From the IMG/VR virus record IMGVR_UViG_3300028558_000016, positions 248,001 to 312,000 of that record: a stretch of DNA of 64,000 nt; one strand, written 5' to 3'. Both the position numbers and the translations under genes were made by a program. Positions 1 to 64,000 of the stretch are shown in pieces (position 1 is the first letter of the stretch; the number at the start of each line of letters is the position of its first letter). A model generated the notes under the pieces. The model worked only from the letters and a program-made list of their open reading frames with translations. It did not search any database and had not been told where the DNA came from.

Positions 1-138
1 TTTGAATGTGGAAGACTTAGTGAATCCATGACTAAGTTATTAGATGAAAGAGCAGACTCTGGACAGATGAATGCCATCAGTAAAAATTGTGATGGTTATG
101 GAATTCATAATACAGATCATATAAAAGCAGCCAATTAG
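1..138 (+). CDS. 3' end of a gene running in from the left edge (partial)
   Basis: Frame 1 is open from base 1 (FECGRLSES...HIKAAN) to TAG at 136-138. Confidence 0.6.
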   Translation, partial: FECGRLSESMTKLLDERADSGQMNAISKNCDGYGIHNTDHIKAAN

Positions 139-167
139 TCCATTTGGAAGATTTCCGCCTGGAAATT

Positions 168-192
168 TAACTTATTGATTATCAACAAGTTA
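168..192. promoter_or_regulatory. 25-bp palindromic operator-like site, copy 1
   Basis: taact-ta-ttga-tta-tcaa-ca-agtta; near-identical copies at 52687 and 55251. Confidence 0.6.
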
Positions 193-242
193 CGCATTAT
201 TCCACCAATTTTGATGAAATTATTTTTCTATATGGAACATAT

Positions 243-259
243 TTAGTAATTTTACATTG
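243..259 (+). promoter_or_regulatory. Putative early/host-RNAP promoter (-7-like element)
   Basis: ttagtaattttacattg; same motif at 52741, 55320, 59309 and 50244 (minus); resembles Bacteroidota TAnnTTTG. Confidence 0.55.
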
Positions 260-319
260 TTAAAGGAAAACAAATAACCTTAAAAATAAACAAAGTAAAA
301 ATTAAAAAACAAAAAAGCC

Positions 320-958
320 ATGAACAACAACAACGACACCAACGAAACAGGAACAGTAGCAACTTCAAACGAAACCGCTGCTTCAACCTCAACCGCAAAA
401 AAGCCAGCTAAGAAAGCTGCAAAAAAACCGCATGTAACAAAACCTGCCGCTAAAAAACCTGCAGCAAAGAAACCTGCTAAAAAAACAGCAAGCAAACCTG
501 CTGCTAAAAAACCGGCAAAAAAAGCTGCTAAGCCAGCTAAAAAAGTAGCTAAAAAACCTGCTGCTAAAAAACCATCAAAAAAATCAGGAAAACGTACAGC
601 CGACAATTTCGATCGTAACTTCGGTCGCATCCGTTTCAACGGTGAGTCATTCTCAAAAGGCCGTGCAGTTCATGCAGTAATCGCTGCTTTTGCTGAAAAG
701 AAAAAACCGACCGCTTCAGCGTTACAAGCTGCATTCCCGGCTGAGTTATTGAAAAACTACGGTATCGTACGCGAAGCTGCAAAAGCACGTCAATACAATG
801 TAAATGGAAAAACCCGTTTCTTTGTTGACAGCGCGGACCTTATCAAAACAAAAGATGGAAAATCTTTTGCAGTGTGTAATCAATTCTCTACTGAGAACAT
901 TAAACCATTCATCAAGCATGCGAAATCTTTAGGTTTCACCATGACTGCTGGAAAATAA
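320..958 (+). CDS. Histone H1-like Lys/Ala/Pro-rich protein fused to a globular putative DNA-binding domain
   Basis: About 65 aa of KKPAAK/KKPAKK repeats, then a folded domain (FNGESFSKGRAVHAVI...AVCNQFSTENIKPFI). Confidence 0.75.
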   Translation: MNNNNDTNETGTVATSNETAASTSTAKKPAKKAAKKPHVTKPAAKKPAAKKPAKKTASKPAAKKPAKKAAKPAKKVAKKPAAKKPSKKSGKRTADNFDRNFGRIRFNGESFSKGRAVHAVIAAFAEKKKPTASALQAAFPAELLKNYGIVREAAKARQYNVNGKTRFFVDSADLIKTKDGKSFAVCNQFSTENIKPFIKHAKSLGFTMTAGK

Positions 959-1029
959 TCAAAACCATCATCAACAAAATCAGAAGCCCAAATGAAAGTT
1001 TGGGCTTCTTTTTTAAATTAAACCCAACC

Positions 1030-1356
1030 ATGAAAAAATTTAAACATCTGAATAGAATTTCCGGAGGATCACTTGGAATGTTCATTCTCAGCATAATTTT
1101 CTTATTCATAACAGTTTCATGCACAAGCGATGAAGCTGGAAATATCTACATAGGTGGAAAACCAAAAGATGCAGAGATCAATCCATTTAAGATCAAATTT
1201 CTGTTCACTAAGGATTGTTGCTCTGTGTATAGTTTTCAAGACGAAGGAACAACACATTACTTTTGTACAAGACCAGGATCCGTTGAAAGCCAGCATCAAG
1301 TTGGAAAAATAACCAAACATGAAATAACAGAAACCTTTAATAAAGAAACGCCATGA
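1030..1356 (+). CDS. Putative lipoprotein (DUF4884-like)
   Basis: Hydrophobic signal ending TVS-C; FLFTKD..VYSFQDEGTTHYF; start moved to ATG 1030. Confidence 0.5.
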   Translation: MKKFKHLNRISGGSLGMFILSIIFLFITVSCTSDEAGNIYIGGKPKDAEINPFKIKFLFTKDCCSVYSFQDEGTTHYFCTRPGSVESQHQVGKITKHEITETFNKETP

Positions 1357-1793
1357 AAAAAATAATAATTTTAATATGTTCATCCTTAGTTGTTGCGACA
1401 ACACTCTCTATCGTTTTTTTCTACTATGGACAAAATTCGGCAAAGCCTGAAATGGAAAAAATCCACAAGGAGCTTGATTCAACAAGAATGGAGCTTTCCA
1501 ATTTTCAGGGTCTGTCATTGGCCAAAACGAGATACATCGATTCTTTGAGCAAAGTGAATTTGCTTCTATCCAAATACAGAGCATTAACTGATGCAATGAC
1601 CTACAGGGATTCAATTAGAAAGCCATTGGAATTTAGGATAGGAGAGAATGTCAGAATGAAAAGAGACTCATCACGCGTTCTCGTGGATGACATAATAGTT
1701 GGTGGAGATAAATTCAGCTATTACATTAAATACATCATTGAGCATAAGGATAAATCATTGGAAACTGTTTCACCTGAAAAATTATACAAATGA
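1353..1793 (+). CDS. Membrane-anchored hypothetical protein with coiled coil
   Basis: N-terminal TM segment; ATGA overlap with upstream gene. Confidence 0.6.
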   Translation: MKKIIILICSSLVVATTLSIVFFYYGQNSAKPEMEKIHKELDSTRMELSNFQGLSLAKTRYIDSLSKVNLLLSKYRALTDAMTYRDSIRKPLEFRIGENVRMKRDSSRVLVDDIIVGGDKFSYYIKYIIEHKDKSLETVSPEKLYK

Positions 1794-2248
1794 AGAAGAT
1801 TTTCTTTTACATAGAAACGTATGTCTCAAATTTTCCGTGCTATTTAGCTCATGAAATTTCGCACATTATTTTCGTGTTCATATTTTGGATATTTGGGATT
1901 AATTCATTTCCAAAAATGATATGGAAAAGAAAAGCAAGCATGACAATAAACAAAGATCTAACAACTTCAATGCAATCTACATATTTGTTTGTTCAATACA
2001 CGAGTTATTTTAAAAATAGAATTCCACTTCTTATTGTAAGTGCTTCTCCAGCATTATTGACTATTTTACTTTTTATATTTTCTCCATGGTACATGTACCT
2101 ATATTATATCGCTAACATAAACACGTTGTGGATGTCCGTTGGTGATACAGTGAAATGCCAAGAAATATTCATTGCATATAGAAGAGCCATCAGGATTCGT
2201 TGGCATTCTGGGCACACCATCGTAGGCAGAATATTTTCTACGAAATAA
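1790..2248 (+). CDS. Membrane zincin-like metalloprotease
   Basis: HEISH (HExxH) within hydrophobic segments; later GD motif. Confidence 0.5.
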   Translation: MKKIFFYIETYVSNFPCYLAHEISHIIFVFIFWIFGINSFPKMIWKRKASMTINKDLTTSMQSTYLFVQYTSYFKNRIPLLIVSASPALLTILLFIFSPWYMYLYYIANINTLWMSVGDTVKCQEIFIAYRRAIRIRWHSGHTIVGRIFSTK

Positions 2249-2385
2249 TTTCCATTCTGTGCACATTCTGTGCATATTTTCCATACATCTTATTGAAATT
2301 CAAATGCTTCCAATGGAAGCGTTTTTCTTTTATTCTCGAATATATAGTTATAGAAGTGGCACTCTAAAATTAACTACCATGATCG

Positions 2386-2805
2386 ATGTCAAAGAAATCC
2401 AAGGTATCAAGGTCGGTTGCTGCCAAAAGGAAGTTGAAAGATCATCTTAAGACTCACCTTGGCAAGAATTCTTCTTGTTACTTTACTCCAACGGAGTCAG
2501 TTGCTTGGTATTGGTGGAGAGTCATCAATAAGGCCGCGTTCAAAAACAAACTTCCATATCCAAAAGAAATTGTCATTAGGAAATTAAGAGGAGCATGGGG
2601 AATTTGTGACGGCAAAGCAAGGATGGACATGTGTGTCATAACAATATCGTCAGACATTACAAACAGAAAATTATTCATTGCAACAGTTGCGCATGAAATG
2701 GTTCATCAATGGCAATTCCATTACGCAGCAGGAAACCTACACCACGGATCCAATTTCAGAGATTGGGACGTATACTTTAAAAGAAACTTCGGCATCACTT
2801 TATGA
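2386..2805 (+). CDS. SprT-like zinc metalloprotease
   Basis: INKAAFKNKLP...AHEMVHQWQ...HHGSNF, a typical SprT HExxH plus HG layout. Confidence 0.8.
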   Translation: MSKKSKVSRSVAAKRKLKDHLKTHLGKNSSCYFTPTESVAWYWWRVINKAAFKNKLPYPKEIVIRKLRGAWGICDGKARMDMCVITISSDITNRKLFIATVAHEMVHQWQFHYAAGNLHHGSNFRDWDVYFKRNFGITL

Positions 2806-2996
2806 GGATAGACATAGAAAGAGTTAAGGCTCTGAAAGCAGAGATAGACTTGATAAACGGACATCCACTACATGCCATAGAACTATTTGAAAACGGAGAG
2901 AAGGTAGAAACTGATCCTCAGTTAATAGATGCCTTAGAGCACACCTCCTTAAACAATTACAACATAATCTTATCCAGGTTCTTTATTAAGCCATAA
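2802..2996 (+). CDS. Hypothetical protein
   Basis: ATGA-coupled ORF in operon. Confidence 0.55.
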   Translation: MRIDIERVKALKAEIDLINGHPLHAIELFENGEKVETDPQLIDALEHTSLNNYNIILSRFFIKP

Positions 2997-3029
2997 GGAA
3001 CAATTTCTGATGCTTATTATAGAATAGGC

Positions 3030-4700
3030 ATGGCAAATATTGATAAGATCACATCGAGCAGCACGGCAGAATACTTCTCAAAGAACCTTCAACAGGTGGG
3101 ATTCTCATCTCACACTAAAGCAGTTTTGACTGTTGTTAAGGAATCTGTAGATAATTCTCTTGATGCCTGCGAAGAAGCTGGAATACTTCCAAACATCAAC
3201 GTCATCATCGAAAAGATGGGACCTGGAACATTAACTGGTTCGGACCAAATTCGTGTTCGAGTGGAAGATAATGGTCCTGGAATAAATCAAGAAGACATTC
3301 AAAAAGTTTTCGGAGAATATCTTTCGTCATCCAAATTCGGAAGAGGTAGATGTTCGAGAGGGCAACAAGGTATAGGAATCTCTGCAGCAACCACATGGGC
3401 CCAATTGACTAATGCGATGGGCGTAAGAGTAATCACAAAAAGGAAAGAGAATAATAAAGCCATAAAATGCCTCGTTGAAGTTGACATCAAAAATAACAAG
3501 GGTGTTATCAAAGATAAGGAGTCAATAACATGGAATAAACCTCATGGCACTTGTGTTGAGTTTATATTTGACGGAAGAATACAAGCCAACGGAGAACTTG
3601 GTTTAATAAACTACCTAACAGGAACCGCACTTGTGAATCCACACATGTCCATGGATTATAAGATCTTTGGATTTGAACAGAAGGTTCTAACCCGAGTAAG
3701 CAATGACATGCCGGAAATTCCAGAGGCAGTCGAACCACATCCACACACTTTAAAACTTGGTGAATTCATAGCGCACTCACACATGTATGGGAAAACTAAA
3801 GTAGACCATTGGTTGAAAAAAGGTTTCTCCAGAATAAACGAAGGCACTCTTAAAGACATTGCTAAGCATGGAGGAAAGGGAATGATGACAAAACAAGTCG
3901 ATAGCTTAAATGATGTCGAACTTAAAACTCTATTTAAAGCAATACAAGATACAAAGCTAATGGCTCCGATGACAAAGAGCGTAATGTCGATTGGAGAGGA
4001 AGCATTTTCAAAAAGCATGAAGAGACTTGGAACAGTAAATTTCTTTTCCATAGTTTCAAGAACTCCTTGCGTATGTGATTTTAAACCAGTTCTTGTGGAA
4101 GTTGCAATTGCTCGTGTGTCAGATGGTGGACCTGAAGATTCATCCGCTCAAGTTCTAAGATTTGCAAACAGAGTTCCTCTTCAGTTTGATAAGTCGTCTT
4201 GCGCAATAGTCAAATCAATTGAGAGCGTAAATTGGAAAGCATACGGATTAAACCAACCAAAGAATTCTCTTCCATTAGGACCATACATCATAGCAGTTTC
4301 AGTTGTTTCTCCTTTCATCAAGTTTAAAAATGCTTCTAAAGAAACAATCGATGCATCAGATGAATTAGTGGAAGAAATAAGAAAAGCATTAATACAAGCA
4401 GGGCAGAGATTATCAAAACACATCAAACATGAGGATAAGGCAGCAGAGCTTGAAAAGAAGTTAAGACACATCGAACAGTTCTGTCCAATATTATTAAATG
4501 GATTGTGTCATATAACAAATGCTTCCAAGACAAGAAGAAATCAAGCAGAAAAAGGTCTTGCCAATCTTCTTGGAAGAGATGCAAAATCGACAAAGCTCGA
4601 ACTTGATCAAGCAACAAAAAGCTTAAACAAGGCTAAAGAAAAAGGAACCATCCAAAATAAAGAAAAAGGATTGGACGAAATAATGGATGATTTAATTTAA
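3030..4700 (+). CDS. top6B: DNA topoisomerase VI subunit B
   Basis: EYFSKNLQQVGF; GHKL motifs KESVDNSLDA, VEDNGPG, SSKF...RGQQGIGIS, HGT; transducer LRFANRVPL and FKNASKE. Confidence 0.93.
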   Translation: MANIDKITSSSTAEYFSKNLQQVGFSSHTKAVLTVVKESVDNSLDACEEAGILPNINVIIEKMGPGTLTGSDQIRVRVEDNGPGINQEDIQKVFGEYLSSSKFGRGRCSRGQQGIGISAATTWAQLTNAMGVRVITKRKENNKAIKCLVEVDIKNNKGVIKDKESITWNKPHGTCVEFIFDGRIQANGELGLINYLTGTALVNPHMSMDYKIFGFEQKVLTRVSNDMPEIPEAVEPHPHTLKLGEFIAHSHMYGKTKVDHWLKKGFSRINEGTLKDIAKHGGKGMMTKQVDSLNDVELKTLFKAIQDTKLMAPMTKSVMSIGEEAFSKSMKRLGTVNFFSIVSRTPCVCDFKPVLVEVAIARVSDGGPEDSSAQVLRFANRVPLQFDKSSCAIVKSIESVNWKAYGLNQPKNSLPLGPYIIAVSVVSPFIKFKNASKETIDASDELVEEIRKALIQAGQRLSKHIKHEDKAAELEKKLRHIEQFCPILLNGLCHITNASKTRRNQAEKGLANLLGRDAKSTKLELDQATKSLNKAKEKGTIQNKEKGLDEIMDDLI

Positions 4701-4704
4701 AACA

Positions 4705-5856
4705 ATGGCAAAAAATAACGACATATCAAAACTAAGCAAGGACATTTGCGAAAGACTTTTGTCAGACTTGGAAAATTCTAAGAGACCAACATTGAAAGCA
4801 ACAAAGTGTTCTTTGGACAATGCTGTGTATGATTTCAAAAAGGGATATTTGACGGCTGGACCAAAGAAAGTAATAACGGAATTGAATGTTAGCTCGGTCA
4901 AGAAGATGGCAAGAACTATATTTGTTCTTAAGATCATTTTAAGAAACATAGAGGTTGGAGCGGTCAACACTAAACGTGAGATTTATTACATCTGCAAAGG
5001 TGAAATAAAACATGATCCTTCGTTGAAACCAATAAACTTTGAAGACCAAAGCGAGTCAGACGAAATAATAGATTTCATTTGTGAGTTATTGGAATGTTAC
5101 AGAGAAGAATTGAATTGCTTCGCCAACGATAGAGGTGGACAAACATATTCGCAAAACCTAATTGTGACCGAAACATTAAATGACGGAACAATTGCAACCA
5201 TAGATCTTTCCAAATTAGGAACAACTCCTTTTCAACCTAAAAACAGACCTCAAAGCTTAAAGCTATCTTCTAACGCAGGAAAGAAGAAACCTGATTTCTG
5301 TTTGATAGTTGAGTCAGAAGGTACTGCCAACACGCTCGTGTCAAACGGTTTCACCAAAAGGAATAATTGCATTTTGTTAGGTGCTCAAGGAGTTCCATCA
5401 AATGCAGTAAGAGGTTGGTGCAAGCTTATACAGGATGATCTTAAAATTCCATTATATTTCTTTGGTGACCTTGACGCATACACCATGCAAAACATTTTCA
5501 GAACGTTGAAAGCCGGATCAGCATCAAGCATTTTAAGGAATGCAGATTTCTCTGCACCCGACGTTAAGTTCCTTGGTGTTCTTCCTAAGGACATAAAGAA
5601 ATACGATCTCAATGATTACCCGGTAAAGACAAGCGATGCTCAGGAAGTAAGAGCTTTGAAGAAAGCTGCTGATGCTTTGAAAAATGATCCTTTCTTTCAA
5701 GACAAGAACAACAAGGGGTTAACTGAGGTGTTGAAATGGTTATTAGTCAATAAGAGACGTTGCGAGCAACAATCTTTCTTCAGTGTTAATCCCAAGGATC
5801 CTATAATGCCAGAGAAGATAATTCTTGACAAGATAAAGAATGGGGATTTCTTATAA
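4705..5856 (+). CDS. top6A: DNA topoisomerase VI subunit A (Spo11-like)
   Basis: TKREIYY catalytic Tyr motif, Toprim VESEG and GDLD, C-terminal CEQQ; immediately after top6B. Confidence 0.9.
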   Translation: MAKNNDISKLSKDICERLLSDLENSKRPTLKATKCSLDNAVYDFKKGYLTAGPKKVITELNVSSVKKMARTIFVLKIILRNIEVGAVNTKREIYYICKGEIKHDPSLKPINFEDQSESDEIIDFICELLECYREELNCFANDRGGQTYSQNLIVTETLNDGTIATIDLSKLGTTPFQPKNRPQSLKLSSNAGKKKPDFCLIVESEGTANTLVSNGFTKRNNCILLGAQGVPSNAVRGWCKLIQDDLKIPLYFFGDLDAYTMQNIFRTLKAGSASSILRNADFSAPDVKFLGVLPKDIKKYDLNDYPVKTSDAQEVRALKKAADALKNDPFFQDKNNKGLTEVLKWLLVNKRRCEQQSFFSVNPKDPIMPEKIILDKIKNGDFL

Positions 5857-5917
5857 ACCGAAACTTTGCAAAATCTAACTTATAGAATGATTAAACAATC
5901 TAATACAGATATAAACC

Positions 5918-6715
5918 ATGAGCACAACAACGACAAAAACTAAGAAACAAGTTGCAACATTTAAGATCAAATCACCGAACAATTTCATTTCATTCTTAAA
6001 ACGTTTCTCTCCAATAGAGAAATCACTGTTGCTTGAATTAGCAGAAGATCCTAAGACTCCAGGCACCTATGCAATGGTGGCCAAGTCACATACACCAGAC
6101 AGATCAACAATAAAATACTCTAAGCTTCCATTAACTGAAGTTCTCGAGGGGACAGTGCCTGCAAAGAACTTAAAGGTTGCTTTGCTCGACATCAATAAGG
6201 TAGTAAACGTGTTTAGACATTTCAACGATGGTGATGAGATATTTCTCGACATCTCTTACGATGATGTTAATGATGATACATTTGCTTTCAGTTTAAAATT
6301 CTACACGAAATCATTGAAGATTAATTTGACCTGTGCTGATCCAATTCAGTTCACACATATTTCGGCTGAAGCATTAAAGAGAATTGTGAAGTCTGTGGAT
6401 GATGAAAAGATCCTCGAATTCCCTTTCCCTAAAGAAGCATTCTCGAAAATAAATTCTCTTTGCGGAATTGATGCTGGGGATGATTTACTCAAAATCAAAG
6501 TAACAGCAGAAGGTGAAGTGTTCTTCACAAGCAAATCATTCGAGTATCACATCCTCGATGTACCTGCTGGAAAAGAAGCTAACATGGCATTCTACAACAG
6601 CCAATTCGCTTTCATCGACCAAGAGGTTTCTGCTTTTCACTTAAGCCAAAACAAGTTACTCGTTAAATCAACTGATTCAAACACGATGATCATCGTTGGT
6701 AGAATCGAAAGATAA
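5918..6715 (+). CDS. DNA sliding clamp (T4 gp45-like)
   Basis: 265 aa, FLKRFSPIEKSLL start, two-domain clamp-like pattern, replication-module context. Confidence 0.65.
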   Translation: MSTTTTKTKKQVATFKIKSPNNFISFLKRFSPIEKSLLLELAEDPKTPGTYAMVAKSHTPDRSTIKYSKLPLTEVLEGTVPAKNLKVALLDINKVVNVFRHFNDGDEIFLDISYDDVNDDTFAFSLKFYTKSLKINLTCADPIQFTHISAEALKRIVKSVDDEKILEFPFPKEAFSKINSLCGIDAGDDLLKIKVTAEGEVFFTSKSFEYHILDVPAGKEANMAFYNSQFAFIDQEVSAFHLSQNKLLVKSTDSNTMIIVGRIER

Positions 6716-6720
6716 TCACA

Positions 6721-7176
6721 ATGAAAAAAGATTTGTTTGTCATAACTGGACTTTCCTGTTTTGCAAGCACGCAAGCTGACGCAAAAAAATTAACTCAAGA
6801 AATGAGAGTTAAATATAGCGGAAGAAACTGCAAGATGACGTTGAAGCGTGTTGTTGACTTAACTGCTAAAAAGATAGAAGAGTCCTCATACTTCATGCAT
6901 TGCGGAAATACTAACTATGATGGTGTTTCGAGTTTTGATCCTTATGTAAAAGGAATCAAACACATTGGCGAAAGCACTAAAGGAATTCCATTATTCATAT
7001 TGGACTCAGAGCAGATAATAAAGGGAGTCATTGTTGAAATGGAGTACAATGTGAAGAAAGTTGTTGGTAAAAAAACAGAAGATCATTTAGTTCCTGTTAA
7101 GGTAGTAAAAATAATAGGATACATGAATGTGGAAAAAGCGCAAAAAACAAAAGATAAAATAACGCCTCTATTTTAG
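6721..7176 (+). CDS. Hypothetical protein
   Basis: Co-oriented ORF, tight spacing. Confidence 0.6.
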   Translation: MKKDLFVITGLSCFASTQADAKKLTQEMRVKYSGRNCKMTLKRVVDLTAKKIEESSYFMHCGNTNYDGVSSFDPYVKGIKHIGESTKGIPLFILDSEQIIKGVIVEMEYNVKKVVGKKTEDHLVPVKVVKIIGYMNVEKAQKTKDKITPLF

Positions 7177-7177
7177 T

Positions 7178-7483
7178 ATGGACGAATTTCAAACAAGACA
7201 ATTTTGGAAAATGAAACCACAAGACATAAAACCAATAACATACAGACATCTTAAAGAATTATTAAATTCTTTGGATGAGTCACATTTAGATCACCCAGTT
7301 AGATGGGGAGGTGACAACACCAGTGGATTAATAACTGGAACTTGGCTGGTCGAAGAAGACCAAATAAATCCGTCAGGAGATGGTTGGGAGCCTAAATCAG
7401 CTTACAAAGATGATCCAGATTTTGATGTGACCGATGAACCTGTTGTTTGTCCGAGCGGATCTTTGATTTTGCTATGTGAGTAA
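7178..7483 (+). CDS. Hypothetical protein
   Basis: Co-oriented ORF, tight spacing. Confidence 0.6.
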   Translation: MDEFQTRQFWKMKPQDIKPITYRHLKELLNSLDESHLDHPVRWGGDNTSGLITGTWLVEEDQINPSGDGWEPKSAYKDDPDFDVTDEPVVCPSGSLILLCE

Positions 7484-7669
7484 ATGGGAAATTTTATGAT
7501 ACCTGTTTGTTGTGTTTGTGGAAAATCAGCTCCTCATTGGCATAACAGTGAATGGGAAAAAGCTGGTGGGCTTCAGGATTTTTGTCCTGAACATGTCAAA
7601 CTCATAAAAACAGTTCACGGAGAATTTGAAGAATATGTAGTGAATCATTTAGAAAAAGCCGTTCATTGA
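7484..7669 (+). CDS. Small putative zinc-binding protein
   Basis: CCVC...HW...CPEH. Confidence 0.5.
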   Translation: MGNFMIPVCCVCGKSAPHWHNSEWEKAGGLQDFCPEHVKLIKTVHGEFEEYVVNHLEKAVH

Positions 7670-7681
7670 GCGGCTTTTTTT
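7653..7681 (+). terminator. Intrinsic terminator
   Basis: aaaaagccg-ttcattgag-cggcttttt followed by a T run. Confidence 0.8.
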
Positions 7682-7729
7682 ATTTTAAACAATTTCGAAA
7701 CTTCGAATCTCTCACAACATAAAACATAC

Positions 7730-8944
7730 ATGAGCTTTCAATATACACAAATAGATCCAGAAACAGCTACCCCGGAAGAAATTAAGGCCGAGATAGACAG
7801 GATGAAACAACTTTCCAATGAGTGGAAAAACGAAGAACAAGCAGTAAAAATCTTAATTAATTCCATGTATGGTGCTCTTGGAAATAAGTGGCTCGTATGT
7901 TTCAACCCAGACGTTGCTGAGACCGTAACACATCAAGGACAAAACTTCTTCATGCTTGCGGAAAAATCTATAAATCATTATTTCCAAAACATGTGGGTTA
8001 AGGATACAGAGCTTCATGCAAAGCTTGGAATTGTTGGAGAAGTAAAACCCGTAAAAAAACCTGTTGTAATTGCTGGAGACACTGATAGCTGTTATGTTTG
8101 TTGGGACGAAGTAGTGGAGTCTTTCGATTGGGAAGCATCCAATGTTGAAGGTGGACCTCATGGACTCATATTGAAAATAAATGAATTCCGATTTGCTAAC
8201 TTCTTAAACACCGTGTTTGACAGATATGCAGCAAGAGAGAAAACAAAGAACTATCAAGATTTTGAACTCGAGAATATTTCTGAATCTGCTATATGGCTTG
8301 CAAAGAAGAAGTACTTATTGAATGTTGTATGGCAAGATGGAATTGACATCAATACTCTTACTCAGATCACATTCAAGGGAGTTGAATTAGCACAATCATC
8401 AACTCCTGAATTTGCGAGAGAGAAATTAAAAGATCTCGTTAAGTTCGTATTCACAAATAAGAAAGGGTTGAAGCTTAACGACATCATCGGTCTATTAAAA
8501 AAATATAAAGAAGAATTCAAGATAGCTGATCCTCAGAAAGTTTCCATGGGTAGAGGAATAACTGATTATAGCAAATACATTTTGAATGACTCAACTAAAT
8601 TTGAGGTGGCAAGCAAATGTCCAATTCACGTTAGGGCTGCAGGATATTACAATTATTTGCTTAACCAAAATCCAAAATTAAAAAGCAAGTACGAAGTAAT
8701 AAAGGCTGGTGACAAGATTAAATTCTTCCACGCTAAGACAAAGGGATGGTCCGAGAATTTAGCGAGCAACGAAGAGGATGTATTCGCATTTCTTCCAGGA
8801 TCTTTTCCTGTGGAGTTTGCTCCTCCAATTGATTATGATAATCAATTCACTAAAACTATCATTGACCCAATAAATAGGATCACCTCAGCAATGGGACTTC
8901 CAGATATTGGCCCGAATTTATTTATTGCGCATGCGCTTTTCTAA
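7730..8944 (+). CDS. polB: Family B DNA polymerase, C-terminal subunit of a split enzyme (fingers, palm and thumb)
   Basis: KILINSMYG (motif B) near the N-terminus, AGDTDS (motif C), AKKKY, KGVE; no exonuclease domain or motif A. Confidence 0.9.
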   Translation: MSFQYTQIDPETATPEEIKAEIDRMKQLSNEWKNEEQAVKILINSMYGALGNKWLVCFNPDVAETVTHQGQNFFMLAEKSINHYFQNMWVKDTELHAKLGIVGEVKPVKKPVVIAGDTDSCYVCWDEVVESFDWEASNVEGGPHGLILKINEFRFANFLNTVFDRYAAREKTKNYQDFELENISESAIWLAKKKYLLNVVWQDGIDINTLTQITFKGVELAQSSTPEFAREKLKDLVKFVFTNKKGLKLNDIIGLLKKYKEEFKIADPQKVSMGRGITDYSKYILNDSTKFEVASKCPIHVRAAGYYNYLLNQNPKLKSKYEVIKAGDKIKFFHAKTKGWSENLASNEEDVFAFLPGSFPVEFAPPIDYDNQFTKTIIDPINRITSAMGLPDIGPNLFIAHALF

Positions 8945-9239
8945 AAAATTAATTGATTGGATAACGAAGACCGTTTTAGAAACGAGAGGTGCGTCATTTC
9001 GTTACAACATCAATTACGCGAACAGCTTGATGAAACGAGTTGACCGATTGATTGAGGAAGAATATGCCCTAAACCTTCCAGGAGGAACAACATACAGTTG
9101 GCACATCAAGCATTCGTTGATGAGTGTTAGGTTTGCCATAATGAATGGCACTCTTAGCACTGACCTAATTGGAGACAGATTGGACCAGCTCTCAGACAGA
9201 ATAGATGAAGCAACAGAATTATTTAAAAGAGGAAGATAA
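8931..9239 (+). CDS. Hypothetical helical protein
   Basis: ORF overlapping the polB end; start moved to ATG 8931. Confidence 0.55.
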   Translation: MRFSKKLIDWITKTVLETRGASFRYNINYANSLMKRVDRLIEEEYALNLPGGTTYSWHIKHSLMSVRFAIMNGTLSTDLIGDRLDQLSDRIDEATELFKRGR

Positions 9240-9514
9240 TGGAATTAGTTGATTTTGTTCAAAATAAAATATTACAGAGAAGAAGGGCATTTGATAGGAA
9301 CCACGTCATTTTTAAATATGCAGATTACCTTCTTGAAAGTATAGCTAAACTTAAATTTCCATTGAAGTACGGAAGGATAGCACGTTTGATATATGATACT
9401 AACCATGATTTCTATATTGGAAAAATTTCAGAAGATGAAGCAAGAGAACATCTTGAATATTTTGCAAGTAAAATAGACACATTTCACGAACATGAAAATC
9501 GTAAAAACATTTAA
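9239..9514 (+). CDS. Hypothetical protein
   Basis: TAATG-coupled ORF. Confidence 0.55.
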   Translation: MELVDFVQNKILQRRRAFDRNHVIFKYADYLLESIAKLKFPLKYGRIARLIYDTNHDFYIGKISEDEAREHLEYFASKIDTFHEHENRKNI

Positions 9515-9908
9515 AGATGGAACAGTCCTGGTCGAATCCGACCAAGGAAGCGCCGTCATGGACCTTGACGAATATGAACGTCTAAGGCTCAAAAATTTTG
9601 ATCTCGGAGAAGAGATCTTAAAAAGATTGAAGGACACTTTTTCTCATTGCTCATTCTCAATACATGAGATGAAATCGAGAGAACACATCTACATGGATGA
9701 CTCAATAGAACTCACAAACTTGTCAATAGGGTCTCTTGAATTCTGGATACGTGACGAGAAAATGACATACGATGATATTATGAAGTATATGGACCAGAAA
9801 ATCATGCCTCCTATATTAATGGAAGTTAATAAAGTTGAATGCAAAAGGTGTCAGGATTTCATGTATTTTTTCAATCATTATGCCCGAAACAAAGGCCCTA
9901 AAGACTAA
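9492..9908 (+). CDS. Hypothetical protein
   Basis: Overlapping co-oriented ORF. Confidence 0.55.
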   Translation: MKIVKTFKDGTVLVESDQGSAVMDLDEYERLRLKNFDLGEEILKRLKDTFSHCSFSIHEMKSREHIYMDDSIELTNLSIGSLEFWIRDEKMTYDDIMKYMDQKIMPPILMEVNKVECKRCQDFMYFFNHYARNKGPKD

Positions 9909-9919
9909 TAGAATTAAAT

Positions 9920-10237
9920 ATGTTAGAGGTTTCTGCGTACATAGCAATGCTTATAGTTTTAGTTTCTTTCACGATGAAGGACATGGTGAAACTCAGGATA
10001 TTAAACAGCATTGCCTGTGCCATATTCGTGGTGTATGGAATTGCACATGACACGATGCCGATAGTAGTGATGAACATTTCTGTGATACTAATAAATGTTT
10101 ATTATTTGATCAAGACTAAACGAACAACAAAAATATTTGAGGGAAGTAAACCTCTCACTGGTTTTGAAGCTGATGTGCTTAGCGAGACTTTAAGTAAGAC
10201 CTCAAAAAGCACTCCAACACTTCCAGGAAGAAAATGA
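9920..10237 (+). CDS. YgjV-like inner-membrane protein
   Basis: SF.MK..KLRILN.IAC.IF..YG...P...N pattern; three TM helices. Confidence 0.7.
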   Translation: MLEVSAYIAMLIVLVSFTMKDMVKLRILNSIACAIFVVYGIAHDTMPIVVMNISVILINVYYLIKTKRTTKIFEGSKPLTGFEADVLSETLSKTSKSTPTLPGRK

Positions 10238-10275
10238 TCTGAACGATTATTAACAAACAAAAAACGTCAATTAAA

Positions 10276-11556
10276 ATGGCAAAAAAAGTAACAACAAAAG
10301 CAGCTTCAACGAAAGCAACAACGTCAAAAGGATTCGACTTCGGAAAATTCGATGCACAGCTATCGAAGATTGAAGGATTCGAAACAGGGTCAATTTTCGA
10401 GAACAATGTATTCTCCGAAGTGGATGAGTGGATCAGCGTAGGAAACTACTTGATGAATGCTCAATTCTCTGGAACATTGTTTGGTGGAATTCCAAACACA
10501 AGAAGCGTAGGATTTGGTGGAGATCCAGGAAGCGGTAAAACGTTCCTGTGTTTGAACATCGTACGCGAAGCACAAAAGACAGGATACTTTGTATTCTATT
10601 GTGACACAGAAGGAGCAGTGGATAGAGAACAAGCAACAAACTTTGGGATTGACACATCGAAAGTAAGGTATCAACCTATCAAGACGATTTCTCAATTCAA
10701 AACATTTGTGGTCACTGTTATTGGAATGTTGAAAGAAGAAAAGAAAAAACGTCCAGACAATGATCCGCCTAAGTTCATGATTGTGTTAGACTCTCTTGGA
10801 ATGTTAACCACAGACAAGGAACAAAAAGATGCAATCGCAGGACACAACGCGCAAGACATGGGGTCTAAAGCTAAGGAGCTTCGTTCATTGTTTAGAAACA
10901 TCACGTTAGACCTTGCAGAACACAGAGTTCCATTAATATGTACAAACCACTCTTCGTGGGGAGGTATGATGGCACCTAAGACTGTATCAGGTGGTGACGG
11001 TCCAATTTTTGCAATGTCTCTTTTGTCGATGTTAAGCACAAAACAATTGAAAGAAGGTGATGTTAAAACTGGAATCATTGTTAAGAGCAGCATGAAGAAA
11101 AGCAGATTTGCTATTCCAAGATCAATCGAAATTCACATATCATTCTTGAAAGGAATGAATCCTTTCGTTGGTCTTGAGCACTTTATAAGCTGGGAAAATT
11201 GTGGAGTGGAAAGAGGAACTATCCTAACTGCAAAAGAAGCAACAAAACAAAAAGTGGATGGAGAAGCTTACAAGACAACCTTAGTCGATGAAGAGACTGG
11301 AGAAATGTCAGAAGTTGATTTAGTGTTTGTGGCTAAAGCGACTGCAAAAACATTCGCAGTAAAACATCTTGGCAAAAATGTTTCTCCCAAAGAATTATTT
11401 TCTGAGAAAGTGTTTACTCTTGAAGTTTTAAAACAGTTAGACGAAAACGCCATCAAGCCTTACTTCTCATTCCCTTCAAAAGAAGAAGCAGAAGCGCAAG
11501 AAGCAGCACAGTACGAAGAAGTTTTAGATTCAGATGATTCTGAGTCTGAAGATTAA
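10276..11556 (+). CDS. uvsX: RecA/UvsX-like recombinase
   Basis: Walker A GDPGSGKT, CDTEGA, IVLDSLG, ICTNH, SGG, KSRF; acidic C-terminal tail. Confidence 0.9.
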   Translation: MAKKVTTKAASTKATTSKGFDFGKFDAQLSKIEGFETGSIFENNVFSEVDEWISVGNYLMNAQFSGTLFGGIPNTRSVGFGGDPGSGKTFLCLNIVREAQKTGYFVFYCDTEGAVDREQATNFGIDTSKVRYQPIKTISQFKTFVVTVIGMLKEEKKKRPDNDPPKFMIVLDSLGMLTTDKEQKDAIAGHNAQDMGSKAKELRSLFRNITLDLAEHRVPLICTNHSSWGGMMAPKTVSGGDGPIFAMSLLSMLSTKQLKEGDVKTGIIVKSSMKKSRFAIPRSIEIHISFLKGMNPFVGLEHFISWENCGVERGTILTAKEATKQKVDGEAYKTTLVDEETGEMSEVDLVFVAKATAKTFAVKHLGKNVSPKELFSEKVFTLEVLKQLDENAIKPYFSFPSKEEAEAQEAAQYEEVLDSDDSESED

Positions 11557-11645
11557 ATAAATACTATACGGTTTTACGCGTTAATAAAGATTATAAGGGC
11601 GCTTAATCTTTTTCCGTATCTTGTTTTTAACTAACACACTTTTCC

Positions 11646-11975
11646 ATGAAGGACGACAAAGAAAAGAAGAAAGAGCCTGAGATTGATTTCGAATCCAAGT
11701 ACTACCAGGCGATGAAAGAAAACGTCCTACACAAGGACAAAAAGATCTCGATAGAATTCACTGCAATAGAGATAGATTTTTTGAAGTCTGTGATGTATGA
11801 AGAGCTGTATGACGTGAGAGACCGTGCATACTTTTCCGATGATTCAGAGAATGATGAAGACAATGAAGCAATGAAAAATCTAAAACCTCAGAAGGATGTG
11901 GTTTTGAATTCAATGATCGAAGAGAAAAGAACTATGATGGAAACCATAGTAAAAAAATTACGGTTTGAAATATGA
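11646..11975 (+). CDS. Hypothetical protein
   Basis: Co-oriented ORF. Confidence 0.55.
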   Translation: MKDDKEKKKEPEIDFESKYYQAMKENVLHKDKKISIEFTAIEIDFLKSVMYEELYDVRDRAYFSDDSENDEDNEAMKNLKPQKDVVLNSMIEEKRTMMETIVKKLRFEI

Positions 11976-12289
11976 GCGACATCGTCGACAGAATAAACGA
12001 GGAGAACAGAAAGAAGTACGGAGAGGTTCAAGCATGTTGTGGACTTCATTACGAATATTGCAGATGCGAAACCAAACCTTTGAAATTTGAAAAGGATTAT
12101 TGGTTTGGAACTCCTGGTGATGGACCAGCACCTAAAATAGAAACATTGGAATGGGATCACACTGATGACGAAGTTTCAAAATGGTTTAAAAAGAAATTAA
12201 TGGAAGCAGCAGAGATGCCTTCAACTCTCGTTAAAGGAGAAAGATTTGTAAAAAAGACTTTTTGGCAACGATTAAAATTTTGGAAATGA
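11972..12289 (+). CDS. Hypothetical protein
   Basis: ATGA-coupled; CC..H...C.C cluster. Confidence 0.55.
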   Translation: MSDIVDRINEENRKKYGEVQACCGLHYEYCRCETKPLKFEKDYWFGTPGDGPAPKIETLEWDHTDDEVSKWFKKKLMEAAEMPSTLVKGERFVKKTFWQRLKFWK

Positions 12290-12591
12290 CACAAGAAAAC
12301 ATACCAGTAAAATACACAATGAACATTTGGAAAGGACTTCCTGTTTATCCAACTAAGCTCGACGTGTTGTTTGAGATCTATTCAAATCTATTCAAGAATG
12401 GAAAAACTGAATTCTCAGAGCTTACATTGAATTCCATTTGGTATGATGAAAAAGGATCTGGTAATTGGAAAGGAACTAAATACGAACATTATTTCATTGA
12501 GCTACAAAAGGATTTGACCATAAGAGAAATAAAGAATACTAATGGAAAGTCTTGGTTAGTAATCGATGATTCTAAAAATCCATTCAAATGA
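12286..12591 (+). CDS. Hypothetical protein
   Basis: ATGA-coupled start at 12286. Confidence 0.55.
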   Translation: MTQENIPVKYTMNIWKGLPVYPTKLDVLFEIYSNLFKNGKTEFSELTLNSIWYDEKGSGNWKGTKYEHYFIELQKDLTIREIKNTNGKSWLVIDDSKNPFK

Positions 12592-12860
12592 ACATTAGCA
12601 AACATTTTGAATTCGAGGATTGGCACAAATGCTTTGCCTATTTTGATGAGATGGCAAAGCAGGAAATAAAAAATCTAAGGCTTGTGATAAGCACTCATTG
12701 GGCCTCAGAAGGATATTGGATAGAAAACACAACTGAGGAAGTTTCTTCAGAAGATTACGTTTACACACCAGAAGAAGTTCCTGCACTTATGGAAAGAGTG
12801 AAAGATGGAATTGAACAAGCTAAAATACAAGGAATGCTTGGACCTGGTTTAATACTTTAA
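12588..12860 (+). CDS. Hypothetical protein
   Basis: ATGA-coupled. Confidence 0.55.
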   Translation: MNISKHFEFEDWHKCFAYFDEMAKQEIKNLRLVISTHWASEGYWIENTTEEVSSEDYVYTPEEVPALMERVKDGIEQAKIQGMLGPGLIL

Positions 12861-12872
12861 AACAATCATACA

Positions 12873-13094
12873 ATGAACATAATTCTTATTGACCTAAAAA
12901 ACCCTAAGGAAGTTGAAAAATTCGTATCATTGAATCCATCAGGCAACGGAAAGATGCTTGATAATTACATTAAGGAAGGAAGAACTGAAATAGGGTACGA
13001 CGAATCAACAGGAGATATTCTGTTGGCCATCCAAAATGGAAAATTGCTTTATCTCGAAGACAAATTGAATATTAACTTTAAAAGAATAGTATGA
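12873..13094 (+). CDS. Hypothetical protein
   Basis: Co-oriented ORF. Confidence 0.5.
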   Translation: MNIILIDLKNPKEVEKFVSLNPSGNGKMLDNYIKEGRTEIGYDESTGDILLAIQNGKLLYLEDKLNINFKRIV

Positions 13095-13345
13095 AAAAGG
13101 AAAAAAAGAAATCCGAGTTTCACGGAAAAGTAGCTGAAGCATTAAAAACAGGACCAGTGTTTGCTCAAAAAATATCATACGTTGTTGACAAAGAAGCATT
13201 GACTGAACAATTATTGAAAGATGACTCTGCCAATTGGCTTATTGAAAAAGGTGCAACAATGATTCTTAAAGGAGAAACGCCTGGAAAGAATATGATACTA
13301 ATGCTTGAACATTTGAACATCATCAAAGTACAATATCACCAATGA
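13091..13345 (+). CDS. Hypothetical protein
   Basis: ATGA-coupled. Confidence 0.5.
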   Translation: MKKEKKKSEFHGKVAEALKTGPVFAQKISYVVDKEALTEQLLKDDSANWLIEKGATMILKGETPGKNMILMLEHLNIIKVQYHQ

Positions 13346-13767
13346 GAATCTTTGGATGTGAAATATGTTCCTATAAGCCAATAGTATTTGGCGATTTAGT
13401 AGCCAATCAATTTGTCCTCTTTGAACATAAAAGATTATTTGGAATAATCTTTTTCTATTTTAAGGGAAAAATGCAGGACAGATTTCACACTCACGCTTTC
13501 AATGCAGTATCATTTAAGCTTTGGGGAACGTACCTCGAAGGAATATTAGACATCGATCATAGGAATGTCAGATATGAAATGAGGAAGAAGATAATAAAAT
13601 ACTTTCCAAGAGATTCGTATCATTCGATCAACGACTCAAATGGATGCTGCACATTATTGATACAAGGTCCTTGGAAGGAAACGTGGAAGGAATATAAGAA
13701 TGGAAAAGAAACAACATTAACCTGGCACAGAAAAGAATTGTATGAAACTATCAAAGACAAAAACTAA
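13342..13767 (+). CDS. Cupin-fold protein
   Basis: FHTHAF...E...YHSI...TLLIQGP metal-ligand pattern. Confidence 0.6.
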   Translation: MRIFGCEICSYKPIVFGDLVANQFVLFEHKRLFGIIFFYFKGKMQDRFHTHAFNAVSFKLWGTYLEGILDIDHRNVRYEMRKKIIKYFPRDSYHSINDSNGCCTLLIQGPWKETWKEYKNGKETTLTWHRKELYETIKDKN

Positions 13768-13924
13768 AGAAGACGAGTGGGACGACTTCATCAAGAAATA
13801 TAGAATTCCAGATTTTGATGGAAATACTCCTATGACTAAAGGAGAAATAAAAATGTTGAAAGCAGTTTTCTGGGGAATTCTTTTCACATGGATAGGAATG
13901 ATGATAATGATCGCAACACACTAA
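13742..13924 (+). CDS. Small membrane protein
   Basis: C-terminal hydrophobic helix. Confidence 0.45.
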   Translation: MKLSKTKTKEDEWDDFIKKYRIPDFDGNTPMTKGEIKMLKAVFWGILFTWIGMMIMIATH

Positions 13925-13927
13925 ACA

Positions 13928-14377
13928 ATGATAAAAGTATACATAGCAAGTCCATACACAATAGGTGATGTGGCAGTAAACGTAAAGAGACAGCTTGATT
14001 GTGCAGACGAATTGATGACCGCAGGGTTTGCGCCATTCGCACCATTGTACAGCCACTTCCAACACATGGCACATCCAAGACCATACACCGATTGGATTGA
14101 GATTGATTTAGTATGGGTGGAAGTTTGTGATTGCGTTTTACGATTAGATGGAGAAAGCAAAGGAGCTGATGGAGAAGTAAATCACGCTTTGAAATTAAAC
14201 AAGCCCATCTTCCATTCATTAGAAGAACTTATCAAATATTACACATATCAGAAAAGTAATTTTAATCTTAATGGATTTCCGTTAACTGATATGGATGAAG
14301 TAAAACCAATCGACGGAATACCTAAGCCAGAACTTTTATATTTTGATAATTTAAACAAAGCGAAAAATGACACCTAA
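13928..14377 (+). CDS. DUF4406/nucleoside 2-deoxyribosyltransferase-fold protein
   Basis: KVYIASPY...CDCVLRLDGESKGADGE...KPIF. Confidence 0.7.
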   Translation: MIKVYIASPYTIGDVAVNVKRQLDCADELMTAGFAPFAPLYSHFQHMAHPRPYTDWIEIDLVWVEVCDCVLRLDGESKGADGEVNHALKLNKPIFHSLEELIKYYTYQKSNFNLNGFPLTDMDEVKPIDGIPKPELLYFDNLNKAKNDT

Positions 14378-14621
14378 AAAATTTCCAGAAGCAAACGTGG
14401 TATTCGCAAAAGATCAACCACAGTATCAACCATTACCAGCATTCAGAAGCGATGCTCCTACAGGAGAAGTAGTAACATGTTGGAATCTTTCATTAAAGGA
14501 AAGATTAAGAGTTTTGTTCAAAGGAGAAATCTGGATGAGCATGATGACGTTCAACAAACCTTTGACTCCAAGTTTTATGACGACAGAGAAAAAAGAAGTA
14601 TTAACCACAAATGAAAATTAA
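14367..14621 (+). CDS. Conserved phage hypothetical protein
   Basis: FAKDQPQYQPLPA...TCWNLSLKERL pattern. Confidence 0.55.
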   Translation: MTPKKFPEANVVFAKDQPQYQPLPAFRSDAPTGEVVTCWNLSLKERLRVLFKGEIWMSMMTFNKPLTPSFMTTEKKEVLTTNEN

Positions 14622-14793
14622 AACAGATTCTGAACGAGAAGATTATTATCTTGAATTCGTTGAAGGAATATATGACAGGTTCGGAAGAGAAGGATTGTGC
14701 AGGCTCATCAATGTGGTTGACGTATTAAATGAAATAGAAATTAAACCAATAAAATATGTGGGTAAAAACAGAAAGAGAAAGAGATGTATTTAA
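14611..14793 (+). CDS. Hypothetical protein
   Basis: Overlapping co-oriented ORF. Confidence 0.4.
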   Translation: MKIKTDSEREDYYLEFVEGIYDRFGREGLCRLINVVDVLNEIEIKPIKYVGKNRKRKRCI

Positions 14794-15112
14794 CATAGAC
14801 GAAAGTTATGTTAAGACTAATGAAGATGGAACTAAAGAACGAATGAGATTTGTTCAGTATCCAAAAACTCCGAAAGGAATGGTCAATTGCTTCCATACCA
14901 AGATAAGAAAAACAAATGTAACGTTTGGTGAATTTTTTGGAAAGGATTATGCAGGAAGCGAAGAATATCTTTGGGAGACCATGTTTAATACCTCAAAAGA
15001 AATATCGTTGGAAGACGTTGAATATTATTTCGGATTCGATATTTCTTCAAACAGCAAAGTAAATAAAATAACAAAAACCATTAAAGACATTTTCAATGGA
15101 TTCAAAATATAA
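14756..15112 (+). CDS. Hypothetical protein
   Basis: Co-oriented ORF. Confidence 0.5.
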   Translation: MWVKTERERDVFNIDESYVKTNEDGTKERMRFVQYPKTPKGMVNCFHTKIRKTNVTFGEFFGKDYAGSEEYLWETMFNTSKEISLEDVEYYFGFDISSNSKVNKITKTIKDIFNGFKI

Positions 15113-15323
15113 TTCGCAATTCATGGATTGGCTATACAAGAAGTATCAAGCTGGTACATTAGACATGAACACTGGAAACCTAACTGTATCTGGTGACGAA
15201 TGGTTCGAAAACGAATACATCGAATACAAGAAATATCATCCGTATGCCGGAGTGTTCGTAAAGAATCTTTCTATGGATGAATTCGTTAATGAGATAAACA
15301 AATTAAAAAATAAATCAAAATGA
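15096..15323 (+). CDS. Hypothetical protein
   Basis: Co-oriented ORF. Confidence 0.5.
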   Translation: MDSKYNSQFMDWLYKKYQAGTLDMNTGNLTVSGDEWFENEYIEYKKYHPYAGVFVKNLSMDEFVNEINKLKNKSK

Positions 15324-15736
15324 AATTAATAAAGAACAGCATCAAGACCCCAGACGGAACAATTCTCATTTCAAGACACACGCATGATTATGTGACTCAC
15401 ACAGACTCAACAAATGGAAATGAATACGGAGTCGATGGAGGAATATCGTACTCAAGAAGGATAGGAAACACTGAGGACTGTGAGGACCTTAACGTATGGA
15501 TAGACGAAACTAAGTTTGAAGAAGAATTCACCAAGATAAGAGAATGTCTTGAATGGGGATCCCGTGGCAAAAAAGGAGATCAACCTTTGAAATGGGTTAA
15601 GATAAGCGAGATGACTGATGAACATTTAAACGCATTGGTGAATCTTTACGGAGGACCGGTCGATGAATTCTACAAGAAGAGTTTCAAGTATGAAGCTGAT
15701 TACAGAAAAGTTCATTCCATTTCAATAACAGATTAA
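15320..15736 (+). CDS. Conserved phage hypothetical protein
   Basis: SRHTHDYVTH...VDGG.SY.RR...WG motif. Confidence 0.6.
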   Translation: MKLIKNSIKTPDGTILISRHTHDYVTHTDSTNGNEYGVDGGISYSRRIGNTEDCEDLNVWIDETKFEEEFTKIRECLEWGSRGKKGDQPLKWVKISEMTDEHLNALVNLYGGPVDEFYKKSFKYEADYRKVHSISITD

Positions 15737-16041
15737 TGGAAAAGATAATAAACTTCGTGACTCGTCTAAGAAGAAAGAATTTCGTTTTATCAAACGAAAA
15801 TCTTTCAGCTATAGTTAGCAGGTATTCATTCAATTGCAATAGCAAAGAAGCAAGAAGAGCTATCGCGGCTGATATAAAAAATGCCATGAATGATCCTTAT
15901 GCAAACGTAATTGATTCAACTCTCCCATCTGAGGAAGAACAAGGAATAATGGCATTCTTGATAATGAATCCCCCAACTTGCAAGATAATATTCATTTACC
16001 CCTCTGGTAAAACTACATCATCTGAAACCTTTAAAAACTGA
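15736..16041 (+). CDS. Hypothetical protein
   Basis: TAATG-coupled. Confidence 0.5.
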   Translation: MEKIINFVTRLRRKNFVLSNENLSAIVSRYSFNCNSKEARRAIAADIKNAMNDPYANVIDSTLPSEEEQGIMAFLIMNPPTCKIIFIYPSGKTTSSETFKN

Positions 16042-16055
16042 TTAATATAATTAAT

Positions 16056-16997
16056 ATGAACATATTAGACGAAGCAAACAAGATAGTAAACGAGAGAAGC
16101 GAAGAAAAAGAAAGAGCTTATGGTTCCTTCTCAGAAGGAATGAAGAGAGCTGCTTCCATCGCATCAGGCATGACTGGGAAGGACATAACAGCAGACGACA
16201 TGTTCGCATGCATGGTTGCTTTAAAGTTCTCAAGACAATCGTTCAATCACAAGACCGATAATCTATTGGATGCCGTTGCATACATTGGAGCATGGCAAAA
16301 CTTCATTGAAGAGAGGAAAGACGCCAATGATAAATTGGATAAACTAAAACAAGAACTAAATGAGGTAAAAGAATTCTTTAAGAATGATGGGCCAACACAA
16401 GATATTCCATCTGATCTCTGGAAAGAATACGTTGCTGAAGACGTTAAACATTTATCTCCTGTGCAAGAAATTAAAGATCTCGACGAGCAAAAAGAATTCA
16501 AGCAAAAGTTTGAAGAGGAAGTATTTGGAGAAAAAACTCTTCCAAGCTGGGCTTCAATGAGACCGGCAGATGCATTTAAAGAATTGGACGAGAAGCTTCA
16601 GGTCATGACTGATTCAATAATAGCTGTTCACAACAACATGATGGACATCAAGAAGGAAGTCAACATGAATACTGAATATGCCAAATACCTTGCAGAGAAC
16701 ATAGACAAAAGCATAACGTATCAAGAATATTTAGCAGAACAGCTTGATGCTACAATTGGAAAAATCGAAACGAACGGCATCAATGAACACATTAAAACAT
16801 CATTCTTGAACGGAGACAAATACTTTCCACACAGTGCCAAGGACATTGATTCTGGAGCAATCAACTGGGAAGGAAAACCAGTTAACCTAAAAGACCATCT
16901 CGATGTTCTAACCAAATACATTGAGTATGTAGCAGAACACGTCAAGCAATTGAAAGAGAACAAGCCGGTTGATGCTGGCGATGCCGGACCAAATTGA
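16056..16997 (+). CDS. DUF6378-like domain fused to a coiled coil with scaffold-like Y..Y.AE repeats
   Basis: ILDEA..IV..R...YG...ALK.SR...H..DN..D..AY; then EYAKYLAE, TYQEYLAE, KYIEYVAE. Confidence 0.6.
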   Translation: MNILDEANKIVNERSEEKERAYGSFSEGMKRAASIASGMTGKDITADDMFACMVALKFSRQSFNHKTDNLLDAVAYIGAWQNFIEERKDANDKLDKLKQELNEVKEFFKNDGPTQDIPSDLWKEYVAEDVKHLSPVQEIKDLDEQKEFKQKFEEEVFGEKTLPSWASMRPADAFKELDEKLQVMTDSIIAVHNNMMDIKKEVNMNTEYAKYLAENIDKSITYQEYLAEQLDATIGKIETNGINEHIKTSFLNGDKYFPHSAKDIDSGAINWEGKPVNLKDHLDVLTKYIEYVAEHVKQLKENKPVDAGDAGPN

Positions 16998-16998
16998 T

Positions 16999-17022
16999 AA
17001 AAAGGCCTTCGAGGCCTTTTTT
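16999..17022 (+). terminator. Intrinsic terminator
   Basis: aaaaaggcct-tcg-aggccttttt. Confidence 0.8.
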
Positions 17023-17038
17023 CTTTTAAAATTTTCAG

Positions 17039-17045
17039 ATATATA
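17039..17045 (+). promoter_or_regulatory. Putative late promoter ATATATA
   Basis: Starts the structural-type gene cluster; AATATATA recurs at 26056, 28219, 40936 and 50823 (minus). Confidence 0.45.
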
Positions 17046-17068
17046 CATAAAATATAGACTTCATAACC

Positions 17069-17428
17069 ATGGACCAAAAAGATGTAAAAAGAAGAGACGT
17101 ACTTCCATTTAACGAATTCGTTAAAGCGAGAGACACTGCAATGAAAGCGGTGATGTCTAAAGAAGGTGTAGATCCACATCCAGGTGCACACGGCATCAAA
17201 GGAGAAGACCTATACGTTAGAAACGATGCAAACGTTTACAAGGCTGCTGGAATTCCACACAACGAAGACCAAGCTGACATCAACAACAAAGTCAATGCAA
17301 ACCAAACTGACGTGCAAGCAAAACCTCATGATGGAGAAGATCCAACAGGAGAAGATGCTAAGTCAAAGAATGTAACCATTCCTGCGACAACAAAGTTTGA
17401 TACAGATCCGTTGTTCAAAAAGAAATAA
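17069..17428 (+). CDS. Putative virion/head protein
   Basis: First gene after the late-promoter motif; N-terminal VLPFNEF resembles the shared signal. Confidence 0.55.
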   Translation: MDQKDVKRRDVLPFNEFVKARDTAMKAVMSKEGVDPHPGAHGIKGEDLYVRNDANVYKAAGIPHNEDQADINNKVNANQTDVQAKPHDGEDPTGEDAKSKNVTIPATTKFDTDPLFKKK

Positions 17429-17434
17429 TCTGAA

Positions 17435-18001
17435 ATGAAATACGTAAAACTATTCGAGGGATTTCTCTCTGAAAAAGAATCCGACGAAGAAGTAGACAGC
17501 TTCGGCAACAAGAAGAAAAAGAAAAAGGATGAAGAGGATCCCGGCACTGTTCTTTCCAATACTACTGGAATTGTTACTGCAATGGAAGTAACTGAAGCTA
17601 AAAATGAGGACATCAGCAAATGGGACGACAAGAGAGTTAATAAAATCTATGGATATTACTTAGATGGATTGTCAAACGCAGAAAGAGAAACAGAAGAGAA
17701 AAAGAAATTAAGCGTTGACAAGAAACGTGAAGTGTTGAAGAAGCAACAAGTTAAATTCGAAAAACAGTTCGAGGGATTTCTCTCAGAAGCTGAGGTAAAT
17801 GAAAACAAAAACACGTATCCTTCACATTGGACAAAAGATGATGTAATCACAGTCAATGCCATAAAAATTTCTTTGGAAGATTATGAGAGTCAAGGAGGAA
17901 AGATAACAAAGACATTAATAAAAGATTCCATAAAGGAATTTAAAGTTGATGCAAAAATTAAAAACGAAGTTCAATCGGAATTAGAAGGGATATATTTATA
18001 A
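17435..18001 (+). CDS. Putative internal head protein with two copies of the targeting motif
   Basis: MKYVKLFEGFLSE and internal KQFEGFLSE (DNA repeat ttcgagggatttctctc). Confidence 0.6.
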   Translation: MKYVKLFEGFLSEKESDEEVDSFGNKKKKKKDEEDPGTVLSNTTGIVTAMEVTEAKNEDISKWDDKRVNKIYGYYLDGLSNAERETEEKKKLSVDKKREVLKKQQVKFEKQFEGFLSEAEVNENKNTYPSHWTKDDVITVNAIKISLEDYESQGGKITKTLIKDSIKEFKVDAKIKNEVQSELEGIYL

Positions 18002-18663
18002 TGACTACAACCTACTCATACGGACCGTTAAAGAGCGACTACTTTTCTCAGTATGAGAAGATGTGGATAGAGGGCTTTTGTAAGGAAAACAAGATTGAAC
18101 TCTCTGAGTCCAATGTTTGCACAACCCTTTCAACCATTTTAAAAGGAAAGAGTCCAGAAACGGTTAATGTAAAGATCAAGGCCTTGATTACCGAAGCTGA
18201 GAAGTTCTCAAGCTATTCAAAAGACATGTTCATCAAATCATGGAACAACATCCTTGGATTCACGATGAGCACTGTAAAGCCAAACGGAACAATATCAGAG
18301 AATCAAAGAGAATCGATGAAGCTTACAAATGCTTATTGGCTTATGGAAGCTCCAAAGATCATGTCGCAAGAAATGCAATACGCATACTTCAAGAGCTTAG
18401 TAATAGAATGCCTATCTGAAAATGGAAAAGCATTGAATGAATTAAAGGATTTCAATCCAGCTAAACCAAGCAGAATAGTTGAGAACGCAAAAACATATTT
18501 CTCTTATGAGAAGGTGAAGATGAAATTTCCACCATGCAGCATAAGAACAGAAGAGATAAGAAAGAATGAGGTAGCATTAAACATGATACCAGAAGCTGAG
18601 AAGATTATTGCTATGATCTCGTGGACAGCCGAGACAACAAAACTCATGTCAATGTTCAAATGA
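18001..18663 (+). CDS. Hypothetical protein
   Basis: TAATG-coupled ORF. Confidence 0.6.
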   Translation: MTTTYSYGPLKSDYFSQYEKMWIEGFCKENKIELSESNVCTTLSTILKGKSPETVNVKIKALITEAEKFSSYSKDMFIKSWNNILGFTMSTVKPNGTISENQRESMKLTNAYWLMEAPKIMSQEMQYAYFKSLVIECLSENGKALNELKDFNPAKPSRIVENAKTYFSYEKVKMKFPPCSIRTEEIRKNEVALNMIPEAEKIIAMISWTAETTKLMSMFK

Positions 18664-18974
18664 AACACGTAAAACTATTTGAAGATCATAAACTCGACGA
18701 AGTAACAAGCGCCGAGATATGGAAAGCAGTTGACCAGGCACAGCTCGACGAATACGAGAAGAGCGGACCTAAGGAGTTAACCATCGGAGACATGGAATAT
18801 AAGATAAACAAGTATTGGATGAACGAGAATGACGTCCCTTCGCTTGAGGTGGTCAACAAAGATACAAACAGCGTTCATTATGTTCAGCTGGCATTAGTAT
18901 GGAGCGGATATGTTAATTGGAGCGCATTGGGTCCAAAGGAAAGAGAAGAACTAAGACAAAAATATTTATCGTAA
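18660..18974 (+). CDS. Putative internal head protein
   Basis: Start moved to ATG 18660, giving MKHVKLFEDHKLDE. Confidence 0.6.
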   Translation: MKHVKLFEDHKLDEVTSAEIWKAVDQAQLDEYEKSGPKELTIGDMEYKINKYWMNENDVPSLEVVNKDTNSVHYVQLALVWSGYVNWSALGPKEREELRQKYLS

Positions 18975-18991
18975 CACTTTAAAACAGAAGT

Positions 18992-19150
18992 ATGTCATTC
19001 AATAAGATTTATCTAAGAGATTTAAAAGAAGTAAAGAAAGAATTTTCAGAAGACCCTCAAGGGTTCAAAAGAAGAATGACAAAGGCGGATGCCTTGATAG
19101 GACCGGTAAGCTCGGTAAGGTTCGTGGAAAAAGTAATGAAAACAAAATGA
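18992..19150 (+). CDS. Small hypothetical protein (52 aa, not in the ORF track)
   Basis: MSFNKIYLRDLKE...KVMKTK; ATGA overlap with the next gene. Confidence 0.55.
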   Translation: MSFNKIYLRDLKEVKKEFSEDPQGFKRRMTKADALIGPVSSVRFVEKVMKTK

Positions 19151-19614
19151 AAAGAATATTCTCATACGATTCGTTCTTGAACGAAAGCAGACTGACCGAT
19201 ATGTACGATGAGAGAAAAGAACTCATCCTACAAATTGCTGACATGAGAAAAGATATGGAAAATGATCCAGAAGTCATCGAACAACCGGATGCTTCTGCGC
19301 CAGGATCAAAGGCAGATTGGTATGGTGGAGAATTAGGAAAGCTTGATGCTGAGCTTGAAAAGCTTGAAGCAAAGATAGCAAAGGCCGAAGATAGAAAAAA
19401 CCCGAAAGAATTAACTTACGAAGAAGCAGTGCACATGGATACTATTAAGACAATGAACAAAAACATCGAGGACATCAAAAAGTCTCGAGCAAGCTGGCCT
19501 GACCGATCAATGGAACAGGAAGCTGAAATATATAAGAAGCGTTACGGAATAAACGGAGACATAGAAGGAATAATCTACGCTCTTAAGAAACTACAAGACG
19601 AAAAGAAAATATAA
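19147..19614 (+). CDS. Putative internal head protein
   Basis: MKRIFSYDSFLNE; coiled coil. Confidence 0.6.
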   Translation: MKRIFSYDSFLNESRLTDMYDERKELILQIADMRKDMENDPEVIEQPDASAPGSKADWYGGELGKLDAELEKLEAKIAKAEDRKNPKELTYEEAVHMDTIKTMNKNIEDIKKSRASWPDRSMEQEAEIYKKRYGINGDIEGIIYALKKLQDEKKI

Positions 19615-19621
19615 AACAATT

Positions 19622-20752
19622 ATGGCAAAGAGATTTCACAATTTTGAAGAGTTCATTCTTGAGTCGCAAAAGGCTGAAGAAGCAATCATGTCAGCTTTAA
19701 ACAAGAGGATATGGTCTGAAGTTTTCACAAGCTCTTACTTGACTGAAGCAGAAAAGGTTTGGTTTTCCAATTTCTTAACTGAGAACAACATCCCAGTGGA
19801 CATTGACAACATCAATGAATCTGTTTGGGACACCATCAAGGCAGGAATAGAAAAGGTGAAGGACTCTGGCACTGACATTGGAAAAAAGATCTCTGACAAG
19901 ATAGGAAAAGCTTATCAAGGAGCAAAACAATTCACGGCTTACATCGGAGACCTCATCAAGAAGTCTTGGGCTAAACTATTGGATTACTTCAAAAAGAAAT
20001 TCGCAGGTGTTAAGGACATCATCAAGAAAGATTACAAGAAGGCCGTTGATGGAAAAGAAATTTCAGAAGAAAAATTAGCTGCTGAATTAGAAGCTCTTGG
20101 AGAGACAGTAGATTTCTGGACGACAAAAGTTCCAGCCAAGATAGCTGACACAGTTAAAGGAAAATTCGCTAATGCAATCGTTCAAGAATGTTTAACTCAC
20201 AACGGAGAAATCCTTAATGAGCTTTGCGCATTCGATCCAATTAAAATGGATGAGATGGTGATGAAAGCTTTAAACGAAGCTGACGACAACGCAGATGCAA
20301 ACGATCCTGAGAACAAAGGAGAAGAAGGCGGAGACGCTGCACATGGAGATACCAAAGGATTATTCGGATGGTTGAACAAGATGGCGCACAAGATCTCTGA
20401 GTATCCTCCATTCAAATGGTTACATCAAATAAAAGGATTAGCTGAAAAAGGAGTAAAAGGAATTCTTAAAAAGATTTCTGAACTTACAACTAAATTGGAC
20501 GGTCCTGGAGTTTACGATTTCGCAGTGGTATCAATGATCTCTGCTGGAGCAATAGAATATTTCATTAAGCATTGGCTCGCAGAGAAGCTTGAAAAAGGAG
20601 TGTTTGGTTCTGAACCGATATTGAAGTTCATCCCAATGGGAACAACCATATTACACACTATTGAGTGGATAGCATTGATCGTGCTCATCATAGAAACAAT
20701 CAAGGAATTAACGACCGCTGGAAAAGAAGGGGACGCCGCCCCAGCACACTAA
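19622..20752 (+). CDS. Putative internal/ejected protein with C-terminal hydrophobic helices
   Basis: MAKRFHNFEEFILE; amphipathic helices; hydrophobic C-terminus. Confidence 0.6.
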   Translation: MAKRFHNFEEFILESQKAEEAIMSALNKRIWSEVFTSSYLTEAEKVWFSNFLTENNIPVDIDNINESVWDTIKAGIEKVKDSGTDIGKKISDKIGKAYQGAKQFTAYIGDLIKKSWAKLLDYFKKKFAGVKDIIKKDYKKAVDGKEISEEKLAAELEALGETVDFWTTKVPAKIADTVKGKFANAIVQECLTHNGEILNELCAFDPIKMDEMVMKALNEADDNADANDPENKGEEGGDAAHGDTKGLFGWLNKMAHKISEYPPFKWLHQIKGLAEKGVKGILKKISELTTKLDGPGVYDFAVVSMISAGAIEYFIKHWLAEKLEKGVFGSEPILKFIPMGTTILHTIEWIALIVLIIETIKELTTAGKEGDAAPAH

Positions 20753-20754
20753 GC

Positions 20755-21963
20755 ATGAAACGCATAAAGAGATTCGAGAGCTACATAAGTGAGTCTTATC
20801 TCGGAGGCTCTCGTGCTCCGCTGTATCACACTTCTCCAATCACAAACTCATATAGCATTTTACAGGAGGACAAACTAAAGTCCACTGTGATCCCTGACAA
20901 ATTTTGGTCGGCTGATTTTCCAGCTCCATCTCTAATATCATTCACAAGAAGCAAGGAATTCGTGTATGAGGATTACCCTGTCACGTTCATCGTTGACGGA
21001 GATAAATTGGAAGCAAGATTCAAAGTTCATCCAATAGATTATTTTGCAAAGACCGTTGGGCATCACATGAAGCCTAAAAGTCTAAGACAAGAAGGAGAGT
21101 TTGAATTTGAGGAAGCCGTACAGAACAAAGAAATAAACGATCTTCACAAGTACTTAATGGAGATTCGTCTAAACGATTCCTTCTTCATGTTCTATAAAAC
21201 ATATCCAAGAAACACAAGAGAAGAATATAGAGAATCATACGAAGACCTCGTTAAAGGTTTGATAGAATACAAGAAGAAGTTTAACACCAAGGTGGTTCGC
21301 AAGAACGGTAAGGAATGGACTCTTGATGACATGGAGAATGAAGCATCTGAATTCCCTATAACAGAAAACATATATCACAAAGACTCTGGAATGAGAATGT
21401 ACGTCAGCAAGGCTGCTGATGAAGACGATTACAAGGTTTATTATTCCTCATACAATCCAATGGGTGGATTCGACTCAGACACATTTTCTAAATACCTTAA
21501 CACAAACGGAATTGAGCACACAAAGATTGGTGGCAATGCCGTAAAGATGAACAAGGCCAACGTTGACAAATTAAAGAAGAGCATGCTAACTCTCGAGAGC
21601 TTAAAGGATGGAAAGGCGTTGACAAAGGCTGAGATAAATAAGATAGAATATTTTTACCATGCAACTGCCAAGAGCAATCTTGGAAACATAATGGCAAACG
21701 GAATTAGAGTTGGACCTGAGAAAGTTGTTTACCTCAGCGACACGTACGATAATGCAGCAAGATTTTTGGTGTTCAGAGGATTACCGATAATAGTATTCAA
21801 GGTAAAGGCTTCCAAGCTTAACATGGAGAAAATGGAAGAAAGCTTTGATCACAGTTATAGCTTCTTCAAGTGTCATGCATTCATGTATTATGGAAACATA
21901 CCAAAGAGTGCCATTGATTACGATTCAATAATGAAATACAACGATGAAGATAAAGAGGTTTAA
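20755..21963 (+). CDS. Putative internal head protein with two ADP-ribosyltransferase-like domains
   Basis: MKRIKRFESYISE; LYH...ISFTR...EFEE; C-terminal YHAT...IMANGI...VYLS...IP (Tpt1/KptA-like). Confidence 0.55.
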   Translation: MKRIKRFESYISESYLGGSRAPLYHTSPITNSYSILQEDKLKSTVIPDKFWSADFPAPSLISFTRSKEFVYEDYPVTFIVDGDKLEARFKVHPIDYFAKTVGHHMKPKSLRQEGEFEFEEAVQNKEINDLHKYLMEIRLNDSFFMFYKTYPRNTREEYRESYEDLVKGLIEYKKKFNTKVVRKNGKEWTLDDMENEASEFPITENIYHKDSGMRMYVSKAADEDDYKVYYSSYNPMGGFDSDTFSKYLNTNGIEHTKIGGNAVKMNKANVDKLKKSMLTLESLKDGKALTKAEINKIEYFYHATAKSNLGNIMANGIRVGPEKVVYLSDTYDNAARFLVFRGLPIIVFKVKASKLNMEKMEESFDHSYSFFKCHAFMYYGNIPKSAIDYDSIMKYNDEDKEV

Positions 21964-22393
21964 TAATTTCATAAACGAAGAAGCTTCAACGTTGATTCCT
22001 GTAGTGAGATGGGCATCAAAGAAATACACCGCAGAAGAGTTGAAGCCTCAGAAGTTTGATTGGGGAGGATTCGAATCATTCGGTCTTTGCTTCACTCCTT
22101 TTAATGGTATGGAAGATCCAAGGATAAACTTCTGGAAGAAATTATTACAGAAGCATCACAACAAGGAATTGGTTGCTAATTTTTATTACCTCGATCTTTC
22201 CGACTTCCCGTTGAAGTCAGAAGCAGCATTGGTTGATTTCGCAAAGCTTACATATAATTCATTGAAGGCTGAACGAATGATGAAGACTGATTATAAGATA
22301 CACATGACTCTGACGAATGACTTTGGAACGGCACAGCTCGTTGAGATAAGATTATTGGAAGGTTGCACCATAAAAATATTGGACTACAAGTGA
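21944..22393 (+). CDS. Putative internal head protein
   Basis: MKIKRFNNFINEE. Confidence 0.55.
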   Translation: MKIKRFNNFINEEASTLIPVVRWASKKYTAEELKPQKFDWGGFESFGLCFTPFNGMEDPRINFWKKLLQKHHNKELVANFYYLDLSDFPLKSEAALVDFAKLTYNSLKAERMMKTDYKIHMTLTNDFGTAQLVEIRLLEGCTIKILDYK

Positions 22394-23175
22394 AGAAGAT
22401 AAAAACATATAACAATTTTCTATTAGAAAAAAAGATGGAAGCCTTTGTTGAGATTGCTAAACGCAACAACATGACAGAGGACTGCATGCATCTCGTTGTT
22501 TGGTGGGGACTAACCGGATATTTATATTACCACGGATTGCATGATAAGAATCCACCGATCACTAAAGAAGGAAAGAGAATGCTTAAAGTAATTTTTGATT
22601 CAGTGGTGAACGGAACTTATTCCGATTACATGAACCAAAGAATAACAGCAGAAGACGAGGATAACGATCCAATAGTTATGGAAGAAAACGTCTATAAGCA
22701 GATGGGAAAGAATTACATTGATGACACGTTCAATGCCAACCTTGTTGAATTGAAACACCCAATTAAAGTTTTCAAGGATTATTCCAAAGACAGATTTGTG
22801 ACTGGAAAAGATACTGCATGGTATTCATTCTCTGTAATAAAGGGGAGAGACCAAAACGCTTACGGAGATGCTTATATCTGTTACGAGCTTCCAGCAGGAT
22901 TCAAGTATCTCGATACAAGAGGCCTTGCAGAAAAAGGAGAGATACTCATAGACGGCAAAGACTTAACAGATGACATGATAATAAGCAATTCAAGCGAGAT
23001 GAAGATAGACCTTAAGAAAGGCGATGAGATATTAACTGGCAAGTGGCAGAACAAACATGATGAGGTTAAAAAGGTTGGAAAGAATGAATTAGGCCAACCA
23101 ACTATAAATGGTAAACCAATGTTGAAGTTCAGAATAAAGAGATTGATGCCAAAGAAAAAGAAGTCTGAAGAATGA
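22390..23175 (+). CDS. Putative internal head protein, possibly Alt/VIP2-like ART fold
   Basis: GTG start gives MKKIKTYNNFLLE; WYSFS...YG...EKGEILI resembles S-x-S and E-x-x-I/L motifs. Confidence 0.45.
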   Translation: MKKIKTYNNFLLEKKMEAFVEIAKRNNMTEDCMHLVVWWGLTGYLYYHGLHDKNPPITKEGKRMLKVIFDSVVNGTYSDYMNQRITAEDEDNDPIVMEENVYKQMGKNYIDDTFNANLVELKHPIKVFKDYSKDRFVTGKDTAWYSFSVIKGRDQNAYGDAYICYELPAGFKYLDTRGLAEKGEILIDGKDLTDDMIISNSSEMKIDLKKGDEILTGKWQNKHDEVKKVGKNELGQPTINGKPMLKFRIKRLMPKKKKSEE

Positions 23176-24173
23176 GACGCATAAAGCTATATGAAGAATT
23201 TGTCGTTCAACTCAATGAGCTGAACGCAAGTCCTTATTTCTGGAGATGGGACACCAACAAGACTGCAAAGTTTGAATCGCCTGACGATACTTACGAAGTA
23301 TTCTTCTTTAAAACCAAAGACGACAACACATACATAGCACATTACGAATCAAAGAAATACGGAACAAACAAATCAGGACCTGGATCAACAGGAAATGCAA
23401 TGAGAGTTCTTGCAACTGTAATGGACATCATAATAGCTTTCCTTGATCAGTTTCCTGAATACGACGTTGAATTCGTAGGAGACAAAGAAGAAGACGAGAA
23501 AGATGGTCCAACCAAGAGAGACAGAATATACAAGATGATGATGCAAGATCTTCCAGACAATTACAAATGGGAACTCGCATCAGACAAGAAAACAATTCAC
23601 ATAAGCAGGCAACACGTTTACGAAGACGTTAGCGGAATTGGTGGTGAAACATTCTACCATGGATCAACTGACAAGAATTTAGCTGGTCACAAGGGATTGC
23701 ATGTAGGAACTCGTGAGGCAGCAAAGGAAGCTCTTGAAGCAAGGATAGGAGTTCCAGCTGAAGGAGAATGGGATGGAACAAGAGAATATGGAAAGACTCT
23801 ATTAGCAGGACAAGACAGATTGAACAAGATAGAGAAGGAAGAAAAAAGATATGTGGCAACAGGTTTCAATTGTGGAAGCGATGTGCCAAAAGAAGATTAC
23901 TATCCGACAGACAGAAAGGAAAAAGCAACATACAGCGATGAGTCTGTTGTTCCAATGAACTGCAAGCCAATAATATTTCCAGTTAAAATAGTCGGTCACA
24001 TGACAAACACGCCTCAGCATCCATTGAGCGATTCCAAAGCGAATGGATTGATGAAAAGAAGCTTGACGGCAGGAAATGCTAAGAGCGGATTCTATTACAA
24101 GAACATCGGAGAGGACGAAGGGTCTATATCAGCTGTCGTTCCGGATAAGTCTTTCTTGAAACTTACCACTTAG
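23172..24173 (+). CDS. Two-domain putative internal head protein; C-terminal ART-like domain
   Basis: MRRIKLYEEF; TGNAMRVLATVMDII domain; FYHGST...GLHVGT..AA. Confidence 0.55.
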   Translation: MRRIKLYEEFVVQLNELNASPYFWRWDTNKTAKFESPDDTYEVFFFKTKDDNTYIAHYESKKYGTNKSGPGSTGNAMRVLATVMDIIIAFLDQFPEYDVEFVGDKEEDEKDGPTKRDRIYKMMMQDLPDNYKWELASDKKTIHISRQHVYEDVSGIGGETFYHGSTDKNLAGHKGLHVGTREAAKEALEARIGVPAEGEWDGTREYGKTLLAGQDRLNKIEKEEKRYVATGFNCGSDVPKEDYYPTDRKEKATYSDESVVPMNCKPIIFPVKIVGHMTNTPQHPLSDSKANGLMKRSLTAGNAKSGFYYKNIGEDEGSISAVVPDKSFLKLTT

Positions 24174-24299
24174 TTATTAACATTATAAATTCATAACTTG
24201 CTCACAAGTATGATACTAATGACGGATTAATGCCTACATTTGTGAGCCGTCAGTTTTTGGCCTTTGAGGTTCTCAGTATTAATATTTTGAATTAGTATA

Positions 24300-24488
24300 A
24301 TGCCAAAACAAATTTCAACTTATTCGTTGCAACAAGAGATTGTAGACAATGAAACCTACCATAATTTTTTCGTGAATTTCAGAAACCAAGGTGGAGATTT
24401 ATCCTTGCTTAAGGATTATTATCTCAAAGAGGAATTCCATTACAACAAGAGCTTAACCGAATCACTTAATGAAATTCCAAAGCCATGA
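24300..24488 (+). CDS. Small hypothetical protein
   Basis: ORF after an intergenic gap; ATGA-coupled to the next gene. Confidence 0.45.
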   Translation: MPKQISTYSLQQEIVDNETYHNFFVNFRNQGGDLSLLKDYYLKEEFHYNKSLTESLNEIPKP

Positions 24489-24742
24489 GACATAATAAAA
24501 CTTTTTCGGTGTATCTTATGAGATACATTTATGGAACACACTATGTTGGAGTCAATATAGATCCTGTCAAACATATTATAGAATTCAATAAAAGGAAAAA
24601 ATGTCAAGCCGTTCTCATCTATATTATATCCGATTTATCCATTATAGATGCAATAGACATTCAATTAAATCTTAAGAGTCAGAGCACCAATACTCTCGAA
24701 GAATATTTCCAAGAACACGGTAAACAAGTTATACATGTCTGA
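24485..24742 (+). CDS. Degenerate GIY-YIG (YhbQ/UPF0213-like) protein
   Basis: VYLMR...HYVG..D; canonical catalytic Arg and Glu positions hold His and Gln. Confidence 0.5.
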   Translation: MRHNKTFSVYLMRYIYGTHYVGVNIDPVKHIIEFNKRKKCQAVLIYIISDLSIIDAIDIQLNLKSQSTNTLEEYFQEHGKQVIHV

Positions 24743-24917
24743 AGATTTAAAATATAAAATGTTCTTGATTGACATCAAGAATCTGTGTGATCAACACGAC
24801 GACTTAGCGCCGATCTCTAATCTAATAAAAAATGGAATGACACGTTTGGAAAAAAAGCCTGGTCCGATCATAGAAAAAGAATTAAAGAAACCTATACCTC
24901 TTTATTTATTAAATTGA
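24735..24917 (+). CDS. Small hypothetical protein
   Basis: Overlapping co-oriented ORF. Confidence 0.45.
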   Translation: MSEDLKYKMFLIDIKNLCDQHDDLAPISNLIKNGMTRLEKKPGPIIEKELKKPIPLYLLN

Positions 24918-25278
24918 TGTGCATCTTCAGTATGTCACACAATTCCTCGCCGGCCTCTTTGAGATCGGAATCCTCGTAATACCAATTGATGGAAGCATTG
25001 TGAAACGCTTCCAATTTCCTGAATATCTTTATTAATTGCAACAGGCTTGATGGAGAGAAATATCCAAGGTCCACGTTGATCAGGAAATAAGAATTCTTGT
25101 CTTGAACTTTTAGGAAAGCATCAAGCCAATCTATTATTGGAAGATAAAATGATTTTGGATCTGTTGGAACTGAAACCCCTTTGATGTTAAAGATCCCATC
25201 CTTTGGAATGTACTCGAACGATGGAGACTTTTCTGTGGCCTTCATCCTTAAGGGGATATTGTACAAACCATCACTCAC
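24892..25278 (-). CDS. SiaC-family (DUF1987) regulatory protein
   Basis: ATEKSP...G.F.IKG.S.P.D...FY.PIIDWL...YFSPSS...LE...INWYY...EAGEE. Confidence 0.8.
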   Translation of the reverse strand: MSDGLYNIPLRMKATEKSPSFEYIPKDGIFNIKGVSVPTDPKSFYLPIIDWLDAFLKVQDKNSYFLINVDLGYFSPSSLLQLIKIFRKLEAFHNASINWYYEDSDLKEAGEELCDILKMHINLINKEV

Positions 25279-25294
25279 ATGTTAAATATACTAA

Positions 25295-26026
25295 TTATAA
25301 AGACAATCCTAAAATATTTCTATTATAAATCTTAGAAGCAAATAGATGATTGAGGACAGGGAATACGCTCTTCTTTGTGTCATAGCTTAAATCGCTCTCA
25401 ACAGCCACAAATAGATCATCAGACTTGTTCTCCTCTTCTAACACCTTAATCTTAACGTCTGTGAAATCTGCTTTGGTCGGCATGTCATAATATTTATGCA
25501 ATGAGAAAGTAACGTCCTTAAATGTGGAATCATAGATGAACTTGTAACACTCGAACACAGGTGAACCCGCATATCTCAATAACAAATATCCGGTGCTCTT
25601 GTCCAATGTTTTTCCAATGTAATAAAGCTTGATGTGTGATTCGATCTTCTTGAAAACCTCACCGCCCTGCTTTATGGATTCCTGCAATTTTTTTAATGAC
25701 CACTTAGCGATCTTAATTGCTTCCATCAAATCAGGATTGTTATCAGGTTGAGAGGCAACCTTCTTGAAATATTCTCTTTGTTCATCTGTAGGTGATGGAA
25801 CGTCTCTCAATTCGAGAAGAGATCTTATTGTAAGAAAGCATTCGATGTTTTTCGAATGGTATCGTGTTTCCTGCAGATAATCTGCAAGGTTGTTTCTCTT
25901 GAAACCTCTTTCCACCTTTTGAAGATAATCCATTAAAATGTACTGCTTATGCTCGAAATCGATAGGCGATTCGAGGAACCAAATGGGTGATAGTTTCATG
26001 CCGTTTGTAGTTTTCTTGCGTGCCAT
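25295..26026 (-). CDS. Conserved hypothetical protein of Bacteroidota type
   Basis: WFLESPIDFEHKQYILMDYLQ N-terminal motif. Confidence 0.6.
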   Translation of the reverse strand: MARKKTTNGMKLSPIWFLESPIDFEHKQYILMDYLQKVERGFKRNNLADYLQETRYHSKNIECFLTIRSLLELRDVPSPTDEQREYFKKVASQPDNNPDLMEAIKIAKWSLKKLQESIKQGGEVFKKIESHIKLYYIGKTLDKSTGYLLLRYAGSPVFECYKFIYDSTFKDVTFSLHKYYDMPTKADFTDVKIKVLEEENKSDDLFVAVESDLSYDTKKSVFPVLNHLFASKIYNRNILGLSL

Positions 26027-26033
26027 GTTTCAG

Positions 26034-26063
26034 TTTATATATTCATTAAATTTTCAATATATA
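26034..26063. promoter_or_regulatory. Back-to-back AATATATA motifs (divergent late promoters)
   Basis: tttatatattca (minus) and caatatatagg (plus) between divergent genes. Confidence 0.5.
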
Positions 26064-26090
26064 GGATAAGTAAAACCCATCAATCCATTC

Positions 26091-28211
26091 ATGAACGGTG
26101 CTCAATTAAAAATCAAACAAATCAAGGGTCTCAACGCAGAGCTCGCTGATAAGCTTTCAAAGAGTTTAGGCGGAACTGTTACCGGACCATTGACGATAGG
26201 TGGACCATTAGTGGTCACTGGGCCAACCATCATAAACACTGATCTTTCTTTACAAGGAGCTATAGTGGATTTTTATGGAAGTCCTGGACCTCCAGGATGG
26301 GTGCTAACCTCCACAGGAACAGCAACACAATGGGTGGATCCTTTAGGACCATTAGGTGTTTCAGGATTTAGTGGAACATCAGGTATCTCAGGTTACAGCG
26401 GAACATCAGGTGTTTCTGGTTACACAGGTGTAAGCGGTTATTCAGGTGTAAGCGGATTCTCTGGATATTCCGGAGACAGCGGTACAAGTGGAACAACAGG
26501 TATTTCAGGAACAAGCGGTGTTTCAGGTTTTTCTGGATACTCAGGCGTATCAGGATACTCTGGAACTTCTGGTATTTCAGGAACGAGCGGTATAAGTGGA
26601 ACAACAGGTGTAAGCGGATTTTCAGGATACACTGGAGCTTCAGGAACTTCTGGATTTACTGGTGTGTCAGGTTTTTCTGGATACTCAGGCGTGAGTGGTT
26701 TTTCTGGATACACAGGAACTTCTGGTATTTCAGGAACAAGCGGTATTAGTGGAACTTCTGGAATTTCTGGATACAGTGGTGTTTCAGGTTTTTCTGGTGT
26801 TAGTGGATGGTCAGGATCAAGCGGTATTTCTGGATTCAGTGGTTATTCAGGTGTAAGTGGATTCACAGGTGTGAGCGGTTACACTGGTGTTTCTGGATTC
26901 ACTGGAACTTCTGGTATTTCTGGATCATCTGGATATTTTGGACAAGATGGTATGTCAGGTTTTTCTGGATTCTCTGGATTCGGAATTTCTGGTTACTCAG
27001 GATATTCTGGAAACAATGGAGTTGCCGGTGGAGCTTTATACTATTTAAGAGATGAAGACTCAGATGTCCCAGGCTTTAAAGAATTAGATATAAATCCAGA
27101 TGGAATAGATCCTGAAGGATCTTATACAGCTGCTTGCGATAATACAACCGGCGAAGTATTAATAAAACAATTCTTAACTTTTCCATCAAACCCAGATCAG
27201 CTTTATATTTCAGGTGGTTCATGGATATTCGATACTTATGCCTCAGTAGACAACTCAGGCGGAGTTTCAAATATCGTAATAAGATTTTACAAGAGAGATC
27301 AATTTGGTATTGAGACTGAATTGTTCAACGTAACGACTGCAGAGATAAATGTCGTATCTCCTACATTATTTTCAAAAGAAATTCTCCAAGGAGAATTCAA
27401 TATAGCATTAACTGATAGATTATTAGTAAAGTATTTTGCAAAAACTACTTCAACGACAACAATTAACGTCAGCATTTATTTAGAAGGAAATACGCATGCA
27501 ACACATATTCACTCTCCTGTATCTTTCATAGGAGCTTCAGGTTTCTCTGGATGGTCAGGTTTTAGTGGAACTTCAGGAACTTCTGGATTCACAGGAGTTT
27601 CAGGATTTACGGGTGTGAGCGGATATAGCGGTGTTTCAGGTTTTTCTGGTGTAAGCGGATTCACAGGTGTCAGTGGTGTTTCAGGTTTCTCTGGATATTC
27701 TGGAACAAGTGGAACATCTGGTTATAGTGGAACATCTGGTTTTTCAGGCGTGTCAGGTTACTCTGGAACTTCTGGATTCTCTGGATATTCTGGAACATCA
27801 GGCTTCACAGGCGTCAGCGGTTTCTCAGGTATTTCTGGAGACTCAGGTGTTAGCGGATTCACAGGAGCAAGTGGAACATCCGGTTTTTCAGGCGTGTCAG
27901 GTTACTCTGGAACTTCTGGATTCTCTGGATATTCTGGAACAAGTGGAACATCCGGTTATAGTGGATTTAGCGGAGTTTCTGGATATTCTGGTGTAAGTGG
28001 ATTCTCAGGTGTTTCAGGATTTAGCGGATACTCAGGAACATCCGGATTCTCTGGTTACAGCGGAACAAGTGGATTTACCGGTGTCAGTGGATTCAGCGGC
28101 GTTAGCGGATTTTCAGGAACCTCTGGATTATCTGGAACTTCTGGATTTTCAGGAACCTCTGGATTTGATGCAGGTATTCTTGCATTGATCATCAATAGTC
28201 TTGGCTTGTAA
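26091..28211 (+). CDS. Collagen-like (Gly-X-Ser)n fibre protein with a central globular domain
   Basis: Two long [12 protein letters not shown] tracts flanking a roughly 170 aa beta-rich domain. Confidence 0.75.
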   Translation: MNGAQLKIKQIKGLNAELADKLSKSLGGTVTGPLTIGGPLVVTGPTIINTDLSLQGAIVDFYGSPGPPGWVLTSTGTATQWVDPLGPLGVSGFSGTSGISGYSGTSGVSGYTGVSGYSGVSGFSGYSGDSGTSGTTGISGTSGVSGFSGYSGVSGYSGTSGISGTSGISGTTGVSGFSGYTGASGTSGFTGVSGFSGYSGVSGFSGYTGTSGISGTSGISGTSGISGYSGVSGFSGVSGWSGSSGISGFSGYSGVSGFTGVSGYTGVSGFTGTSGISGSSGYFGQDGMSGFSGFSGFGISGYSGYSGNNGVAGGALYYLRDEDSDVPGFKELDINPDGIDPEGSYTAACDNTTGEVLIKQFLTFPSNPDQLYISGGSWIFDTYASVDNSGGVSNIVIRFYKRDQFGIETELFNVTTAEINVVSPTLFSKEILQGEFNIALTDRLLVKYFAKTTSTTTINVSIYLEGNTHATHIHSPVSFIGASGFSGWSGFSGTSGTSGFTGVSGFTGVSGYSGVSGFSGVSGFTGVSGVSGFSGYSGTSGTSGYSGTSGFSGVSGYSGTSGFSGYSGTSGFTGVSGFSGISGDSGVSGFTGASGTSGFSGVSGYSGTSGFSGYSGTSGTSGYSGFSGVSGYSGVSGFSGVSGFSGYSGTSGFSGYSGTSGFTGVSGFSGVSGFSGTSGLSGTSGFSGTSGFDAGILALIINSLGL
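26352..27010 (+). repeat. Coding 9-nt-period Gly-X-Ser repeat tract (limits approximate)
   Basis: Translation [14 protein letters not shown]... Confidence 0.85.
27531..28165 (+). repeat. Coding Gly-X-Ser repeat tract containing an exact 60-nt direct repeat
   Basis: 27738-27797 is identical to 27882-27941 (144 nt apart). Confidence 0.85.
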
Positions 28212-28233
28212 AGATCAAAATATATAAAAGAGA

Positions 28234-29001
28234 ATGATCAGGTTAGACACAGTAAATAAGTCGATTAGAATTTATTCGGATGCTACAGCAACTACGAATG
28301 AACCAAATTATGCAACATCATGGGATGACATAAGAGTGGTAAACCCGCAGTTCACGCCAGGCAGTCAAGATGGAGCTTTAAATGGAACAACGCCGATTGC
28401 AGTAATTTCTGCGCCGGCTTCTTCAATATACAGAAATATAAAATACATCCATGTTGCGAATGTAGACACAGTTCAACACGTAATAACAGTTGAGCTTTTA
28501 AATAATGGAACACAAAGAACTCTTTTAAAAGTAACGCTTGGAATAGGAGAAGAATTAATATTCAACGATGGTTCTGGCTGGATGACGTTAGACAATATTG
28601 GCGAACTGAAAATCACCGGTAATTCCGGAGCTAACATCAAGGTTGGTCAAATAGGTTTCGGCATCGATAACAATGGAAGTGTATTAACAACAGGAACAAA
28701 AGCTTATGCAGTAGTCCCTTTCTCAGGAACGATAGTCTCATGGGAATTGTTTTCAGATGTTGCAGGAAACGTTGTGATAGATGTTTGGAAAGCTCCCTAT
28801 GCGAGTTATCCGCCAACAGTGGCAAACACCATAACAGGAACAGATAAGCCAACGCTCTCTTCTCAACAGAAGAATGTTGACACGGTTCTTACTGGATGGG
28901 GAAACCAAGTAGTCAATGCAGGAGATATTTTTGCGTTCAATATAGATTCAGTATCAACGATAACGAGACTCAACGTGAGCCTCAAAATAATTAAAGACTA
29001 A
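28234..29001 (+). CDS. Virion/fibre-associated protein, paralog of 31300..32691
   Basis: Shared roughly 130 aa N-domain MIRLDT.NKS.RI.SDATATT.EP; C-domain DVWKAPYASYPPT. Confidence 0.7.
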   Translation: MIRLDTVNKSIRIYSDATATTNEPNYATSWDDIRVVNPQFTPGSQDGALNGTTPIAVISAPASSIYRNIKYIHVANVDTVQHVITVELLNNGTQRTLLKVTLGIGEELIFNDGSGWMTLDNIGELKITGNSGANIKVGQIGFGIDNNGSVLTTGTKAYAVVPFSGTIVSWELFSDVAGNVVIDVWKAPYASYPPTVANTITGTDKPTLSSQQKNVDTVLTGWGNQVVNAGDIFAFNIDSVSTITRLNVSLKIIKD

Positions 29002-29005
29002 AAGC

Positions 29006-31132
29006 ATGTCAAAGAAAGCAATAGATTTCGTATTCACAGGAGCAACCACACCAATCGCTTCTTACGATTCAACAAAGACCAACATTGGAACTTTGATCAA
29101 ACAATATACAGGAGCTCTCGCAACAGATAAGTTTGCAGGCCCAGAAATAGTTTCTGTCGCAAGACCAGGTGAAGCTTCCACTTCCATATTCGGAGGATTT
29201 CCATATATCGTACAATTTTCTACGACAATTGATTGGGTTTTCCTTGCAGAAAACTCTGCTGCCGCTGTGACAAGAAGAATAATCTGGTATGAATTTAATA
29301 AGACTACTCAAGTCTTTACGTGGAAAGGATTCATCACACTAACATACCCAGCTGCGACCGCACACACCATAAGAGGTTTAAGCGTAACAAAAGATAATTA
29401 CACCACTGGAACTGTAGCCGTCTCAGGAACTACTGTGACTGGAACAGGTTCTTTATGGTTAACTGAACCACAATCATTAGGTTCAAGAATAGGATTTGGA
29501 ACAACCGATCCAACCGCTGTAACAACGTGGTTTGAAATCTCTGCTATAGGATCAGACACATCCATAACATTAACATCAACTGCAGGAAGCATACCTGCTG
29601 GAACTGCTTATGTCATTGAAGATTTAAGAGTCTATACTGCGACAACAAATGCTACATTAACCAATGGCGGTTTATTTGTTACTAAAGGTTTAAGAATAGA
29701 AAACTTTTCAACGGGTGGAACAACAATTTCAGCTGCTGTAACAACCGATAACATAAGAGCTGTTTACTGGTTGGCTGATGCTTCAACTGTCACAAATACT
29801 GTAGCAGGTGGTTTATATGTCGACACGAGATCTTCATGGACTAACCAAGTTGCTTACATCGTCAACGTGACAGCTGCGACAACTCCAGCTATTTATGTCT
29901 ATAATACAAGAGCAGCCTTAACGCTTGCCGCAGGAAAAGACACAACAACAAACACCATAAAGACCGGAGTTCAAACCGTAACAGGTAACGTTTCTCAGGT
30001 AGGAAATGGAATTCTTGCAACGCTTTCTCATGGACCCGGTTCAGGAGTTAAGTGTCTTTATTTTGCAACAACCTCAAGAATAATCAGAGTAGACCTTGCA
30101 AATATTACCGCAGCTTCTACAACTTTCGTATCAGACTCGATGGTTGAGGTTCCACCAGGATCTTCGACAACATATCCTTTGACTGCAGTAATGTCTCATG
30201 TTTTATATTCTTCGATGATCGACAGACTTGTAATTCTTACGACCTCAGCAGCAGGACAAAGAGGTTATGTTACACAATACAACACGACCTCAGCACAATT
30301 CGATCACATATTTTTAATAGATGACAAGAACCAGGATCAATCAACTGCTGCGGTAGGATCAATTCCTTATCCATCTCTTTCAAACACGCAGATGGTAGGA
30401 GGGATGCTAAATGGAAGAATGTTTATTGTAAGAAACTCTGCTGCGGCAACTTTAAACCAGATGTACAATCTTCCAATAGGAGCACATTGGGCTTATACTT
30501 CTACATCAAATCAGGTCTTGATAACTCCAAGCATTCCAACAACGAATGCCTTGAAATTCTATAGACTTTATGTAAACGAGATAAAAAGATTAGGAACAGA
30601 TCCTTATGTAATTCAACCGGAACCTTACAAAATGTATGCAAGAACTTCTGGTATTTCTACAAATTTAGGAACATGGACTCTCATAAACGATGATGGAGAT
30701 CTTTCAGGATTAACACCTACTTCCGAAATACAAATCAAATTGGAATTCAACATTCTTGGAAGATATTGCATTCCTTCGAGAATAATGTCTTTGGCAGTCG
30801 TCTTTGAAGACACCACGACGGATTCACACTATGAACCTTCTATCGCGAACTCGAATGTTTCTACAAACGTATTCGCCTTCAGACAATCAACGGCTTTCGG
30901 ATCAAACATCCCTAACTTAAGGATTCAATTGTTCAACGCTGTAACAGGAGTTCCTATAATAGATGACAACGTAACGTCTTCAGCTTTTGGAACTTTCCAG
31001 TATTCTTCTAACAACGGATTATCGTGGAATGCATGGAGCAATACCCAGGATGTTGTAGGAAATTACATAAGATATACAGCAACTTCTCTGCCAGGATCTA
31101 CGAGAATTAGAGCTCTATTGACGCAAGCATAA
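29006..31132 (+). CDS. Large Thr-rich beta-structured virion/tail protein
   Basis: 708 aa, T/S/G/A-rich; YTTGTVAVSGTTVTGTG tail-protein-like motif. Confidence 0.65.
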   Translation: MSKKAIDFVFTGATTPIASYDSTKTNIGTLIKQYTGALATDKFAGPEIVSVARPGEASTSIFGGFPYIVQFSTTIDWVFLAENSAAAVTRRIIWYEFNKTTQVFTWKGFITLTYPAATAHTIRGLSVTKDNYTTGTVAVSGTTVTGTGSLWLTEPQSLGSRIGFGTTDPTAVTTWFEISAIGSDTSITLTSTAGSIPAGTAYVIEDLRVYTATTNATLTNGGLFVTKGLRIENFSTGGTTISAAVTTDNIRAVYWLADASTVTNTVAGGLYVDTRSSWTNQVAYIVNVTAATTPAIYVYNTRAALTLAAGKDTTTNTIKTGVQTVTGNVSQVGNGILATLSHGPGSGVKCLYFATTSRIIRVDLANITAASTTFVSDSMVEVPPGSSTTYPLTAVMSHVLYSSMIDRLVILTTSAAGQRGYVTQYNTTSAQFDHIFLIDDKNQDQSTAAVGSIPYPSLSNTQMVGGMLNGRMFIVRNSAAATLNQMYNLPIGAHWAYTSTSNQVLITPSIPTTNALKFYRLYVNEIKRLGTDPYVIQPEPYKMYARTSGISTNLGTWTLINDDGDLSGLTPTSEIQIKLEFNILGRYCIPSRIMSLAVVFEDTTTDSHYEPSIANSNVSTNVFAFRQSTAFGSNIPNLRIQLFNAVTGVPIIDDNVTSSAFGTFQYSSNNGLSWNAWSNTQDVVGNYIRYTATSLPGSTRIRALLTQA

Positions 31133-31150
31133 AAATAAAATATTAAAAAT

Positions 31151-31300
31151 ATGCCAGTAGATGATATAGTTTTCCAAAGCAATCCACCATTCATTTTAGA
31201 AGTTCCCGCACAGACACCAGGAACAATAAGAGCATTATCGCTTGATGGAGTATTCGATTTTACAAATGCTACTGAAATAATAACGATTCAAATCAGCTAA
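31151..31300 (+). CDS. Small protein (49 aa, not in the ORF track)
   Basis: MPVDDIVFQSNPPF...ITIQIS; TAATG-coupled to the next gene. Confidence 0.5.
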   Translation: MPVDDIVFQSNPPFILEVPAQTPGTIRALSLDGVFDFTNATEIITIQIS

Positions 31301-32691
31301 TGATTAGATTAGACACCATAAACAAATCACTAAGGATCTTCTCAGATGCCACAGCAACGACAACAGAACCAGTCTTTGTTACGGCATTCGATGACATCAA
31401 TTCCACGACTCCGGTGTTAACGCCTGGAAGCAGTGATGGTGCAACTGTTGGAAATACTCCACAAACTGCAGTAGCTTCTCCGGTAGCTTCCATCTACAGA
31501 AATGTAAAATATGTAAACGTATTCAACAGTGACACAGTTTCACACGTCATCACCGTTGAACTATTAAACAATGCTACCACCAGAACCTTAATAAAAGTAA
31601 CACTTAAAACGAGTGAGCAATTAATATACAATGATGGAGATGGCTGGGGAGTTATCACAGCTTTAGGAGAAAAGAAAGTAACCGGTGTTTCAGGATTCAG
31701 TGGATTCTCAGGAGTTTCTGGAATTGGAACCTCAGGATTTTCTGGATATTCTGGAGTAAGCGGCTTCTCAGGTGTTTCAGGTTTTTCTGGAATTTCTGGA
31801 TATTCCGGTGTTTCTGGATTCTCTGGAACCTCAGGATTTTCTGGATATTCTGGAGTAAGCGGTTATTCTGGTGTCAGCGGATTCTCTGGTTATTCTGGAG
31901 TTTCTGGATTTACTGGAGTCTCCGGACAAACAGGTGTTTCGGGTTTCTCTGGAATTTCTGGTCAATCTGGCGTTAGCGGATTCACAGGAGTTTCTGGATT
32001 TTCCGGCTACACAGGCGTTTCAGGTTTTACGGGTGTTAGCGGATTTTCAGGCATTTCTGGTGATTCAGGTGTTAGTGGTTTTACTGGATATTCTGGAATT
32101 TCTGGATACAGCGGAACTTCCGGTTTCTCTGGATATTCTGGAATAAGTGGAACTTCAGGCATCTCAGGTTTTACAGGAGTAAGCGGTTACACAGGTGTTT
32201 CAGGTTTCACGGGAGTCAGCGGATTCTCTGGATATTCTGGAGTGTCGGGCTATTCCGGAACTTCAGGATTCTCAGGTTATTCCGGTACTTCCGGCTTCAC
32301 AGGAACCTCAGGTTTTTCTGGAATTTCTGGAGATCCTTCTCTTGGATTAATCACAATGAGAGCATCAAGAGCTTCAGCAAATACCACAAACATTTATCTG
32401 AGAGATATGGATGGCAATCCAATGAACCAAGCTCCTTTGGTGATGCCATACAATGGAACGATAATAAATATTTCTGCATCATCTAACACTGCTGGTCCTG
32501 GCGCATGGTCTGCAGAAGTAAGAGATAATGGAACTTTAATAGCAGGAGCAGTGATAAATATGACAGCAGTTCAAACATCAAACTTTGGAACATATTCGGT
32601 GAACGTTAATGCTGGTGCACTTCTAATGATATTCATGACAGGAACTTCCATAGATAGACCTGCAATAACAGTATTAATAAAGAGAAGATAA
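31300..32691 (+). CDS. Collagen-like (Gly-X-Ser)n fibre protein
   Basis: Paralogous N-domain, repeat tract at about 31684-32331, C-terminal beta domain. Confidence 0.75.
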   Translation: MIRLDTINKSLRIFSDATATTTEPVFVTAFDDINSTTPVLTPGSSDGATVGNTPQTAVASPVASIYRNVKYVNVFNSDTVSHVITVELLNNATTRTLIKVTLKTSEQLIYNDGDGWGVITALGEKKVTGVSGFSGFSGVSGIGTSGFSGYSGVSGFSGVSGFSGISGYSGVSGFSGTSGFSGYSGVSGYSGVSGFSGYSGVSGFTGVSGQTGVSGFSGISGQSGVSGFTGVSGFSGYTGVSGFTGVSGFSGISGDSGVSGFTGYSGISGYSGTSGFSGYSGISGTSGISGFTGVSGYTGVSGFTGVSGFSGYSGVSGYSGTSGFSGYSGTSGFTGTSGFSGISGDPSLGLITMRASRASANTTNIYLRDMDGNPMNQAPLVMPYNGTIINISASSNTAGPGAWSAEVRDNGTLIAGAVINMTAVQTSNFGTYSVNVNAGALLMIFMTGTSIDRPAITVLIKRR

Positions 32692-32699
32692 ACATATAA

Positions 32700-34937
32700 A
32701 TGGCTCCATATTTTAAAATAACTACAACAGGAACAAGCCCATCAACGGTCATTTTATATGATCTTGGTGAGAGAACTTTTACACATCCTACTGTAGATTT
32801 AGATCTTCTTTTAGAATTTTCTTTAGAAGAAATCCAGAATTCTCTGGATCTTATTACTGCAATAGATGCTGGAAGATTAACGGCAAATTTAGACGGAACA
32901 TCCGTAACTACTGCCGATCAATTCTATGCAAACCTCACGAGCGTTTCAGGATATTCTGGAATAAGTGGAACTTCAGGATTCTCTGGATACTCAGGGGTTT
33001 CTGGATATTCTGGAACTTCTGGAATAAGTGGAACATCAGGAATTTCTGGATATTCCGGAGTTTCTGGTTACACGGGCGTTTCAGGTTTTAGCGGCGTATC
33101 AGGTTTTTCTGGCGTAAGCGGATGGTCAGGAACATCGGGAATTTCTGGGTTTAGTGGAATTTCTGGATGGTCGGGAACAAGCGGAATTTCAGGAACCTCT
33201 GGTATTTCAGGAACTTCAGGAGTATCCGGATTTTCAGGAACCTCTGGATATTCTGGAACTTCCGGCTTCTCAGGTTACTCAGGAACCTCAGGTTTTTCTG
33301 GATATTCTGGAATAAGTGGAACATCAGGAATCTCCGGATTTTCTGGAGTTTCAGGTTTCACTGGAGTATCTGGTCTATCGGGTTTCTCTGGAAAAGCAGA
33401 CAGATATTTAACTTCCTCAACAACTTCTTTAACGATACCTGTTGGATCTCCAGCAGTGCAAACATTAACCGTTGAAGCAGGATTAGCATATTCAGTTGGA
33501 CAAGGCATTGTAGTTGCAAATGATTCAACACATTTATTCACAGGAGAAGTTCAATCTTACAATAATGTTTCTGGAGTTTTAGTTGTTATAGTTCAAACAG
33601 AATTAGGAACAGGAACATTTACTTCATGGACAGTTAACCTCGACGGAGTTCAAGGCGTTCAAGGAAATTCCGGTATTTCTGGATTTTCTGGAATAGCCGT
33701 ATCAGGTTTCTCTGGATATTCTGGTGTTAGCGGTTTTAGTGGAGTTTCTGGATTTACAGGAGTTTCTGGTTATTCTGGCTTCACAGGAGTTTCAGGATTC
33801 AGCGGATATTCTGGTGTGAGCGGTTACAGTGGAACATCAGGATTTTCTGGTGTTTCAGGTTTTTCAGGTTACAGCGGAGTCTCTGGATTTTCTGGAGTTT
33901 CAGGTTATTCTGGAACATCAGGCGTTAGCGGATTTTCAGGAATTAGCGGATATAGTGGAACTTCAGGTTTCACAGGAACTTCAGGCGTATCAGGTTATTC
34001 AGGCGTATCAGGTTTCACGGGAGTCTCCGGATTTAGTGGATATTCTGGTGTTAGCGGATTCACAGGTGTGAGCGGTTATTCCGGATTTTCTGGTGTGAGC
34101 GGTTACAGTGGAACATCGGGTTACTCAGGAACTTCCGGTTATTCTGGAACTTCTGGTACATCCGGTTTTTCGGGAGTTAGTGGATATTCTGGAGTTTCAG
34201 GATTTACCGGAGCTTCAGGTGTCTCTGGATTTAGCGGTGTTTCTGGTTACAGTGGAACATCAGGATTTAGTGGATATTCTGGAGTGAGCGGATATAGTGG
34301 AACTTCCGGTTTCTCTGGATATTCCGGTGTTTCAGGTTATTCTGGAGTTTCAGGATTTACCGGAGCTTCAGGTGTTTCAGGATTCACTGGAGCAAGCGGT
34401 GTTTCAGGTTTTTCAGGCGTGAGTGGATTCTCTGGATATTCTGGAGTTTCTGGATTCTCAGGTACATCTGGAAAGAGCGGATTTTCTGGAGTTTCTGGAA
34501 ATCCTCCGACATCTTCTTATGCAGAAATGTACATGACTGGTAATGGAACTGCGACAGCAGTTGTTACTGTTTCTGTTCCATTAAAAGTTGCAGGAACTAC
34601 GACAGCAGGAGATAAGACTTCTGATTGGACCCATGCTTCTAATAAGCTAACATATACCGGAACAACTACACAGGAGTTCTTCTTGAATGTTTCTTTCTCA
34701 GCAAATTCTGCTTCGGCTTCAAAGAGCTTTAGCTTCTTTGTTTACAAGAATGGTTCAGCTGTTTCAAAGTCTCAGATCAATAACTTCTTAAGAAGTTCTG
34801 GTGATGATTTTGCTGGAGGCGTTTCATGTTTGATCTCTTTAGCAACAAATGATTTTGTTGAACTGTGGACACAGAACAATACTTCGGCATCGGATGTTAC
34901 GGTATCTTATATGAATTTTAACCTTACAAGAATATAA
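32700..34937 (+). CDS. Collagen-like (Gly-X-Ser)n fibre protein with a C1q/TNF-like head
   Basis: Two repeat tracts around [13 protein letters not shown]...GLAYSVGQ; C-terminal [13 protein letters not shown]. Confidence 0.75.
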
Positions 34938-34938
34938 A

Positions 34939-36963
34939 ATGAGGATAGCAGTTTTAAATAGCGACGGATTAAAGACCACACAGGACGATCAGCTTAAGTA
35001 TTATTTTACTGTGGCAGATGGAACAGTTTTTCCAGGATCTCCTGCGATGACTGATGTTACTTCGCCAGATACTTTATATCTTTTCTTCAGATTTAATAGA
35101 CTCGATTATTTTATTTTTAAAGCTTCTGCTGTGTTATATGTGATTCCGAATTGGAATAGTTTGACATCGATTCAACAGGGTTATTATACGTCGAATTACA
35201 TATTTCCAGGTGGCCATACTATATTAGATTATTATACGCAAACAGAAGTATATGAACTTAATCAGGATTTATTTTTAAGACCAGACGTAGTTTCTTTTGA
35301 TCCTACGTTGTTGACTGCTCCACTTGTCATACAGCTTCCAGATACTGGATTGACTGGAAAAATGATTACTACTCAGAACTTATCTGATGGTATCGGAGCA
35401 TCGGGAGTTTCTGGATTTACGGGAGTTTCTGGTAAAAGTGGAGTATCTGGTTATTCTGGATTTACGGGAGTTTCTGGTTTTTCTGGATACAGTGGAGTAT
35501 CAGGTTTTTCTGGATATTCTGGAATAAGTGGTTACTCTGGAACATCCGGTTATTCTGGATTTACGGGAGTATCTGGATATTCTGGAGCTTCAGGAACATC
35601 CGGTTTGCAAGGTCCTAATGGACTTTCTGGTGTTAGCGGTGTTAGCGGTTATTCAGGAGTTTCGGGCTTCTCTGGGGTCTCAGGATTCAGTGGGTCTGGT
35701 GTTTCTGGGTTTAGCGGTTATTCAGGTGTTAGCGGTTTTAGTGGGTATTCTGGAGTTTCCGGTTTTTCAGGAACTTCAGGTGTTAGTGGATTTTCGGGGA
35801 TCGGGACATCTGGATTTACGGGGGTTTCTGGATTTAGTGGTTACTCAGGGGTTTCTGGTTTTTCTGGAATTAATGGAACTAATGGTACAAATGGAACATC
35901 TGGTTTTTCTGGTGTTAGCGGATATTCAGGAACTTCTGGAATAGGAACTTCAGGTTTTTCTGGAATAGGAACATCTGGTTTCTCTGGATATTCTGGAGTT
36001 AGTGGATATTCCGGAGTTTCAGGATACACTGGAACTTCTGGAGCAACTGGTCCAACAGGAACTTCAGGATTTAGTGGATATTCAGGTGTTAGTGGTTACT
36101 CAGGTGTTAGTGGATTTACAGGAGCTTCCGGTGTTTCCGGTTTTTCAGGAGCATCTGGGAAATCTGGTTTCTCTGGTACTAATGGAACTAACGGTGCTGT
36201 TGGAACTTCTGGAACTTCCGGATTTAGTGGTTACACAGGTGTATCTGGATTTTCAGGAATTAATGGAACTAACGGAACTTCAGGTTTCTCTGGAACAAGT
36301 GGAGTTTCAGGATTTAGTGGTTTCTCTGGAAAATCTGGATTCTCAGGAACTAACGGAACAAATGGTGCTGCAGGTACTTCTGGAACTTCAGGTGTTAGCG
36401 GATTTTCTGGAGTCATTGCTCCTGTCTTGACGACCAAAGGAGATATATTAACTTTTTCAACAGTGAATGCAAGATTACCTGTTGGAACTAATGGACAGAT
36501 ATTGTTTTCGGATTCTACACAAACTAACGGAATTAAATGGTCTAATGGAGCAAATGCACAATCATCTCCTACAGATCCAGCGACAACAGCTTCAACAACT
36601 GGTGTTATGATGGGATTAGCAGGAACTATCACACCGGTTACAACAGGAACTATAATGGTAATTATTTCTGGAGATTATGATATTACTGGAACAGGAGATT
36701 CAGGCCAAATTCAAATGAGAACAGGAACAGGAACAGCTCCTACAAATGGAGCTGCTTTAACAGGAACTACAAGAGGTGGTCTCGTTAAATTTTTAAATGG
36801 ATCAAGTGCACCGGCTTCTTCAAAAAGAGAAGCATGGAGTTTAAATTGTATAATAACAGGATTGACAGTTGGAACAGCAGTATGGATCGATGTAAGTCAG
36901 GCTTCTCCATCAGGTGGTACTTTTAGAGCAAGGGACATAAGCATCTCAGCAATTGAAATATAA
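34939..36963 (+). CDS. Collagen-like (Gly-X-Ser/Asn)n fibre protein
   Basis: Repeat tract at about 35395-36410; LTTKGDIL...RLPVGTNGQIL fibre motif; C-terminal beta head. Confidence 0.75.
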   Translation: MRIAVLNSDGLKTTQDDQLKYYFTVADGTVFPGSPAMTDVTSPDTLYLFFRFNRLDYFIFKASAVLYVIPNWNSLTSIQQGYYTSNYIFPGGHTILDYYTQTEVYELNQDLFLRPDVVSFDPTLLTAPLVIQLPDTGLTGKMITTQNLSDGIGASGVSGFTGVSGKSGVSGYSGFTGVSGFSGYSGVSGFSGYSGISGYSGTSGYSGFTGVSGYSGASGTSGLQGPNGLSGVSGVSGYSGVSGFSGVSGFSGSGVSGFSGYSGVSGFSGYSGVSGFSGTSGVSGFSGIGTSGFTGVSGFSGYSGVSGFSGINGTNGTNGTSGFSGVSGYSGTSGIGTSGFSGIGTSGFSGYSGVSGYSGVSGYTGTSGATGPTGTSGFSGYSGVSGYSGVSGFTGASGVSGFSGASGKSGFSGTNGTNGAVGTSGTSGFSGYTGVSGFSGINGTNGTSGFSGTSGVSGFSGFSGKSGFSGTNGTNGAAGTSGTSGVSGFSGVIAPVLTTKGDILTFSTVNARLPVGTNGQILFSDSTQTNGIKWSNGANAQSSPTDPATTASTTGVMMGLAGTITPVTTGTIMVIISGDYDITGTGDSGQIQMRTGTGTAPTNGAALTGTTRGGLVKFLNGSSAPASSKREAWSLNCIITGLTVGTAVWIDVSQASPSGGTFRARDISISAIEI

Positions 36964-36971
36964 ATACTAAA

Positions 36972-37631
36972 ATGAAGATAGCAAAACTTAAAACAACAGA
37001 TGTCCAAGAAACAAGCCAAGGAATCTTGGACAATTATTATGCAGTTCAAGACACACACGTGTTTGATATAACAGAAGATGATGTTACTTCTGTGACCACT
37101 CTTTCTGTATTCAATCAAGGATATGTGTTCGATTATCAAGTGTTCAGAGACTCGTTGATGACAAACATTGTTCCACAGTGGGCCAACATCTTATATGAGG
37201 ACAGAAAGAAATGTGTTCAACATTACAAATATCCTGCAAACATAAGCCAGGAAGAATTCGATAATTACTTCACACAAGCTGACCACGAAAAGAACTGGAG
37301 CGTCATAACAACTTTATCAAGAGCGACAAGGCTTCAGAGATTGTTTGCCGCTTTCCAAAAAATTTCTTATGAATTGACGCAAGCACAGGTTGCTACAATA
37401 TACATGACGACAAAGATGATGTTGATCGATTACTACTACGCGAATCTTCCACATATTTTATTTTGGATTCAGAACGGAGTTTATCCTCCAATGGGCATTA
37501 ATTTTACGACAAATGGTTTTCAACAAATGAGCGGCTTCTCTCCTACTTTGGAGATGCAACTCTTGGACATCCTCGTTAATGGTAATTATATAAACACCAG
37601 CAATGAGATAACTGGAATAAAAGTATTTTAA
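36972..37631 (+). CDS. Hypothetical protein of the fibre module
   Basis: Co-oriented, directly after the fibre genes. Confidence 0.6.
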   Translation: MKIAKLKTTDVQETSQGILDNYYAVQDTHVFDITEDDVTSVTTLSVFNQGYVFDYQVFRDSLMTNIVPQWANILYEDRKKCVQHYKYPANISQEEFDNYFTQADHEKNWSVITTLSRATRLQRLFAAFQKISYELTQAQVATIYMTTKMMLIDYYYANLPHILFWIQNGVYPPMGINFTTNGFQQMSGFSPTLEMQLLDILVNGNYINTSNEITGIKVF

Positions 37632-37648
37632 AAGAACAAACCAAGACA

Positions 37649-38227
37649 ATGCAACTGTTTTTATCATCCGGCAAATCAACACCTCCACAAAAATATCTTG
37701 ATCACAGATCAGAGATAAAGAATGGAGATTTACTTCTTTACAGAGGTTCAAGCTTAGTTTCAAGGGGGATACAATACTTTGATAAAGCATATTACAACCA
37801 CATAGGCGTTGTTTGGATTCCAGAAAATTCCGGAAGAGTTCTTACGTTAGACATGTGGTCAGGTGGATTGACATGTCTTCCTCTTTCAAGAAGAATGTCA
37901 GGCTACAACGATTTTTGCATCTTGAGACCTAAGGTAGATGCTTCCATATCTTTCGAGGCTGTTAAATCTGTTCTTGGAATGTGGGATGGAAGAAGTGTTA
38001 ATTATGATTTCGGTTTATTGCTGAGATTCATAATCATCAAGAAGACTGGAATAGACATAACAGGTCTAAGCGAGAAGGGAACTTACATCTGCAGCCAGTT
38101 CGCACAATACTACTGTCAGCTGCTTGGAATAAACATCTTCGACGGCATCGACATGATCACTCCACAAGACTTTTTAAGGAAGATGGACTTGAACTTTTTT
38201 GACGTGCTTTTACAAGAGAACAAATAA
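37649..38227 (+). CDS. Permuted papain-like NlpC/P60 (YiiX/YebB-like) enzyme
   Basis: GDLLLYRG...YNHIGVV...YDF...YICSQF (His before Cys). Confidence 0.8.
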   Translation: MQLFLSSGKSTPPQKYLDHRSEIKNGDLLLYRGSSLVSRGIQYFDKAYYNHIGVVWIPENSGRVLTLDMWSGGLTCLPLSRRMSGYNDFCILRPKVDASISFEAVKSVLGMWDGRSVNYDFGLLLRFIIIKKTGIDITGLSEKGTYICSQFAQYYCQLLGINIFDGIDMITPQDFLRKMDLNFFDVLLQENK

Positions 38228-38265
38228 TTATCAGGCGCGTATAACAAGAAAACGCGCCTGATACT

Positions 38266-39510
38266 ATGAGCATTCCAAAGCCTTCTAAAGAATCTGCTCT
38301 TCAACAGAGAGCAATAAATCTGGAAAAGATCCACTACAAATTTCCAGAAGAAGATCCTGACATCATTCACTCGTTCATACAACACAATGGAACAACTCCG
38401 TCCCTTCATAAGGTGTGCGGTCCTTTCATCTATAACGAAGTCATCGACATCATTAAAACTTATTACGAAGGAAAAGAATTCGTCCAAGAATGGGAGATGG
38501 ATGACGATTACCACAAGTCATCAAGCTATAAAGTTCTTGATAATGGAAAATATACATTCATAAGAATAAAGAAGAGCTATCTTGCAATTGAGACTGATTA
38601 TCTTATCACTGCAAAGAAGAACAAGTATAAGGATAAAAGATACGGTTGGTTGATCACGTCTGAGATAGAAATATTCTTTGATTTTCCAACAGGAAAACCG
38701 CAGGACCTCATTGACAAATTAAAGAAGCTTGAGCTTGAGGTGAACAACGAACACAACAAGATCGGACTTATTTGCCAGGATACCGATGGTGGTTTATACA
38801 CCAAGGACTTCCCATTACTGAAGAACGATTTCGATTTCGATTTGAACCTTCATTACGGCTCTGGATTCTCTACGTTTCACGACATCACAATAAAGAGAAT
38901 AGATGATTCCGAAAAAGGAATCATACTGTTGCATGGGACTCCTGGCACCGGAAAATCCTATTACATAAGGAGATTGATCAGAGACCTCATGCGAAGGAAT
39001 AAGAAGATTCTATATCTTCCAAACAACATCGTCGATCTATTGGGAACCCCGCACTTCAATAACTTCTTATTGGACTTTGTTGATGATGCAATTGAATCAG
39101 GAAACAGAAAAGGTTTATTGATGGTCATTGAGGATGCTGAGAAGGTCCTATTAAAGAGAGAAAGCAATCCATACGGTGGTTCAGGCGTTTCAAACATATT
39201 GAACTGCACAGATGGAATATTGAACGACTTCTTAAACATTCAGATCCTTGCCACGTTCAACACCAACATCGAGAACATTGATGAGGCTATTCTTAGAAAG
39301 AAGAGAGCCATCTCAGTTAAAGAGTTTGGAAAGCTTTCAATAGAGGATTCTCAGAAGCTTATCGACAGCTTGAACATCGAATACACCGCAACAGAAGAGA
39401 TGTGTCTTGCCGATATTTATTCCATTAAACAGGAAGAGGAAGACAAAATCTTATTAGGAGATAAAAAGAAAGCGACGAAGGTTTTAGGATTCGGTTCAGC
39501 AAAAAGATGA
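38266..39510 (+). CDS. AAA+ ATPase
   Basis: LLHGTPGTGKS, MVIEDAE, LNCTDGIL, TFN...IDEAILRKKR. Confidence 0.85.
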   Translation: MSIPKPSKESALQQRAINLEKIHYKFPEEDPDIIHSFIQHNGTTPSLHKVCGPFIYNEVIDIIKTYYEGKEFVQEWEMDDDYHKSSSYKVLDNGKYTFIRIKKSYLAIETDYLITAKKNKYKDKRYGWLITSEIEIFFDFPTGKPQDLIDKLKKLELEVNNEHNKIGLICQDTDGGLYTKDFPLLKNDFDFDLNLHYGSGFSTFHDITIKRIDDSEKGIILLHGTPGTGKSYYIRRLIRDLMRRNKKILYLPNNIVDLLGTPHFNNFLLDFVDDAIESGNRKGLLMVIEDAEKVLLKRESNPYGGSGVSNILNCTDGILNDFLNIQILATFNTNIENIDEAILRKKRAISVKEFGKLSIEDSQKLIDSLNIEYTATEEMCLADIYSIKQEEEDKILLGDKKKATKVLGFGSAKR

Positions 39511-39722
39511 AATACAAATACATAACGATAAGACAAGTTGATGGAGAGTTGTTTGAGCAACGTCCTGTCTTCAGGATCTTTAATAACAAAAGCAACGATC
39601 AGATAGGAATAATTTCATGGTATAAGCCGTGGAAGGAATTTGTATTCTCTTCAAAGGAAAATTGCGTGTTCAACAACACATGCTTGAGAGACGTTCTTGA
39701 TTTCATAGAAAAACAAATATAA
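39507..39722 (+). CDS. Hypothetical protein
   Basis: ATGA-coupled. Confidence 0.55.
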   Translation: MKYKYITIRQVDGELFEQRPVFRIFNNKSNDQIGIISWYKPWKEFVFSSKENCVFNNTCLRDVLDFIEKQI

Positions 39723-39723
39723 C

Positions 39724-40053
39724 ATGGAAGCACAAAAATTCTTAACAGACAAGAAGAAGAAATCATTCGTTGAAGAATTTCTTACGAATGGATTTGAGGA
39801 TTTCTCTTTTGAGAACACCATGATGAAGGTCGTCAACGTGGACATTCACACATTGGTCGAAGGAGATCTAACCACAGTGATCATCACATACAAGGATGCT
39901 GTTGTCAACTTTGGAAAGCTTGAGGACAAATACTTCACCAAGCACATCCTCATTGACAAGAACCTTAACGTGTTGACTAACTTGACTTCAGAAGATGTGG
40001 TTTATTTAAAAGAACTGTTTGACAGATTTAAAACCGAATACATCTTGAACTAA
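39724..40053 (+). CDS. Hypothetical protein
   Basis: Co-oriented ORF. Confidence 0.55.
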   Translation: MEAQKFLTDKKKKSFVEEFLTNGFEDFSFENTMMKVVNVDIHTLVEGDLTTVIITYKDAVVNFGKLEDKYFTKHILIDKNLNVLTNLTSEDVVYLKELFDRFKTEYILN

Positions 40054-40346
40054 TGAACCCGACGAAGATATACCACCATACTGGAAAGCTTCCTAAGATC
40101 CACTGTGAACAAGATTACAGGGACATTCGCATTTACATCAACAACATGTTGCACATCATAATACCTCGTCCAATTGTTTCTGAGGTGACCAAGGACAGCA
40201 TAAGGCTTCAGTCCTATCTTGTTGGAAGCAGAGCAGCAAAAAGATATTTCATTGAGGTCGGTTCAGGCGAGAATGCAGACTATTACGGATACGACAACTT
40301 CGAGATGTGGAAGAAGGTATTGGAACTGCTTGATGAAAATATATAA
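40053..40346 (+). CDS. Hypothetical protein
   Basis: TAATG-coupled. Confidence 0.55.
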   Translation: MNPTKIYHHTGKLPKIHCEQDYRDIRIYINNMLHIIIPRPIVSEVTKDSIRLQSYLVGSRAAKRYFIEVGSGENADYYGYDNFEMWKKVLELLDENI

Positions 40347-40349
40347 TTC

Positions 40350-40937
40350 ATGGAGTACAAAGAATTCAAGGATAAACACAAAGGGCAAAAGATCATGGTG
40401 GTTGGTTGTGGGACTTCAACTGGAACGTTGACCAACCCACAAGACTACATCACAGTTGGCGTCAACGATCTATCGCGCCTCTTTCATCCCAACTACCTCG
40501 TTGTGTTGAATGACAAATCAAGCTTTGAACACGACAGATGGCAATGGATCGAAGGAACACATTGCCCACACATATTCACACACATAAGAAATTTAGCAGT
40601 CAAGGAAGAATCAAGGATACCATTGCAGCTTGGAAGATATGGCGGAACAGACCTTAACAAGGATGCCGTCGATTACACTTCAAATTCCACCTACGTCGCC
40701 TGCATCATTGCGGCTTACATGGGAGCTTCCAAGATAGGATTGCTTGGTGTTGATTTCACTCTCAATCATTTCTTCGCACAATCAGGAGAGCATTCATTGG
40801 CTAAGAAGGCAAACGTGATCAACATGGAATACGCAGCATTGAAGGTTGCGATGGACATGAAGGGAATAGAGTTTGTGAATCTTTCTCAAACGTCAAAGAT
40901 TACTGCTTTGCCTAAGCAAACAATAGAAGAATTTTAA
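40350..40937 (+). CDS. Maf/DUF115-like glycosyltransferase-fold protein
   Basis: KDKHKGQKIMVVGCGTS...ITVGVND...NSTY.A...AAYMGASKIGLLGVDF. Confidence 0.7.
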   Translation: MEYKEFKDKHKGQKIMVVGCGTSTGTLTNPQDYITVGVNDLSRLFHPNYLVVLNDKSSFEHDRWQWIEGTHCPHIFTHIRNLAVKEESRIPLQLGRYGGTDLNKDAVDYTSNSTYVACIIAAYMGASKIGLLGVDFTLNHFFAQSGEHSLAKKANVINMEYAALKVAMDMKGIEFVNLSQTSKITALPKQTIEEF

Positions 40938-40949
40938 TATATAAACCGA

Positions 40950-41059
40950 TTTTGCTTCTGTAAAGATACGGGAAGAAGTAGGGAATAGCTTTCACCTTCA
41001 CTATGCCGTGGTTAAGACGATAATAATGTCTCACGAGCGAACAGGTAGCCCCAGCAAAG
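40950..41059 (+). ncRNA. Candidate structured RNA or 5' leader (family unknown)
   Basis: Closing stem tttgct/agcaaa around three hairpins, directly after AATATATA at 40936. Confidence 0.3.
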
Positions 41060-41085
41060 TCTTTTTAAAAATAACATTTGATTCC

Positions 41086-41466
41086 ATGCGAATAAAACTA
41101 TTTGAAGAATATCTAAATGAAGGTGAAGATATTATTTCCAAGATCAAGACTGACATGGAATCTTTTAAGGTGGATGGTCAGCGACCACAAGGAGACTTAT
41201 CAGTTGGAAAAGATTCGGTTTCCGTTAGCTTCAAGCATGTTGGTAATTGGGTTCATGATGAAGAGAGACACAGCGAGGAAGAAACAGAGGATGAGGATTG
41301 GAGAGAGGATGATGACCAAATGATTTGGGCACATGGAGAATATAAGAAGTATATGGCACAGTTTGATGAATGGGCAAAAGGAAAATCATGGTATTCAAAA
41401 GTAAAATTAGGAATTGACACAGGTGAGAAAAACTGGACTGAGTTTTCAGTAACAATCAAAAAGTAA
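41086..41466 (+). CDS. Putative internal head protein
   Basis: Start moved to ATG 41086, giving MRIKLFEEYLNE. Confidence 0.65.
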   Translation: MRIKLFEEYLNEGEDIISKIKTDMESFKVDGQRPQGDLSVGKDSVSVSFKHVGNWVHDEERHSEEETEDEDWREDDDQMIWAHGEYKKYMAQFDEWAKGKSWYSKVKLGIDTGEKNWTEFSVTIKK

Positions 41467-41477
41467 AATGATTTAGA

Positions 41478-41711
41478 ATGACGTACAAGGTTCAGAACAA
41501 ATTCAGAATACGCGAATCATGTGGTGGATCTTATGTCGTAGTTTTCTTCTTCGAGAAGATGGTGGAAGTTACTCTGGAAACCTTGTTGGATGAATGCCCT
41601 ATAGAACAATACTACATCATCAAGGAGAAGAATCAGATCGCATTCAGACTAAAAAATTACGATGACTTTGATAAGATAGGAGATTTCGTGGAAATTAAGA
41701 ACCCTCAATGA
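41478..41711 (+). CDS. Hypothetical protein
   Basis: Co-oriented ORF ending in the terminator. Confidence 0.5.
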   Translation: MTYKVQNKFRIRESCGGSYVVVFFFEKMVEVTLETLLDECPIEQYYIIKEKNQIAFRLKNYDDFDKIGDFVEIKNPQ

Positions 41712-41726
41712 CTGAGGGTTTTTTTA
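41700..41726 (+). terminator. Terminator at the convergence of the plus and minus blocks
   Basis: aaccctca-atgac-tgagggtt followed by a T tract. Confidence 0.75.
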
Positions 41727-42134
41727 TTTTTTTGATATTGATTCTTCGAGTTCGTTTACCCAATCAGGCTTTGCAGATACAAGAACAACTATTTCATCTG
41801 TGTTTTCAACAAACTCCAATGAATTTTCTTTAGAATTCAAATTCATTCCAAATTTTTTATTTATTACATTTATAAATTCTTTTTCTGTTTCATAGTGTTT
41901 TTTTATCCAAGCTTCATTTATTCTATCAAATTCAGTTTCTTTTAACAGATCTTCTTTTGGAAATACATTTCCGATCTCTTCTGTAGACATTTCATTTAAT
42001 TCAGAAGTGATTCTTATCTGATAAGCGAGATCATCTGATATTTCCATAGAAAAACATTCCACATCTTTAATTTTTTCAATAAAAAATGGATCGCCTTCAT
42101 TATCAGGATCTAAATATATTTTAACTTGTTTCAT
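41724..42134 (-). CDS. Hypothetical protein
   Basis: Start moved to ATG 42134 (MKQVKIYL), ATGA-coupled. Confidence 0.55.
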   Translation of the reverse strand: MKQVKIYLDPDNEGDPFFIEKIKDVECFSMEISDDLAYQIRITSELNEMSTEEIGNVFPKEDLLKETEFDRINEAWIKKHYETEKEFINVINKKFGMNLNSKENSLEFVENTDEIVVLVSAKPDWVNELEESISKK

Positions 42135-42316
42135 TGTTCTTCTTCTCTTGCAAGCCATGCCCACAGAAGTCCAAGTGGAACTCCAAACATTCCTGCAATC
42201 ATTAATGCCTTTTCTGTCGTAACATCTTTCCTTGCTAATGATCCTATGCATGATATAACCACCACAACAAGGAACACGCTCCAGTTAAACGATTTAAAGT
42301 ATTTTATTATTTTCAT
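42131..42316 (-). CDS. Small two-TM membrane protein
   Basis: Two hydrophobic helices. Confidence 0.55.
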   Translation of the reverse strand: MKIIKYFKSFNWSVFLVVVVISCIGSLARKDVTTEKALMIAGMFGVPLGLLWAWLAREEEQ

Positions 42317-42744
42317 AATACGTCTTGATGTTTAAAATCGTCTTCAATGCTGTATTGCTTTATTTTTCTGTACAACGTTCTCTCGCTCATGGTAAGAAGC
42401 AAAGCCGCTTTCTTTCTATTTCCATTACATTGTTTCAATGCTCTTAAGACCAAGGTTTTTTCCCAATCAACACCCAAAGGAATTTCTTCTATGACGCTGA
42501 ATGTTTCCATTTTTTTAAGATGAGGAGAATAGTCTGGATCGTTTCTCAGTATAGCATTTGCCAATTCATTATAATCGATCACAAGCTTGGTGTAATCAAC
42601 TTTTGCGTCTCCTACTATTTCAGGTCCATTGATCAGGTCCAATAATTGGTCTTCAGCAGCATCCTGTGTGATGTCTCTGTTTCTGAACTTGATAAGAATA
42701 TTTCTTACCACAGCTGAATATTTCATTTCGTCAAATCCTGTCAT
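42313..42744 (-). CDS. Fis/NtrC-type helix-turn-helix protein
   Basis: EKTLVLRALKQCNGNRKKAALLLTMSERTLYRKIKQY. Confidence 0.8.
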   Translation of the reverse strand: MTGFDEMKYSAVVRNILIKFRNRDITQDAAEDQLLDLINGPEIVGDAKVDYTKLVIDYNELANAILRNDPDYSPHLKKMETFSVIEEIPLGVDWEKTLVLRALKQCNGNRKKAALLLTMSERTLYRKIKQYSIEDDFKHQDVL

Positions 42745-43082
42745 AACATTATATTACCTTCACTTCCATTTACTGTAACCACCTCATCGTTGAATGAACC
42801 TGGCATTATCATTGCAGTTGACTCTATTCCCATCATGACAACTGGTTTAAGGTTGGTGATGAACATGAAGCTCTTAGGACATAGTTTGTCTTTCCATAAT
42901 TCTCCCAATTGAGGCTTTATGTTTGTCACAACTGTTCTTGTATCACCGTCTCCAAACTCAACTGTCAGCTTTAACAGCTTGGATGATTTTGGAACTTCTT
43001 CTGCATGGGTGATGAATCCAACTTTAATCTCAAGCTTCTTTTCAAGCTCAAGGAATTCCGTAAATTCTATTTGTTCTTTCAT
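42741..43082 (-). CDS. Stand-alone tRNA-binding OB-fold protein (Trbp111/CsaA/MetRS-C-like)
   Basis: IEFTEF...EIKVG.I..AE.V..SSKLLKL.V.FG...R.VV...NLKP..MMG.ES..MI. Confidence 0.8.
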   Translation of the reverse strand: MKEQIEFTEFLELEKKLEIKVGFITHAEEVPKSSKLLKLTVEFGDGDTRTVVTNIKPQLGELWKDKLCPKSFMFITNLKPVVMMGIESTAMIMPGSFNDEVVTVNGSEGNIML

Positions 43083-43083
43083 A

Positions 43084-44055
43084 TTATTCTGTTTCAGTTT
43101 CTTTTGTTATTTCTTTTACTGCTCCTTCTCCAAGGAACTCAATCACCTTCTCGAGGGTGAGATCACAATATTCGTCAATCCAATCTCCGATGTAATAAAG
43201 CTTTCTGCTTCCAATAACAACCCCAAACAGGATTGGATCTCTTTTTCTTGCAGTCTCTATAATCTTTTCTTCAACGGTTTGTTCGCTTCCTTTTCCATCT
43301 GGATCGTAATGAAGCACGACGTAGTTGTCGAATATGTGGCGGTCATCTGCTTTAATCTTCTTCTCTGCAACGTCATCTGGAATGATCCTCACGAAGTTCT
43401 TTATCCAATCAAGGCGAAGAGCCTTAGGGGATTTCTTTATGAACTTAATTATGTTGTCTTCTGACAAGTACTTGGTCATTCCAATTGCATACAACTGAGC
43501 TTCGGCCCTGTACATCTCGATGTCAAATGCCATTGACTGCATCAACGATACTTGTCCAAGTTGTTTAAGCTTTTTAATTGCGGCATCGTAACCTTCTATT
43601 TTTTCTCTTACGAGAACGATTTCTTCCACGCTGTTCTTAACAGAGTTAAAGAATTCTTCTACAGACATTTCAGGTTGAGGTTCTTCTTCTGGCAGCTTGT
43701 GTATTTCCATGTTTGGCACTTGCGCCATGTCCTGCTCCATGCGTATTCGTTCTGCTTCCTTCTTCCTCTTGGACTTACCAAATATCCTTTCAATTATTCC
43801 GGGCTTGTTTCCTGAGTCTCCCATTCCTCCAGCCTGGAATGATCCAGACACAGTTGTTATTGGCCAACCAATAGGAGTGATAAACGAATCGCTTCCTACA
43901 ACCAATTTGCCTTCAGGATTTCTTGTGATGTTGTTGTATATCATCATGTGAGCTCCTTCTTCCATTCGGTGTCTCCACTTAGGAAGTTGATAATCCACCT
44001 CGAATGCTTCAAACACTCTTAATGATTTCTTGTCGTGTGCTAATGTGCTGCTCAT
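43084..44055 (-). CDS. Conserved phage hypothetical protein
   Basis: FDNYVVLHYDPDG...RDPILFG...SRKLYYIGDWIDEYCDLTL. Confidence 0.6.
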   Translation of the reverse strand: MSSTLAHDKKSLRVFEAFEVDYQLPKWRHRMEEGAHMMIYNNITRNPEGKLVVGSDSFITPIGWPITTVSGSFQAGGMGDSGNKPGIIERIFGKSKRKKEAERIRMEQDMAQVPNMEIHKLPEEEPQPEMSVEEFFNSVKNSVEEIVLVREKIEGYDAAIKKLKQLGQVSLMQSMAFDIEMYRAEAQLYAIGMTKYLSEDNIIKFIKKSPKALRLDWIKNFVRIIPDDVAEKKIKADDRHIFDNYVVLHYDPDGKGSEQTVEEKIIETARKRDPILFGVVIGSRKLYYIGDWIDEYCDLTLEKVIEFLGEGAVKEITKETETE

Positions 44056-44285
44056 TTTATCCTTGCGTTAATTCGTTTAGTAATACGTTTGACCACCTTT
44101 TCCAATCCAGCCATGTCTCCAAGTTCTTCCGGATTCTTCAAAGCTTTCTTAATTAAGTCAGGTTTGAAAAATGAAGGATCAACATCGCCCCAATCATCTT
44201 TCTTAAACTCATCATAGATGATCTTGGATATTTCTTCTTCTGTGAACTGCTTCACTTCCTTTTGTTTTGTTCCTGGGAATGCCAT
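44052..44285 (-). CDS. Hypothetical protein
   Basis: ATGA-coupled. Confidence 0.5.
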   Translation of the reverse strand: MAFPGTKQKEVKQFTEEEISKIIYDEFKKDDWGDVDPSFFKPDLIKKALKNPEELGDMAGLEKVVKRITKRINARIK

Positions 44286-44731
44286 TAGTTCTTTTTATGT
44301 TTTGTTACTACCACTTCAATGTCATTGAATTTTCCAACATTGGATAAGAGAGTTGAAACTTCGTTTGTGTCGTCGTCGCCCCAATATTCTATGTTGAGCT
44401 TCCAATCAGTAAGCGTTATGTTAACGTTCAAATGATTTTCAAATGCGTCATTTTTCTTCTGCTTGGTTGTTATGTAAAAATTTGCTTCTTTGAACGTAAG
44501 GTCTCTTGGATATGGAAGTGATATTAGCTTCAACAGCTTTTCCTTTGTTGGTTCTTCTATTGCTGCTTCTATTCGAGACGAAACTTTATATGCCAACGTT
44601 GGGTGATCTGCCTGACGGGTTAGAACTCCTTCAACGCTTGTCACGAAAGCTTTTATGGAGCTTGGCTCAGGTAGAAATTTTAAGATTCCTTCCATTGTTG
44701 CGTAATTTGCTGGTGATATTACTTGAAACAT
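44285..44731 (-). CDS. Hypothetical protein
   Basis: TAATG-coupled. Confidence 0.55.
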   Translation of the reverse strand: MFQVISPANYATMEGILKFLPEPSSIKAFVTSVEGVLTRQADHPTLAYKVSSRIEAAIEEPTKEKLLKLISLPYPRDLTFKEANFYITTKQKKNDAFENHLNVNITLTDWKLNIEYWGDDDTNEVSTLLSNVGKFNDIEVVVTKHKKN

Positions 44732-44732
44732 T

Positions 44733-45224
44733 TTATTTTGCTTTAATTTTTAAATACTCATCATGCAAGTCTGCTAACACCGGTGCTGTCAAAAATAACA
44801 ATCCAAACACTGCCAAGCTTATTATGCTTAATATAGGAGTTGATAATCCCAACGCTGCAAGCAATAACCATTTGGCCAAATATATTCCGCATACAACAGT
44901 TCTAATTCTCGAGGTCTTTCTTTGTCTTGGAGTTCCTCTTACAGCAGTCTCCATTCTATCCATATCCTCATGCATTTTTCTAAGAAGATCTTTCAACGCG
45001 GCATCATATTCCGCTTGCGTGTATTCTCTATTTGACATTGGTCCTGTTCCAGGTTTCTTTAAAAGAATTTCCTTTGCAGACAAAAGCTTTTTGAAGTTCT
45101 CTTCACTTCCACCTTTATCTGGGTGGTGTTTCATTGCAAGTTTCTTAAAGGCTTTATTTATTTCCTTTTCATCCTTGCATGTAGTTGGAAGTTCCAACAG
45201 CTTGTATGCATTTTCCTTCGTCAT
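44733..45224 (-). CDS. J-domain protein with C-terminal membrane anchor
   Basis: AYKLLEL...INKAFKKLAMKHHPDKGG.EE.F; hydrophobic C-terminal hairpin. Confidence 0.85.
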   Translation of the reverse strand: MTKENAYKLLELPTTCKDEKEINKAFKKLAMKHHPDKGGSEENFKKLLSAKEILLKKPGTGPMSNREYTQAEYDAALKDLLRKMHEDMDRMETAVRGTPRQRKTSRIRTVVCGIYLAKWLLLAALGLSTPILSIISLAVFGLLFLTAPVLADLHDEYLKIKAK

Positions 45225-45226
45225 CG

Positions 45227-45910
45227 TTAAATATTGTCTGCTATTCCGTTGTCTACTTCGATTGTTATAGAACCGTCTAAAATTCCATCAACAAGTCCTT
45301 GAATATCTGCGCTTGGTCCGCTCCCATACGATTTGCCATACTTGCTTCCTTCCGGAATTTGAAAGTCAAATGATTTGGTGTAGGTCTTGCTCTGAATCTT
45401 TTCCTTCATGCAATGAATTGTTTCTTCTGGAATCTCATGTATGTCACCAAGAACTTGCACAGCCTTTAATAATCCATCCATTGGATCATCTTCTCTTCTG
45501 GAATTTCTTTCTTGATTTGCTATTCCACATTCTGTTATTCTGTTCTTTTCAAATGCAGCTTCGATCCTTTCTATTTCATTTGCAGTATATCCGGTTAATT
45601 CAGCTTGTTGCAATGCTACATCTTCTCTGTAGTTGAATCTTCCATTCCTTCTGAAATATTCTGAGTCTTGGACTTGACTTATGTTATCCTTGTTTATTCC
45701 GGTCAATACTCTTTCACGAATGACGTTCATCAATGCCACCCAAGCTCCAACGGTTCCTCCTGTTTTTGCGTCATAGTTATAAGTTCCTTGTGAGTATGCA
45801 ATTAGATTTCCAACAGCACAGTTGCAAGGAGACAAGTGTCTTAAATTTCCGTTCTCGTATGCGTCAACTAATATGTCAACGCTTCTTACGAATTGTTCAG
45901 GGTTTTTCAT
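45227..45910 (-). CDS. Hypothetical protein
   Basis: LVDAYENG...CNCAVGNLIA motif. Confidence 0.55.
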   Translation of the reverse strand: MKNPEQFVRSVDILVDAYENGNLRHLSPCNCAVGNLIAYSQGTYNYDAKTGGTVGAWVALMNVIRERVLTGINKDNISQVQDSEYFRRNGRFNYREDVALQQAELTGYTANEIERIEAAFEKNRITECGIANQERNSRREDDPMDGLLKAVQVLGDIHEIPEETIHCMKEKIQSKTYTKSFDFQIPEGSKYGKSYGSGPSADIQGLVDGILDGSITIEVDNGIADNI

Positions 45911-46533
45911 ATATTGTAAAATAATCTGTTCTTAAACATCTCCAACATTTCTAATTTTCTTTTTTCTGTCAGTTCAGGAAGTTTTCCCCATTTCTTAGGA
46001 ATGTCCTGATCATCTTTTACGTCCCATGGTTTTCCAATCAACATCAATGAAACACAAACACCATCAATAGGTCTTACATAATGCCAACCCAATGGATCGA
46101 GCATCTCATAATAATTATTTCCTGTCATTTCAACTTTTGCAATCTCTCTAACAACAACGGTGTGTTTATTCTCGTCTTCTCCAACCACCTTCAAAGCTTT
46201 GCTTACTTTATCCTTATGCTTTTCCCAATCAGAAGAATCTTGTCTCAACACATTTAATTCAACGAATCCTGGAGAGTGTCTCGTTCCTAATCCCATCTCA
46301 TATTTTCCAGACAACACATGCATTGCAGATGGCCATGGATGAGGATGGTATAAAGCTTCCTCTGGTTTGCATGGATGAATCACGTGCAACATCAATCGTG
46401 CATCAACGATTTGCGTCCACAGACGTTCAACTCTTGGATGGTGATAATTCACATCAAGAGTGTTCCATATTGATGGGTTCCTTAAAAGGTCCATCAATAC
46501 GGTTTGCTCTATATGTTTTAAGTCTTCGATCAT
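45907..46533 (-). CDS. Cupin-fold protein (cysteine-dioxygenase-like)
   Basis: YHPHPWPSAMHVLSG.YE...WHYVRP...SLML. Confidence 0.6.
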   Translation of the reverse strand: MIEDLKHIEQTVLMDLLRNPSIWNTLDVNYHHPRVERLWTQIVDARLMLHVIHPCKPEEALYHPHPWPSAMHVLSGKYEMGLGTRHSPGFVELNVLRQDSSDWEKHKDKVSKALKVVGEDENKHTVVVREIAKVEMTGNNYYEMLDPLGWHYVRPIDGVCVSLMLIGKPWDVKDDQDIPKKWGKLPELTEKRKLEMLEMFKNRLFYNI

Positions 46534-46538
46534 ATTAA

Positions 46539-47774
46539 TTACATTAAGTGTGTATAGTCACCTGTGTAGCTTTGTTTGTATTTCCAATTAACAGTGTCGG
46601 CCGATTCAACACGGTACACAGTGTGCTTGATTGTGATTTTCGGTTTTTGTTTAGGTTCTTTTGTTGCTTTAGCCGGATCAGAAACTTCTTCAGATCCTTT
46701 TGCCACCCTGCGTCTTGCTTTTCTGATTGGTTTTCCATCTTCTTCTCTTGACTCAACCTTAATGGTGCAATAATCTATAACCTCTATGATTATTCCAAGG
46801 TTGTCGTTTCCTGCATAGAAATAGTTTCCAAGGATTTGTTCTTCCTCTACATCGATCTTACGAGGAGAAATCACGGCACCCTTTTTGAATTCAGTCAGAT
46901 TTCCTTGTTCATCAACTATGGAGATGTTGAACTTGCCTGTTATCTTCTTAACGTTGAACACGTCTTTGAACATCGCAGTGGACTCATTGTGGATGTTGAC
47001 CTCATCAATGATGGAATTAACTATGTCAACCGTTATGAGCTCAAGATTAGAAATGAACTTCATGCAATCATCCTTGAATTTCTTGTGGATGAGTCTGTCG
47101 TCTATGATCTCTTCAACAATCTCTGCTGGAAGATCTCCAAACGTTTTCAGGTAACGAATCCTTCCTGGGCGTTGTAATAAGTTTTCGTTTATGTATAGCT
47201 TATTTGTCGTAAGCATGAATGCTCTTCTGCAATCAGAATTCAGTGCTCCATCCATTATGGTTAGCATGTCAGCTTCTTCTCCGAACACCTTCTCATATTC
47301 GTCTATGAATATGATGATGTCTTGTGGAATTGAGTTCAAGAAGAAATGGGATCCATCTATGAAGTGAGTCACCAAGATGATTGGCATCTTTAATTCGTTG
47401 CAAATTATCTTTGCCGTGACGGTCTTTCCAGTTCCTTTAACTCCATTGAAAAGCATTCCAAGATTTCCTTTAGTTGCACTGTAAGTCTTGGTTGCTCTTT
47501 TTACAAGCGCAGTTTCCAAACCATACAGCTTGTAATCGAAAGAAAAGAATTCTTCCTTCTTCTCGAGATAGAATCCGTAGATGTCTATTTCAAGAGTGTA
47601 CACAGCATTTTCCAATTTTGGTTGCTGCTTTGCAAGGTCCTTGAGCCTGAACACGTCGCCGTTCTCATGCCAAACCTTGTCTACTCTTATACGGCGTTTT
47701 CCTCTTGGCGGTGCGTATTCCATTTTTAGTGCTGAAACATTTACTTCTCCTGTTTCTTCTGCTCTTGTGCCCAT
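46539..47774 (-). CDS. AAA+ ATPase
   Basis: LFNGVKGTGKT, IFIDEYEK, MDG, LTTN, RPGRIRY. Confidence 0.85.
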   Translation of the reverse strand: MGTRAEETGEVNVSALKMEYAPPRGKRRIRVDKVWHENGDVFRLKDLAKQQPKLENAVYTLEIDIYGFYLEKKEEFFSFDYKLYGLETALVKRATKTYSATKGNLGMLFNGVKGTGKTVTAKIICNELKMPIILVTHFIDGSHFFLNSIPQDIIIFIDEYEKVFGEEADMLTIMDGALNSDCRRAFMLTTNKLYINENLLQRPGRIRYLKTFGDLPAEIVEEIIDDRLIHKKFKDDCMKFISNLELITVDIVNSIIDEVNIHNESTAMFKDVFNVKKITGKFNISIVDEQGNLTEFKKGAVISPRKIDVEEEQILGNYFYAGNDNLGIIIEVIDYCTIKVESREEDGKPIRKARRRVAKGSEEVSDPAKATKEPKQKPKITIKHTVYRVESADTVNWKYKQSYTGDYTHLM

Positions 47775-47777
47775 AAT

Positions 47778-48173
47778 TTATATTTGTTTTAGTGTTAGTT
47801 TTCCGTCTTCGTCTCTTTCAATTGAATCTTTTGAATAGTAGCCATTTCCAATTTCGTAATCCTTTCCGTCTGTCATGAATACGTATTGTCCTATTTTAGG
47901 ATCATTCTCGTTTTCAAATCTTGCTGCCATCTCAGGTAAAACCCATATCTTCTTCTTGATGGCCAATGCAATCTTCCTTAGTGCAATCTCATCAAGCGTT
48001 ATGTCAAGGTCGCCAAACCAAACCTTCTCAAGTTTTCCATCAGACTCAGCGACTATGTTGGCGTTGAATACTGCTATGCTCTTTGGATTTTGTTTTCTAT
48101 AACCAGACTTGCTTCCTGAGATCATTCTTCCATTTATTCCTAAGTGCTCAAGAAATATTTTATCCGTTTTCAT
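47778..48173 (-). CDS. Conserved phage hypothetical protein
   Basis: GRMISGSKSGY...VFNANI...WFGDLD. Confidence 0.6.
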   Translation of the reverse strand: MKTDKIFLEHLGINGRMISGSKSGYRKQNPKSIAVFNANIVAESDGKLEKVWFGDLDITLDEIALRKIALAIKKKIWVLPEMAARFENENDPKIGQYVFMTDGKDYEIGNGYYSKDSIERDEDGKLTLKQI

Positions 48174-48421
48174 TTGTCACATGAGTTGCCGACGTTGCTA
48201 ATAGAATCTGACTTCCAAGTATATTTTGCTTCCTGCGTGATTATCTTTGACGAATCAATCTGCCAAACATATTTCGTTTGCATGGTTTGTTCGTGTGCCT
48301 GTTTTGTTTTTTCTTGTTCTCGTTTTACCTTTCCATCGGAAATAATATCCAATCCTATAATAGAAACAAAACTTGCGGCGACTATTCCTATGATGTAAAC
48401 TATTGCTCTATTATGTTCCAT
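48170..48421 (-). CDS. Small membrane-anchored protein
   Basis: N-terminal TM helix. Confidence 0.5.
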   Translation of the reverse strand: MEHNRAIVYIIGIVAASFVSIIGLDIISDGKVKREQEKTKQAHEQTMQTKYVWQIDSSKIITQEAKYTWKSDSISNVGNSCDK

Positions 48422-48789
48422 TACATTGTTGGGTTTTTAGGGGTTAAGAATCCACAGCTGTGCAACCTAACGAGATTGTCAACGTATGAAATTCCATTTT
48501 TCGTCAATTCATTTTCTGCTTCTTCTTTTCCGTTCATGCACACCCATAACGCGTATGGTTTATCTTCTTCATCTTGAGGATGAAATGCTCTTAGCTTTCC
48601 TCCAAACGCATTTATTGGAATTGCTATTAAATGTATTCGACTATTAATGTCTCTTAGCATTTGTTCAGCCTCAGGCAAACTTCCATTTCCTTGCTTCAGT
48701 TCATCTACAAGAATCTGTCCAACAAATCCAGCATGGTTGTTCTCCTGGTTGTTGACTGCCAAATTCATTCTATTGATTACGTCTTTCAT
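48421..48789 (-). CDS. Hypothetical protein
   Basis: TAATG-coupled. Confidence 0.55.
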   Translation of the reverse strand: MKDVINRMNLAVNNQENNHAGFVGQILVDELKQGNGSLPEAEQMLRDINSRIHLIAIPINAFGGKLRAFHPQDEEDKPYALWVCMNGKEEAENELTKNGISYVDNLVRLHSCGFLTPKNPTM

Positions 48790-49916
48790 TTGAAAATTTT
48801 TCTTATTCCATTATTTAATTTCTCACACAGACCTGGTTCAACCTCTTCAGGAAGATTAAAATTGTTGTCATACAGAGTTTTAAGCTCCTTCAACTTGCTG
48901 TCGCAAGTGTCAAGCAATTCTTGCAATGAAACTTCTCCCTTGCGTATCTTAAGAAGCTCAGTGGCTTCCGGCCTGCGTGATACAATTCCTTTTCCAAGTG
49001 CAATGTCCGTTGCCATGTTGATAAGACGTTGCATGTGAAGCATATTCTTTCCATCAATCTTTTGTTCGTGACCTTGAACGTCCACCCATCTCGCTTCATT
49101 CTTTTCTTTTAACCACGTTTGATAAGATCTGTATTCATCACAATGCAGCATCCAAGCGCTTTCATTAAACATTAAAACTGCAACAGGCTCTGCCTCTACG
49201 GAAACTTCTGACACTCTCAAAGATGTCGATGACTCGTCATCGTTGGTCATTCCTCTTCCTTCGCCCACATATATTCCAAAGTTGTGGTGAGTATGTGGAA
49301 GTCTTACAAGACCTATTTTTGTTGAATCTATTAATGGATTCTTATCAAGCCATTCTTTAATGGTAATGGTTCCTTGCTTATAGGATACGTAGCAGAAATC
49401 AAGAATTGTTTTTCTCTCAAATCTTTCCTTTTCCCAATTCTGTTTCTTATTTTTTCCATGTGCCTTTGCGGTTTGCTCCATTGCATATCCGCTAAAACTC
49501 AGGAATGATTTCTTTGTTATGAACTTCTTGTGATTGAGCAGTATGCTATCCATCAAAGGATGTTTGTATACAATGCAATCCTCAGGTATGTCAAATATCT
49601 CAAGCGAGTTAGGATTGTTCTTCTCAAGCATTTGAAGAAACTTTCTCAGCTCATAGAATTTCATCTCACATTCTTTTCCATCAGGTAGTTCAAATTTGCC
49701 GGTCTCAACCTCTTCCCAATCGGGAGTGTAGTTAAGATCTGAGAAATCCTCGTCAGGCATTATGAATATTCCTTTGTGATCAACGTCAGAGTCAGGACGG
49801 TTTGTTCCATACATCTGCGAACCTGAGACGTACTCCAAAAGAATGAGGCCTTTTTTTCTGAGATCATCAACGGTGTATCTCCGTTTCTTTATTTTATTTT
49901 CCGTCTTTGCTACCAT
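48786..49916 (-). CDS. Pol-beta superfamily nucleotidyltransferase (RlaP/YcgL-like)
   Basis: VSGSQMYGTNRPDSDVDHKGIF; NNPNSLE; DGKNMLH..RL; L..IRKG. Confidence 0.8.
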   Translation of the reverse strand: MVAKTENKIKKRRYTVDDLRKKGLILLEYVSGSQMYGTNRPDSDVDHKGIFIMPDEDFSDLNYTPDWEEVETGKFELPDGKECEMKFYELRKFLQMLEKNNPNSLEIFDIPEDCIVYKHPLMDSILLNHKKFITKKSFLSFSGYAMEQTAKAHGKNKKQNWEKERFERKTILDFCYVSYKQGTITIKEWLDKNPLIDSTKIGLVRLPHTHHNFGIYVGEGRGMTNDDESSTSLRVSEVSVEAEPVAVLMFNESAWMLHCDEYRSYQTWLKEKNEARWVDVQGHEQKIDGKNMLHMQRLINMATDIALGKGIVSRRPEATELLKIRKGEVSLQELLDTCDSKLKELKTLYDNNFNLPEEVEPGLCEKLNNGIRKIFK

Positions 49917-50227
49917 GGTAGTTTTCCAAAATTGTCTTTATCGTTTTGTTTCATTTTTCCAGACTTCACCAAATCATTCTTGGCTGAGTCAATCACCATG
50001 CACGCAACATTCGTGCTGTCGGAGTGGTAGTAATATAAAAATTCTCCAAGTCGTTTTGCATCTGACTTAAAAAGAATCTTCAATGCTTCACCGCGAAATT
50101 CTTTTGCGACGAGCTTATTCACTATCTTCTCTAATTGGATTTTCAGCTTGCTGTTCACCACGGGTGGCTTTGGCGAATTCTTAATTTTGGCCAAAGCTTC
50201 TTTCATGGTATAAACTTTCTTTCTCAT
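49910..50227 (-). CDS. Hypothetical protein
   Basis: First gene after the promoter at 50244. Confidence 0.55.
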   Translation of the reverse strand: MRKKVYTMKEALAKIKNSPKPPVVNSKLKIQLEKIVNKLVAKEFRGEALKILFKSDAKRLGEFLYYYHSDSTNVACMVIDSAKNDLVKSGKMKQNDKDNFGKLPW

Positions 50228-50243
50228 CAGTGATAATTAGAAA

Positions 50244-50255
50244 CAAATATACTAA
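50244..50255 (-). promoter_or_regulatory. Bacteroidota-type -7 promoter element
   Basis: ttagtatatttg on the minus strand (TAnnTTTG). Confidence 0.6.
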
Positions 50256-50268
50256 GAAAAAAGAAAAT

Positions 50269-50292
50269 AAAAAACCCGCTTATCAGCGGGTT
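50269..50292 (-). terminator. Intrinsic terminator
   Basis: aacccgct-gata-agcgggtt followed by a T run on the minus strand. Confidence 0.75.
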
Positions 50293-50298
50293 AATTAA

Positions 50299-50544
50299 TT
50301 ATGATTTAGGTGTTTCTGTGACTGGATCTTCTTTTTTGACCTCGACGAATTCTGTTGGTTTTACTAAGGTCAACTGTATCTTGTTGTTGGGGTCATTCTT
50401 ATCAATGATCATGAGTATCAAATCCTTCTCTGACCATTCATTCATGTAGACCGTAACTTCTTCAAACGATAGAGAACCGTTATGTCCGAGTTCTATGACT
50501 GCGGTGCCTTTTACTTCTTTTTGAATCTTGAGTTGAGCTGACAT
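50299..50544 (-). CDS. Hypothetical protein
   Basis: Co-oriented ORF. Confidence 0.55.
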   Translation of the reverse strand: MSAQLKIQKEVKGTAVIELGHNGSLSFEEVTVYMNEWSEKDLILMIIDKNDPNNKIQLTLVKPTEFVEVKKEDPVTETPKS

Positions 50545-50765
50545 AATTTGCTTTTAAAATAGTTAATCACTGCGAATATAGGATTAGTTCCCGAGAAATA
50601 AAAATATAGACCAAAAAATAGTCCCGCTACACAATAGAAGATCCCAGTAGCTTTCCAATAGCTTCCTGTCGCATCCAGTGCCATTTTGAAAAGTACATCG
50701 AAGCCAAAGGGATTGAAAAACATTCCCAACATCAGGCAGAGGATCGCTATTTTTTGTCTGCTCAC
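50511..50765 (-). CDS. Small membrane protein
   Basis: Two TM segments, FFNPFGFD motif; downstream of AATATATA at 50823. Confidence 0.55.
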   Translation of the reverse strand: MSRQKIAILCLMLGMFFNPFGFDVLFKMALDATGSYWKATGIFYCVAGLFFGLYFYFSGTNPIFAVINYFKSKLCQLNSRFKKK

Positions 50766-50828
50766 TTAAACTATCGTATTCCATTTATGTTTGTTACTCC
50801 GTAGAGTGTTTTGTTTTCAACCTATATA

Positions 50829-51263
50829 TTAGTACAACCAGGGTTTTTCCGGAGAAACTCCAAGATCTTTACATGAGCAAGCAAATTTTCCATCCTTAAA
50901 CGTCATCACGCAATATCGGTCTGGATCATCGTGCAGATTAAATGTCTCGCCATACTTTTTAATCATGGCTTCATCTTCACTCATTAGCATTTCATGCTTT
51001 TGTTCGTCTGTGTACTTGTCTGCTTCGATCTTGTTTGCTATGGCTTTTGATTTTAATTCCATCATCTTCTTTACAGTCTCATCCTCGTTAGAAGAAGCAA
51101 ACACAAGTTCCTCAATTCCTTCATAACCGCAATAAACAATTACGTTTATATTCTTCTTGTCTTGATGGAACAAGTTCAATTGTGATGGATTGATCTGAGA
51201 CTCGTTGTTTGAAAGTTTTGAATTTTCCCAAGGATAAAAATCCTTTATTGCTTGTGTGTTCAT
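50829..51263 (-). CDS. Hypothetical protein
   Basis: ATGA-coupled. Confidence 0.55.
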   Translation of the reverse strand: MNTQAIKDFYPWENSKLSNNESQINPSQLNLFHQDKKNINVIVYCGYEGIEELVFASSNEDETVKKMMELKSKAIANKIEADKYTDEQKHEMLMSEDEAMIKKYGETFNLHDDPDRYCVMTFKDGKFACSCKDLGVSPEKPWLY

Positions 51264-51580
51264 GCTCTGTTGTTGAATATTATGTTGTTCAATGGAATTC
51301 CTGCCTTGACGAGAGTTTTATAATCTATGGCAACAATTAATTCAATCTTCATGAATCCATTTTTAGGATTGTAATCTGTCACCTTTCCAACCACTTCATT
51401 TGAGTCATAGGCAGAATAGACAGGTCCATCGACTACGTCTCTCTTTAATAAGCCTGGGTCCGTTTTCACGAAATATTTATTTATCATGTGCATGCTTGAA
51501 GAATTTAGTTTAAACAGAATCCCTTCTTGATGTTCACTGCTTTGCCCTTTACTATAAACTCTATCTTTTCCTTTTGACAT
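51260..51580 (-). CDS. Hypothetical protein
   Basis: Co-oriented ORF. Confidence 0.55.
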   Translation of the reverse strand: MSKGKDRVYSKGQSSEHQEGILFKLNSSSMHMINKYFVKTDPGLLKRDVVDGPVYSAYDSNEVVGKVTDYNPKNGFMKIELIVAIDYKTLVKAGIPLNNIIFNNRA

Positions 51581-51662
51581 TGTTTTGCTTTTTCTAAGTA
51601 ATCGGATGTAGGAAGTCCTATGACGCGTCTCACGGCAGTTAGTCTCTCGTACAAATCCAAGT

Positions 51663-51935
51663 CTATTGTAAATTTATCAGACATTCTTCTTTAGTGATTT
51701 CTTCTAAAGTATCTATCTCAGTTATGTTTATGAATCTCGTATGGTCCCAAGATATTTCTTTCCCACTTGGAAGATTTCCCCCATGGATTTCTTCTAACAA
51801 ATATCCATCATGTCCTTTGCTTTTAACCACTTCCCTTACGGTGTATTCTTCCATTTGTATTGGACGTTCTTTGACGAACTTCATTGAATTTTCTCTAACG
51901 TTAGAGAAATCATCATTAATGCACAAGACTCTCAT
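51663..51935 (-). CDS. Hypothetical protein
   Basis: MRVLCIND...YTVR...GYLLEEI motif. Confidence 0.55.
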   Translation of the reverse strand: MRVLCINDDFSNVRENSMKFVKERPIQMEEYTVREVVKSKGHDGYLLEEIHGGNLPSGKEISWDHTRFINITEIDTLEEITKEECLINLQ

Positions 51936-52632
51936 GTTTCGGTTGTGTTATTTCTATTAATTTATTTGCTACTTCCATTGTTGCTCTTACGTCGCCTTCA
52001 CAATATGTTTTGATCAGTTCAACTCCCTGTTCTCTCCAATAAGAACCATGTACCATTGAACCTTTTAATTCTCCTTTTGGAGTTTCAACATCGAATATTG
52101 CGCTCATTGTATCAAGCGACGTAAAGCTTTCCTTCCATGAACCATCGCTCCATACTTTAGCGATGTCAAAGAACTTAGTTTCCCATGGTTTCTTATCCCA
52201 AACGCTTATGATGTTTGGCGGAGTTATTCCGTTTGCAAGCATTCTTTTCCAAAGAAACGGTATGTCGAATCTTTCAATAGTGTGACCTCCAAGAAACATT
52301 CCTTTCTTGTCTGCATTGTTCATCACACCTGCACATTTTGTGAGTATTTCTTTTTCATTGAAGCCATAAAAAGAAGTTATTTTCATGTTCATTTCAGGAT
52401 CATAATATCCAAAAGAAGCACATATAACTTTTCCATATTCAGCGTGTAATCCAGCTTTGTTTTCCCACAGTTCGTTGAGTGATAAATCACCGTTGCTTTC
52501 TTTATATTTCTCTTGCCACACCTCCCATAATTTTCCCATGCGAGGATTGTCTCTTAAGAACTCATCGTGTGTTGAAGATCTTCCAACAGTTTCGATGTCA
52601 AAGAATAAAATCTTTCTAATGTTAGTATCCAT
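51916..52632 (-). CDS. Stand-alone DEDDy 3'-5' exonuclease (PolB-exo-like)
   Basis: FFDIET; GHTIERFDIPF; YCEGDV. Confidence 0.85.
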   Translation of the reverse strand: MDTNIRKILFFDIETVGRSSTHDEFLRDNPRMGKLWEVWQEKYKESNGDLSLNELWENKAGLHAEYGKVICASFGYYDPEMNMKITSFYGFNEKEILTKCAGVMNNADKKGMFLGGHTIERFDIPFLWKRMLANGITPPNIISVWDKKPWETKFFDIAKVWSDGSWKESFTSLDTMSAIFDVETPKGELKGSMVHGSYWREQGVELIKTYCEGDVRATMEVANKLIEITQPKHESLVH

Positions 52633-52686
52633 GTTTTTAAGTTTATCGTTTTATTAGTGAACACGCTAATGGTTTCAGAGTCTTTG

Positions 52687-52711
52687 TAACTTATTGAATA
52701 TCAATACTTTA
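52687..52711. promoter_or_regulatory. 25-bp palindromic operator-like site, copy 2
   Basis: taact-ta-ttga-ata-tcaa-ta-cttta in the divergent intergenic region. Confidence 0.55.
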
Positions 52712-52740
52712 AAATGATTGTTTTTATAGGTGGAAATTAG

Positions 52741-52757
52741 TTAGTATATTTACATTG
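52741..52757 (+). promoter_or_regulatory. Putative early promoter element
   Basis: ttagtatatttacattg. Confidence 0.55.
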
Positions 52758-52775
52758 ATAACAACCAACCAAAAG

Positions 52776-53309
52776 ATGAATAGAAAACACAAAAAAGGCG
52801 ATGTCTTAGTTTTATCTCCTGACGTCCAAAAAATAAGGAATGAAATCCTCGGCAAATGCGAAGATTTAAGTCCATTGGTAAACAAGATAGTTGAATTTGA
52901 AATCTACGATTCAATTCACATCAAGAAGCAAAATGAAATTCACATGTGCCGGGTGATCGGACAAAAATTGCCTCCACGAAAAGGCGAAACACCTTTGCCA
53001 ATAGACATCAGAGAATTTTTAATTCCTGAGACTGCACTAATCACCGCGAAAGATCATTTAATACACCTCACGAAAACAACAGAGCTCCAAGGCATTTACA
53101 AACATCTTATAAAGAATGCAAACAAGGATTTTGATTACTTGTTGTTTTCGCTGGAAATTTCTCAGCAAGCGCAAGGTGGCGCAAGATCTGGAATTGAAAA
53201 TTGCGTAGGAAAAGAAATAGTAGAATTGTCCATGAGCATTTTTCCTAATGCAAGGCTTGGCGACATCATACCAGAAGAATATTACCAAAGATTTAATCAA
53301 CCAAAATAA
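52776..53309 (+). CDS. Hypothetical protein
   Basis: Start moved to ATG 52776. Confidence 0.6.
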   Translation: MNRKHKKGDVLVLSPDVQKIRNEILGKCEDLSPLVNKIVEFEIYDSIHIKKQNEIHMCRVIGQKLPPRKGETPLPIDIREFLIPETALITAKDHLIHLTKTTELQGIYKHLIKNANKDFDYLLFSLEISQQAQGGARSGIENCVGKEIVELSMSIFPNARLGDIIPEEYYQRFNQPK

Positions 53310-53310
53310 A

Positions 53311-53487
53311 ATGGCAAAAGCAACAACAGTCGAAAATCAAAACGGAGGATTAGATCTTCTCGTTGAGAAAGATGCTGGTAATGAAATAAGAATTTCTACT
53401 GGCGACGAAAAAAACAGTTTAAAGTTCTGGCAACACATGAAAGAATTGTGTGAAGGAGCTATTCATGAATTAAAAGACAAAGAATAA
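53311..53487 (+). CDS. Small hypothetical protein
   Basis: Start moved to ATG 53311. Confidence 0.5.
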   Translation: MAKATTVENQNGGLDLLVEKDAGNEIRISTGDEKNSLKFWQHMKELCEGAIHELKDKE

Positions 53488-53488
53488 T

Positions 53489-53851
53489 ATGACAATATAT
53501 CATGGTACGGACAAAGAATCCGCAGAAAAAATACAACAGGATAAAATCCTGAAAGGCTCAGGAAGTTTTGGGCCTGGAATATGTCTCACACTCGAAAGAG
53601 CATTAAACTATTCAGCAGTCAAATGTGGAAAGCATGGTCCACAAGCAAAAAACATTGGACGAATAGTAATGATCGAAAATATTCCATCTCAAATATTGAA
53701 CACCGCTTCAAAGGATGCTCCTGAAGGTTTCACTCTTAACGATGAGTTTGGAAAACCATCAAGAGGATTGCATTTACAAAAGGTGAGAATCCTATCCATC
53801 AAAGAAGCACAATGCATGATGTCAATGGAACATGAATTTAATAGCAATTAA
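53489..53851 (+). CDS. Minimal ADP-ribosyltransferase-like protein
   Basis: IYHGT...I...G.FGPGICL...A.NYS. Confidence 0.55.
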   Translation: MTIYHGTDKESAEKIQQDKILKGSGSFGPGICLTLERALNYSAVKCGKHGPQAKNIGRIVMIENIPSQILNTASKDAPEGFTLNDEFGKPSRGLHLQKVRILSIKEAQCMMSMEHEFNSN

Positions 53852-53853
53852 AA

Positions 53854-54291
53854 ATGCAAAAATTTGAACGAATAGAAATTTCTGAAGAAAGAGCCAAACA
53901 GCTTGGAACAGATGAGGTGTGGGTAAATGAAACTCATCAGGTAATTGTTTACAGAGATCCTAAAGAAGCTCCTGAGCTTCCACAAAATTCAAATCCAAAA
54001 GATTGGCCAGCGATGATTTGGCTATCAATAAAACGTGTTGACAGGGAAGCGATGCATGATTGGAGAGAACTACAGGAAATAAAGAACATGATCGTCGGCC
54101 CAGAAAACGAAGCAGTAGAAGTTTATCCTGCTGAATCAAGATTGGTTGACACTTCAAACCAATATCACCTGTGGGTTTTTGCTGACAAGGAAGTAAGATT
54201 TCCATTTGGATTTACTTCACGAGGTGTAGCTGATCCTGAACTTGCCGAAAAGATGGGTGCAAAACAAAGACCGTTTAATAAACATAACTAA
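53854..54291 (+). CDS. Conserved phage protein (DUF7694-like)
   Basis: WLSIKR.DR...HDWRELQEIKN...E.EAVEVYPAESRLVD..NQYHLW. Confidence 0.7.
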   Translation: MQKFERIEISEERAKQLGTDEVWVNETHQVIVYRDPKEAPELPQNSNPKDWPAMIWLSIKRVDREAMHDWRELQEIKNMIVGPENEAVEVYPAESRLVDTSNQYHLWVFADKEVRFPFGFTSRGVADPELAEKMGAKQRPFNKHN

Positions 54292-54539
54292 TGAGAGTAA
54301 AAACAAAATATGGAAATGGCACCTTGATTGGTGTTTCCTCCAACGGTGGAATAAATTTAAGTTTTAAAGTATTATTGGACAATACTTTTCCTTCTGATTT
54401 GCCTGAAGAAGAAAAAGAATTAAATGAAATCAAGAATGCTGAAAGCAGGATATACAATTGTTTATCTGTTGATGTATTAACTGATGATGGACAAGTAATA
54501 GAACTTGGAAAAGATATAATAATTAAATTTGTAAAATGA
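54291..54539 (+). CDS. Hypothetical protein
   Basis: TAATG-coupled. Confidence 0.55.
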   Translation: MRVKTKYGNGTLIGVSSNGGINLSFKVLLDNTFPSDLPEEEKELNEIKNAESRIYNCLSVDVLTDDGQVIELGKDIIIKFVK

Positions 54540-54868
54540 TGAAAGAGTCAGAAAAATTAAAACAACAATCAGCGGAAGAAGATAACGATCTTATTGCGAT
54601 GGGTATTGGAAAGAAAATCATCCGCGAAGAACGAATAGAAAAGTTCGAGGAGAAATGGTTGAAGAAATTTCAATTGAAGTTTGGGGATAACATTAATTGG
54701 GTTCCTACAATGTATTGTTATAGAATTAATGATAACGGAAAGATAATTGATTTCTATCCAAAGGCCAACAAGCTATTCATCAAAGAAAAGAATAATTGGG
54801 TTAAACCAGGATTAAAATTTTTAGTTAAAATGTATTTCACCGCTGACGAAATCAACGCTGCAATATAA
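54536..54868 (+). CDS. Hypothetical protein
   Basis: ATGA-coupled; IDFYPKANK motif. Confidence 0.55.
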   Translation: MMKESEKLKQQSAEEDNDLIAMGIGKKIIREERIEKFEEKWLKKFQLKFGDNINWVPTMYCYRINDNGKIIDFYPKANKLFIKEKNNWVKPGLKFLVKMYFTADEINAAI

Positions 54869-54927
54869 AGAATTCGCTATTTTTTTGTATTTTTACTTAG
54901 TATGCTTACTGATAAAAATCCAAAATT

Positions 54928-55248
54928 ATGGCAACACTACTGAAAGAAAAAACGAGGCACGTATTCATAAGTGCAATGAATTTTGTTAGAGTTAGATTAT
55001 TTGAAGGAACAGAATTAAATACGCCTGAGAAAAAAATCAGGGATGAAAAGGAAAAGGAAAAAGCTTTAGTTCATTATGAAAAGATCATGAAGAACATTGG
55101 TACATGTCAAAATAAATTGCAAATTGATACAGCTCATGTAATGATAGATCAATTTTATTCAAGATATGGAAGACTGTGCCATGATAAGTATTTGAACCTA
55201 CAAGAGAAGATGAATGAACGCAAAGACCAATTATGCATGTACTTTTAA
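54928..55248 (+). CDS. Hypothetical helical protein
   Basis: Isolated ORF with an upstream AT-rich gap. Confidence 0.55.
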   Translation: MATLLKEKTRHVFISAMNFVRVRLFEGTELNTPEKKIRDEKEKEKALVHYEKIMKNIGTCQNKLQIDTAHVMIDQFYSRYGRLCHDKYLNLQEKMNERKDQLCMYF

Positions 55249-55250
55249 TG

Positions 55251-55275
55251 TAACTGCTTGATTATCAATAAGTTA
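55251..55275. promoter_or_regulatory. 25-bp palindromic operator-like site, copy 3
   Basis: taact-gc-ttga-tta-tcaa-ta-agtta upstream of PARP; promoter-like ttagtaatttta at 55320. Confidence 0.6.
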
Positions 55276-55352
55276 TATTTCCATTATTTAATGGAAATAT
55301 TTTTATTTATGGCTAATTATTAGTAATTTTATAGTAAATAAATCAACCAAAT

Positions 55353-56801
55353 ATGGCAACAAAATCATCAACAATGTCCGGCGAGGACATTAAAAAAACA
55401 GCGATCGATAAAGGATTAAAGGTCGCAATACTCGTATGTGTGTCAGATGACAACAATAACAAGTATTTCAATATGTACGAACAAGGAGATGGAACTTACA
55501 TGGTAATCCGCGGAAGAGTGGACGTTACCGAAATAATCGAAGGTCCATACCCAATGTCAAAATGGGATGTTCATTACAAGGACAAAACAAAAGCAAACAA
55601 AAAACCAAAACCTTACACTGATCAAACTCATTTGTTCTCTGAACAAAAGAAAAGCGATGGTGCAGGAAAGAAAAAAGAAAAATCATCGAACTTCCATTCA
55701 AAGAGAACTGCAATGGTAATTGATTTCGTGAAACAACTTCAAAAATTCGCAAATCAATCGGTAGAAGAAAACTACACGGTATCAGCCGCAAACGTTACTA
55801 AGAAGCAAGTTGATTTCGCTCAACAAACTTTAAATCAAATTAGCGACATGGTTAAGAAAGGCGCAGAGGTTGGTCCAATCAATGACAAACTAATGGAGCT
55901 TTATCAAATCATTCCTCGTCGTATGAAACATGTGAATAACCACCTCATCATTACAGATGAAATGGAAAAAACACTTGGTAAAGTTGAGAAGACCGACAAA
56001 GAAAAAATGAAAGAGGCGAAAGCTAAAACATATTCAATGAAGATTAAATCTGATGCCGAGTTACAAAAAGCGCATGACATGATTGCCGGTGAGCAAGATA
56101 CTCTTGACGTTATGGCAGGTCAGGTTGCTGTTGAAGAACAGGAAAAGAAAGATCACGTTGAAACCCCAGGTGCTAAAAAAGAATACGATTTATTGCACGC
56201 AATGAAACTTGATATGGAAGATTGCGATAAGTATGAAATTGCAATGCTTAAGAATATGCTTGATCAAAACGCTAAAGCCGGCCACGAAAAGAATTCAAAC
56301 CTTTTCAAACGTGCATATCGCGTTAAGAACGATAGCACTGAAGTTGCTTACAACAATTTCATGGGTAAAGTTAAAAACAAGAAGAAGGAATTATTGTGGC
56401 ATGGAAGTCGCAATGAAAACTGGTGGAGCATTTTCCAACAAGGTTTAGTTCTTCGTCCTACCAATGCAGTAATCACCGGTAAGATGTTTGGTTACGGATT
56501 ATATTTCGCTGACAAGGCGCAAAAATCCATAAACTACTCTTCTTATTCTGGAGCATCACGCTCTTACACAGGGGGTTCATCAAGGAATGCAATTCTTGCG
56601 GTATATGAAGTTCACCAAGGAGATCAATTGGTAATTAAACGTCATGAGCACTCACACTCACAATTGACTGATAAACAAATGGAAAAACACGGTAAAGATT
56701 CTGTGTTCGCTCAAGGCGGTTATGACCTTGTGAATAACGAATACATTGTGTACAAGCAACAACAATGTACTATAAAATATCTTGTTGAAATTGGGAACTA
56801 A
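55353..56801 (+). CDS. Poly(ADP-ribose) polymerase-like protein (WGR-like, regulatory and catalytic domains)
   Basis: NNKYFNM...IRGRV; LMELYQIIPR; LLWHGSR, GKMFGYGLYFADKAQKSINY, NEYIVY (H-Y-E triad). Confidence 0.9.
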   Translation: MATKSSTMSGEDIKKTAIDKGLKVAILVCVSDDNNNKYFNMYEQGDGTYMVIRGRVDVTEIIEGPYPMSKWDVHYKDKTKANKKPKPYTDQTHLFSEQKKSDGAGKKKEKSSNFHSKRTAMVIDFVKQLQKFANQSVEENYTVSAANVTKKQVDFAQQTLNQISDMVKKGAEVGPINDKLMELYQIIPRRMKHVNNHLIITDEMEKTLGKVEKTDKEKMKEAKAKTYSMKIKSDAELQKAHDMIAGEQDTLDVMAGQVAVEEQEKKDHVETPGAKKEYDLLHAMKLDMEDCDKYEIAMLKNMLDQNAKAGHEKNSNLFKRAYRVKNDSTEVAYNNFMGKVKNKKKELLWHGSRNENWWSIFQQGLVLRPTNAVITGKMFGYGLYFADKAQKSINYSSYSGASRSYTGGSSRNAILAVYEVHQGDQLVIKRHEHSHSQLTDKQMEKHGKDSVFAQGGYDLVNNEYIVYKQQQCTIKYLVEIGN

Positions 56802-57217
56802 TGGAAGAAAACAAAAACGATATAGAAGAAATCGACGGTGTCCAAGAAGAGAGGGGTGAATTCCCTCCCTTCTTTGGCTTGTTTAGAATGACAAGATTTG
56901 AACGTGTACTTCATGCTTCCATCATTGGATTAATTGGAGCAGCATTCATCGCATACACTCTGTGGAGCAAAATCATTCCAGGACAAAACCCAACTAAGGA
57001 AATGCTACAGATGAATGATTGGTATGTTATACCATGTTTCGTATTATCTGTTTTGCTTCTGTTGTCTGGATTTCCAGTTGTAATGAAAGACAGAAGTTTT
57101 GGAAACATGATGCTTCAACAATTGCTTAGATGCTTCATGGCGATAATATGGATGGTCTTATATTTTGAAGCAAGTCAAATATTATTCATAATTTTTTACA
57201 GACACTTACCAGCATGA
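56801..57217 (+). CDS. Three-TM membrane protein
   Basis: Three hydrophobic helices; TAATG-coupled to PARP. Confidence 0.6.
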   Translation: MEENKNDIEEIDGVQEERGEFPPFFGLFRMTRFERVLHASIIGLIGAAFIAYTLWSKIIPGQNPTKEMLQMNDWYVIPCFVLSVLLLLSGFPVVMKDRSFGNMMLQQLLRCFMAIIWMVLYFEASQILFIIFYRHLPA

Positions 57218-57714
57218 GTAAAGAAAAACATAATCATAAGGAAGGCTTTGAATGTGAAGCTTGCAAAATTGGAATGAAAGCAATGAAAGAAAAAGAAGCT
57301 GGATTCCTAAAAAATCCAGGTTGGTTCGCTCATTATGTTCCAGATCCTACATATCCAAATGGAATGAATGTGCACACCCACGGTCTTGAAGAAAATTTCA
57401 AGCATCTTGATTTGCAAATATGTCTTGCTATGGATCAACGTATATGCCATCAAATTTTAAACAATGCCATTGGAGAAATAAAGGCAGGAAAGAAATTTGA
57501 GGCCGGAGAAAAATACGATGATGTCATTGAAGCAAGTCCAGCATACAAAGACCTTAAACTAAAGGTTCTTTTCCTTGAAGCCGAGGAAGGTGGAAGAAAA
57601 GTTCTTCGCATGATTTTTCCTGAAAAAGATGGAAGTTTTATGGGGCAAATGTCATCCAAACAAATGGAAGGTTGTAAGGTTCCAGAGGATTTAATCTTAT
57701 ATTATACGTTATGA
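57214..57714 (+). CDS. DUF4262-like protein
   Basis: GWFAHYV...NVHTHGL...HLDLQI. Confidence 0.55.
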   Translation: MSKEKHNHKEGFECEACKIGMKAMKEKEAGFLKNPGWFAHYVPDPTYPNGMNVHTHGLEENFKHLDLQICLAMDQRICHQILNNAIGEIKAGKKFEAGEKYDDVIEASPAYKDLKLKVLFLEAEEGGRKVLRMIFPEKDGSFMGQMSSKQMEGCKVPEDLILYYTL

Positions 57715-57944
57715 ATTCACACCTATTGATGACAGAAACTTCCAACATAGATTGGAAAGAAAACAGAGTTATTGACAATGATAAGCTTGAAAAAACGGTT
57801 ATTCCATGGGAAGATAACATTGAGGTAACCAATGGTCTTGATGGAGAAAAGAAGACAATTAAGATGAAAACTGTGTCTTTATATGAACATATTATGTTAA
57901 AAGATGGAAAAAAATACAAAATATTGCACATGTTATCAAAATAA
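57711..57944 (+). CDS. Hypothetical protein
   Basis: ATGA-coupled. Confidence 0.5.
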   Translation: MNSHLLMTETSNIDWKENRVIDNDKLEKTVIPWEDNIEVTNGLDGEKKTIKMKTVSLYEHIMLKDGKKYKILHMLSK

Positions 57945-58008
57945 TGTGTAATTTAGCACTATAATTAAAATTAAAATAATAATATAAACAACAAAAAAAG
58001 AAACAATT

Positions 58009-58830
58009 ATGAGTACAACAGCCACAAAAAAAATCGACAAGGATGCTGTTTTTAAAACAGCAGTTAAATTAATGACTGACAATGGAAAAACTTCTTCATT
58101 GGAAGTAAAAGAAGAATTACGTAAAGATGGGTATTGGGCAAAACAAGAACCCGTTCGTGATTTGCTTCGCGAATTAAAAAGTGAACACAATTGGAACGTG
58201 AATGATGTTGGTCACATTGAATATTCTCTTCCAACAGCAACATCCGCAGCAACAACCGGTCCTTCTCCAATTGAAGGTGACATCATCGATTTAATCGTTG
58301 AGACAACCAACATTGACGAAGATGATGTTGAAACTACAAGCATTCTTACTACAGATCTTTCAATGGACCATCTTGATATTATTTCATTGCAAATGGCCAT
58401 CGACAAAAAATTCAGTGTTGACTCTTCTAAAGATTGGAACAATATCAACACCGTTGACGATGTTATTAAGTTGGTGGAAAAGCTTACAGCCGGAACTCCT
58501 TTTGCGAAAGCTCCAACTACTTCTTTACATTCAGTTATGAATCCAAAAACAACTGGAAAACCAAGAAAACCAAAAATGGTTATTAATGATTCTCAAAATC
58601 CATCAACGGATCCTCGTGTTACAATCAACATTGATTACAAGAAGATTGTTACAGGCACGAAAGATGCCAAAGACACATGTGATGGAAAAGACTGGTATGT
58701 TTCTAACAAAGGAACTGATCCGGTAATTTATGATCAAAAATACAATTCCAACAACGTGAGAACCGTATATGCTCGTTTGAAAGGAATTAAGATACAGGAA
58801 GTTCGCGCAGCTCGCGTTGAACATCTATAG
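58009..58830 (+). CDS. Three-domain protein with a central acyl-carrier-protein domain lacking the phosphopantetheine Ser
   Basis: aa 88-160 align with ACP (IIDLIVE...DLSMDHLDIISLQMAIDKKFSV...INTVDDVI); DSL is DHL. Confidence 0.8.
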   Translation: MSTTATKKIDKDAVFKTAVKLMTDNGKTSSLEVKEELRKDGYWAKQEPVRDLLRELKSEHNWNVNDVGHIEYSLPTATSAATTGPSPIEGDIIDLIVETTNIDEDDVETTSILTTDLSMDHLDIISLQMAIDKKFSVDSSKDWNNINTVDDVIKLVEKLTAGTPFAKAPTTSLHSVMNPKTTGKPRKPKMVINDSQNPSTDPRVTINIDYKKIVTGTKDAKDTCDGKDWYVSNKGTDPVIYDQKYNSNNVRTVYARLKGIKIQEVRAARVEHL

Positions 58831-58884
58831 GAAAACGGTAAACCCATGGTTGCCATGGTTGGTTGTCCTTTGGGTATTATCGTG

Positions 58885-58913
58885 AAAGGGTGGGAGGAAA
58901 CTTCCACCCTTTT
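58885..58913 (+). terminator. Intrinsic terminator
   Basis: aaagggtgg...gaaa...ccacccttt. Confidence 0.75.
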
Positions 58914-58963
58914 AATTTTCCATGACTTTAAGAAGTATATAGCTTTAAATAACCAACACAGTC

Positions 58964-59113
58964 ATGGCCAAAGCAAAAGCAGCCTCCACCAACTCAGTAA
59001 GGGCTTTAAACAGTTCAAAGAAGAACAGACCCGGAGTTCATTCCAAAAAGAAGAATTCAAGTCTTAAATCATCTAAAAACTATAAAAAGGCATATAGAGG
59101 ACAGGGTAGATGA
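58964..59113 (+). CDS. 49-aa highly basic peptide ending YRGQGR (not in the ORF track)
   Basis: MAKAKAASTNSVRALNSSKKNRPGVHSKKKNSSLKSSKNYKKAYRGQGR; preceded by gtatata. Confidence 0.7.
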   Translation: MAKAKAASTNSVRALNSSKKNRPGVHSKKKNSSLKSSKNYKKAYRGQGR

Positions 59114-59230
59114 AACATTGTTTTGAGATTAGGGTATAGCTTTAGAAGGTTGCATCCAGCAAAAACAACTATCGTCTATGGCTTCGGCCTTCGATGATCC
59201 TACGACCTAAGCAATCTGTGTTAGTTTCAT
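59110..59230 (+). ncRNA. Candidate structured RNA downstream of the basic peptide
   Basis: Nested stems atgaaac/gtttcat, agatt/aatct, ttagg/cctaa, atcgtc/gatgat, ggc-TTCG-gcc. Confidence 0.35.
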
Positions 59231-59259
59231 TTGTTTTATTTTTATTAAAAGTGTAAGAG

Positions 59260-59290
59260 TCCAGGCCCCGTAAGGCCTGGATTTCTTATT
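59260..59290 (+). terminator. Intrinsic terminator
   Basis: tccaggcc-ccgtaa-ggcctgga followed by a T-rich run. Confidence 0.75.
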
Positions 59291-59308
59291 TTTCTTATAA
59301 GTAGATTA

Positions 59309-59320
59309 TTGGTATATTTG
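59309..59320 (+). promoter_or_regulatory. Bacteroidota-type -7 promoter element
   Basis: ttggtatatttg, ending 7 nt before the ATG. Confidence 0.55.
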
Positions 59321-59327
59321 CATTATA

Positions 59328-60485
59328 ATGCAGATACCTAAAGACATAGCAGAAATTCAACAAAAATTCATCGCCGCTGGAAAAGAAATTTTCCTCGTTG
59401 GTGGATGTGTTCGTGATTTCAAGCTTGGTCTTGAGCCCAAAGATTTGGACATGGCAACCAATGCCTTTCCAGAAGAAATTGAAACCATCCTCAAAGGAGT
59501 TGAGATGGACCTTACAGGCAAAAGTTTTGGAGTCATGCGGGTTCGCAGTGAGTTCGATCCAAACGGATACGAAATTGCCACATACAGAGAAGATGAGAGT
59601 GCTGGAAGAAAACCGACCGTAAAGATCGGATCAACCATGGAAAACGATGCGTGGAGAAGAGACTTCACGATCAACGCTCTTTACTATGATATTTCCAACA
59701 AGACTATAATTGATCACACTGGCGGGCTCAATGATTTAGAAAACAAAATCATTCGTGCTTGTGGCGATCCTGCGAAAAGAATTAACGATGATGCTTTGAG
59801 AATGCTTAGGGCAGTTCGTTTCAAAAATACTATTGGTGGAACTATTGATGTTGACTTGCATAATGCAATGTTGGCCAATCCTGTTTTACAAGGTCCAGAC
59901 AAAGATGGAAATATAGTACCAATATCACAGGAGAGAATAGCTGAGGAATTCCTTAAAGGTCTTTCCAAAAGCTACAACATGGATCTCGTTGACCAATATG
60001 TGAAAGATTTAATGACATACCAATTTCTTGGACAAGTGTTCAGAGGACTTCACGTAAATGATAATTTTACATGCAACTCAAGAAAGCCTGAGATAATGAT
60101 TGCGGATCTTTTACGTTTTAATACGAATCACAAGGATTTATTTAATAAGCTTGTTTATGATTGCAAATTCAGTATTGATATTGCCGAAGGAGTTATTTTT
60201 CTTTTGAGCCTTGAAGATATTGATGAGGACAAAGTGTACAAGCTAAGAAAAAGAATGGACAGCAAAACCAAATTAAATAAGGATGATCTTATTATTTATT
60301 CAGGTTTAATGGTAGAGAATGGAATGATTGGAAGAGTTGCTTATGTACATGCATTCACTAAATATTCCATAACAACAAGCGGAGATGAATTAAAAGAAAA
60401 GGAAGGATTTGTTGATGGAGCAGAACTTGGAGCAGAGATAGCAAAAAGAGAGAAAAACAATTTTTTAAAAATATTTACACAATGA
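59328..60485 (+). CDS. cca: Class II CCA-adding tRNA nucleotidyltransferase / poly(A) polymerase family
   Basis: VGGCVRD...KDLDMAT; EIATYR; DAWRRDFTINAL; DDALRMLRAVRF; ERI..E. Confidence 0.85.
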   Translation: MQIPKDIAEIQQKFIAAGKEIFLVGGCVRDFKLGLEPKDLDMATNAFPEEIETILKGVEMDLTGKSFGVMRVRSEFDPNGYEIATYREDESAGRKPTVKIGSTMENDAWRRDFTINALYYDISNKTIIDHTGGLNDLENKIIRACGDPAKRINDDALRMLRAVRFKNTIGGTIDVDLHNAMLANPVLQGPDKDGNIVPISQERIAEEFLKGLSKSYNMDLVDQYVKDLMTYQFLGQVFRGLHVNDNFTCNSRKPEIMIADLLRFNTNHKDLFNKLVYDCKFSIDIAEGVIFLLSLEDIDEDKVYKLRKRMDSKTKLNKDDLIIYSGLMVENGMIGRVAYVHAFTKYSITTSGDELKEKEGFVDGAELGAEIAKREKNNFLKIFTQ

Positions 60486-61174
60486 ACGAATCAAAAGACT
60501 TAAAAAGTTTAATAGCATCCTTGCAGGAAGGAAGCGAGTTTTGTGATTTCATGATAACAAAGCTTCTTCACATGGATGGGTCCACCGATGCCGATCTTAA
60601 AAAAGATTACAGAAAACTCTTTAAAGAAGGAGGAGCTGATGCTTTTAAAGATGACATGAAAAATGGAAAGAAATTAAAGTATACAGAAGAAGAGCTTGAA
60701 ATGATCGAGGAAAAAATAAATGAAATTTTTCCAGAAGGTCATGAGCCACTCACAACAACAATGATACCATTCGGTTTTTATCTTGGACAATTATTAAGAA
60801 AGAAGATACCAGGTGCTGAATGGAAAGTGACAGATGAGGTTAACAAGAAAAACAGTATATGGGATGTCTTTATTGAATTTAAAAATTCTGACGGATATAC
60901 CATGCAGGCTAAACCGTTCATGCGCGTTGATAAATTTTGGAGAAGGAGAGAAGATAAGATGTCAGCATTCGTTAAGATGATTGAAATGACATCTGAAATT
61001 AAAATGGATCCTGAGTATTGGAATAAACGCGCAGATGATGAAGGTTGGATTGAAACCGCTAACGAAATGTCGTTCAGGGTTTTTCAAGGAAGCAAGAAAG
61101 ATAAAATAGATGGAGATTTCTCTAAAGCAAAGGGAATGTTTCATAACGGAAAATTTGGAGATGGAAAATATTAA
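60482..61174 (+). CDS. Hypothetical protein (weakly DUF3806-like)
   Basis: FGFYLGQLL...GAEW motif; ATGA-coupled. Confidence 0.5.
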   Translation: MNESKDLKSLIASLQEGSEFCDFMITKLLHMDGSTDADLKKDYRKLFKEGGADAFKDDMKNGKKLKYTEEELEMIEEKINEIFPEGHEPLTTTMIPFGFYLGQLLRKKIPGAEWKVTDEVNKKNSIWDVFIEFKNSDGYTMQAKPFMRVDKFWRRREDKMSAFVKMIEMTSEIKMDPEYWNKRADDEGWIETANEMSFRVFQGSKKDKIDGDFSKAKGMFHNGKFGDGKY

Positions 61175-62501
61175 TAAAATAAAAGACATACACTCGAGTG
61201 ATGCCTATGGAATTCTGGTAGAGACTGGATGTGGTCTTGCGGTATCTAATGAATTGCTTGAAGTCAGCGGTGCATCTAATACGGTTTATTTTGCTGAATG
61301 TCCATACAGCAAGGAATATCAAACATTCAAGTATGGCGAAACCAATGCGAGAGCGGTTTCAATGGAAAACATAAAGCACATAATGAATTATCATAAAGCT
61401 TTAGATAAACCAGAAAACGTTAACTTCATTTATGCTTCATCCTTTCAAGTAGGAGAACACAACGATAAATCAACTCATGGATGGATAGGTCTTTCATTAA
61501 AAGAAGATGACAGACGTTATTTCCACATCTCAATACATGAGTCATTAACACGAAAACAATACATCGATAAAATATCTAAGATAGGAATTGACATTTTACA
61601 TTTTTACATAAACAAATCAACTGGTACAAATTTCATACCGAGCAATTGTTGCATTGACATAGTACTTAATGGAAAAGGTGAACAGGTCAATTTAACTGAT
61701 ATGTTTGTTTCTCTTAGATATGAAGACGATGAAAACTTCTTATGCTTCAAAGAAGGAAAATTAGTTAGAATGGAAGATCTTTTCAGAGATCAAAAGAACA
61801 TAGTATTATTCAAGGGAAGCTTTAATCCAATCCATGCCGCTCACATACACACTGCACAATTAGCAAAGGATGAATATGGAATTGAACCTGTGTTTGTTAT
61901 TAGTTCTTCAGTGTATCAAAAAGGATGGATAGAACCTGAGGATCTTAAGAACCGAGTGGAAACATTAAACGAACTTGGCTATCCTGTTATAATAACTAAA
62001 GATGGTTACTTTAACAAGAACACGTCCTATATTAGACGTAAATTCAAACAACCTTTGATATACGTAGTTGGTTCGGATACATTAAACAGAATATTGGAAA
62101 GCTCATATAACATTTTAAATCCAGAACTTAGCGAGAGATATAATCATTACGTCAATCAATTGATTTCCATGAAGCCTGAGAATGAACTGATAACAGACGA
62201 AGAATTGGATGAAATAGAAAAAATGGCATTACAACATTATTTAAGAAGATTCAAAGAGGATTTCAAAGATGTAAAATTCTTCGTTGTAAATAGACCAGGG
62301 AGCGAATTGCACGAAGATGCAAAACGAATAGAAGAATTTTATTCAATGGTTGAAGAACATCCTGAGTATTTCCATATAAGCTCAACTAAAATTCGTGCCA
62401 TGCTTATAGCTGGAGATTATGAGACAATTAAAAAATTGATACCAGAAAAAATATTTGAAAAGTATATTAACCAAAAAACAAACAACCATGTCAACAACTA
62501 A
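61161..62501 (+). CDS. CinA-like domain fused to an NMNAT-like (HxGH-class) nucleotidyltransferase
   Basis: N-terminal ETGCG...LL.VSGASNTV...PYS; C-terminal FKGSFNPIHAAH, VVGSDT..R, F.V..R, ISSTKIR. Confidence 0.75.
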   Translation: MENINKIKDIHSSDAYGILVETGCGLAVSNELLEVSGASNTVYFAECPYSKEYQTFKYGETNARAVSMENIKHIMNYHKALDKPENVNFIYASSFQVGEHNDKSTHGWIGLSLKEDDRRYFHISIHESLTRKQYIDKISKIGIDILHFYINKSTGTNFIPSNCCIDIVLNGKGEQVNLTDMFVSLRYEDDENFLCFKEGKLVRMEDLFRDQKNIVLFKGSFNPIHAAHIHTAQLAKDEYGIEPVFVISSSVYQKGWIEPEDLKNRVETLNELGYPVIITKDGYFNKNTSYIRRKFKQPLIYVVGSDTLNRILESSYNILNPELSERYNHYVNQLISMKPENELITDEELDEIEKMALQHYLRRFKEDFKDVKFFVVNRPGSELHEDAKRIEEFYSMVEEHPEYFHISSTKIRAMLIAGDYETIKKLIPEKIFEKYINQKTNNHVNN

Positions 62502-62787
62502 AACAAAAAAGTCAAAGAAAGAAAAAATTGAAATCAACAACTTCACAATCCATCGTTCGATGGGAGAGAGTTTTGATTGGAAAAAACTCGATCTTAAAAA
62601 GAAACACATTGAAGCTCTTAATGAAATAGGAAATTCAGGAAAGTTAAAAGGCAAAAAAATAACCATCAGCGAATACTTTGAAAGGTATCTTAATGGAAAA
62701 GGTCTTAAACACGAAGTGACATCTATGAAATCCAATAACATGGAATTTACAGACACGCTTTTAATAACAAGAGTTAAAGTAAATTAA
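62488..62787 (+). CDS. Hypothetical protein
   Basis: Start moved to ATG 62488. Confidence 0.55.
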   Translation: MSTTKTKKSKKEKIEINNFTIHRSMGESFDWKKLDLKKKHIEALNEIGNSGKLKGKKITISEYFERYLNGKGLKHEVTSMKSNNMEFTDTLLITRVKVN

Positions 62788-62797
62788 AAATTAAAAC

Positions 62798-63157
62798 ATG
62801 GCAGCTTTTTACATATTGTTAGGAGTTATGTGTGGAGTAGTTGGAATTTTCATATTCGGTTATTATGCTTCAAAGAAGGATAACAAAAAATTTGATGCAA
62901 CCGAAACAATGAATAAAACTGTAACTGAAAGCTCAGGCCCAATTTGGCCTGAGCCTGGTTACATGAGCGAACCTATATGGCAATCAACAAGGATTGAAAC
63001 AACGTTCGTCAATGCTGGAAAAGGTTCAGAAAAAAAGTCAGACAAGAATGCAAAAGAAAAACCTCTTGAAGACCAATTGAAAGAAGCTCTTGAAAATGAA
63101 TGGTACGAAAAGGCTGCAGAAATTAGAGATAAAATTAATAACGCTAAAACCAAATAA
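62798..63157 (+). CDS. Membrane-anchored protein with a C-terminal UVR (UvrB/UvrC/ClpC) motif
   Basis: N-terminal TM; LEDQLKEALENEWYEKAAEIRDKI. Confidence 0.7.
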   Translation: MAAFYILLGVMCGVVGIFIFGYYASKKDNKKFDATETMNKTVTESSGPIWPEPGYMSEPIWQSTRIETTFVNAGKGSEKKSDKNAKEKPLEDQLKEALENEWYEKAAEIRDKINNAKTK

Positions 63158-64000
63158 ATGTATAACATAAAATACCCGGTCGCATTCCACCCAGTGGATA
63201 TGGCCATAACAAGAATACACGAAGGAAGAATACAAGTTCTCCTTGCGCAAAAAGTAAAAGACACAGAAGGTGGAGCTAACATTGTTAGATTCCCTGGAGG
63301 TTTCCTTGATGTGTGTGACTCGTGTGCTGAAGAAGCAGCATTGAGAGAAGCAATGGAAGAAACAGGAATGAGATTTGGAAACTCTGCTATGGCAGATTAT
63401 TTCATCGGATACTTTGCTAAGAAGAAACCATTTACCGATAAGTTGAACAAACTTATAGAATCAAACGGTGATGCAAAGGAAATAACTGAAACCATCAACC
63501 AATTGCATGCAATCAAAATATCCGATGATGCTTTAGCATGGTTGAGAACAAGAACAACTTACATTGGTTCAACTAAGATTGATGATGCAAGATATGCTGA
63601 CACAGATCACAAAGTAATCACAAGCTTTTATGAGCTACATCCAAATCCAAAATTCGATAAGGATGGTGAAGGTCCATTTGATGACATCGCAAGAACAAAA
63701 TGGTTTTTCCTTTCAGACATTAAAGAAGAAATCATGCACAAGTCGCATGTTCCATTGTTCAACATGTTATTTGAAAAATACAAAGCAGAGAGACTTGCAG
63801 ACAACGTGTTTAACGCTGCTGAAGAGGTATTCAAATCAACAGAGGAAATGTTCAACACCTTCAAAAAAGAAACTGATGAGATTTTTGATGGAATAAAAAA
63901 GAAAATGCCTGAATACGAAAAGAAAGTGGATGAAGCAATGCAAGGCATGGGAAAGAAAATGGATAAGTTCTTTAGCGGTTTAGAAGATATTTTAAAATCT
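63158..64000 (+). CDS. Nudix hydrolase (ADP-ribose pyrophosphatase-like), running off the window end; not in the ORF track
   Basis: RFPGGFLDVCDSCAEEAALREAMEETG Nudix box; later DDARY and DDIARTKW; frame open to 64000. Confidence 0.85.
   Translation, partial: MYNIKYPVAFHPVDMAITRIHEGRIQVLLAQKVKDTEGGANIVRFPGGFLDVCDSCAEEAALREAMEETGMRFGNSAMADYFIGYFAKKKPFTDKLNKLIESNGDAKEITETINQLHAIKISDDALAWLRTRTTYIGSTKIDDARYADTDHKVITSFYELHPNPKFDKDGEGPFDDIARTKWFFLSDIKEEIMHKSHVPLFNMLFEKYKAERLADNVFNAAEEVFKSTEEMFNTFKKETDEIFDGIKKKMPEYEKKVDEAMQGMGKKMDKFFSGLEDILKS

What the first reader, a model, noticed from the sequence alone, without database searches (positions are those of the whole stretch)
58935..59290. Self-contained unit: tiny basic YRGQGR peptide followed by a structured RNA
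Seen: between two terminators (58885 and 59260) lie a gtatata late-like motif, a 49-codon Lys/Ser/Arg-rich ORF missed by the track, and about 120 nt forming nested stems capped by a C(UUCG)G tetraloop. Inference: the tail KKxYRGQG resembles small basic proteins I recall from other large phages. The pair could be an RNA-binding or ribosome-associated peptide with its own RNA (a small RNP), or a peptide with a regulatory 3' UTR.
Basis: partly seen in the sequence, partly recalled or inferred. Interest (0 to 1): 0.6.

Follow-up and report, generated by a model that had tools for sequence, protein, structure and literature searches.

The report
Conserved tiny polycationic phage peptide gene
The 49-codon gene is real and belongs to a very widespread, uncharacterised family of tiny, highly positively charged phage peptides, but the "structured RNA" behind it is just the gene's 3' untranslated tail and terminator.

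Summary
The window is part of a 482 kb huge-phage record. The unit is real: two strong intrinsic terminators (58883-58914, 59257-59284) bracket one ORF, 58964-59113, 49 aa, no acidic residue.

The peptide belongs to a large family: 313 clusters at 50% identity and more than 283 IMG/VR loci. Members are always stand-alone, 42-50 aa, with mean net charge +15. They carry near-invariant RPGVH(S/A)K and KNYKKxY(R/K)GQG(R/K)-COOH motifs. Members occur in 13 cultured Pelagibacter podophages, in Flavobacterium phage immuto and in a 634 kb megaphage, all annotated as hypothetical. No cellular homologue, Pfam, NCBIfam or PDB match was found. AlphaFold gives an extended coil.

The RNA idea fails:
- The 147 nt fold is no more stable than shuffled sequence (z -0.10).
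- It has no Rfam match.
- It is shared only with one 90%-identical relative, with no compensatory pairs.
- About 100 other loci lack it; there the gene abuts or overlaps its neighbours.
- Only a small C(UUCG)G hairpin is real.

Two new family-level observations: the gene sits preferentially just downstream of lysis cassettes, and its phages almost lack Shine-Dalgarno sites.

Function is unknown. My best guess is a late-made binder of a conserved polyanion, nucleic acid first and cell envelope second.

The parts
58009..58830 (+). Upstream gene, 273 aa, acyl-carrier-protein-like. It is not part of the unit; its transcript ends at terminator 1.
   Evidence: phrog_5934 acyl carrier protein, E 2.8e-10. 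The L007 orthologue is 80% identical.
58883..58914 (+). Intrinsic terminator 1: 14 bp stem, GAAA-type loop, T-rich tail. It closes the upstream gene and insulates the peptide unit.
   Evidence: z = -5.0. The stem is kept in L007, including a T-A to C-G double change read from alignment A2.
58915..58963 (+). 49 nt leader or promoter region holding GTATATA (58935-58941). It has no Shine-Dalgarno site and no sigma-70-like match.
   Evidence: Sequence. No promoter hit here. The 58831-58963 stretch is 88% identical to L007, against 59-75% at third codon positions. The motif is not recurrent.
58964..59113 (+). Gene for the 49 aa polycationic peptide: MAK start, RPGVHSK core, C-terminal KNYKKAYRGQGR, TGA stop.
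   Evidence: First and second codon positions of residues 21-49 are 100% identical to L007. It is a single copy in the 482 kb genome.
59114..59170 (+). Proximal 3' UTR. It is conserved with the one relative but has no significant structure.
   Evidence: 86% identity (50 of 58 columns; p = 0.0003 against a neutral rate of 0.65, p = 0.03 against 0.75). Fold z = -0.87 here and +0.09 in L007. The frame is closed by TAA in L007, so it is not a read-through extension.
59171..59198 (+). Small hairpin: 6 bp outer stem, 3 bp inner stem, C(UUCG)G tetraloop at 59183-59186.
   Evidence: -10.3 kcal/mol, z = -2.6. It is kept in L007 with an 8 nt insertion, z = -1.2.
59199..59256 (+). Distal A/T-rich 3' UTR. 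It is not conserved.
   Evidence: About 62% identity to L007, the neutral level.
59257..59294 (+). Intrinsic terminator 2 (11 bp G+C-rich stem plus T tract). It ends the peptide transcript.
   Evidence: -21.8 kcal/mol, z = -6.5. 91% identical in L007.
59328..60485 (+). Downstream gene, 385 aa, CCA-adding or poly(A) polymerase-type nucleotidyltransferase. It is a separate transcription unit.
   Evidence: PF01743, E 1.1e-32. NCBIfam CCA tRNA nucleotidyltransferase or PcnB, below the curated cut-offs.

Best explanation
Shown. Positions 58883-59294 are a monocistronic, terminator-insulated cassette in a 482 kb phage. It encodes one member of a very large, phage-only family of peptides of about 46 aa. 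Members are intrinsically extended, with net charge about +15 and almost no acidic or hydrophobic residues. The 145 nt between the stop codon and terminator 2 is the mRNA's 3' UTR, with one small UUCG hairpin. It is not a partner RNA.

Inferred. The peptide is made with the late genes. In about a third of family members it is co-transcribed, and often start/stop-overlapped, with the 3' end of the lysis cassette. It probably acts by laying one conserved basic/aromatic face onto a conserved polyanion. That face comprises the even-numbered positions 22-32 and 38-48: R, G, H, K, K, S and K, Y, K, Y, G, G.

I rank nucleic acid as the most likely target, in the manner of the extended tails of small ribosomal proteins or of minor-groove-binding basic peptides. 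That could be host ribosomal or other RNA, or DNA. The reason is that such strict residue conservation is typical of binders of a specific structured site. It is not typical of generic membrane-active cations.
For: The unit:
- Both terminators are strong and the ORF is as described.

The family:
- 87 clusters were found by word search.
- 313 clusters at 50% identity were found by exhaustive profile search. None is a true fusion; the longer hits are miscalled starts or read-through calls.
- More than 283 IMG/VR loci encode it.
- Cultured members are 13 pelagiphages and Flavobacterium phage immuto. HTVC100P gp28 matches phrog_17967 at E 7e-18.
- Among 185,579 species genomes only 14 contigs carry it, all from MAGs or SAGs and scattered taxonomically. 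This suggests phage DNA rather than a cellular gene.

Conservation and composition:
- K42 and Q47 are invariant. M1, G24, K28, S32, K35, S37, K38, Y40 and G48 are at least 90% conserved across 146 sequences. Lysine makes up 25.8% of residues and D+E 1.5%.
- It is the only part of a 2.5 kb query that still matches the 634 kb phage at DNA level.

Structure:
- The AlphaFold model has no helix, one beta-bridge between residues 32 and 40, and pLDDT 78-83 over residues 21-40.

Late or lysis linkage:
- The immediate upstream neighbour is a peptidoglycan hydrolase from at least 6 Pfam families in about 13 of 77 loci, against about 2 of 73 downstream (p = 0.005).
- Small membrane proteins lie upstream in 48 of 231 cases and downstream in 12 of 224 (p = 8e-7).
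- Gene overlaps of -1 to -23 nt with the upstream gene are common.

The RNA is not a partner.
Against: - No binding partner has been observed, and nothing here tests nucleic-acid binding.
- The only statistically supported association is with lysis cassettes, which favours an envelope-directed role (the first rival).
- The window's own copy is not near lysis genes. It lies between an ACP-like gene and a CCA-adding enzyme.
- There is no sequence similarity to any ribosomal protein family.
- bS21, the precedent for a phage-borne ribosomal protein, co-occurs in only 1 of 42 records.
- Loci are not phylogenetically independent, so the p-values are optimistic.
- The first 57 nt of the 3' UTR are more conserved than neutral sites. 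I cannot explain this.
Confidence: 0.42

Rival explanations
1. Lysis accessory. The peptide is the last gene of the lysis cassette and acts on the cell envelope. It would be a polycation that binds anionic envelope components (lipid A or core phosphates, anionic phospholipids, peptidoglycan). That could help outer-membrane rupture, as a disruptin does, or mask debris. In huge phages the gene would have become a free-standing cassette.
For: - The gene sits immediately downstream of endolysin, holin or spanin genes in about a third of loci, across at least 6 unrelated endolysin families, with an upstream/downstream asymmetry.
- In HTVC100P it follows peptidase M15 and a membrane protein.
- There is a precedent in phiKT gp28, a 56 aa cationic lysis peptide without a signal sequence.
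- All reliable hosts are diderms: Pelagibacter and Flavobacterium, plus a SUP05 SAG.
Against: - It is not amphipathic or helical. The model is coil, and A, V, I, L, M, F and W together make up about 20% of residues. Disruptin has +7 charge and predicted amphipathic helices.
- It coexists with a u-spanin-like gene in L104, so it does not replace spanins.
- Lysis membrane proteins usually diverge fast, whereas this peptide is 55-90% identical across podophages, myophages and megaphages.
- In the window, in L116-L118, L003 and LR745206 it is not next to lysis genes.
Confidence: 0.25
2. Virion cargo. The peptide is co-packaged with the genome as a DNA counter-ion, or is ejected with it. It would have been missed by proteomics because trypsin cuts it into fragments of 1-5 residues.
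For: - Late-module position, next to tail or virion genes in some loci: CrAss_Ring_2 directly downstream in L042 and L091, and Lcl_C and glycine-rich fibre-like neighbours elsewhere.
- Extreme positive charge.
- The MAK start and the lack of a Shine-Dalgarno site suit high expression; this is my inference.
Against: - It is never adjacent to capsid, portal or terminase genes in the Pfam tallies.
- Generic charge neutralisation would not need invariant Y, Q and G residues.
- There is no proteomic evidence.
Confidence: 0.12
3. The peptide and the downstream RNA of about 120 nt form a dedicated small ribonucleoprotein, or the RNA is an independent structured sRNA.
For: - A real C(UUCG)G hairpin.
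- The first 57 nt after the stop are 86% identical to L007, above the neutral level.
- The unit is insulated by terminators.
Against: - Global fold z = -0.10 and +0.48.
- No compensatory pair in 29 predicted pairs, though only 2 sequences could be compared.
- No Rfam family at gathering score; the best sub-threshold E-value is 0.065.
- No second copy in the genome and none in IMG/VR.
- About 100 other family loci have no such spacer.
Confidence: 0.04

Closest known systems
phrog_17967 and phrog_516 (PHROGs families of unknown function), for example Pelagibacter phage HTVC100P gp28 (QPZ53590.1) and Flavobacterium phage immuto gp185 (QQO92103.1)
   Same: Same length, MAK start, RPGVH(S/A/K)K core, C-terminal Y(R/K)GQG(R/K), extreme basicity and stand-alone gene.
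   Different: The window peptide itself reaches phrog_516 only at E 0.27. Those proteins are annotated as hypothetical, and I found no paper that discusses them. In the window the gene is a free-standing, terminator-flanked cassette rather than part of an operon.
Disruptin (phage phiKT gp28, a cationic lysis peptide)
   Same: A small, cationic, signal-less peptide encoded beside endolysin and holin genes. Many family members sit at the end of lysis cassettes.
   Different: gp28 has 56 aa, +7 charge and predicted amphipathic helices, associates with membranes, and has no homologues. This family has about +15 charge, is non-helical and hydrophilic, is strongly conserved, and coexists with a spanin-like gene.
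Phage-encoded ribosomal protein bS21 of Bacteroidetes phages and pelagiphages
   Same: A small, very basic protein carried by phages of Bacteroidota and SAR11, embedded in late regions and proposed to act late (PMC9723584). The peptide's phages are likewise poor in Shine-Dalgarno sites.
   Different: No homology to bS21 or to any ribosomal family. No cellular counterpart. bS21 is absent from this genome and co-occurs in only 1 of 42 records.
Protamine-like or histone-tail-like DNA-condensing peptides (from general knowledge; not tested)
   Same: Short, disordered, Lys/Arg/Ser-rich.
   Different: Such peptides evolve quickly and lack invariant motifs. This family has about 11 residues that are invariant or at least 90% conserved.

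Membership tests
Phage polycationic 'MAK...RPGVHSK...YRGQGR' peptide family (phrog_17967 / phrog_516-like) | Stand-alone product of 42-50 aa, with the motif ending exactly at the C-terminus | tested here: met
   49 aa ending in GQGR then TGA. Family members end the same way.
Phage polycationic 'MAK...RPGVHSK...YRGQGR' peptide family (phrog_17967 / phrog_516-like) | Conserved residues R22, G24, H26, K28, K30, S32, K35, S37, K38, Y40, K42, Y44, G46, Q47, G48 | tested here: met
   All are present in the window peptide (alignments A1 and A6).
Phage polycationic 'MAK...RPGVHSK...YRGQGR' peptide family (phrog_17967 / phrog_516-like) | Significant sequence match to family members and to the PHROG profiles | tested here: met
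   E 2.6e-16 to 1e-4 against 84 clusters. The PHROG profiles themselves match only weakly for this member: phrog_516 at E 0.27. They match better for relatives: 1.1e-4 and 7e-18.
Disruptin (phiKT gp28-like lysis peptide) | Predicted amphipathic alpha-helices and hydrophobic membrane association | tested here: not met
   The AlphaFold model has no helix. The composition is hydrophilic.
Disruptin (phiKT gp28-like lysis peptide) | Encoded within the lysis cassette of a phage that lacks spanins | tested here: not met
   The window copy lies between an ACP-like gene and a CCA-enzyme gene. The family is often next to lysis genes. However, L104 also carries a gene with a lipobox and a C-terminal membrane segment, which looks like a u-spanin.
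Disruptin (phiKT gp28-like lysis peptide) | Complements a spanin defect or disrupts the outer membrane | not testable with these tools
   Needs the lambda Rz/Rz1 complementation assay.
Bacterial small ribosomal proteins (bS21, bTHX, bL34-36 and similar) | Sequence homology to a ribosomal protein family | tested here: not met
   No Pfam hit at E 0.1 or below. No NCBIfam hit at E 1 or below. No PDB chain at E 10 or below with the family profile. No Foldseek hit.
Bacterial small ribosomal proteins (bS21, bTHX, bL34-36 and similar) | Orthologues in cellular genomes | tested here: not met
   Only 14 MAG or SAG contigs in 185,579 species genomes, taxonomically scattered and phage-like.
Bacterial small ribosomal proteins (bS21, bTHX, bL34-36 and similar) | Physical association with ribosomes | not testable with these tools
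   Needs sucrose gradients or cryo-EM.
Structured non-coding RNA (Rfam family or novel) | Match to a curated covariance model | tested here: not met
   No hit at gathering score across the 64 kb window. Only chance-level hits in 58850-59340. No tRNA or tmRNA.
Structured non-coding RNA (Rfam family or novel) | Folding energy beyond that of shuffled sequence | tested here: not met
   z = -0.10 in the window and +0.48 in L007. Only the 28 nt UUCG hairpin stands out, z = -2.6.
Structured non-coding RNA (Rfam family or novel) | Covariation or conservation among homologues | tested here: inconclusive
   Only one homologue exists (L007). It shows 0 compensatory pairs in 29. The hairpin and the distal part are at neutral identity, and the proximal 57 nt are at 86%. 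The RNA is absent from all other family loci.
Rho-independent (intrinsic) terminators | G+C-rich stem-loop followed by a T tract, conserved in the relative | tested here: met
   Both are kept in L007, terminator 1 with a double change that preserves pairing.

The most novel reading that the evidence does not exclude
This family may be a new functional class of phage effector: a peptide of about 46 aa and about +15 charge that docks as an extended strand pair onto a conserved host structure. It runs from 26-35 kb podophages, including the abundant HTVC010P-type pelagiphages, to 634 kb megaphages. It is confined to phages whose genes lack Shine-Dalgarno sites. One version is a virus-only 'ribosomal protein' that retunes Shine-Dalgarno-independent translation late in infection. 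Another is a new polycationic lysis factor distinct from spanins and disruptins.
Probability: 0.25. Interest if true: 0.8.

Novelty: new member of a known kind. Interest (0 to 1): 0.45.

Why it matters
The RNP idea that made the finding attractive does not hold. The peptide itself, however, is one of the most conserved and widespread small proteins of aquatic and gut phages of Bacteroidota and SAR11, including HTVC010P-type pelagiphages. It has no annotation, no Pfam family and, as far as I could find, no literature.

Gene callers and tryptic proteomics both tend to miss it. Its strict conservation, its linkage to lysis cassettes and its restriction to Shine-Dalgarno-poor genomes give concrete, cheap experiments in cultured systems: Flavobacterium phage immuto and the pelagiphages. 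These could reveal a new lysis or translation-takeover factor.

Tried and rejected
- tRNA or tmRNA in the spacer: none.
- Rfam at gathering and at E-value thresholds: nothing credible.
- A second copy of the RNA in the 482 kb genome: none.
- An exact 19-mer from the RNA in IMG/VR: none.
- Close relatives through the CCA enzyme in IMG/VR: none. Only L007 allows comparison.
- The spacer as the remnant of the 88-95 aa genes that follow the peptide in near relatives: no tblastn similarity.
- Read-through extension past TGA: closed by TAA in L007.
- GTATATA as a recurrent promoter: not enriched.
- GCTTCGGC occurs 4 times against 0.41 expected, but the other three copies lie in coding DNA without stems.
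- tblastn of the window peptide against cultured phages found nothing, probably because of low-complexity masking. Less repetitive relatives as queries worked.
- PDB profile search, Foldseek and both Atlas searches: no informative hit.
- Domain fusions: none. The longer hits are miscalled starts, one internal duplication (P0099), or TGA read as W.
- A single conserved neighbour gene across the family: none.
- Co-occurrence with bS21: 1 of 42 records, and none in this genome.

Full report
**What is at the coordinates**

The window is G000:C1:248001-312000 of a 482,156 bp virus record that CheckV rates complete.

Between the 273 aa acyl-carrier-protein-like gene (58009-58830; phrog_5934) and a 385 aa CCA-adding/PcnB-type nucleotidyltransferase (59328-60485; PF01743) lie two terminator-like hairpins, at 58883-58914 and 59257-59284. 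Folded alone they are far more stable than shuffled sequence, with z = -5.0 and -6.5.

Between them is a single ORF, 58964-59113, of 49 codons. It has no acidic residue, and Lys and Arg make up about a third of it. There is no Shine-Dalgarno sequence and no sigma-70-like site in the 49 nt leader. So the 'self-contained unit' is real.

**The peptide is a real, conserved gene**

- A word-indexed search found 87 clusters of 44-54 aa, with E down to 2.6e-16.
- An exhaustive profile search of 1.84 billion representatives found 313 clusters at E 0.001 or below, essentially all 36-50 aa.
- The few longer hits are miscalled upstream starts, one internal duplication, or calls that read the TGA stop as Trp. 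No informative fusion exists.
- IMG/VR holds more than 283 loci.
- In 146 aligned sequences K42 and Q47 are invariant. M1, G24, K28, S32, K35, S37, K38, Y40 and G48 are at least 90% conserved; R22, H26 and Y44 are conserved in about 85-89% of sequences. Lysine is 25.8% of residues, D+E 1.5%, and the mean net charge is +14.8 over 46 aa.
- Conserved positions fall mostly on even numbers in 22-32 and 38-48, the periodicity of an extended strand with one functional face.
- AlphaFold2 with this alignment gives no helix, a single bridge between residues 32 and 40, and pLDDT 78-83 over residues 21-40.
- Against the 90%-identical relative L007, residues 21-49 have no change at first and second codon positions, while third positions differ.
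- In a 2.5 kb blastn query, the C-terminal coding part was the only segment that matched any deposited phage. That phage is the 634 kb uncultured phage LR745206.1, where a 47 aa homologue is followed at once by a terminator.

**Where the family occurs**

- Cultured members are Flavobacterium phage vB_FspM_immuto (gp185) and 13 Pelagibacter podophages, including HTVC010P, HTVC100P (gp28) and Greip. All are annotated as hypothetical.
- HTVC100P gp28 is phrog_17967 (E 7e-18). Other members touch phrog_516 (best E 1.1e-4; the window peptide E 0.27).
- Pfam, NCBIfam, a PDB profile search, Foldseek and the ESM Atlas give nothing named.
- Among one genome for each of 185,579 prokaryote species, only 14 contigs encode it. 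All are MAG or SAG contigs from scattered taxa. I read these as phage DNA, so the family appears to be viral only.
- Complete genomes carrying it range from 26 kb to 113 kb with terminal repeats, and up to 482 and 634 kb.

**The RNA**

- The 147 nt from the stop codon to terminator 2 fold at -26.8 kcal/mol, against -26.4 +/- 3.6 for shuffles (z = -0.10). The L007 counterpart gives z = +0.48.
- RNAalifold on the pair finds 29 pairs with no compensatory change.
- There is no tRNA, tmRNA or Rfam family.
- The genome has no second copy, and IMG/VR has no exact match to a conserved 19-mer.
- None of about 100 other loci has similarity to it.
- In those loci the distance to the next gene is usually -17 to +60 nt. 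The nearest peptide relatives (78-69% identity) are followed within 0-22 nt by other genes.
- What is real is a 28 nt hairpin capped by C(UUCG)G (z = -2.6). L007 keeps it with an 8 nt insertion.
- The first 57 nt after the stop are 86% identical to L007, against 59-75% at third codon positions of the flanking genes. The hairpin and the distal part sit at 61-62%, the neutral level. That proximal conservation is unexplained. It does not fold significantly and is not coding, because L007 has an in-frame TAA.
- The region is best described as a 3' UTR plus intrinsic terminator.
- The 'late-like' GTATATA is not recurrent.

**Context across the family**

No single neighbour is conserved, but position is not random.

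- Of 77 distinct immediate upstream neighbours, about 13 are peptidoglycan hydrolases from at least six Pfam families: Peptidase_M15_4, M15_3, Amidase_2, Glucosaminidase, GH108/PG_binding_3 and GH19/PG_binding_1. Of 73 downstream neighbours about 2 are (Fisher p = 0.005).
- A further nine loci have an M15_3 endolysin two genes upstream. L091 has a holin-like gene and a lysozyme-like gene at positions -3 and -2.
- L104 reads: holin (PF05105), GH24-like lysozyme, a protein with a lipobox and a C-terminal membrane segment (u-spanin-like), then the peptide, overlapping by one base.
- Small membrane proteins are four times commoner in the three genes upstream than in the three downstream (48/231 against 12/224, p = 8e-7).
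- In HTVC100P the order is tail genes, peptidase M15, a membrane protein, then the peptide.
- In roughly a third of members, therefore, the gene is the last cistron of, or directly follows, the lysis cassette, often with overlapping stop and start codons.
- In huge phages it is instead a free-standing gene among auxiliary genes. In this window it lies next to the CCA enzyme. In L117 it lies next to IF3. In immuto it lies near NadR and TiaS. In LR745206 it lies next to an FKBP-like gene.
- These loci are not phylogenetically independent, so the statistics are indicative only.

**A second family-wide trait**

- Shine-Dalgarno-like cores occur 4-20 nt upstream of only 2 of 88 genes in the window, against a random background of 10%.
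- Across 95 family loci the figure is 65 of 841 genes (7.7%, median 0 per locus). The same crude caller gives 10 of 22 on phage lambda.
- Only the pelagiphage locus reaches 44%.
- This fits hosts that initiate translation without Shine-Dalgarno pairing, chiefly Bacteroidota. It also suggests that the contigs binned with Firmicutes or Bifidobacterium MAGs are misbinned.
- It may simply reflect phylogeny. It does parallel the distribution of phage-borne bS21, which is proposed to act late in Bacteroidetes phages (PMC9723584).
- bS21 itself is absent from this genome and present in only 1 of 42 records that carry the peptide.

**How it most likely works**

Shown: the gene, its insulation by terminators, its family, its composition, its lack of globular structure and its positional bias.

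Inferred: it is produced with late genes and binds a conserved polyanion through one basic/aromatic face.

I rank nucleic acid first, meaning rRNA or other structured RNA, or DNA. Invariant Tyr, Gln, Gly and His positions across very different phages are typical of peptides that fit a specific structured site, such as ribosomal-protein tails. They are not typical of generic membrane-active cations.

The envelope-directed lysis-accessory reading is a close second, because it is the only one with statistical support from context. It differs from the one characterised cationic lysis peptide, phiKT gp28, which has +7 charge and amphipathic helices. It also coexists with a spanin-like gene.

Virion cargo is third. 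The dedicated-RNP idea is unlikely.

**Limits**

- Only one homologue of the 3' region exists in the collections I could reach.
- All functional statements about the peptide are inference.

Noticed in passing
whole window; family loci L016-L121: Genes almost lack Shine-Dalgarno motifs. The window has 2 of 88 and the family loci 65 of 841, against 10 of 22 for a lambda control. This points to Bacteroidota-like hosts. It also suggests that contigs binned to Wujia (L100) and Bifidobacterium breve (L106) MAGs are misbinned phage DNA.
   Followed up: partly
window 55353-56801, 61110-62501, 63158-64000: NAD-related genes surround the unit: a 482 aa protein with a PARP catalytic domain, a cytidylyltransferase-like (NMNAT-type) protein and a NUDIX protein. 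Flavobacterium phage immuto also has NadR two genes upstream of its copy of the peptide gene.
   Followed up: no
window 59328-60485: A CCA-adding/PcnB-type nucleotidyltransferase is present, yet ARAGORN finds no tRNA gene anywhere in the 64 kb window.
   Followed up: no
window 58009-58830: A 273 aa protein has a central acyl-carrier-protein-like (PP-binding) domain (phrog_5934). It is conserved at 80% in the relative L007.
   Followed up: no
window 59114-59170: The first 57 nt of the 3' UTR are 86% identical to the only relative, although the rest of the UTR is at the neutral level. They have no significant fold and no ORF. This is unexplained.
   Followed up: partly
L104:112-1574: A compact cassette reads holin, GH24-like lysozyme, a protein with an N-terminal lipobox and a C-terminal membrane segment (u-spanin architecture), then the peptide gene overlapping by 1 nt.
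   Followed up: partly
L110:5620-6376 (Pelagibacter phage HTVC100P gp24 and gp22): Two further very basic small proteins follow the peptide gene. gp24 matches the C-terminal domain of several PHROGs of unknown function (phrog_10346, phrog_727 and others), and immuto gp186 touches phrog_727 too.
   Followed up: no
L117:95-589: A freshwater phage contig encodes a full translation initiation factor IF3 (IF3_N plus IF3_C), divergently adjacent to its copy of the peptide gene.
   Followed up: no
window 17499, 34710, 43499, 59181: The octamer GCTTCGGC occurs four times, all on the + strand, against 0.41 expected. Three copies lie inside coding DNA without flanking stems.
   Followed up: yes
proteins P0214, P0233, P0099: Some database gene calls read the family's TGA stop as Trp and run on. 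One member (P0099) carries a tandem duplication of the RKRPGVHSK segment.
   Followed up: no

What the first reader, a model, noticed from the sequence alone, without database searches (positions are those of the whole stretch)
61161..64000. CinA-NMNAT-like fusion plus Nudix: an NAD supply/recycling arm matching the ART arsenal
Seen: a CinA-like domain fused to a GSFNPIH..H nucleotidyltransferase, and two genes later a Nudix hydrolase with an insert of about 60 aa after the Nudix box. Established: NMNAT makes NAD from NMN, CinA/PncC acts on NMN, NadM-type Nudix enzymes cleave ADP-ribose, and phages encode NAD-reconstitution pathways against NAD-depleting defences (Thoeris, DSR, SIR2). Inference: a variant NAD-restoration route, also feeding about six NAD-consuming ART/PARP domains in this window. 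The CinA motif (ETGCG) is non-canonical and may be inactive.
Basis: partly seen in the sequence, partly recalled or inferred. Interest (0 to 1): 0.65.

Follow-up and report, generated by a model that had tools for sequence, protein, structure and literature searches.

The report
Phage NAD-rebuilding genes with pseudo-deamidase
A 482-kb phage carries a gene cluster for rebuilding the cofactor NAD, a known phage strategy, but its NAD-making enzyme is fused to a strongly conserved, undescribed relative of NMN deamidase that has lost that enzyme's catalytic residues.

Summary
Window 61161-62501 encodes a 446-aa protein. Its N-half has the CinA/PncC fold (Z 14-16.5). Its C-half has the NadD/NMNAT fold (Z 13-15.6) and carries the GSFNPIHAAH and ISSTKIR motifs. 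Two small genes later lies a 281-aa Nudix protein with an intact REAMEE core and a three-helix insert of about 60 aa.

A NAMPT gene starts 300 bp past the window end. Elsewhere the genome holds PRPP synthetase, NadE and a second NMNAT-like gene.

The order fusion, Nudix, NAMPT recurs in three diverged phage contigs (31-57% identity). This is a NARP2-type NAD-salvage module, which is a known kind.

The new part is the CinA-like domain. In 199 family members the catalytic Ser position is variable and the catalytic Lys is never present. The phosphate-binding Ser/Tyr/Arg are kept, and E21, Q96, H106, H122 and D166 are near-invariant. It is therefore not a canonical NMN deamidase, but it is not a decayed domain either. 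The family has 971 representative clusters and no match in 50,697 deposited phage genomes.

Only one PARP domain could be verified, not six. The Nudix substrate is inferred, not shown.

The parts
61161..62501 (+). Fusion gene, 446 aa: CinA/PncC-like domain, a short beta/alpha linker, then a NadD/NMNAT-like adenylyltransferase. An alternative ATG lies at 61110.
   Evidence: ORF. 78 full-length homologues. AF2 pLDDT 94 and pTM 0.91. Fold matches.
61161..61628 (+). CinA/PncC-fold domain (residues 1-156). The catalytic Ser/Lys dyad is lost. Phosphate-binding S39, Y49 and R131 are kept. E21, G23, Q96, H106, G107 and H122 are invariant or nearly so.
   Evidence: Z 14-16.5 against 5vu3, 6l19, 5v01, 2a9s, 6mr3 and 5kvk. 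hhalign E 2.8e-4. Column counts.
61221..61235 (+). ETGCG, aligned with the ESCTGG block P-I of CinA. T22 sits where the catalytic Ser is.
   Evidence: Residue roles from PMC5384747.
61302..61322 (+). PYSKEYQ, aligned with the YSNExK block P-III of CinA. Y49 is kept. Q54 sits where the catalytic Lys is.
61629..61787 (+). Linker/subdomain (residues 157-209) with the near-invariant D166 (CIDIV, 61650-61664). No template covers it.
   Evidence: Secondary structure. Template ranges. D166 is present in 177 of 184 aligned members.
61788..62498 (+). NadD/NMNAT-like HIGH-superfamily adenylyltransferase domain (residues 210-446). It has GSFNPIHAAH (61815-61844) and ISSTKIR (62376-62396), plus a helical insertion at about residues 315-370.
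   Evidence: PF01467 E 1.3e-10. TIGR00482 scores 50.6 bits, below the cut-off of 112. Z 13-15.6 against NadD/NMNAT structures.
62455..62787 (+). Small ORF of 110 aa with unknown function. A gene of similar size sits in the same place in L009.
62798..63157 (+). Small protein of 119 aa with an N-terminal hydrophobic segment and a C-terminal UvrB/UvrC (UVR) motif. Its position between the fusion and the Nudix gene is conserved.
   Evidence: PF02151 E 3.7e-7. Synteny in L009 and L011.
63158..64000 (+). Nudix hydrolase, 281 aa (stop codon at 64001-64003, just outside the window). The Nudix box is at 63296-63370 with the REAMEE core at 63344-63361.
   Evidence: PF00293 E 4.3e-8. AF2 pLDDT 82.5. Foldseek top hit is the NrtR Nudix domain with ADP-ribose, 3gz8. 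Z 13-14.6 against many Nudix enzymes.
63374..63553 (+). Three-helix insert of about 60 aa directly after the Nudix box (residues about 73-132).
   Evidence: Helices 76-101, 106-118 and 123-132 at pLDDT above 90. Present in 27 of 29 homologues and absent from P0106 and P0107.
63782..64000 (+). C-terminal tail of two long helices (residues 209-280). It varies in length and is missing in some homologues.
59328..60485 (+). PolyA_pol-head protein resembling a tRNA nucleotidyltransferase (CCA-adding enzyme). It is conserved immediately upstream in three related contigs.
   Evidence: PF01743 E 1.1e-32 and phrog_2244 E 1.5e-51. Synteny.
60482..61174 (+). Protein of 230 aa with unknown function. It overlaps both neighbouring genes, and a gene of 178-195 aa sits in the same place in L009, L010 and L011.
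   Evidence: The Atlas gives only weak leads to DUF6278/YwmA-like clusters.
55353..56801 (+). 482-aa protein with a C-terminal PARP catalytic domain. It is the only ART/PARP domain verified in the window. A PARP gene also lies upstream of the module in L009 and L011.
   Evidence: PF00644 E 4.6e-26. Synteny.

Best explanation
The region is the upstream half of a co-directional NAD-salvage (NARP2-type) module of a 482-kb phage. Its gene order is PolyA_pol-like, unknown, CinA-like/NadD-like fusion, two small genes, Nudix, a 91-aa gene, NAMPT.

Proposed mechanism:
1. The Nudix enzyme splits ADP-ribose, the product of NAD-cleaving defences and of the phage's own PARP, into AMP and ribose-5-phosphate.
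2. The phage PRPP synthetase, encoded elsewhere in the genome, makes PRPP.
3. NAMPT joins PRPP and nicotinamide to give NMN.
4. The NadD-like domain of the fusion adenylylates NMN to NAD.
5. The CinA-like domain is not a canonical NMN deamidase, because its Ser/Lys dyad is gone. It keeps the mononucleotide phosphate-binding residues. Most likely it binds NMN or a related pyridine nucleotide and hands it to, or regulates, the rigidly attached transferase.

What is shown: the folds, the motifs, loss of the dyad, the family's conservation pattern, the gene content and the conserved synteny. What is inferred: every substrate and activity, the counter-defence role, and the binding role of the CinA-like domain.
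For: Folds and motifs.

Loss of the dyad: 32 of 32 true CinA domains have Ser and Lys at the catalytic positions. In 199 members of this family the Ser position reads T65/I30/M30/V19/A16/S10/L10/C9/N8, and the Lys position is Q104/F28/S19 and others, with no K.

Kept residues: S39 in 191, Y49 in 199 and R131 in 192 of 199. These align with S48, Y58 and R145 of AtCinA, which bind the NMN phosphate (PMC5384747).

Domain packing: pTM 0.91 for the two-domain model implies a fixed packing of the domains.

Genome content: NAMPT at genome 312301-314094, with PF18127 at 112 bits and PF04095 at 103 bits. Prs with TIGR01251 at 195 bits against a cut-off of 113.

Synteny: fusion-(UVR)-Nudix-NAMPT in L009 (57% identity), L011 (36%) and L044 (31%). 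In L046 the order is fusion-Nudix, with Prs 5 kb downstream and an NAD-dependent ligase upstream.

Nudix: REAMEE is intact. The best family and structure hits are the ADPR-binding NrtR, and JGI labels some homologues COG1051-type ADPR pyrophosphatase.

Bacterial copies: in two Sericytochromatia MAGs the fusion is the best hit to the NadD model, and no canonical NadD passes the cut-off.

Precedent: KVP40 Nampt plus Nmnat form NARP2 (bioRxiv 10.1101/2024.02.11.579819). NadM is an NMNAT fused to a Nudix domain (PMC9503650).
Against: No activity was measured.

The transferase scores far below the NadD equivalog cut-offs (50.6 against 112 bits). NadD-type enzymes in bacteria usually prefer NaMN, so use of NMN is an assumption from context.

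The genome has a second NMNAT-like gene next to NadE. That gene could be the true NMN adenylyltransferase.

Fold matches for the Nudix tie across MutT, DR1025, NrtR and ADPRase at Z 13-14.6. CoA pyrophosphatase models also hit weakly.

A purely binding role does not obviously explain the invariant residues E21, Q96, H106, H122 and D166.

The fusion also occurs without NAD neighbours in L010, L045 and the Sericytochromatia MAGs.

The strict linkage to a CCA-adding-like gene is unexplained.
Confidence: 0.62

Rival explanations
1. The fusion is an active two-step enzyme. The CinA-like domain deamidates NMN to NaMN by a non-canonical mechanism, for example one based on His/Asp/Glu or a metal. The NadD-like domain then makes NaAD, and the phage NadE finishes NAD. 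This would be a phage copy of the bacterial PncC-NadD-NadE recycling branch fed by NAMPT.
For: The phage encodes NadE (TIGR00552 at 100 bits against a cut-off of 64). The transferase is of the NadD type, and bacterial enzymes of that type typically prefer NaMN (own knowledge). The CinA substrate-binding residues are retained. E21, H106, H122, Q96 and D166 are invariant or nearly so across 199 members, which looks catalytic or metal-binding. This phage has Thr at the Ser position.
Against: The Ser position is hydrophobic in about half of the family, and the Lys is never present. S31A and K63A abolish activity in AtCinA (PMC5384747). NadE lies 57 kb away, beside a different NMNAT-like gene.
Confidence: 0.18
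2. The module serves RNA metabolism rather than the NAD pool. The transferase and the Nudix would act with the CCA-adding-like enzyme, the NYN nuclease, RlaP, NADAR and the RNA ligase. Possible roles are making or removing NAD caps or other adenylylated RNA ends, or tRNA repair.
For: The order PolyA_pol-like, gene of about 190 aa, fusion is conserved in L009, L010 and L011, even where NAMPT is absent. NYN, RlaP, NADAR, a tRNA array, an aaRS-like gene and an RNA ligase lie within 12 kb downstream. The Nudix also weakly matches RppH and YtkD models.
Against: The closest structures and family models for the transferase are all NaMN/NMN adenylyltransferases, and both signature motifs are present. 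Direct adjacency to NAMPT recurs in three contigs. Phage NAD genes are known to sit among early RNA-repair genes (PMC9503650).
Confidence: 0.1
3. The CinA-like domain is a decayed, functionless remnant, and the Nudix protein is a non-catalytic NrtR-like ADPR sensor.
For: The catalytic dyad is lost. The best structural neighbour of the Nudix is NrtR, a regulator.
Against: Nine or more positions are invariant or nearly so across 199 diverged members, and the family has 971 representative clusters. Both argue for strong purifying selection. The Nudix keeps REAMEE, lacks a winged-helix domain, and has invariant E58, E64, E67 and E68.
Confidence: 0.05

Closest known systems
NARP2 / the Vibrio phage KVP40 NadV (Nampt) and NatV (NMNAT-Nudix) salvage pathway
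   Same: It uses a NAMPT plus an NMN-adenylyltransferase candidate plus a Nudix enzyme, encoded together by a large phage. The expected chemistry is the same: nicotinamide plus PRPP gives NMN, which gives NAD, with ADPR recycled through ribose-5-phosphate.
   Different: The transferase here is NadD-like, not NadM- or NadR-like. It has no tblastn match in 50,697 deposited phage genomes. The Nudix is a separate gene with a helical insert rather than a fused domain. An extra CinA-like domain is fused to the transferase. The phage also has its own Prs, NadE and a second NMNAT-like gene.
CinA/PncC NMN deamidase (PF02464), e.g. E. coli PncC, A. tumefaciens CinA (2A9S) and the C-domain of T. thermophilus CinA (4CT8)
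   Same: It has the same fold (Z 14-16.5). The alignable blocks are E-x-x-x-G, G-A/S-S, Y-S-x-E, (G/R)AVS and the C-terminal Arg. The phosphate-binding Ser, Tyr and Arg are conserved.
   Different: There is no Pfam match. The catalytic Ser is replaced by variable residues, often hydrophobic. The catalytic Lys is replaced by Gln, Phe or others in 199 of 199 members. New invariant residues are Q96, H106, H122 and D166. The domain is fused to an adenylyltransferase instead of standing alone or being fused to a COG1058 ADPR pyrophosphatase.
Bacterial NadD (NaMN adenylyltransferase) and the eukaryotic NMNATs
   Same: It has the Rossmann-like HIGH-nucleotidyltransferase fold (Z 13-15.6, 19-26% identity), an H-x-x-H motif and an ISSTxxR motif.
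   Different: It scores below all equivalog cut-offs. The motif reads HxAH rather than HxGH. It has a helical insertion of about 55 aa and an N-terminal extension of 210 aa. Its substrate preference is unknown.
The NrtR / COG1051 ADPR-binding Nudix clade, including the Nudix domain of NadM-Nudix
   Same: This clade gives the best family and Foldseek hits. The conserved downstream motifs (IDDxRYRDxxHKVIT and GEGPFDDxARTKWF) resemble, from memory, the RDxRG and GDDA motifs of that clade. It is genomically linked to an NMNAT, as in NadM-Nudix.
   Different: It has a 60-aa three-helix insert after the Nudix box, a helical tail of about 70 aa, and one extra residue in the first half of the Nudix box. 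It has no DNA-binding domain.
'NAD-jumbo phages' (Microbiome 2024, PMC11662467)
   Same: These are jumbo phages with NAMPT, nadD, nadE and NAD-consuming enzymes clustered in their genomes.
   Different: That paper does not mention any CinA/PncC-like domain (0 occurrences). The present fusion family is not described there.

Membership tests
CinA/PncC NMN deamidase (PF02464) | CinA C-terminal domain fold | tested here: met
   VIA-align Z 14-16.5, rmsd 2.3-2.7 A, 140-150 residues aligned. Foldseek probability 1.0.
CinA/PncC NMN deamidase (PF02464) | Match to the family HMM above the gathering score | tested here: not met
   No hit in hmmscan. No hit in the whole genome at E<=10. The domain profile finds no CinA chain in the PDB. 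hhalign reaches only E 2.8e-4 and probability 41%.
CinA/PncC NMN deamidase (PF02464) | Catalytic Ser/Lys dyad (S31 and K63 in AtCinA, S29 and K61 in EcPncC) | tested here: not met
   The Ser position is T in this protein and variable in the family. The Lys position is Q here and is K in 0 of 199 members. The reference set of 32 CinA domains has both in 32 of 32.
CinA/PncC NMN deamidase (PF02464) | NMN phosphate-binding residues (S48, Y58 and R145 in AtCinA) | tested here: met
   S39, Y49 and R131 align to them and are conserved in 191, 199 and 192 of 199 members. This rests on alignment only, with no ligand modelling.
CinA/PncC NMN deamidase (PF02464) | NMN deamidase activity | not testable with these tools
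   An enzyme assay is needed.
NadD/NMNAT pyridine-mononucleotide adenylyltransferase | HIGH-superfamily nucleotidyltransferase fold closest to NadD/NMNAT | tested here: met
   Z 13-15.6 against more than 40 NadD/NMNAT entries. PF01467 E 1.3e-10.
NadD/NMNAT pyridine-mononucleotide adenylyltransferase | (H/T)xxH and ISSTxxR signature motifs | tested here: met
   GSFNPIHAAH at residues 219-228 and ISSTKIR at residues 406-412. H228, S407, S408, T409 and R412 are conserved in the family.
NadD/NMNAT pyridine-mononucleotide adenylyltransferase | Score above the NCBIfam equivalog cut-off | tested here: not met
   TIGR00482 scores 50.6 bits against a cut-off of 112.45. All other NadD models are also far below their cut-offs.
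NadD/NMNAT pyridine-mononucleotide adenylyltransferase | Adenylylation of NMN or NaMN, and which of the two is preferred | not testable with these tools
   An enzyme assay is needed. Context (adjacent NAMPT) suggests NMN.
Nudix hydrolase | Nudix fold and the REUXEEXGU catalytic helix | tested here: met
   Z 13-14.6 against many Nudix enzymes. REAMEETGM is present, and E64, E67 and E68 are invariant.
Nudix hydrolase | Canonical spacing GX5EX7 in the first half of the box | tested here: not met
   GGFLDVCDSCAEEAALRE has one extra residue relative to B. subtilis RppH in the HMMER alignment. No Glu stands at the canonical position by my reading.
ADP-ribose pyrophosphatase / NrtR-type (COG1051) Nudix | Closest relatives bind or cleave ADPR | tested here: inconclusive
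   NrtR is the top hit in NCBIfam (E 7.8e-5), in the PDB sequence search and in Foldseek. VIA-align ties it with MutT, DR1025 and CTP pyrophosphohydrolase, and CoA pyrophosphatase models hit at similar weak E-values.
NARP2 (phage Nampt + Nmnat) | Nampt homologue encoded by the phage | tested here: met
   597-aa ORF at genome 312301-314094. PF18127 scores 112 bits and PF04095 103 bits. NF006629 scores 399 bits, just under its cut-off of 405. It is 32-35% identical to annotated phage NAMPTs.
NARP2 (phage Nampt + Nmnat) | Nmnat homologue of the KVP40 (NadM-Nudix) type in the same genome | tested here: not met
   Neither NMNAT-like protein of this phage matches a deposited phage NMNAT by tblastn. 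Both are NadD-like by NCBIfam.
NARP2 (phage Nampt + Nmnat) | Restores NAD and overcomes NAD-depleting defence | not testable with these tools
   Infection assays are needed.
NARP1 (Adps + Namat operon) | Prs-like Adps gene adjacent to the NAMPT-like gene | tested here: not met
   The only Prs-like gene (genome 76957-77988, minus strand) lies 235 kb from the NAMPT gene. Whether it is Prs or Adps was not resolved.

The most novel reading that the evidence does not exclude
The CinA-like domain would be a new enzyme, not a binding module. It would have a His/His/Asp/Glu, possibly metal-dependent, active site built on the PncC scaffold and would act on a pyridine nucleotide. One example is an alternative NMN deamidase, which would make the fusion a channelled NMN to NaAD enzyme that feeds the phage NadE. 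Another is a different NAD-related hydrolysis. This would define a large, unrecognised enzyme family (971 representative clusters) in phages and some bacteria.
Probability: 0.2. Interest if true: 0.7.

Novelty: new variant of a known kind. Interest (0 to 1): 0.5.

Why it matters
Phage NAD reconstitution (NARP1-3) is a current topic in phage-bacterium conflict. Published surveys list NadV, NadM and NadR as the phage enzymes (PMC9503650).

This locus shows a fourth adenylyltransferase solution. It is a NadD-like enzyme permanently fused to a PncC-derived domain. It pairs with a separate Nudix gene and NAMPT in several diverged large phages. It is invisible to Pfam-based CinA annotation and absent from deposited phage genomes.

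If the domain captures NMN, it would be an example of a pseudo-enzyme recruited as a substrate-handling module. It could plausibly keep NMN away from the host's own PncC. If the domain is catalytic, it is a new amidohydrolase-like family.

The genome also combines NAMPT, Prs, NadE, two NMNAT-like genes, PARP, NADAR and two Nudix genes. That makes it a compact test case for how a phage runs both the amidated and the deamidated NAD branches.

Tried and rejected
- Pfam, NCBIfam and PHROGs scans of the N-domain gave nothing.
- PF02464 found nothing in the whole genome at E<=10.
- The N-domain profile against PDB sequences found nothing at E<=10.
- hhalign against E. coli PncC alone, or against a shallow 5-sequence profile, gave only 1% probability. 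A 32-sequence CinA profile was needed.
- My third word-based protein search, with E. coli PncC as query, returned only sequences 93-99% identical to the query. It was useless for a profile.
- The genome-contig scan with the family alignment used a single narrow peptide pattern and found only two Sericytochromatia MAGs. This says little about the bacterial range. The Atlas hints at fusions of about 475 aa in Verrucomicrobiota and Bacteroidota.
- megablast and tblastn of the fusion against deposited phages gave no match.
- phmmer of PARP, the fusion and the Nudix against all 1,570 ORFs of the genome found no paralogues.
- Searches for further ART domains (PF01129, PF03496, and the Pfam and PHROG tallies over 55 ORFs) found only the one PARP. 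Divergent ARTs and ORFs under 120 aa were not excluded.
- Nampt versus Namat and Prs versus Adps could not be resolved.
- Model coordinates are not exposed. I therefore could not test whether E21, H106, H122 and D166 cluster in space.
- The read tools (look-up of sequencing runs, read laying) and complex prediction were not used.
- No alternative genetic code was used.
- A weak second PARP-like stretch with two TAA stops (genome 365896-366087) was left as it is.

Full report
WHERE AND WHAT. The window is bases 248001-312000 of a 482,156-bp virus record that CheckV rates as complete. GC content is about 34-41%. At the finding's coordinates there is a run of tightly packed + strand genes:
- 59328-60485, a PolyA_pol-head protein resembling a tRNA nucleotidyltransferase (PF01743 E 1e-32; phrog_2244 E 1.5e-51).
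- 60482-61174, an unknown protein of 230 aa.
- 61161-62501, the fusion gene.
- 62455-62787, an ORF of 110 aa.
- 62798-63157, a 119-aa protein with a hydrophobic N-terminus and a UVR motif.
- 63158-64003, the Nudix gene.
Two strong terminator-like hairpins lie at 58883-58914 and 59257-59284, just before this run.

OBSERVATION. The likely start codon is 61161. The 90%-identical homologue P0001 is also 446 aa, and the other homologues begin at the same position. The Nudix ORF is complete at 281 aa, and only its stop codon falls outside the window.

THE FUSION PROTEIN. Family models see only the C-half. PF01467 gives E 1.3e-10. The best NCBIfam model is NadD TIGR00482 at 50.6 bits, against a cut-off of 112. 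PDB sequence hits are all NadD, and they are weak.

An AF2 model built on 45 homologues is confident, with pLDDT 94 and pTM 0.91. VIA-align places residues 1-156 on CinA/PncC structures (5vu3, 6l19, 5v01, 2a9s, 6mr3, 5kvk, 4ct8). The scores are Z 14-16.5, rmsd 2.3-2.7 A, 140-150 residues aligned and 8-16% identity. It places residues 210-443 on NadD/NMNAT structures at Z 13-15.6 and 19-26% identity.

IS THE CinA-LIKE DOMAIN A DEAMIDASE? Mutagenesis of A. tumefaciens CinA shows that S31 and K63 are essential. It also shows that S48, Y58 and R145 hold the NMN phosphate (PMC5384747).

I built a reference profile from 32 bona fide CinA domains: E. coli PncC and YdeJ plus 30 domains found with PF02464 in one phylum. 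I aligned it to the N-domain profile. The result was E 2.8e-4, probability 41% and 150 columns. The register is the same as in the weaker single-sequence alignments:
- E21 aligns with the conserved Glu.
- T22 aligns with the catalytic Ser.
- S39 aligns with S48.
- Y49 aligns with Y58.
- Q54 aligns with the catalytic Lys.
- S94 aligns with T105.
- R131 aligns with R145.

In the 32 true CinA domains, Ser and Lys are present in 32 of 32. I compared 199 members of the phage-type family: 78 from the word search plus 121 representatives from the exhaustive search. At the Ser position they read T65, I30, M30, V19, A16, S10, L10, C9, N8. At the Lys position they read Q104, F28, S19, V11 and others, and never K. 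The canonical mechanism is therefore absent from the family as a whole.

The domain is nevertheless far from decayed. E21, G23, Y49, H106 and G107 are invariant (199 of 199). Q96 and H122 are present in 198 of 199. S39 and R131 are present in more than 190. D166, in the family-specific linker, is present in 177 of 184 aligned members.

My reading is that the nucleotide-phosphate pocket is retained and the chemistry is either lost or replaced. I could not check whether the new His, His, Asp and Glu residues cluster, because model coordinates are not exposed.

THE FAMILY.
- The word search found 78 full-length homologues. All come from metagenomes or MAGs.
- The exhaustive profile search with the N-domain found 971 representative clusters at E<=1e-3 and 330 at E<=1e-10.
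- Of the 199 members I held, 181 are 300-500 aa long, and 167 carry both transferase motifs. The fusion is therefore the normal architecture.
- There is no match among 50,697 deposited phage genomes.
- Two Sericytochromatia MAGs carry it. In both it is the best hit to the NadD model, and no canonical NadD passes the cut-off. This fits a genuine pyridine-nucleotide adenylyltransferase, but the completeness of these MAGs is unknown.
- The Atlas points to structurally similar 'NadD family' clusters of about 475 aa in Verrucomicrobiota and Bacteroidota, and to a cluster that partly carries PF02464.

THE NUDIX PROTEIN. PF00293 matches only residues 20-72, because a three-helix insert (76-101, 106-118, 123-132; pLDDT above 90) interrupts the fold. 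The rest of the fold resumes at residue 134.

The insert is present in 27 of 29 homologues and absent from the two shortest. Nudix genes next to more distant fusions are only 167-201 aa. The insert is therefore a feature of one subclade. The C-terminal 70 residues form two long helices of variable length.

REAMEETGM is intact, and E58, E64, E67 and E68 are invariant. The first half of the box has one extra residue.

The nearest relatives by HMM and by Foldseek are the ADPR-binding NrtR Nudix domain (3gz8 and 3gz5; NF050029, E 7.8e-5), the TRPM2/NUDT9 domains and ADPR pyrophosphatases. VIA-align ties these with MutT-like enzymes at Z 13-14.6, and CoA pyrophosphatase models also hit weakly. ADPR hydrolysis is the best guess. 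It rests mainly on context and on the analogy with NadM-Nudix fusions.

CONTEXT BEYOND THE WINDOW. Downstream of the window the genome encodes:
- a 91-aa acidic protein;
- a 597-aa NAMPT at genome 312301-314094 (PF18127 and PF04095; NF006629 at 399 bits);
- a NYN nuclease and a RlaP-type nucleotidyltransferase;
- a second, RppH-like Nudix and a NADAR protein;
- a phosphatidylserine decarboxylase;
- seven tRNA genes, a class-I aaRS-like protein and an RNA ligase.
Elsewhere in the genome there are:
- a PRPP synthetase (TIGR01251, 195 bits);
- NadE (TIGR00552, 100 bits);
- two genes after NadE, a second NMNAT-like protein of 489 aa. Its C-terminal part contains a motif resembling a PRPP-binding site (my reading).

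CONSERVED SYNTENY.
- L009 (57% identity) has PARP ... PolyA_pol, gene of 194 aa, fusion, 96-aa gene, UVR gene, Nudix, 90-aa gene, NAMPT, NYN.
- L011 (36% identity) has the same order with small changes.
- L044 (31% identity) has fusion, Nudix, NAMPT directly adjacent, with an NrtR-like regulator upstream.
- L046 (39% identity) has an NAD-dependent DNA ligase, fusion and Nudix, then Prs and another CTP_transf_like gene.
- L010 keeps only PolyA_pol, the unknown gene and the fusion.
- L045 and the bacterial loci show no NAD neighbours.
The fusion-Nudix pair is the conserved core, and NAMPT is its frequent third member.

INTERPRETATION. This is a NARP2-type salvage module: NAMPT makes NMN and an adenylyltransferase makes NAD (bioRxiv 10.1101/2024.02.11.579819). 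A Nudix enzyme and the phage's own Prs plausibly close the loop from ADPR. Jumbo phages with NAMPT, nadD and nadE have been catalogued (PMC11662467). A broad survey lists NadV, NadM and NadR as the phage enzymes (PMC9503650). Neither paper mentions a CinA/PncC-like domain.

The main rival is that the N-domain is a non-canonical deamidase and that the fusion feeds the phage NadE. A second rival ties the module to RNA-end chemistry, because of its strict linkage to a CCA-adding-like gene.

THE 'ART ARSENAL'. Only one PARP catalytic domain (window 55353-56801) could be verified. It is syntenic with the module in L009 and L011. The link between NAD supply and an NAD consumer is therefore real, but the count of six is not supported by the models I tried.

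VERDICT. The new element is a large, unannotated family of fusions between a PncC-derived domain and a NadD-like enzyme, whose N-domain function is open.

Noticed in passing
L002 6301-8094 (genome 312301-314094; 300 bp past the window end): A 597-aa NAMPT gene (NAMPT_N plus NAPRTase domains). It is about 100 aa longer than typical phage NAMPTs and 32-35% identical to them. A conserved 91-aa acidic ORF (L002 6007-6282) precedes it.
   Followed up: partly
L013 5023-8423 (genome 369023-372423): A second NAD cluster: NadE, a 2OG-Fe(II) oxygenase-like protein and a 489-aa NMNAT-like protein. The C-terminal part of the last one contains a motif resembling a PRPP-binding site (FDDDIHSGST) and matches only a hypothetical protein of Acinetobacter phage ME3.
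   Followed up: partly
L012 3957-4988, minus strand (genome 76957-77988): A phage-encoded ribose-phosphate diphosphokinase (Prs-like, TIGR01251 at 195 bits), 235 kb from the NAMPT gene. I did not resolve whether it is a true Prs or an Adps-like ADPR-PP synthetase.
   Followed up: partly
window 59328-61174: A CCA-adding-like PolyA_pol gene and an overlapping unknown gene of 230 aa. Both are conserved immediately upstream of the fusion in L009, L010 and L011, even where NAMPT and Nudix are not adjacent. The reason for this linkage is unexplained.
   Followed up: partly
L002 8096-12044 and 14589-17394: An RNA-repair and translation set interleaved with the NAD genes. It includes a NYN nuclease, a RlaP-type nucleotidyltransferase, an RppH-like Nudix, NADAR, seven tRNA genes (Leu and Ser), a 487-aa class-I aaRS-like protein and an RNA ligase.
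   Followed up: partly
window 58883-58914 and 59257-59284: Two strong terminator-like hairpins (14 and 11 base pairs, each followed by a T-run) just upstream of the PolyA_pol gene. They suggest that a transcription unit starts there.
   Followed up: no
window 1-58000 (members not located individually): Four collagen-repeat proteins resembling tail fibres (best E 2e-63). There are also topoisomerase VI A- and B-like domains (Topo-VIb_trans, TP6A_N, Toprim), a family-B DNA polymerase, RecA, DnaJ and a SiaC-like protein.
   Followed up: no
L013 2031-4275: A full-length IF3 homologue (IF3_N plus IF3_C) and a protein with a histone-deacetylase domain, both encoded by the phage. A class-II aaRS-like ORF lies at L013 549-1451.
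   Followed up: no
genome 365896-366087 (outside the window): A weak second PARP-like stretch (E 0.006) that contains two TAA stops. It may be a decayed fragment. I left it as it is.
   Followed up: no
L007 6001-7173 and L008 6001-7167 (Sericytochromatia MAGs): Bacterial copies of the fusion at 36-38% identity. They sit between a DUF433 gene and a UvrD-like helicase. They are the best NadD-model hits in these genomes, and one of the MAGs has a NAMPT elsewhere.
   Followed up: partly
L044 3941-4612: In a related phage contig, an NrtR-like protein (Nudix plus WHD_NrtR winged helix) lies 2.4 kb upstream of fusion-Nudix-NAMPT. This hints at ADPR-responsive regulation of the module in some phages.
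   Followed up: no
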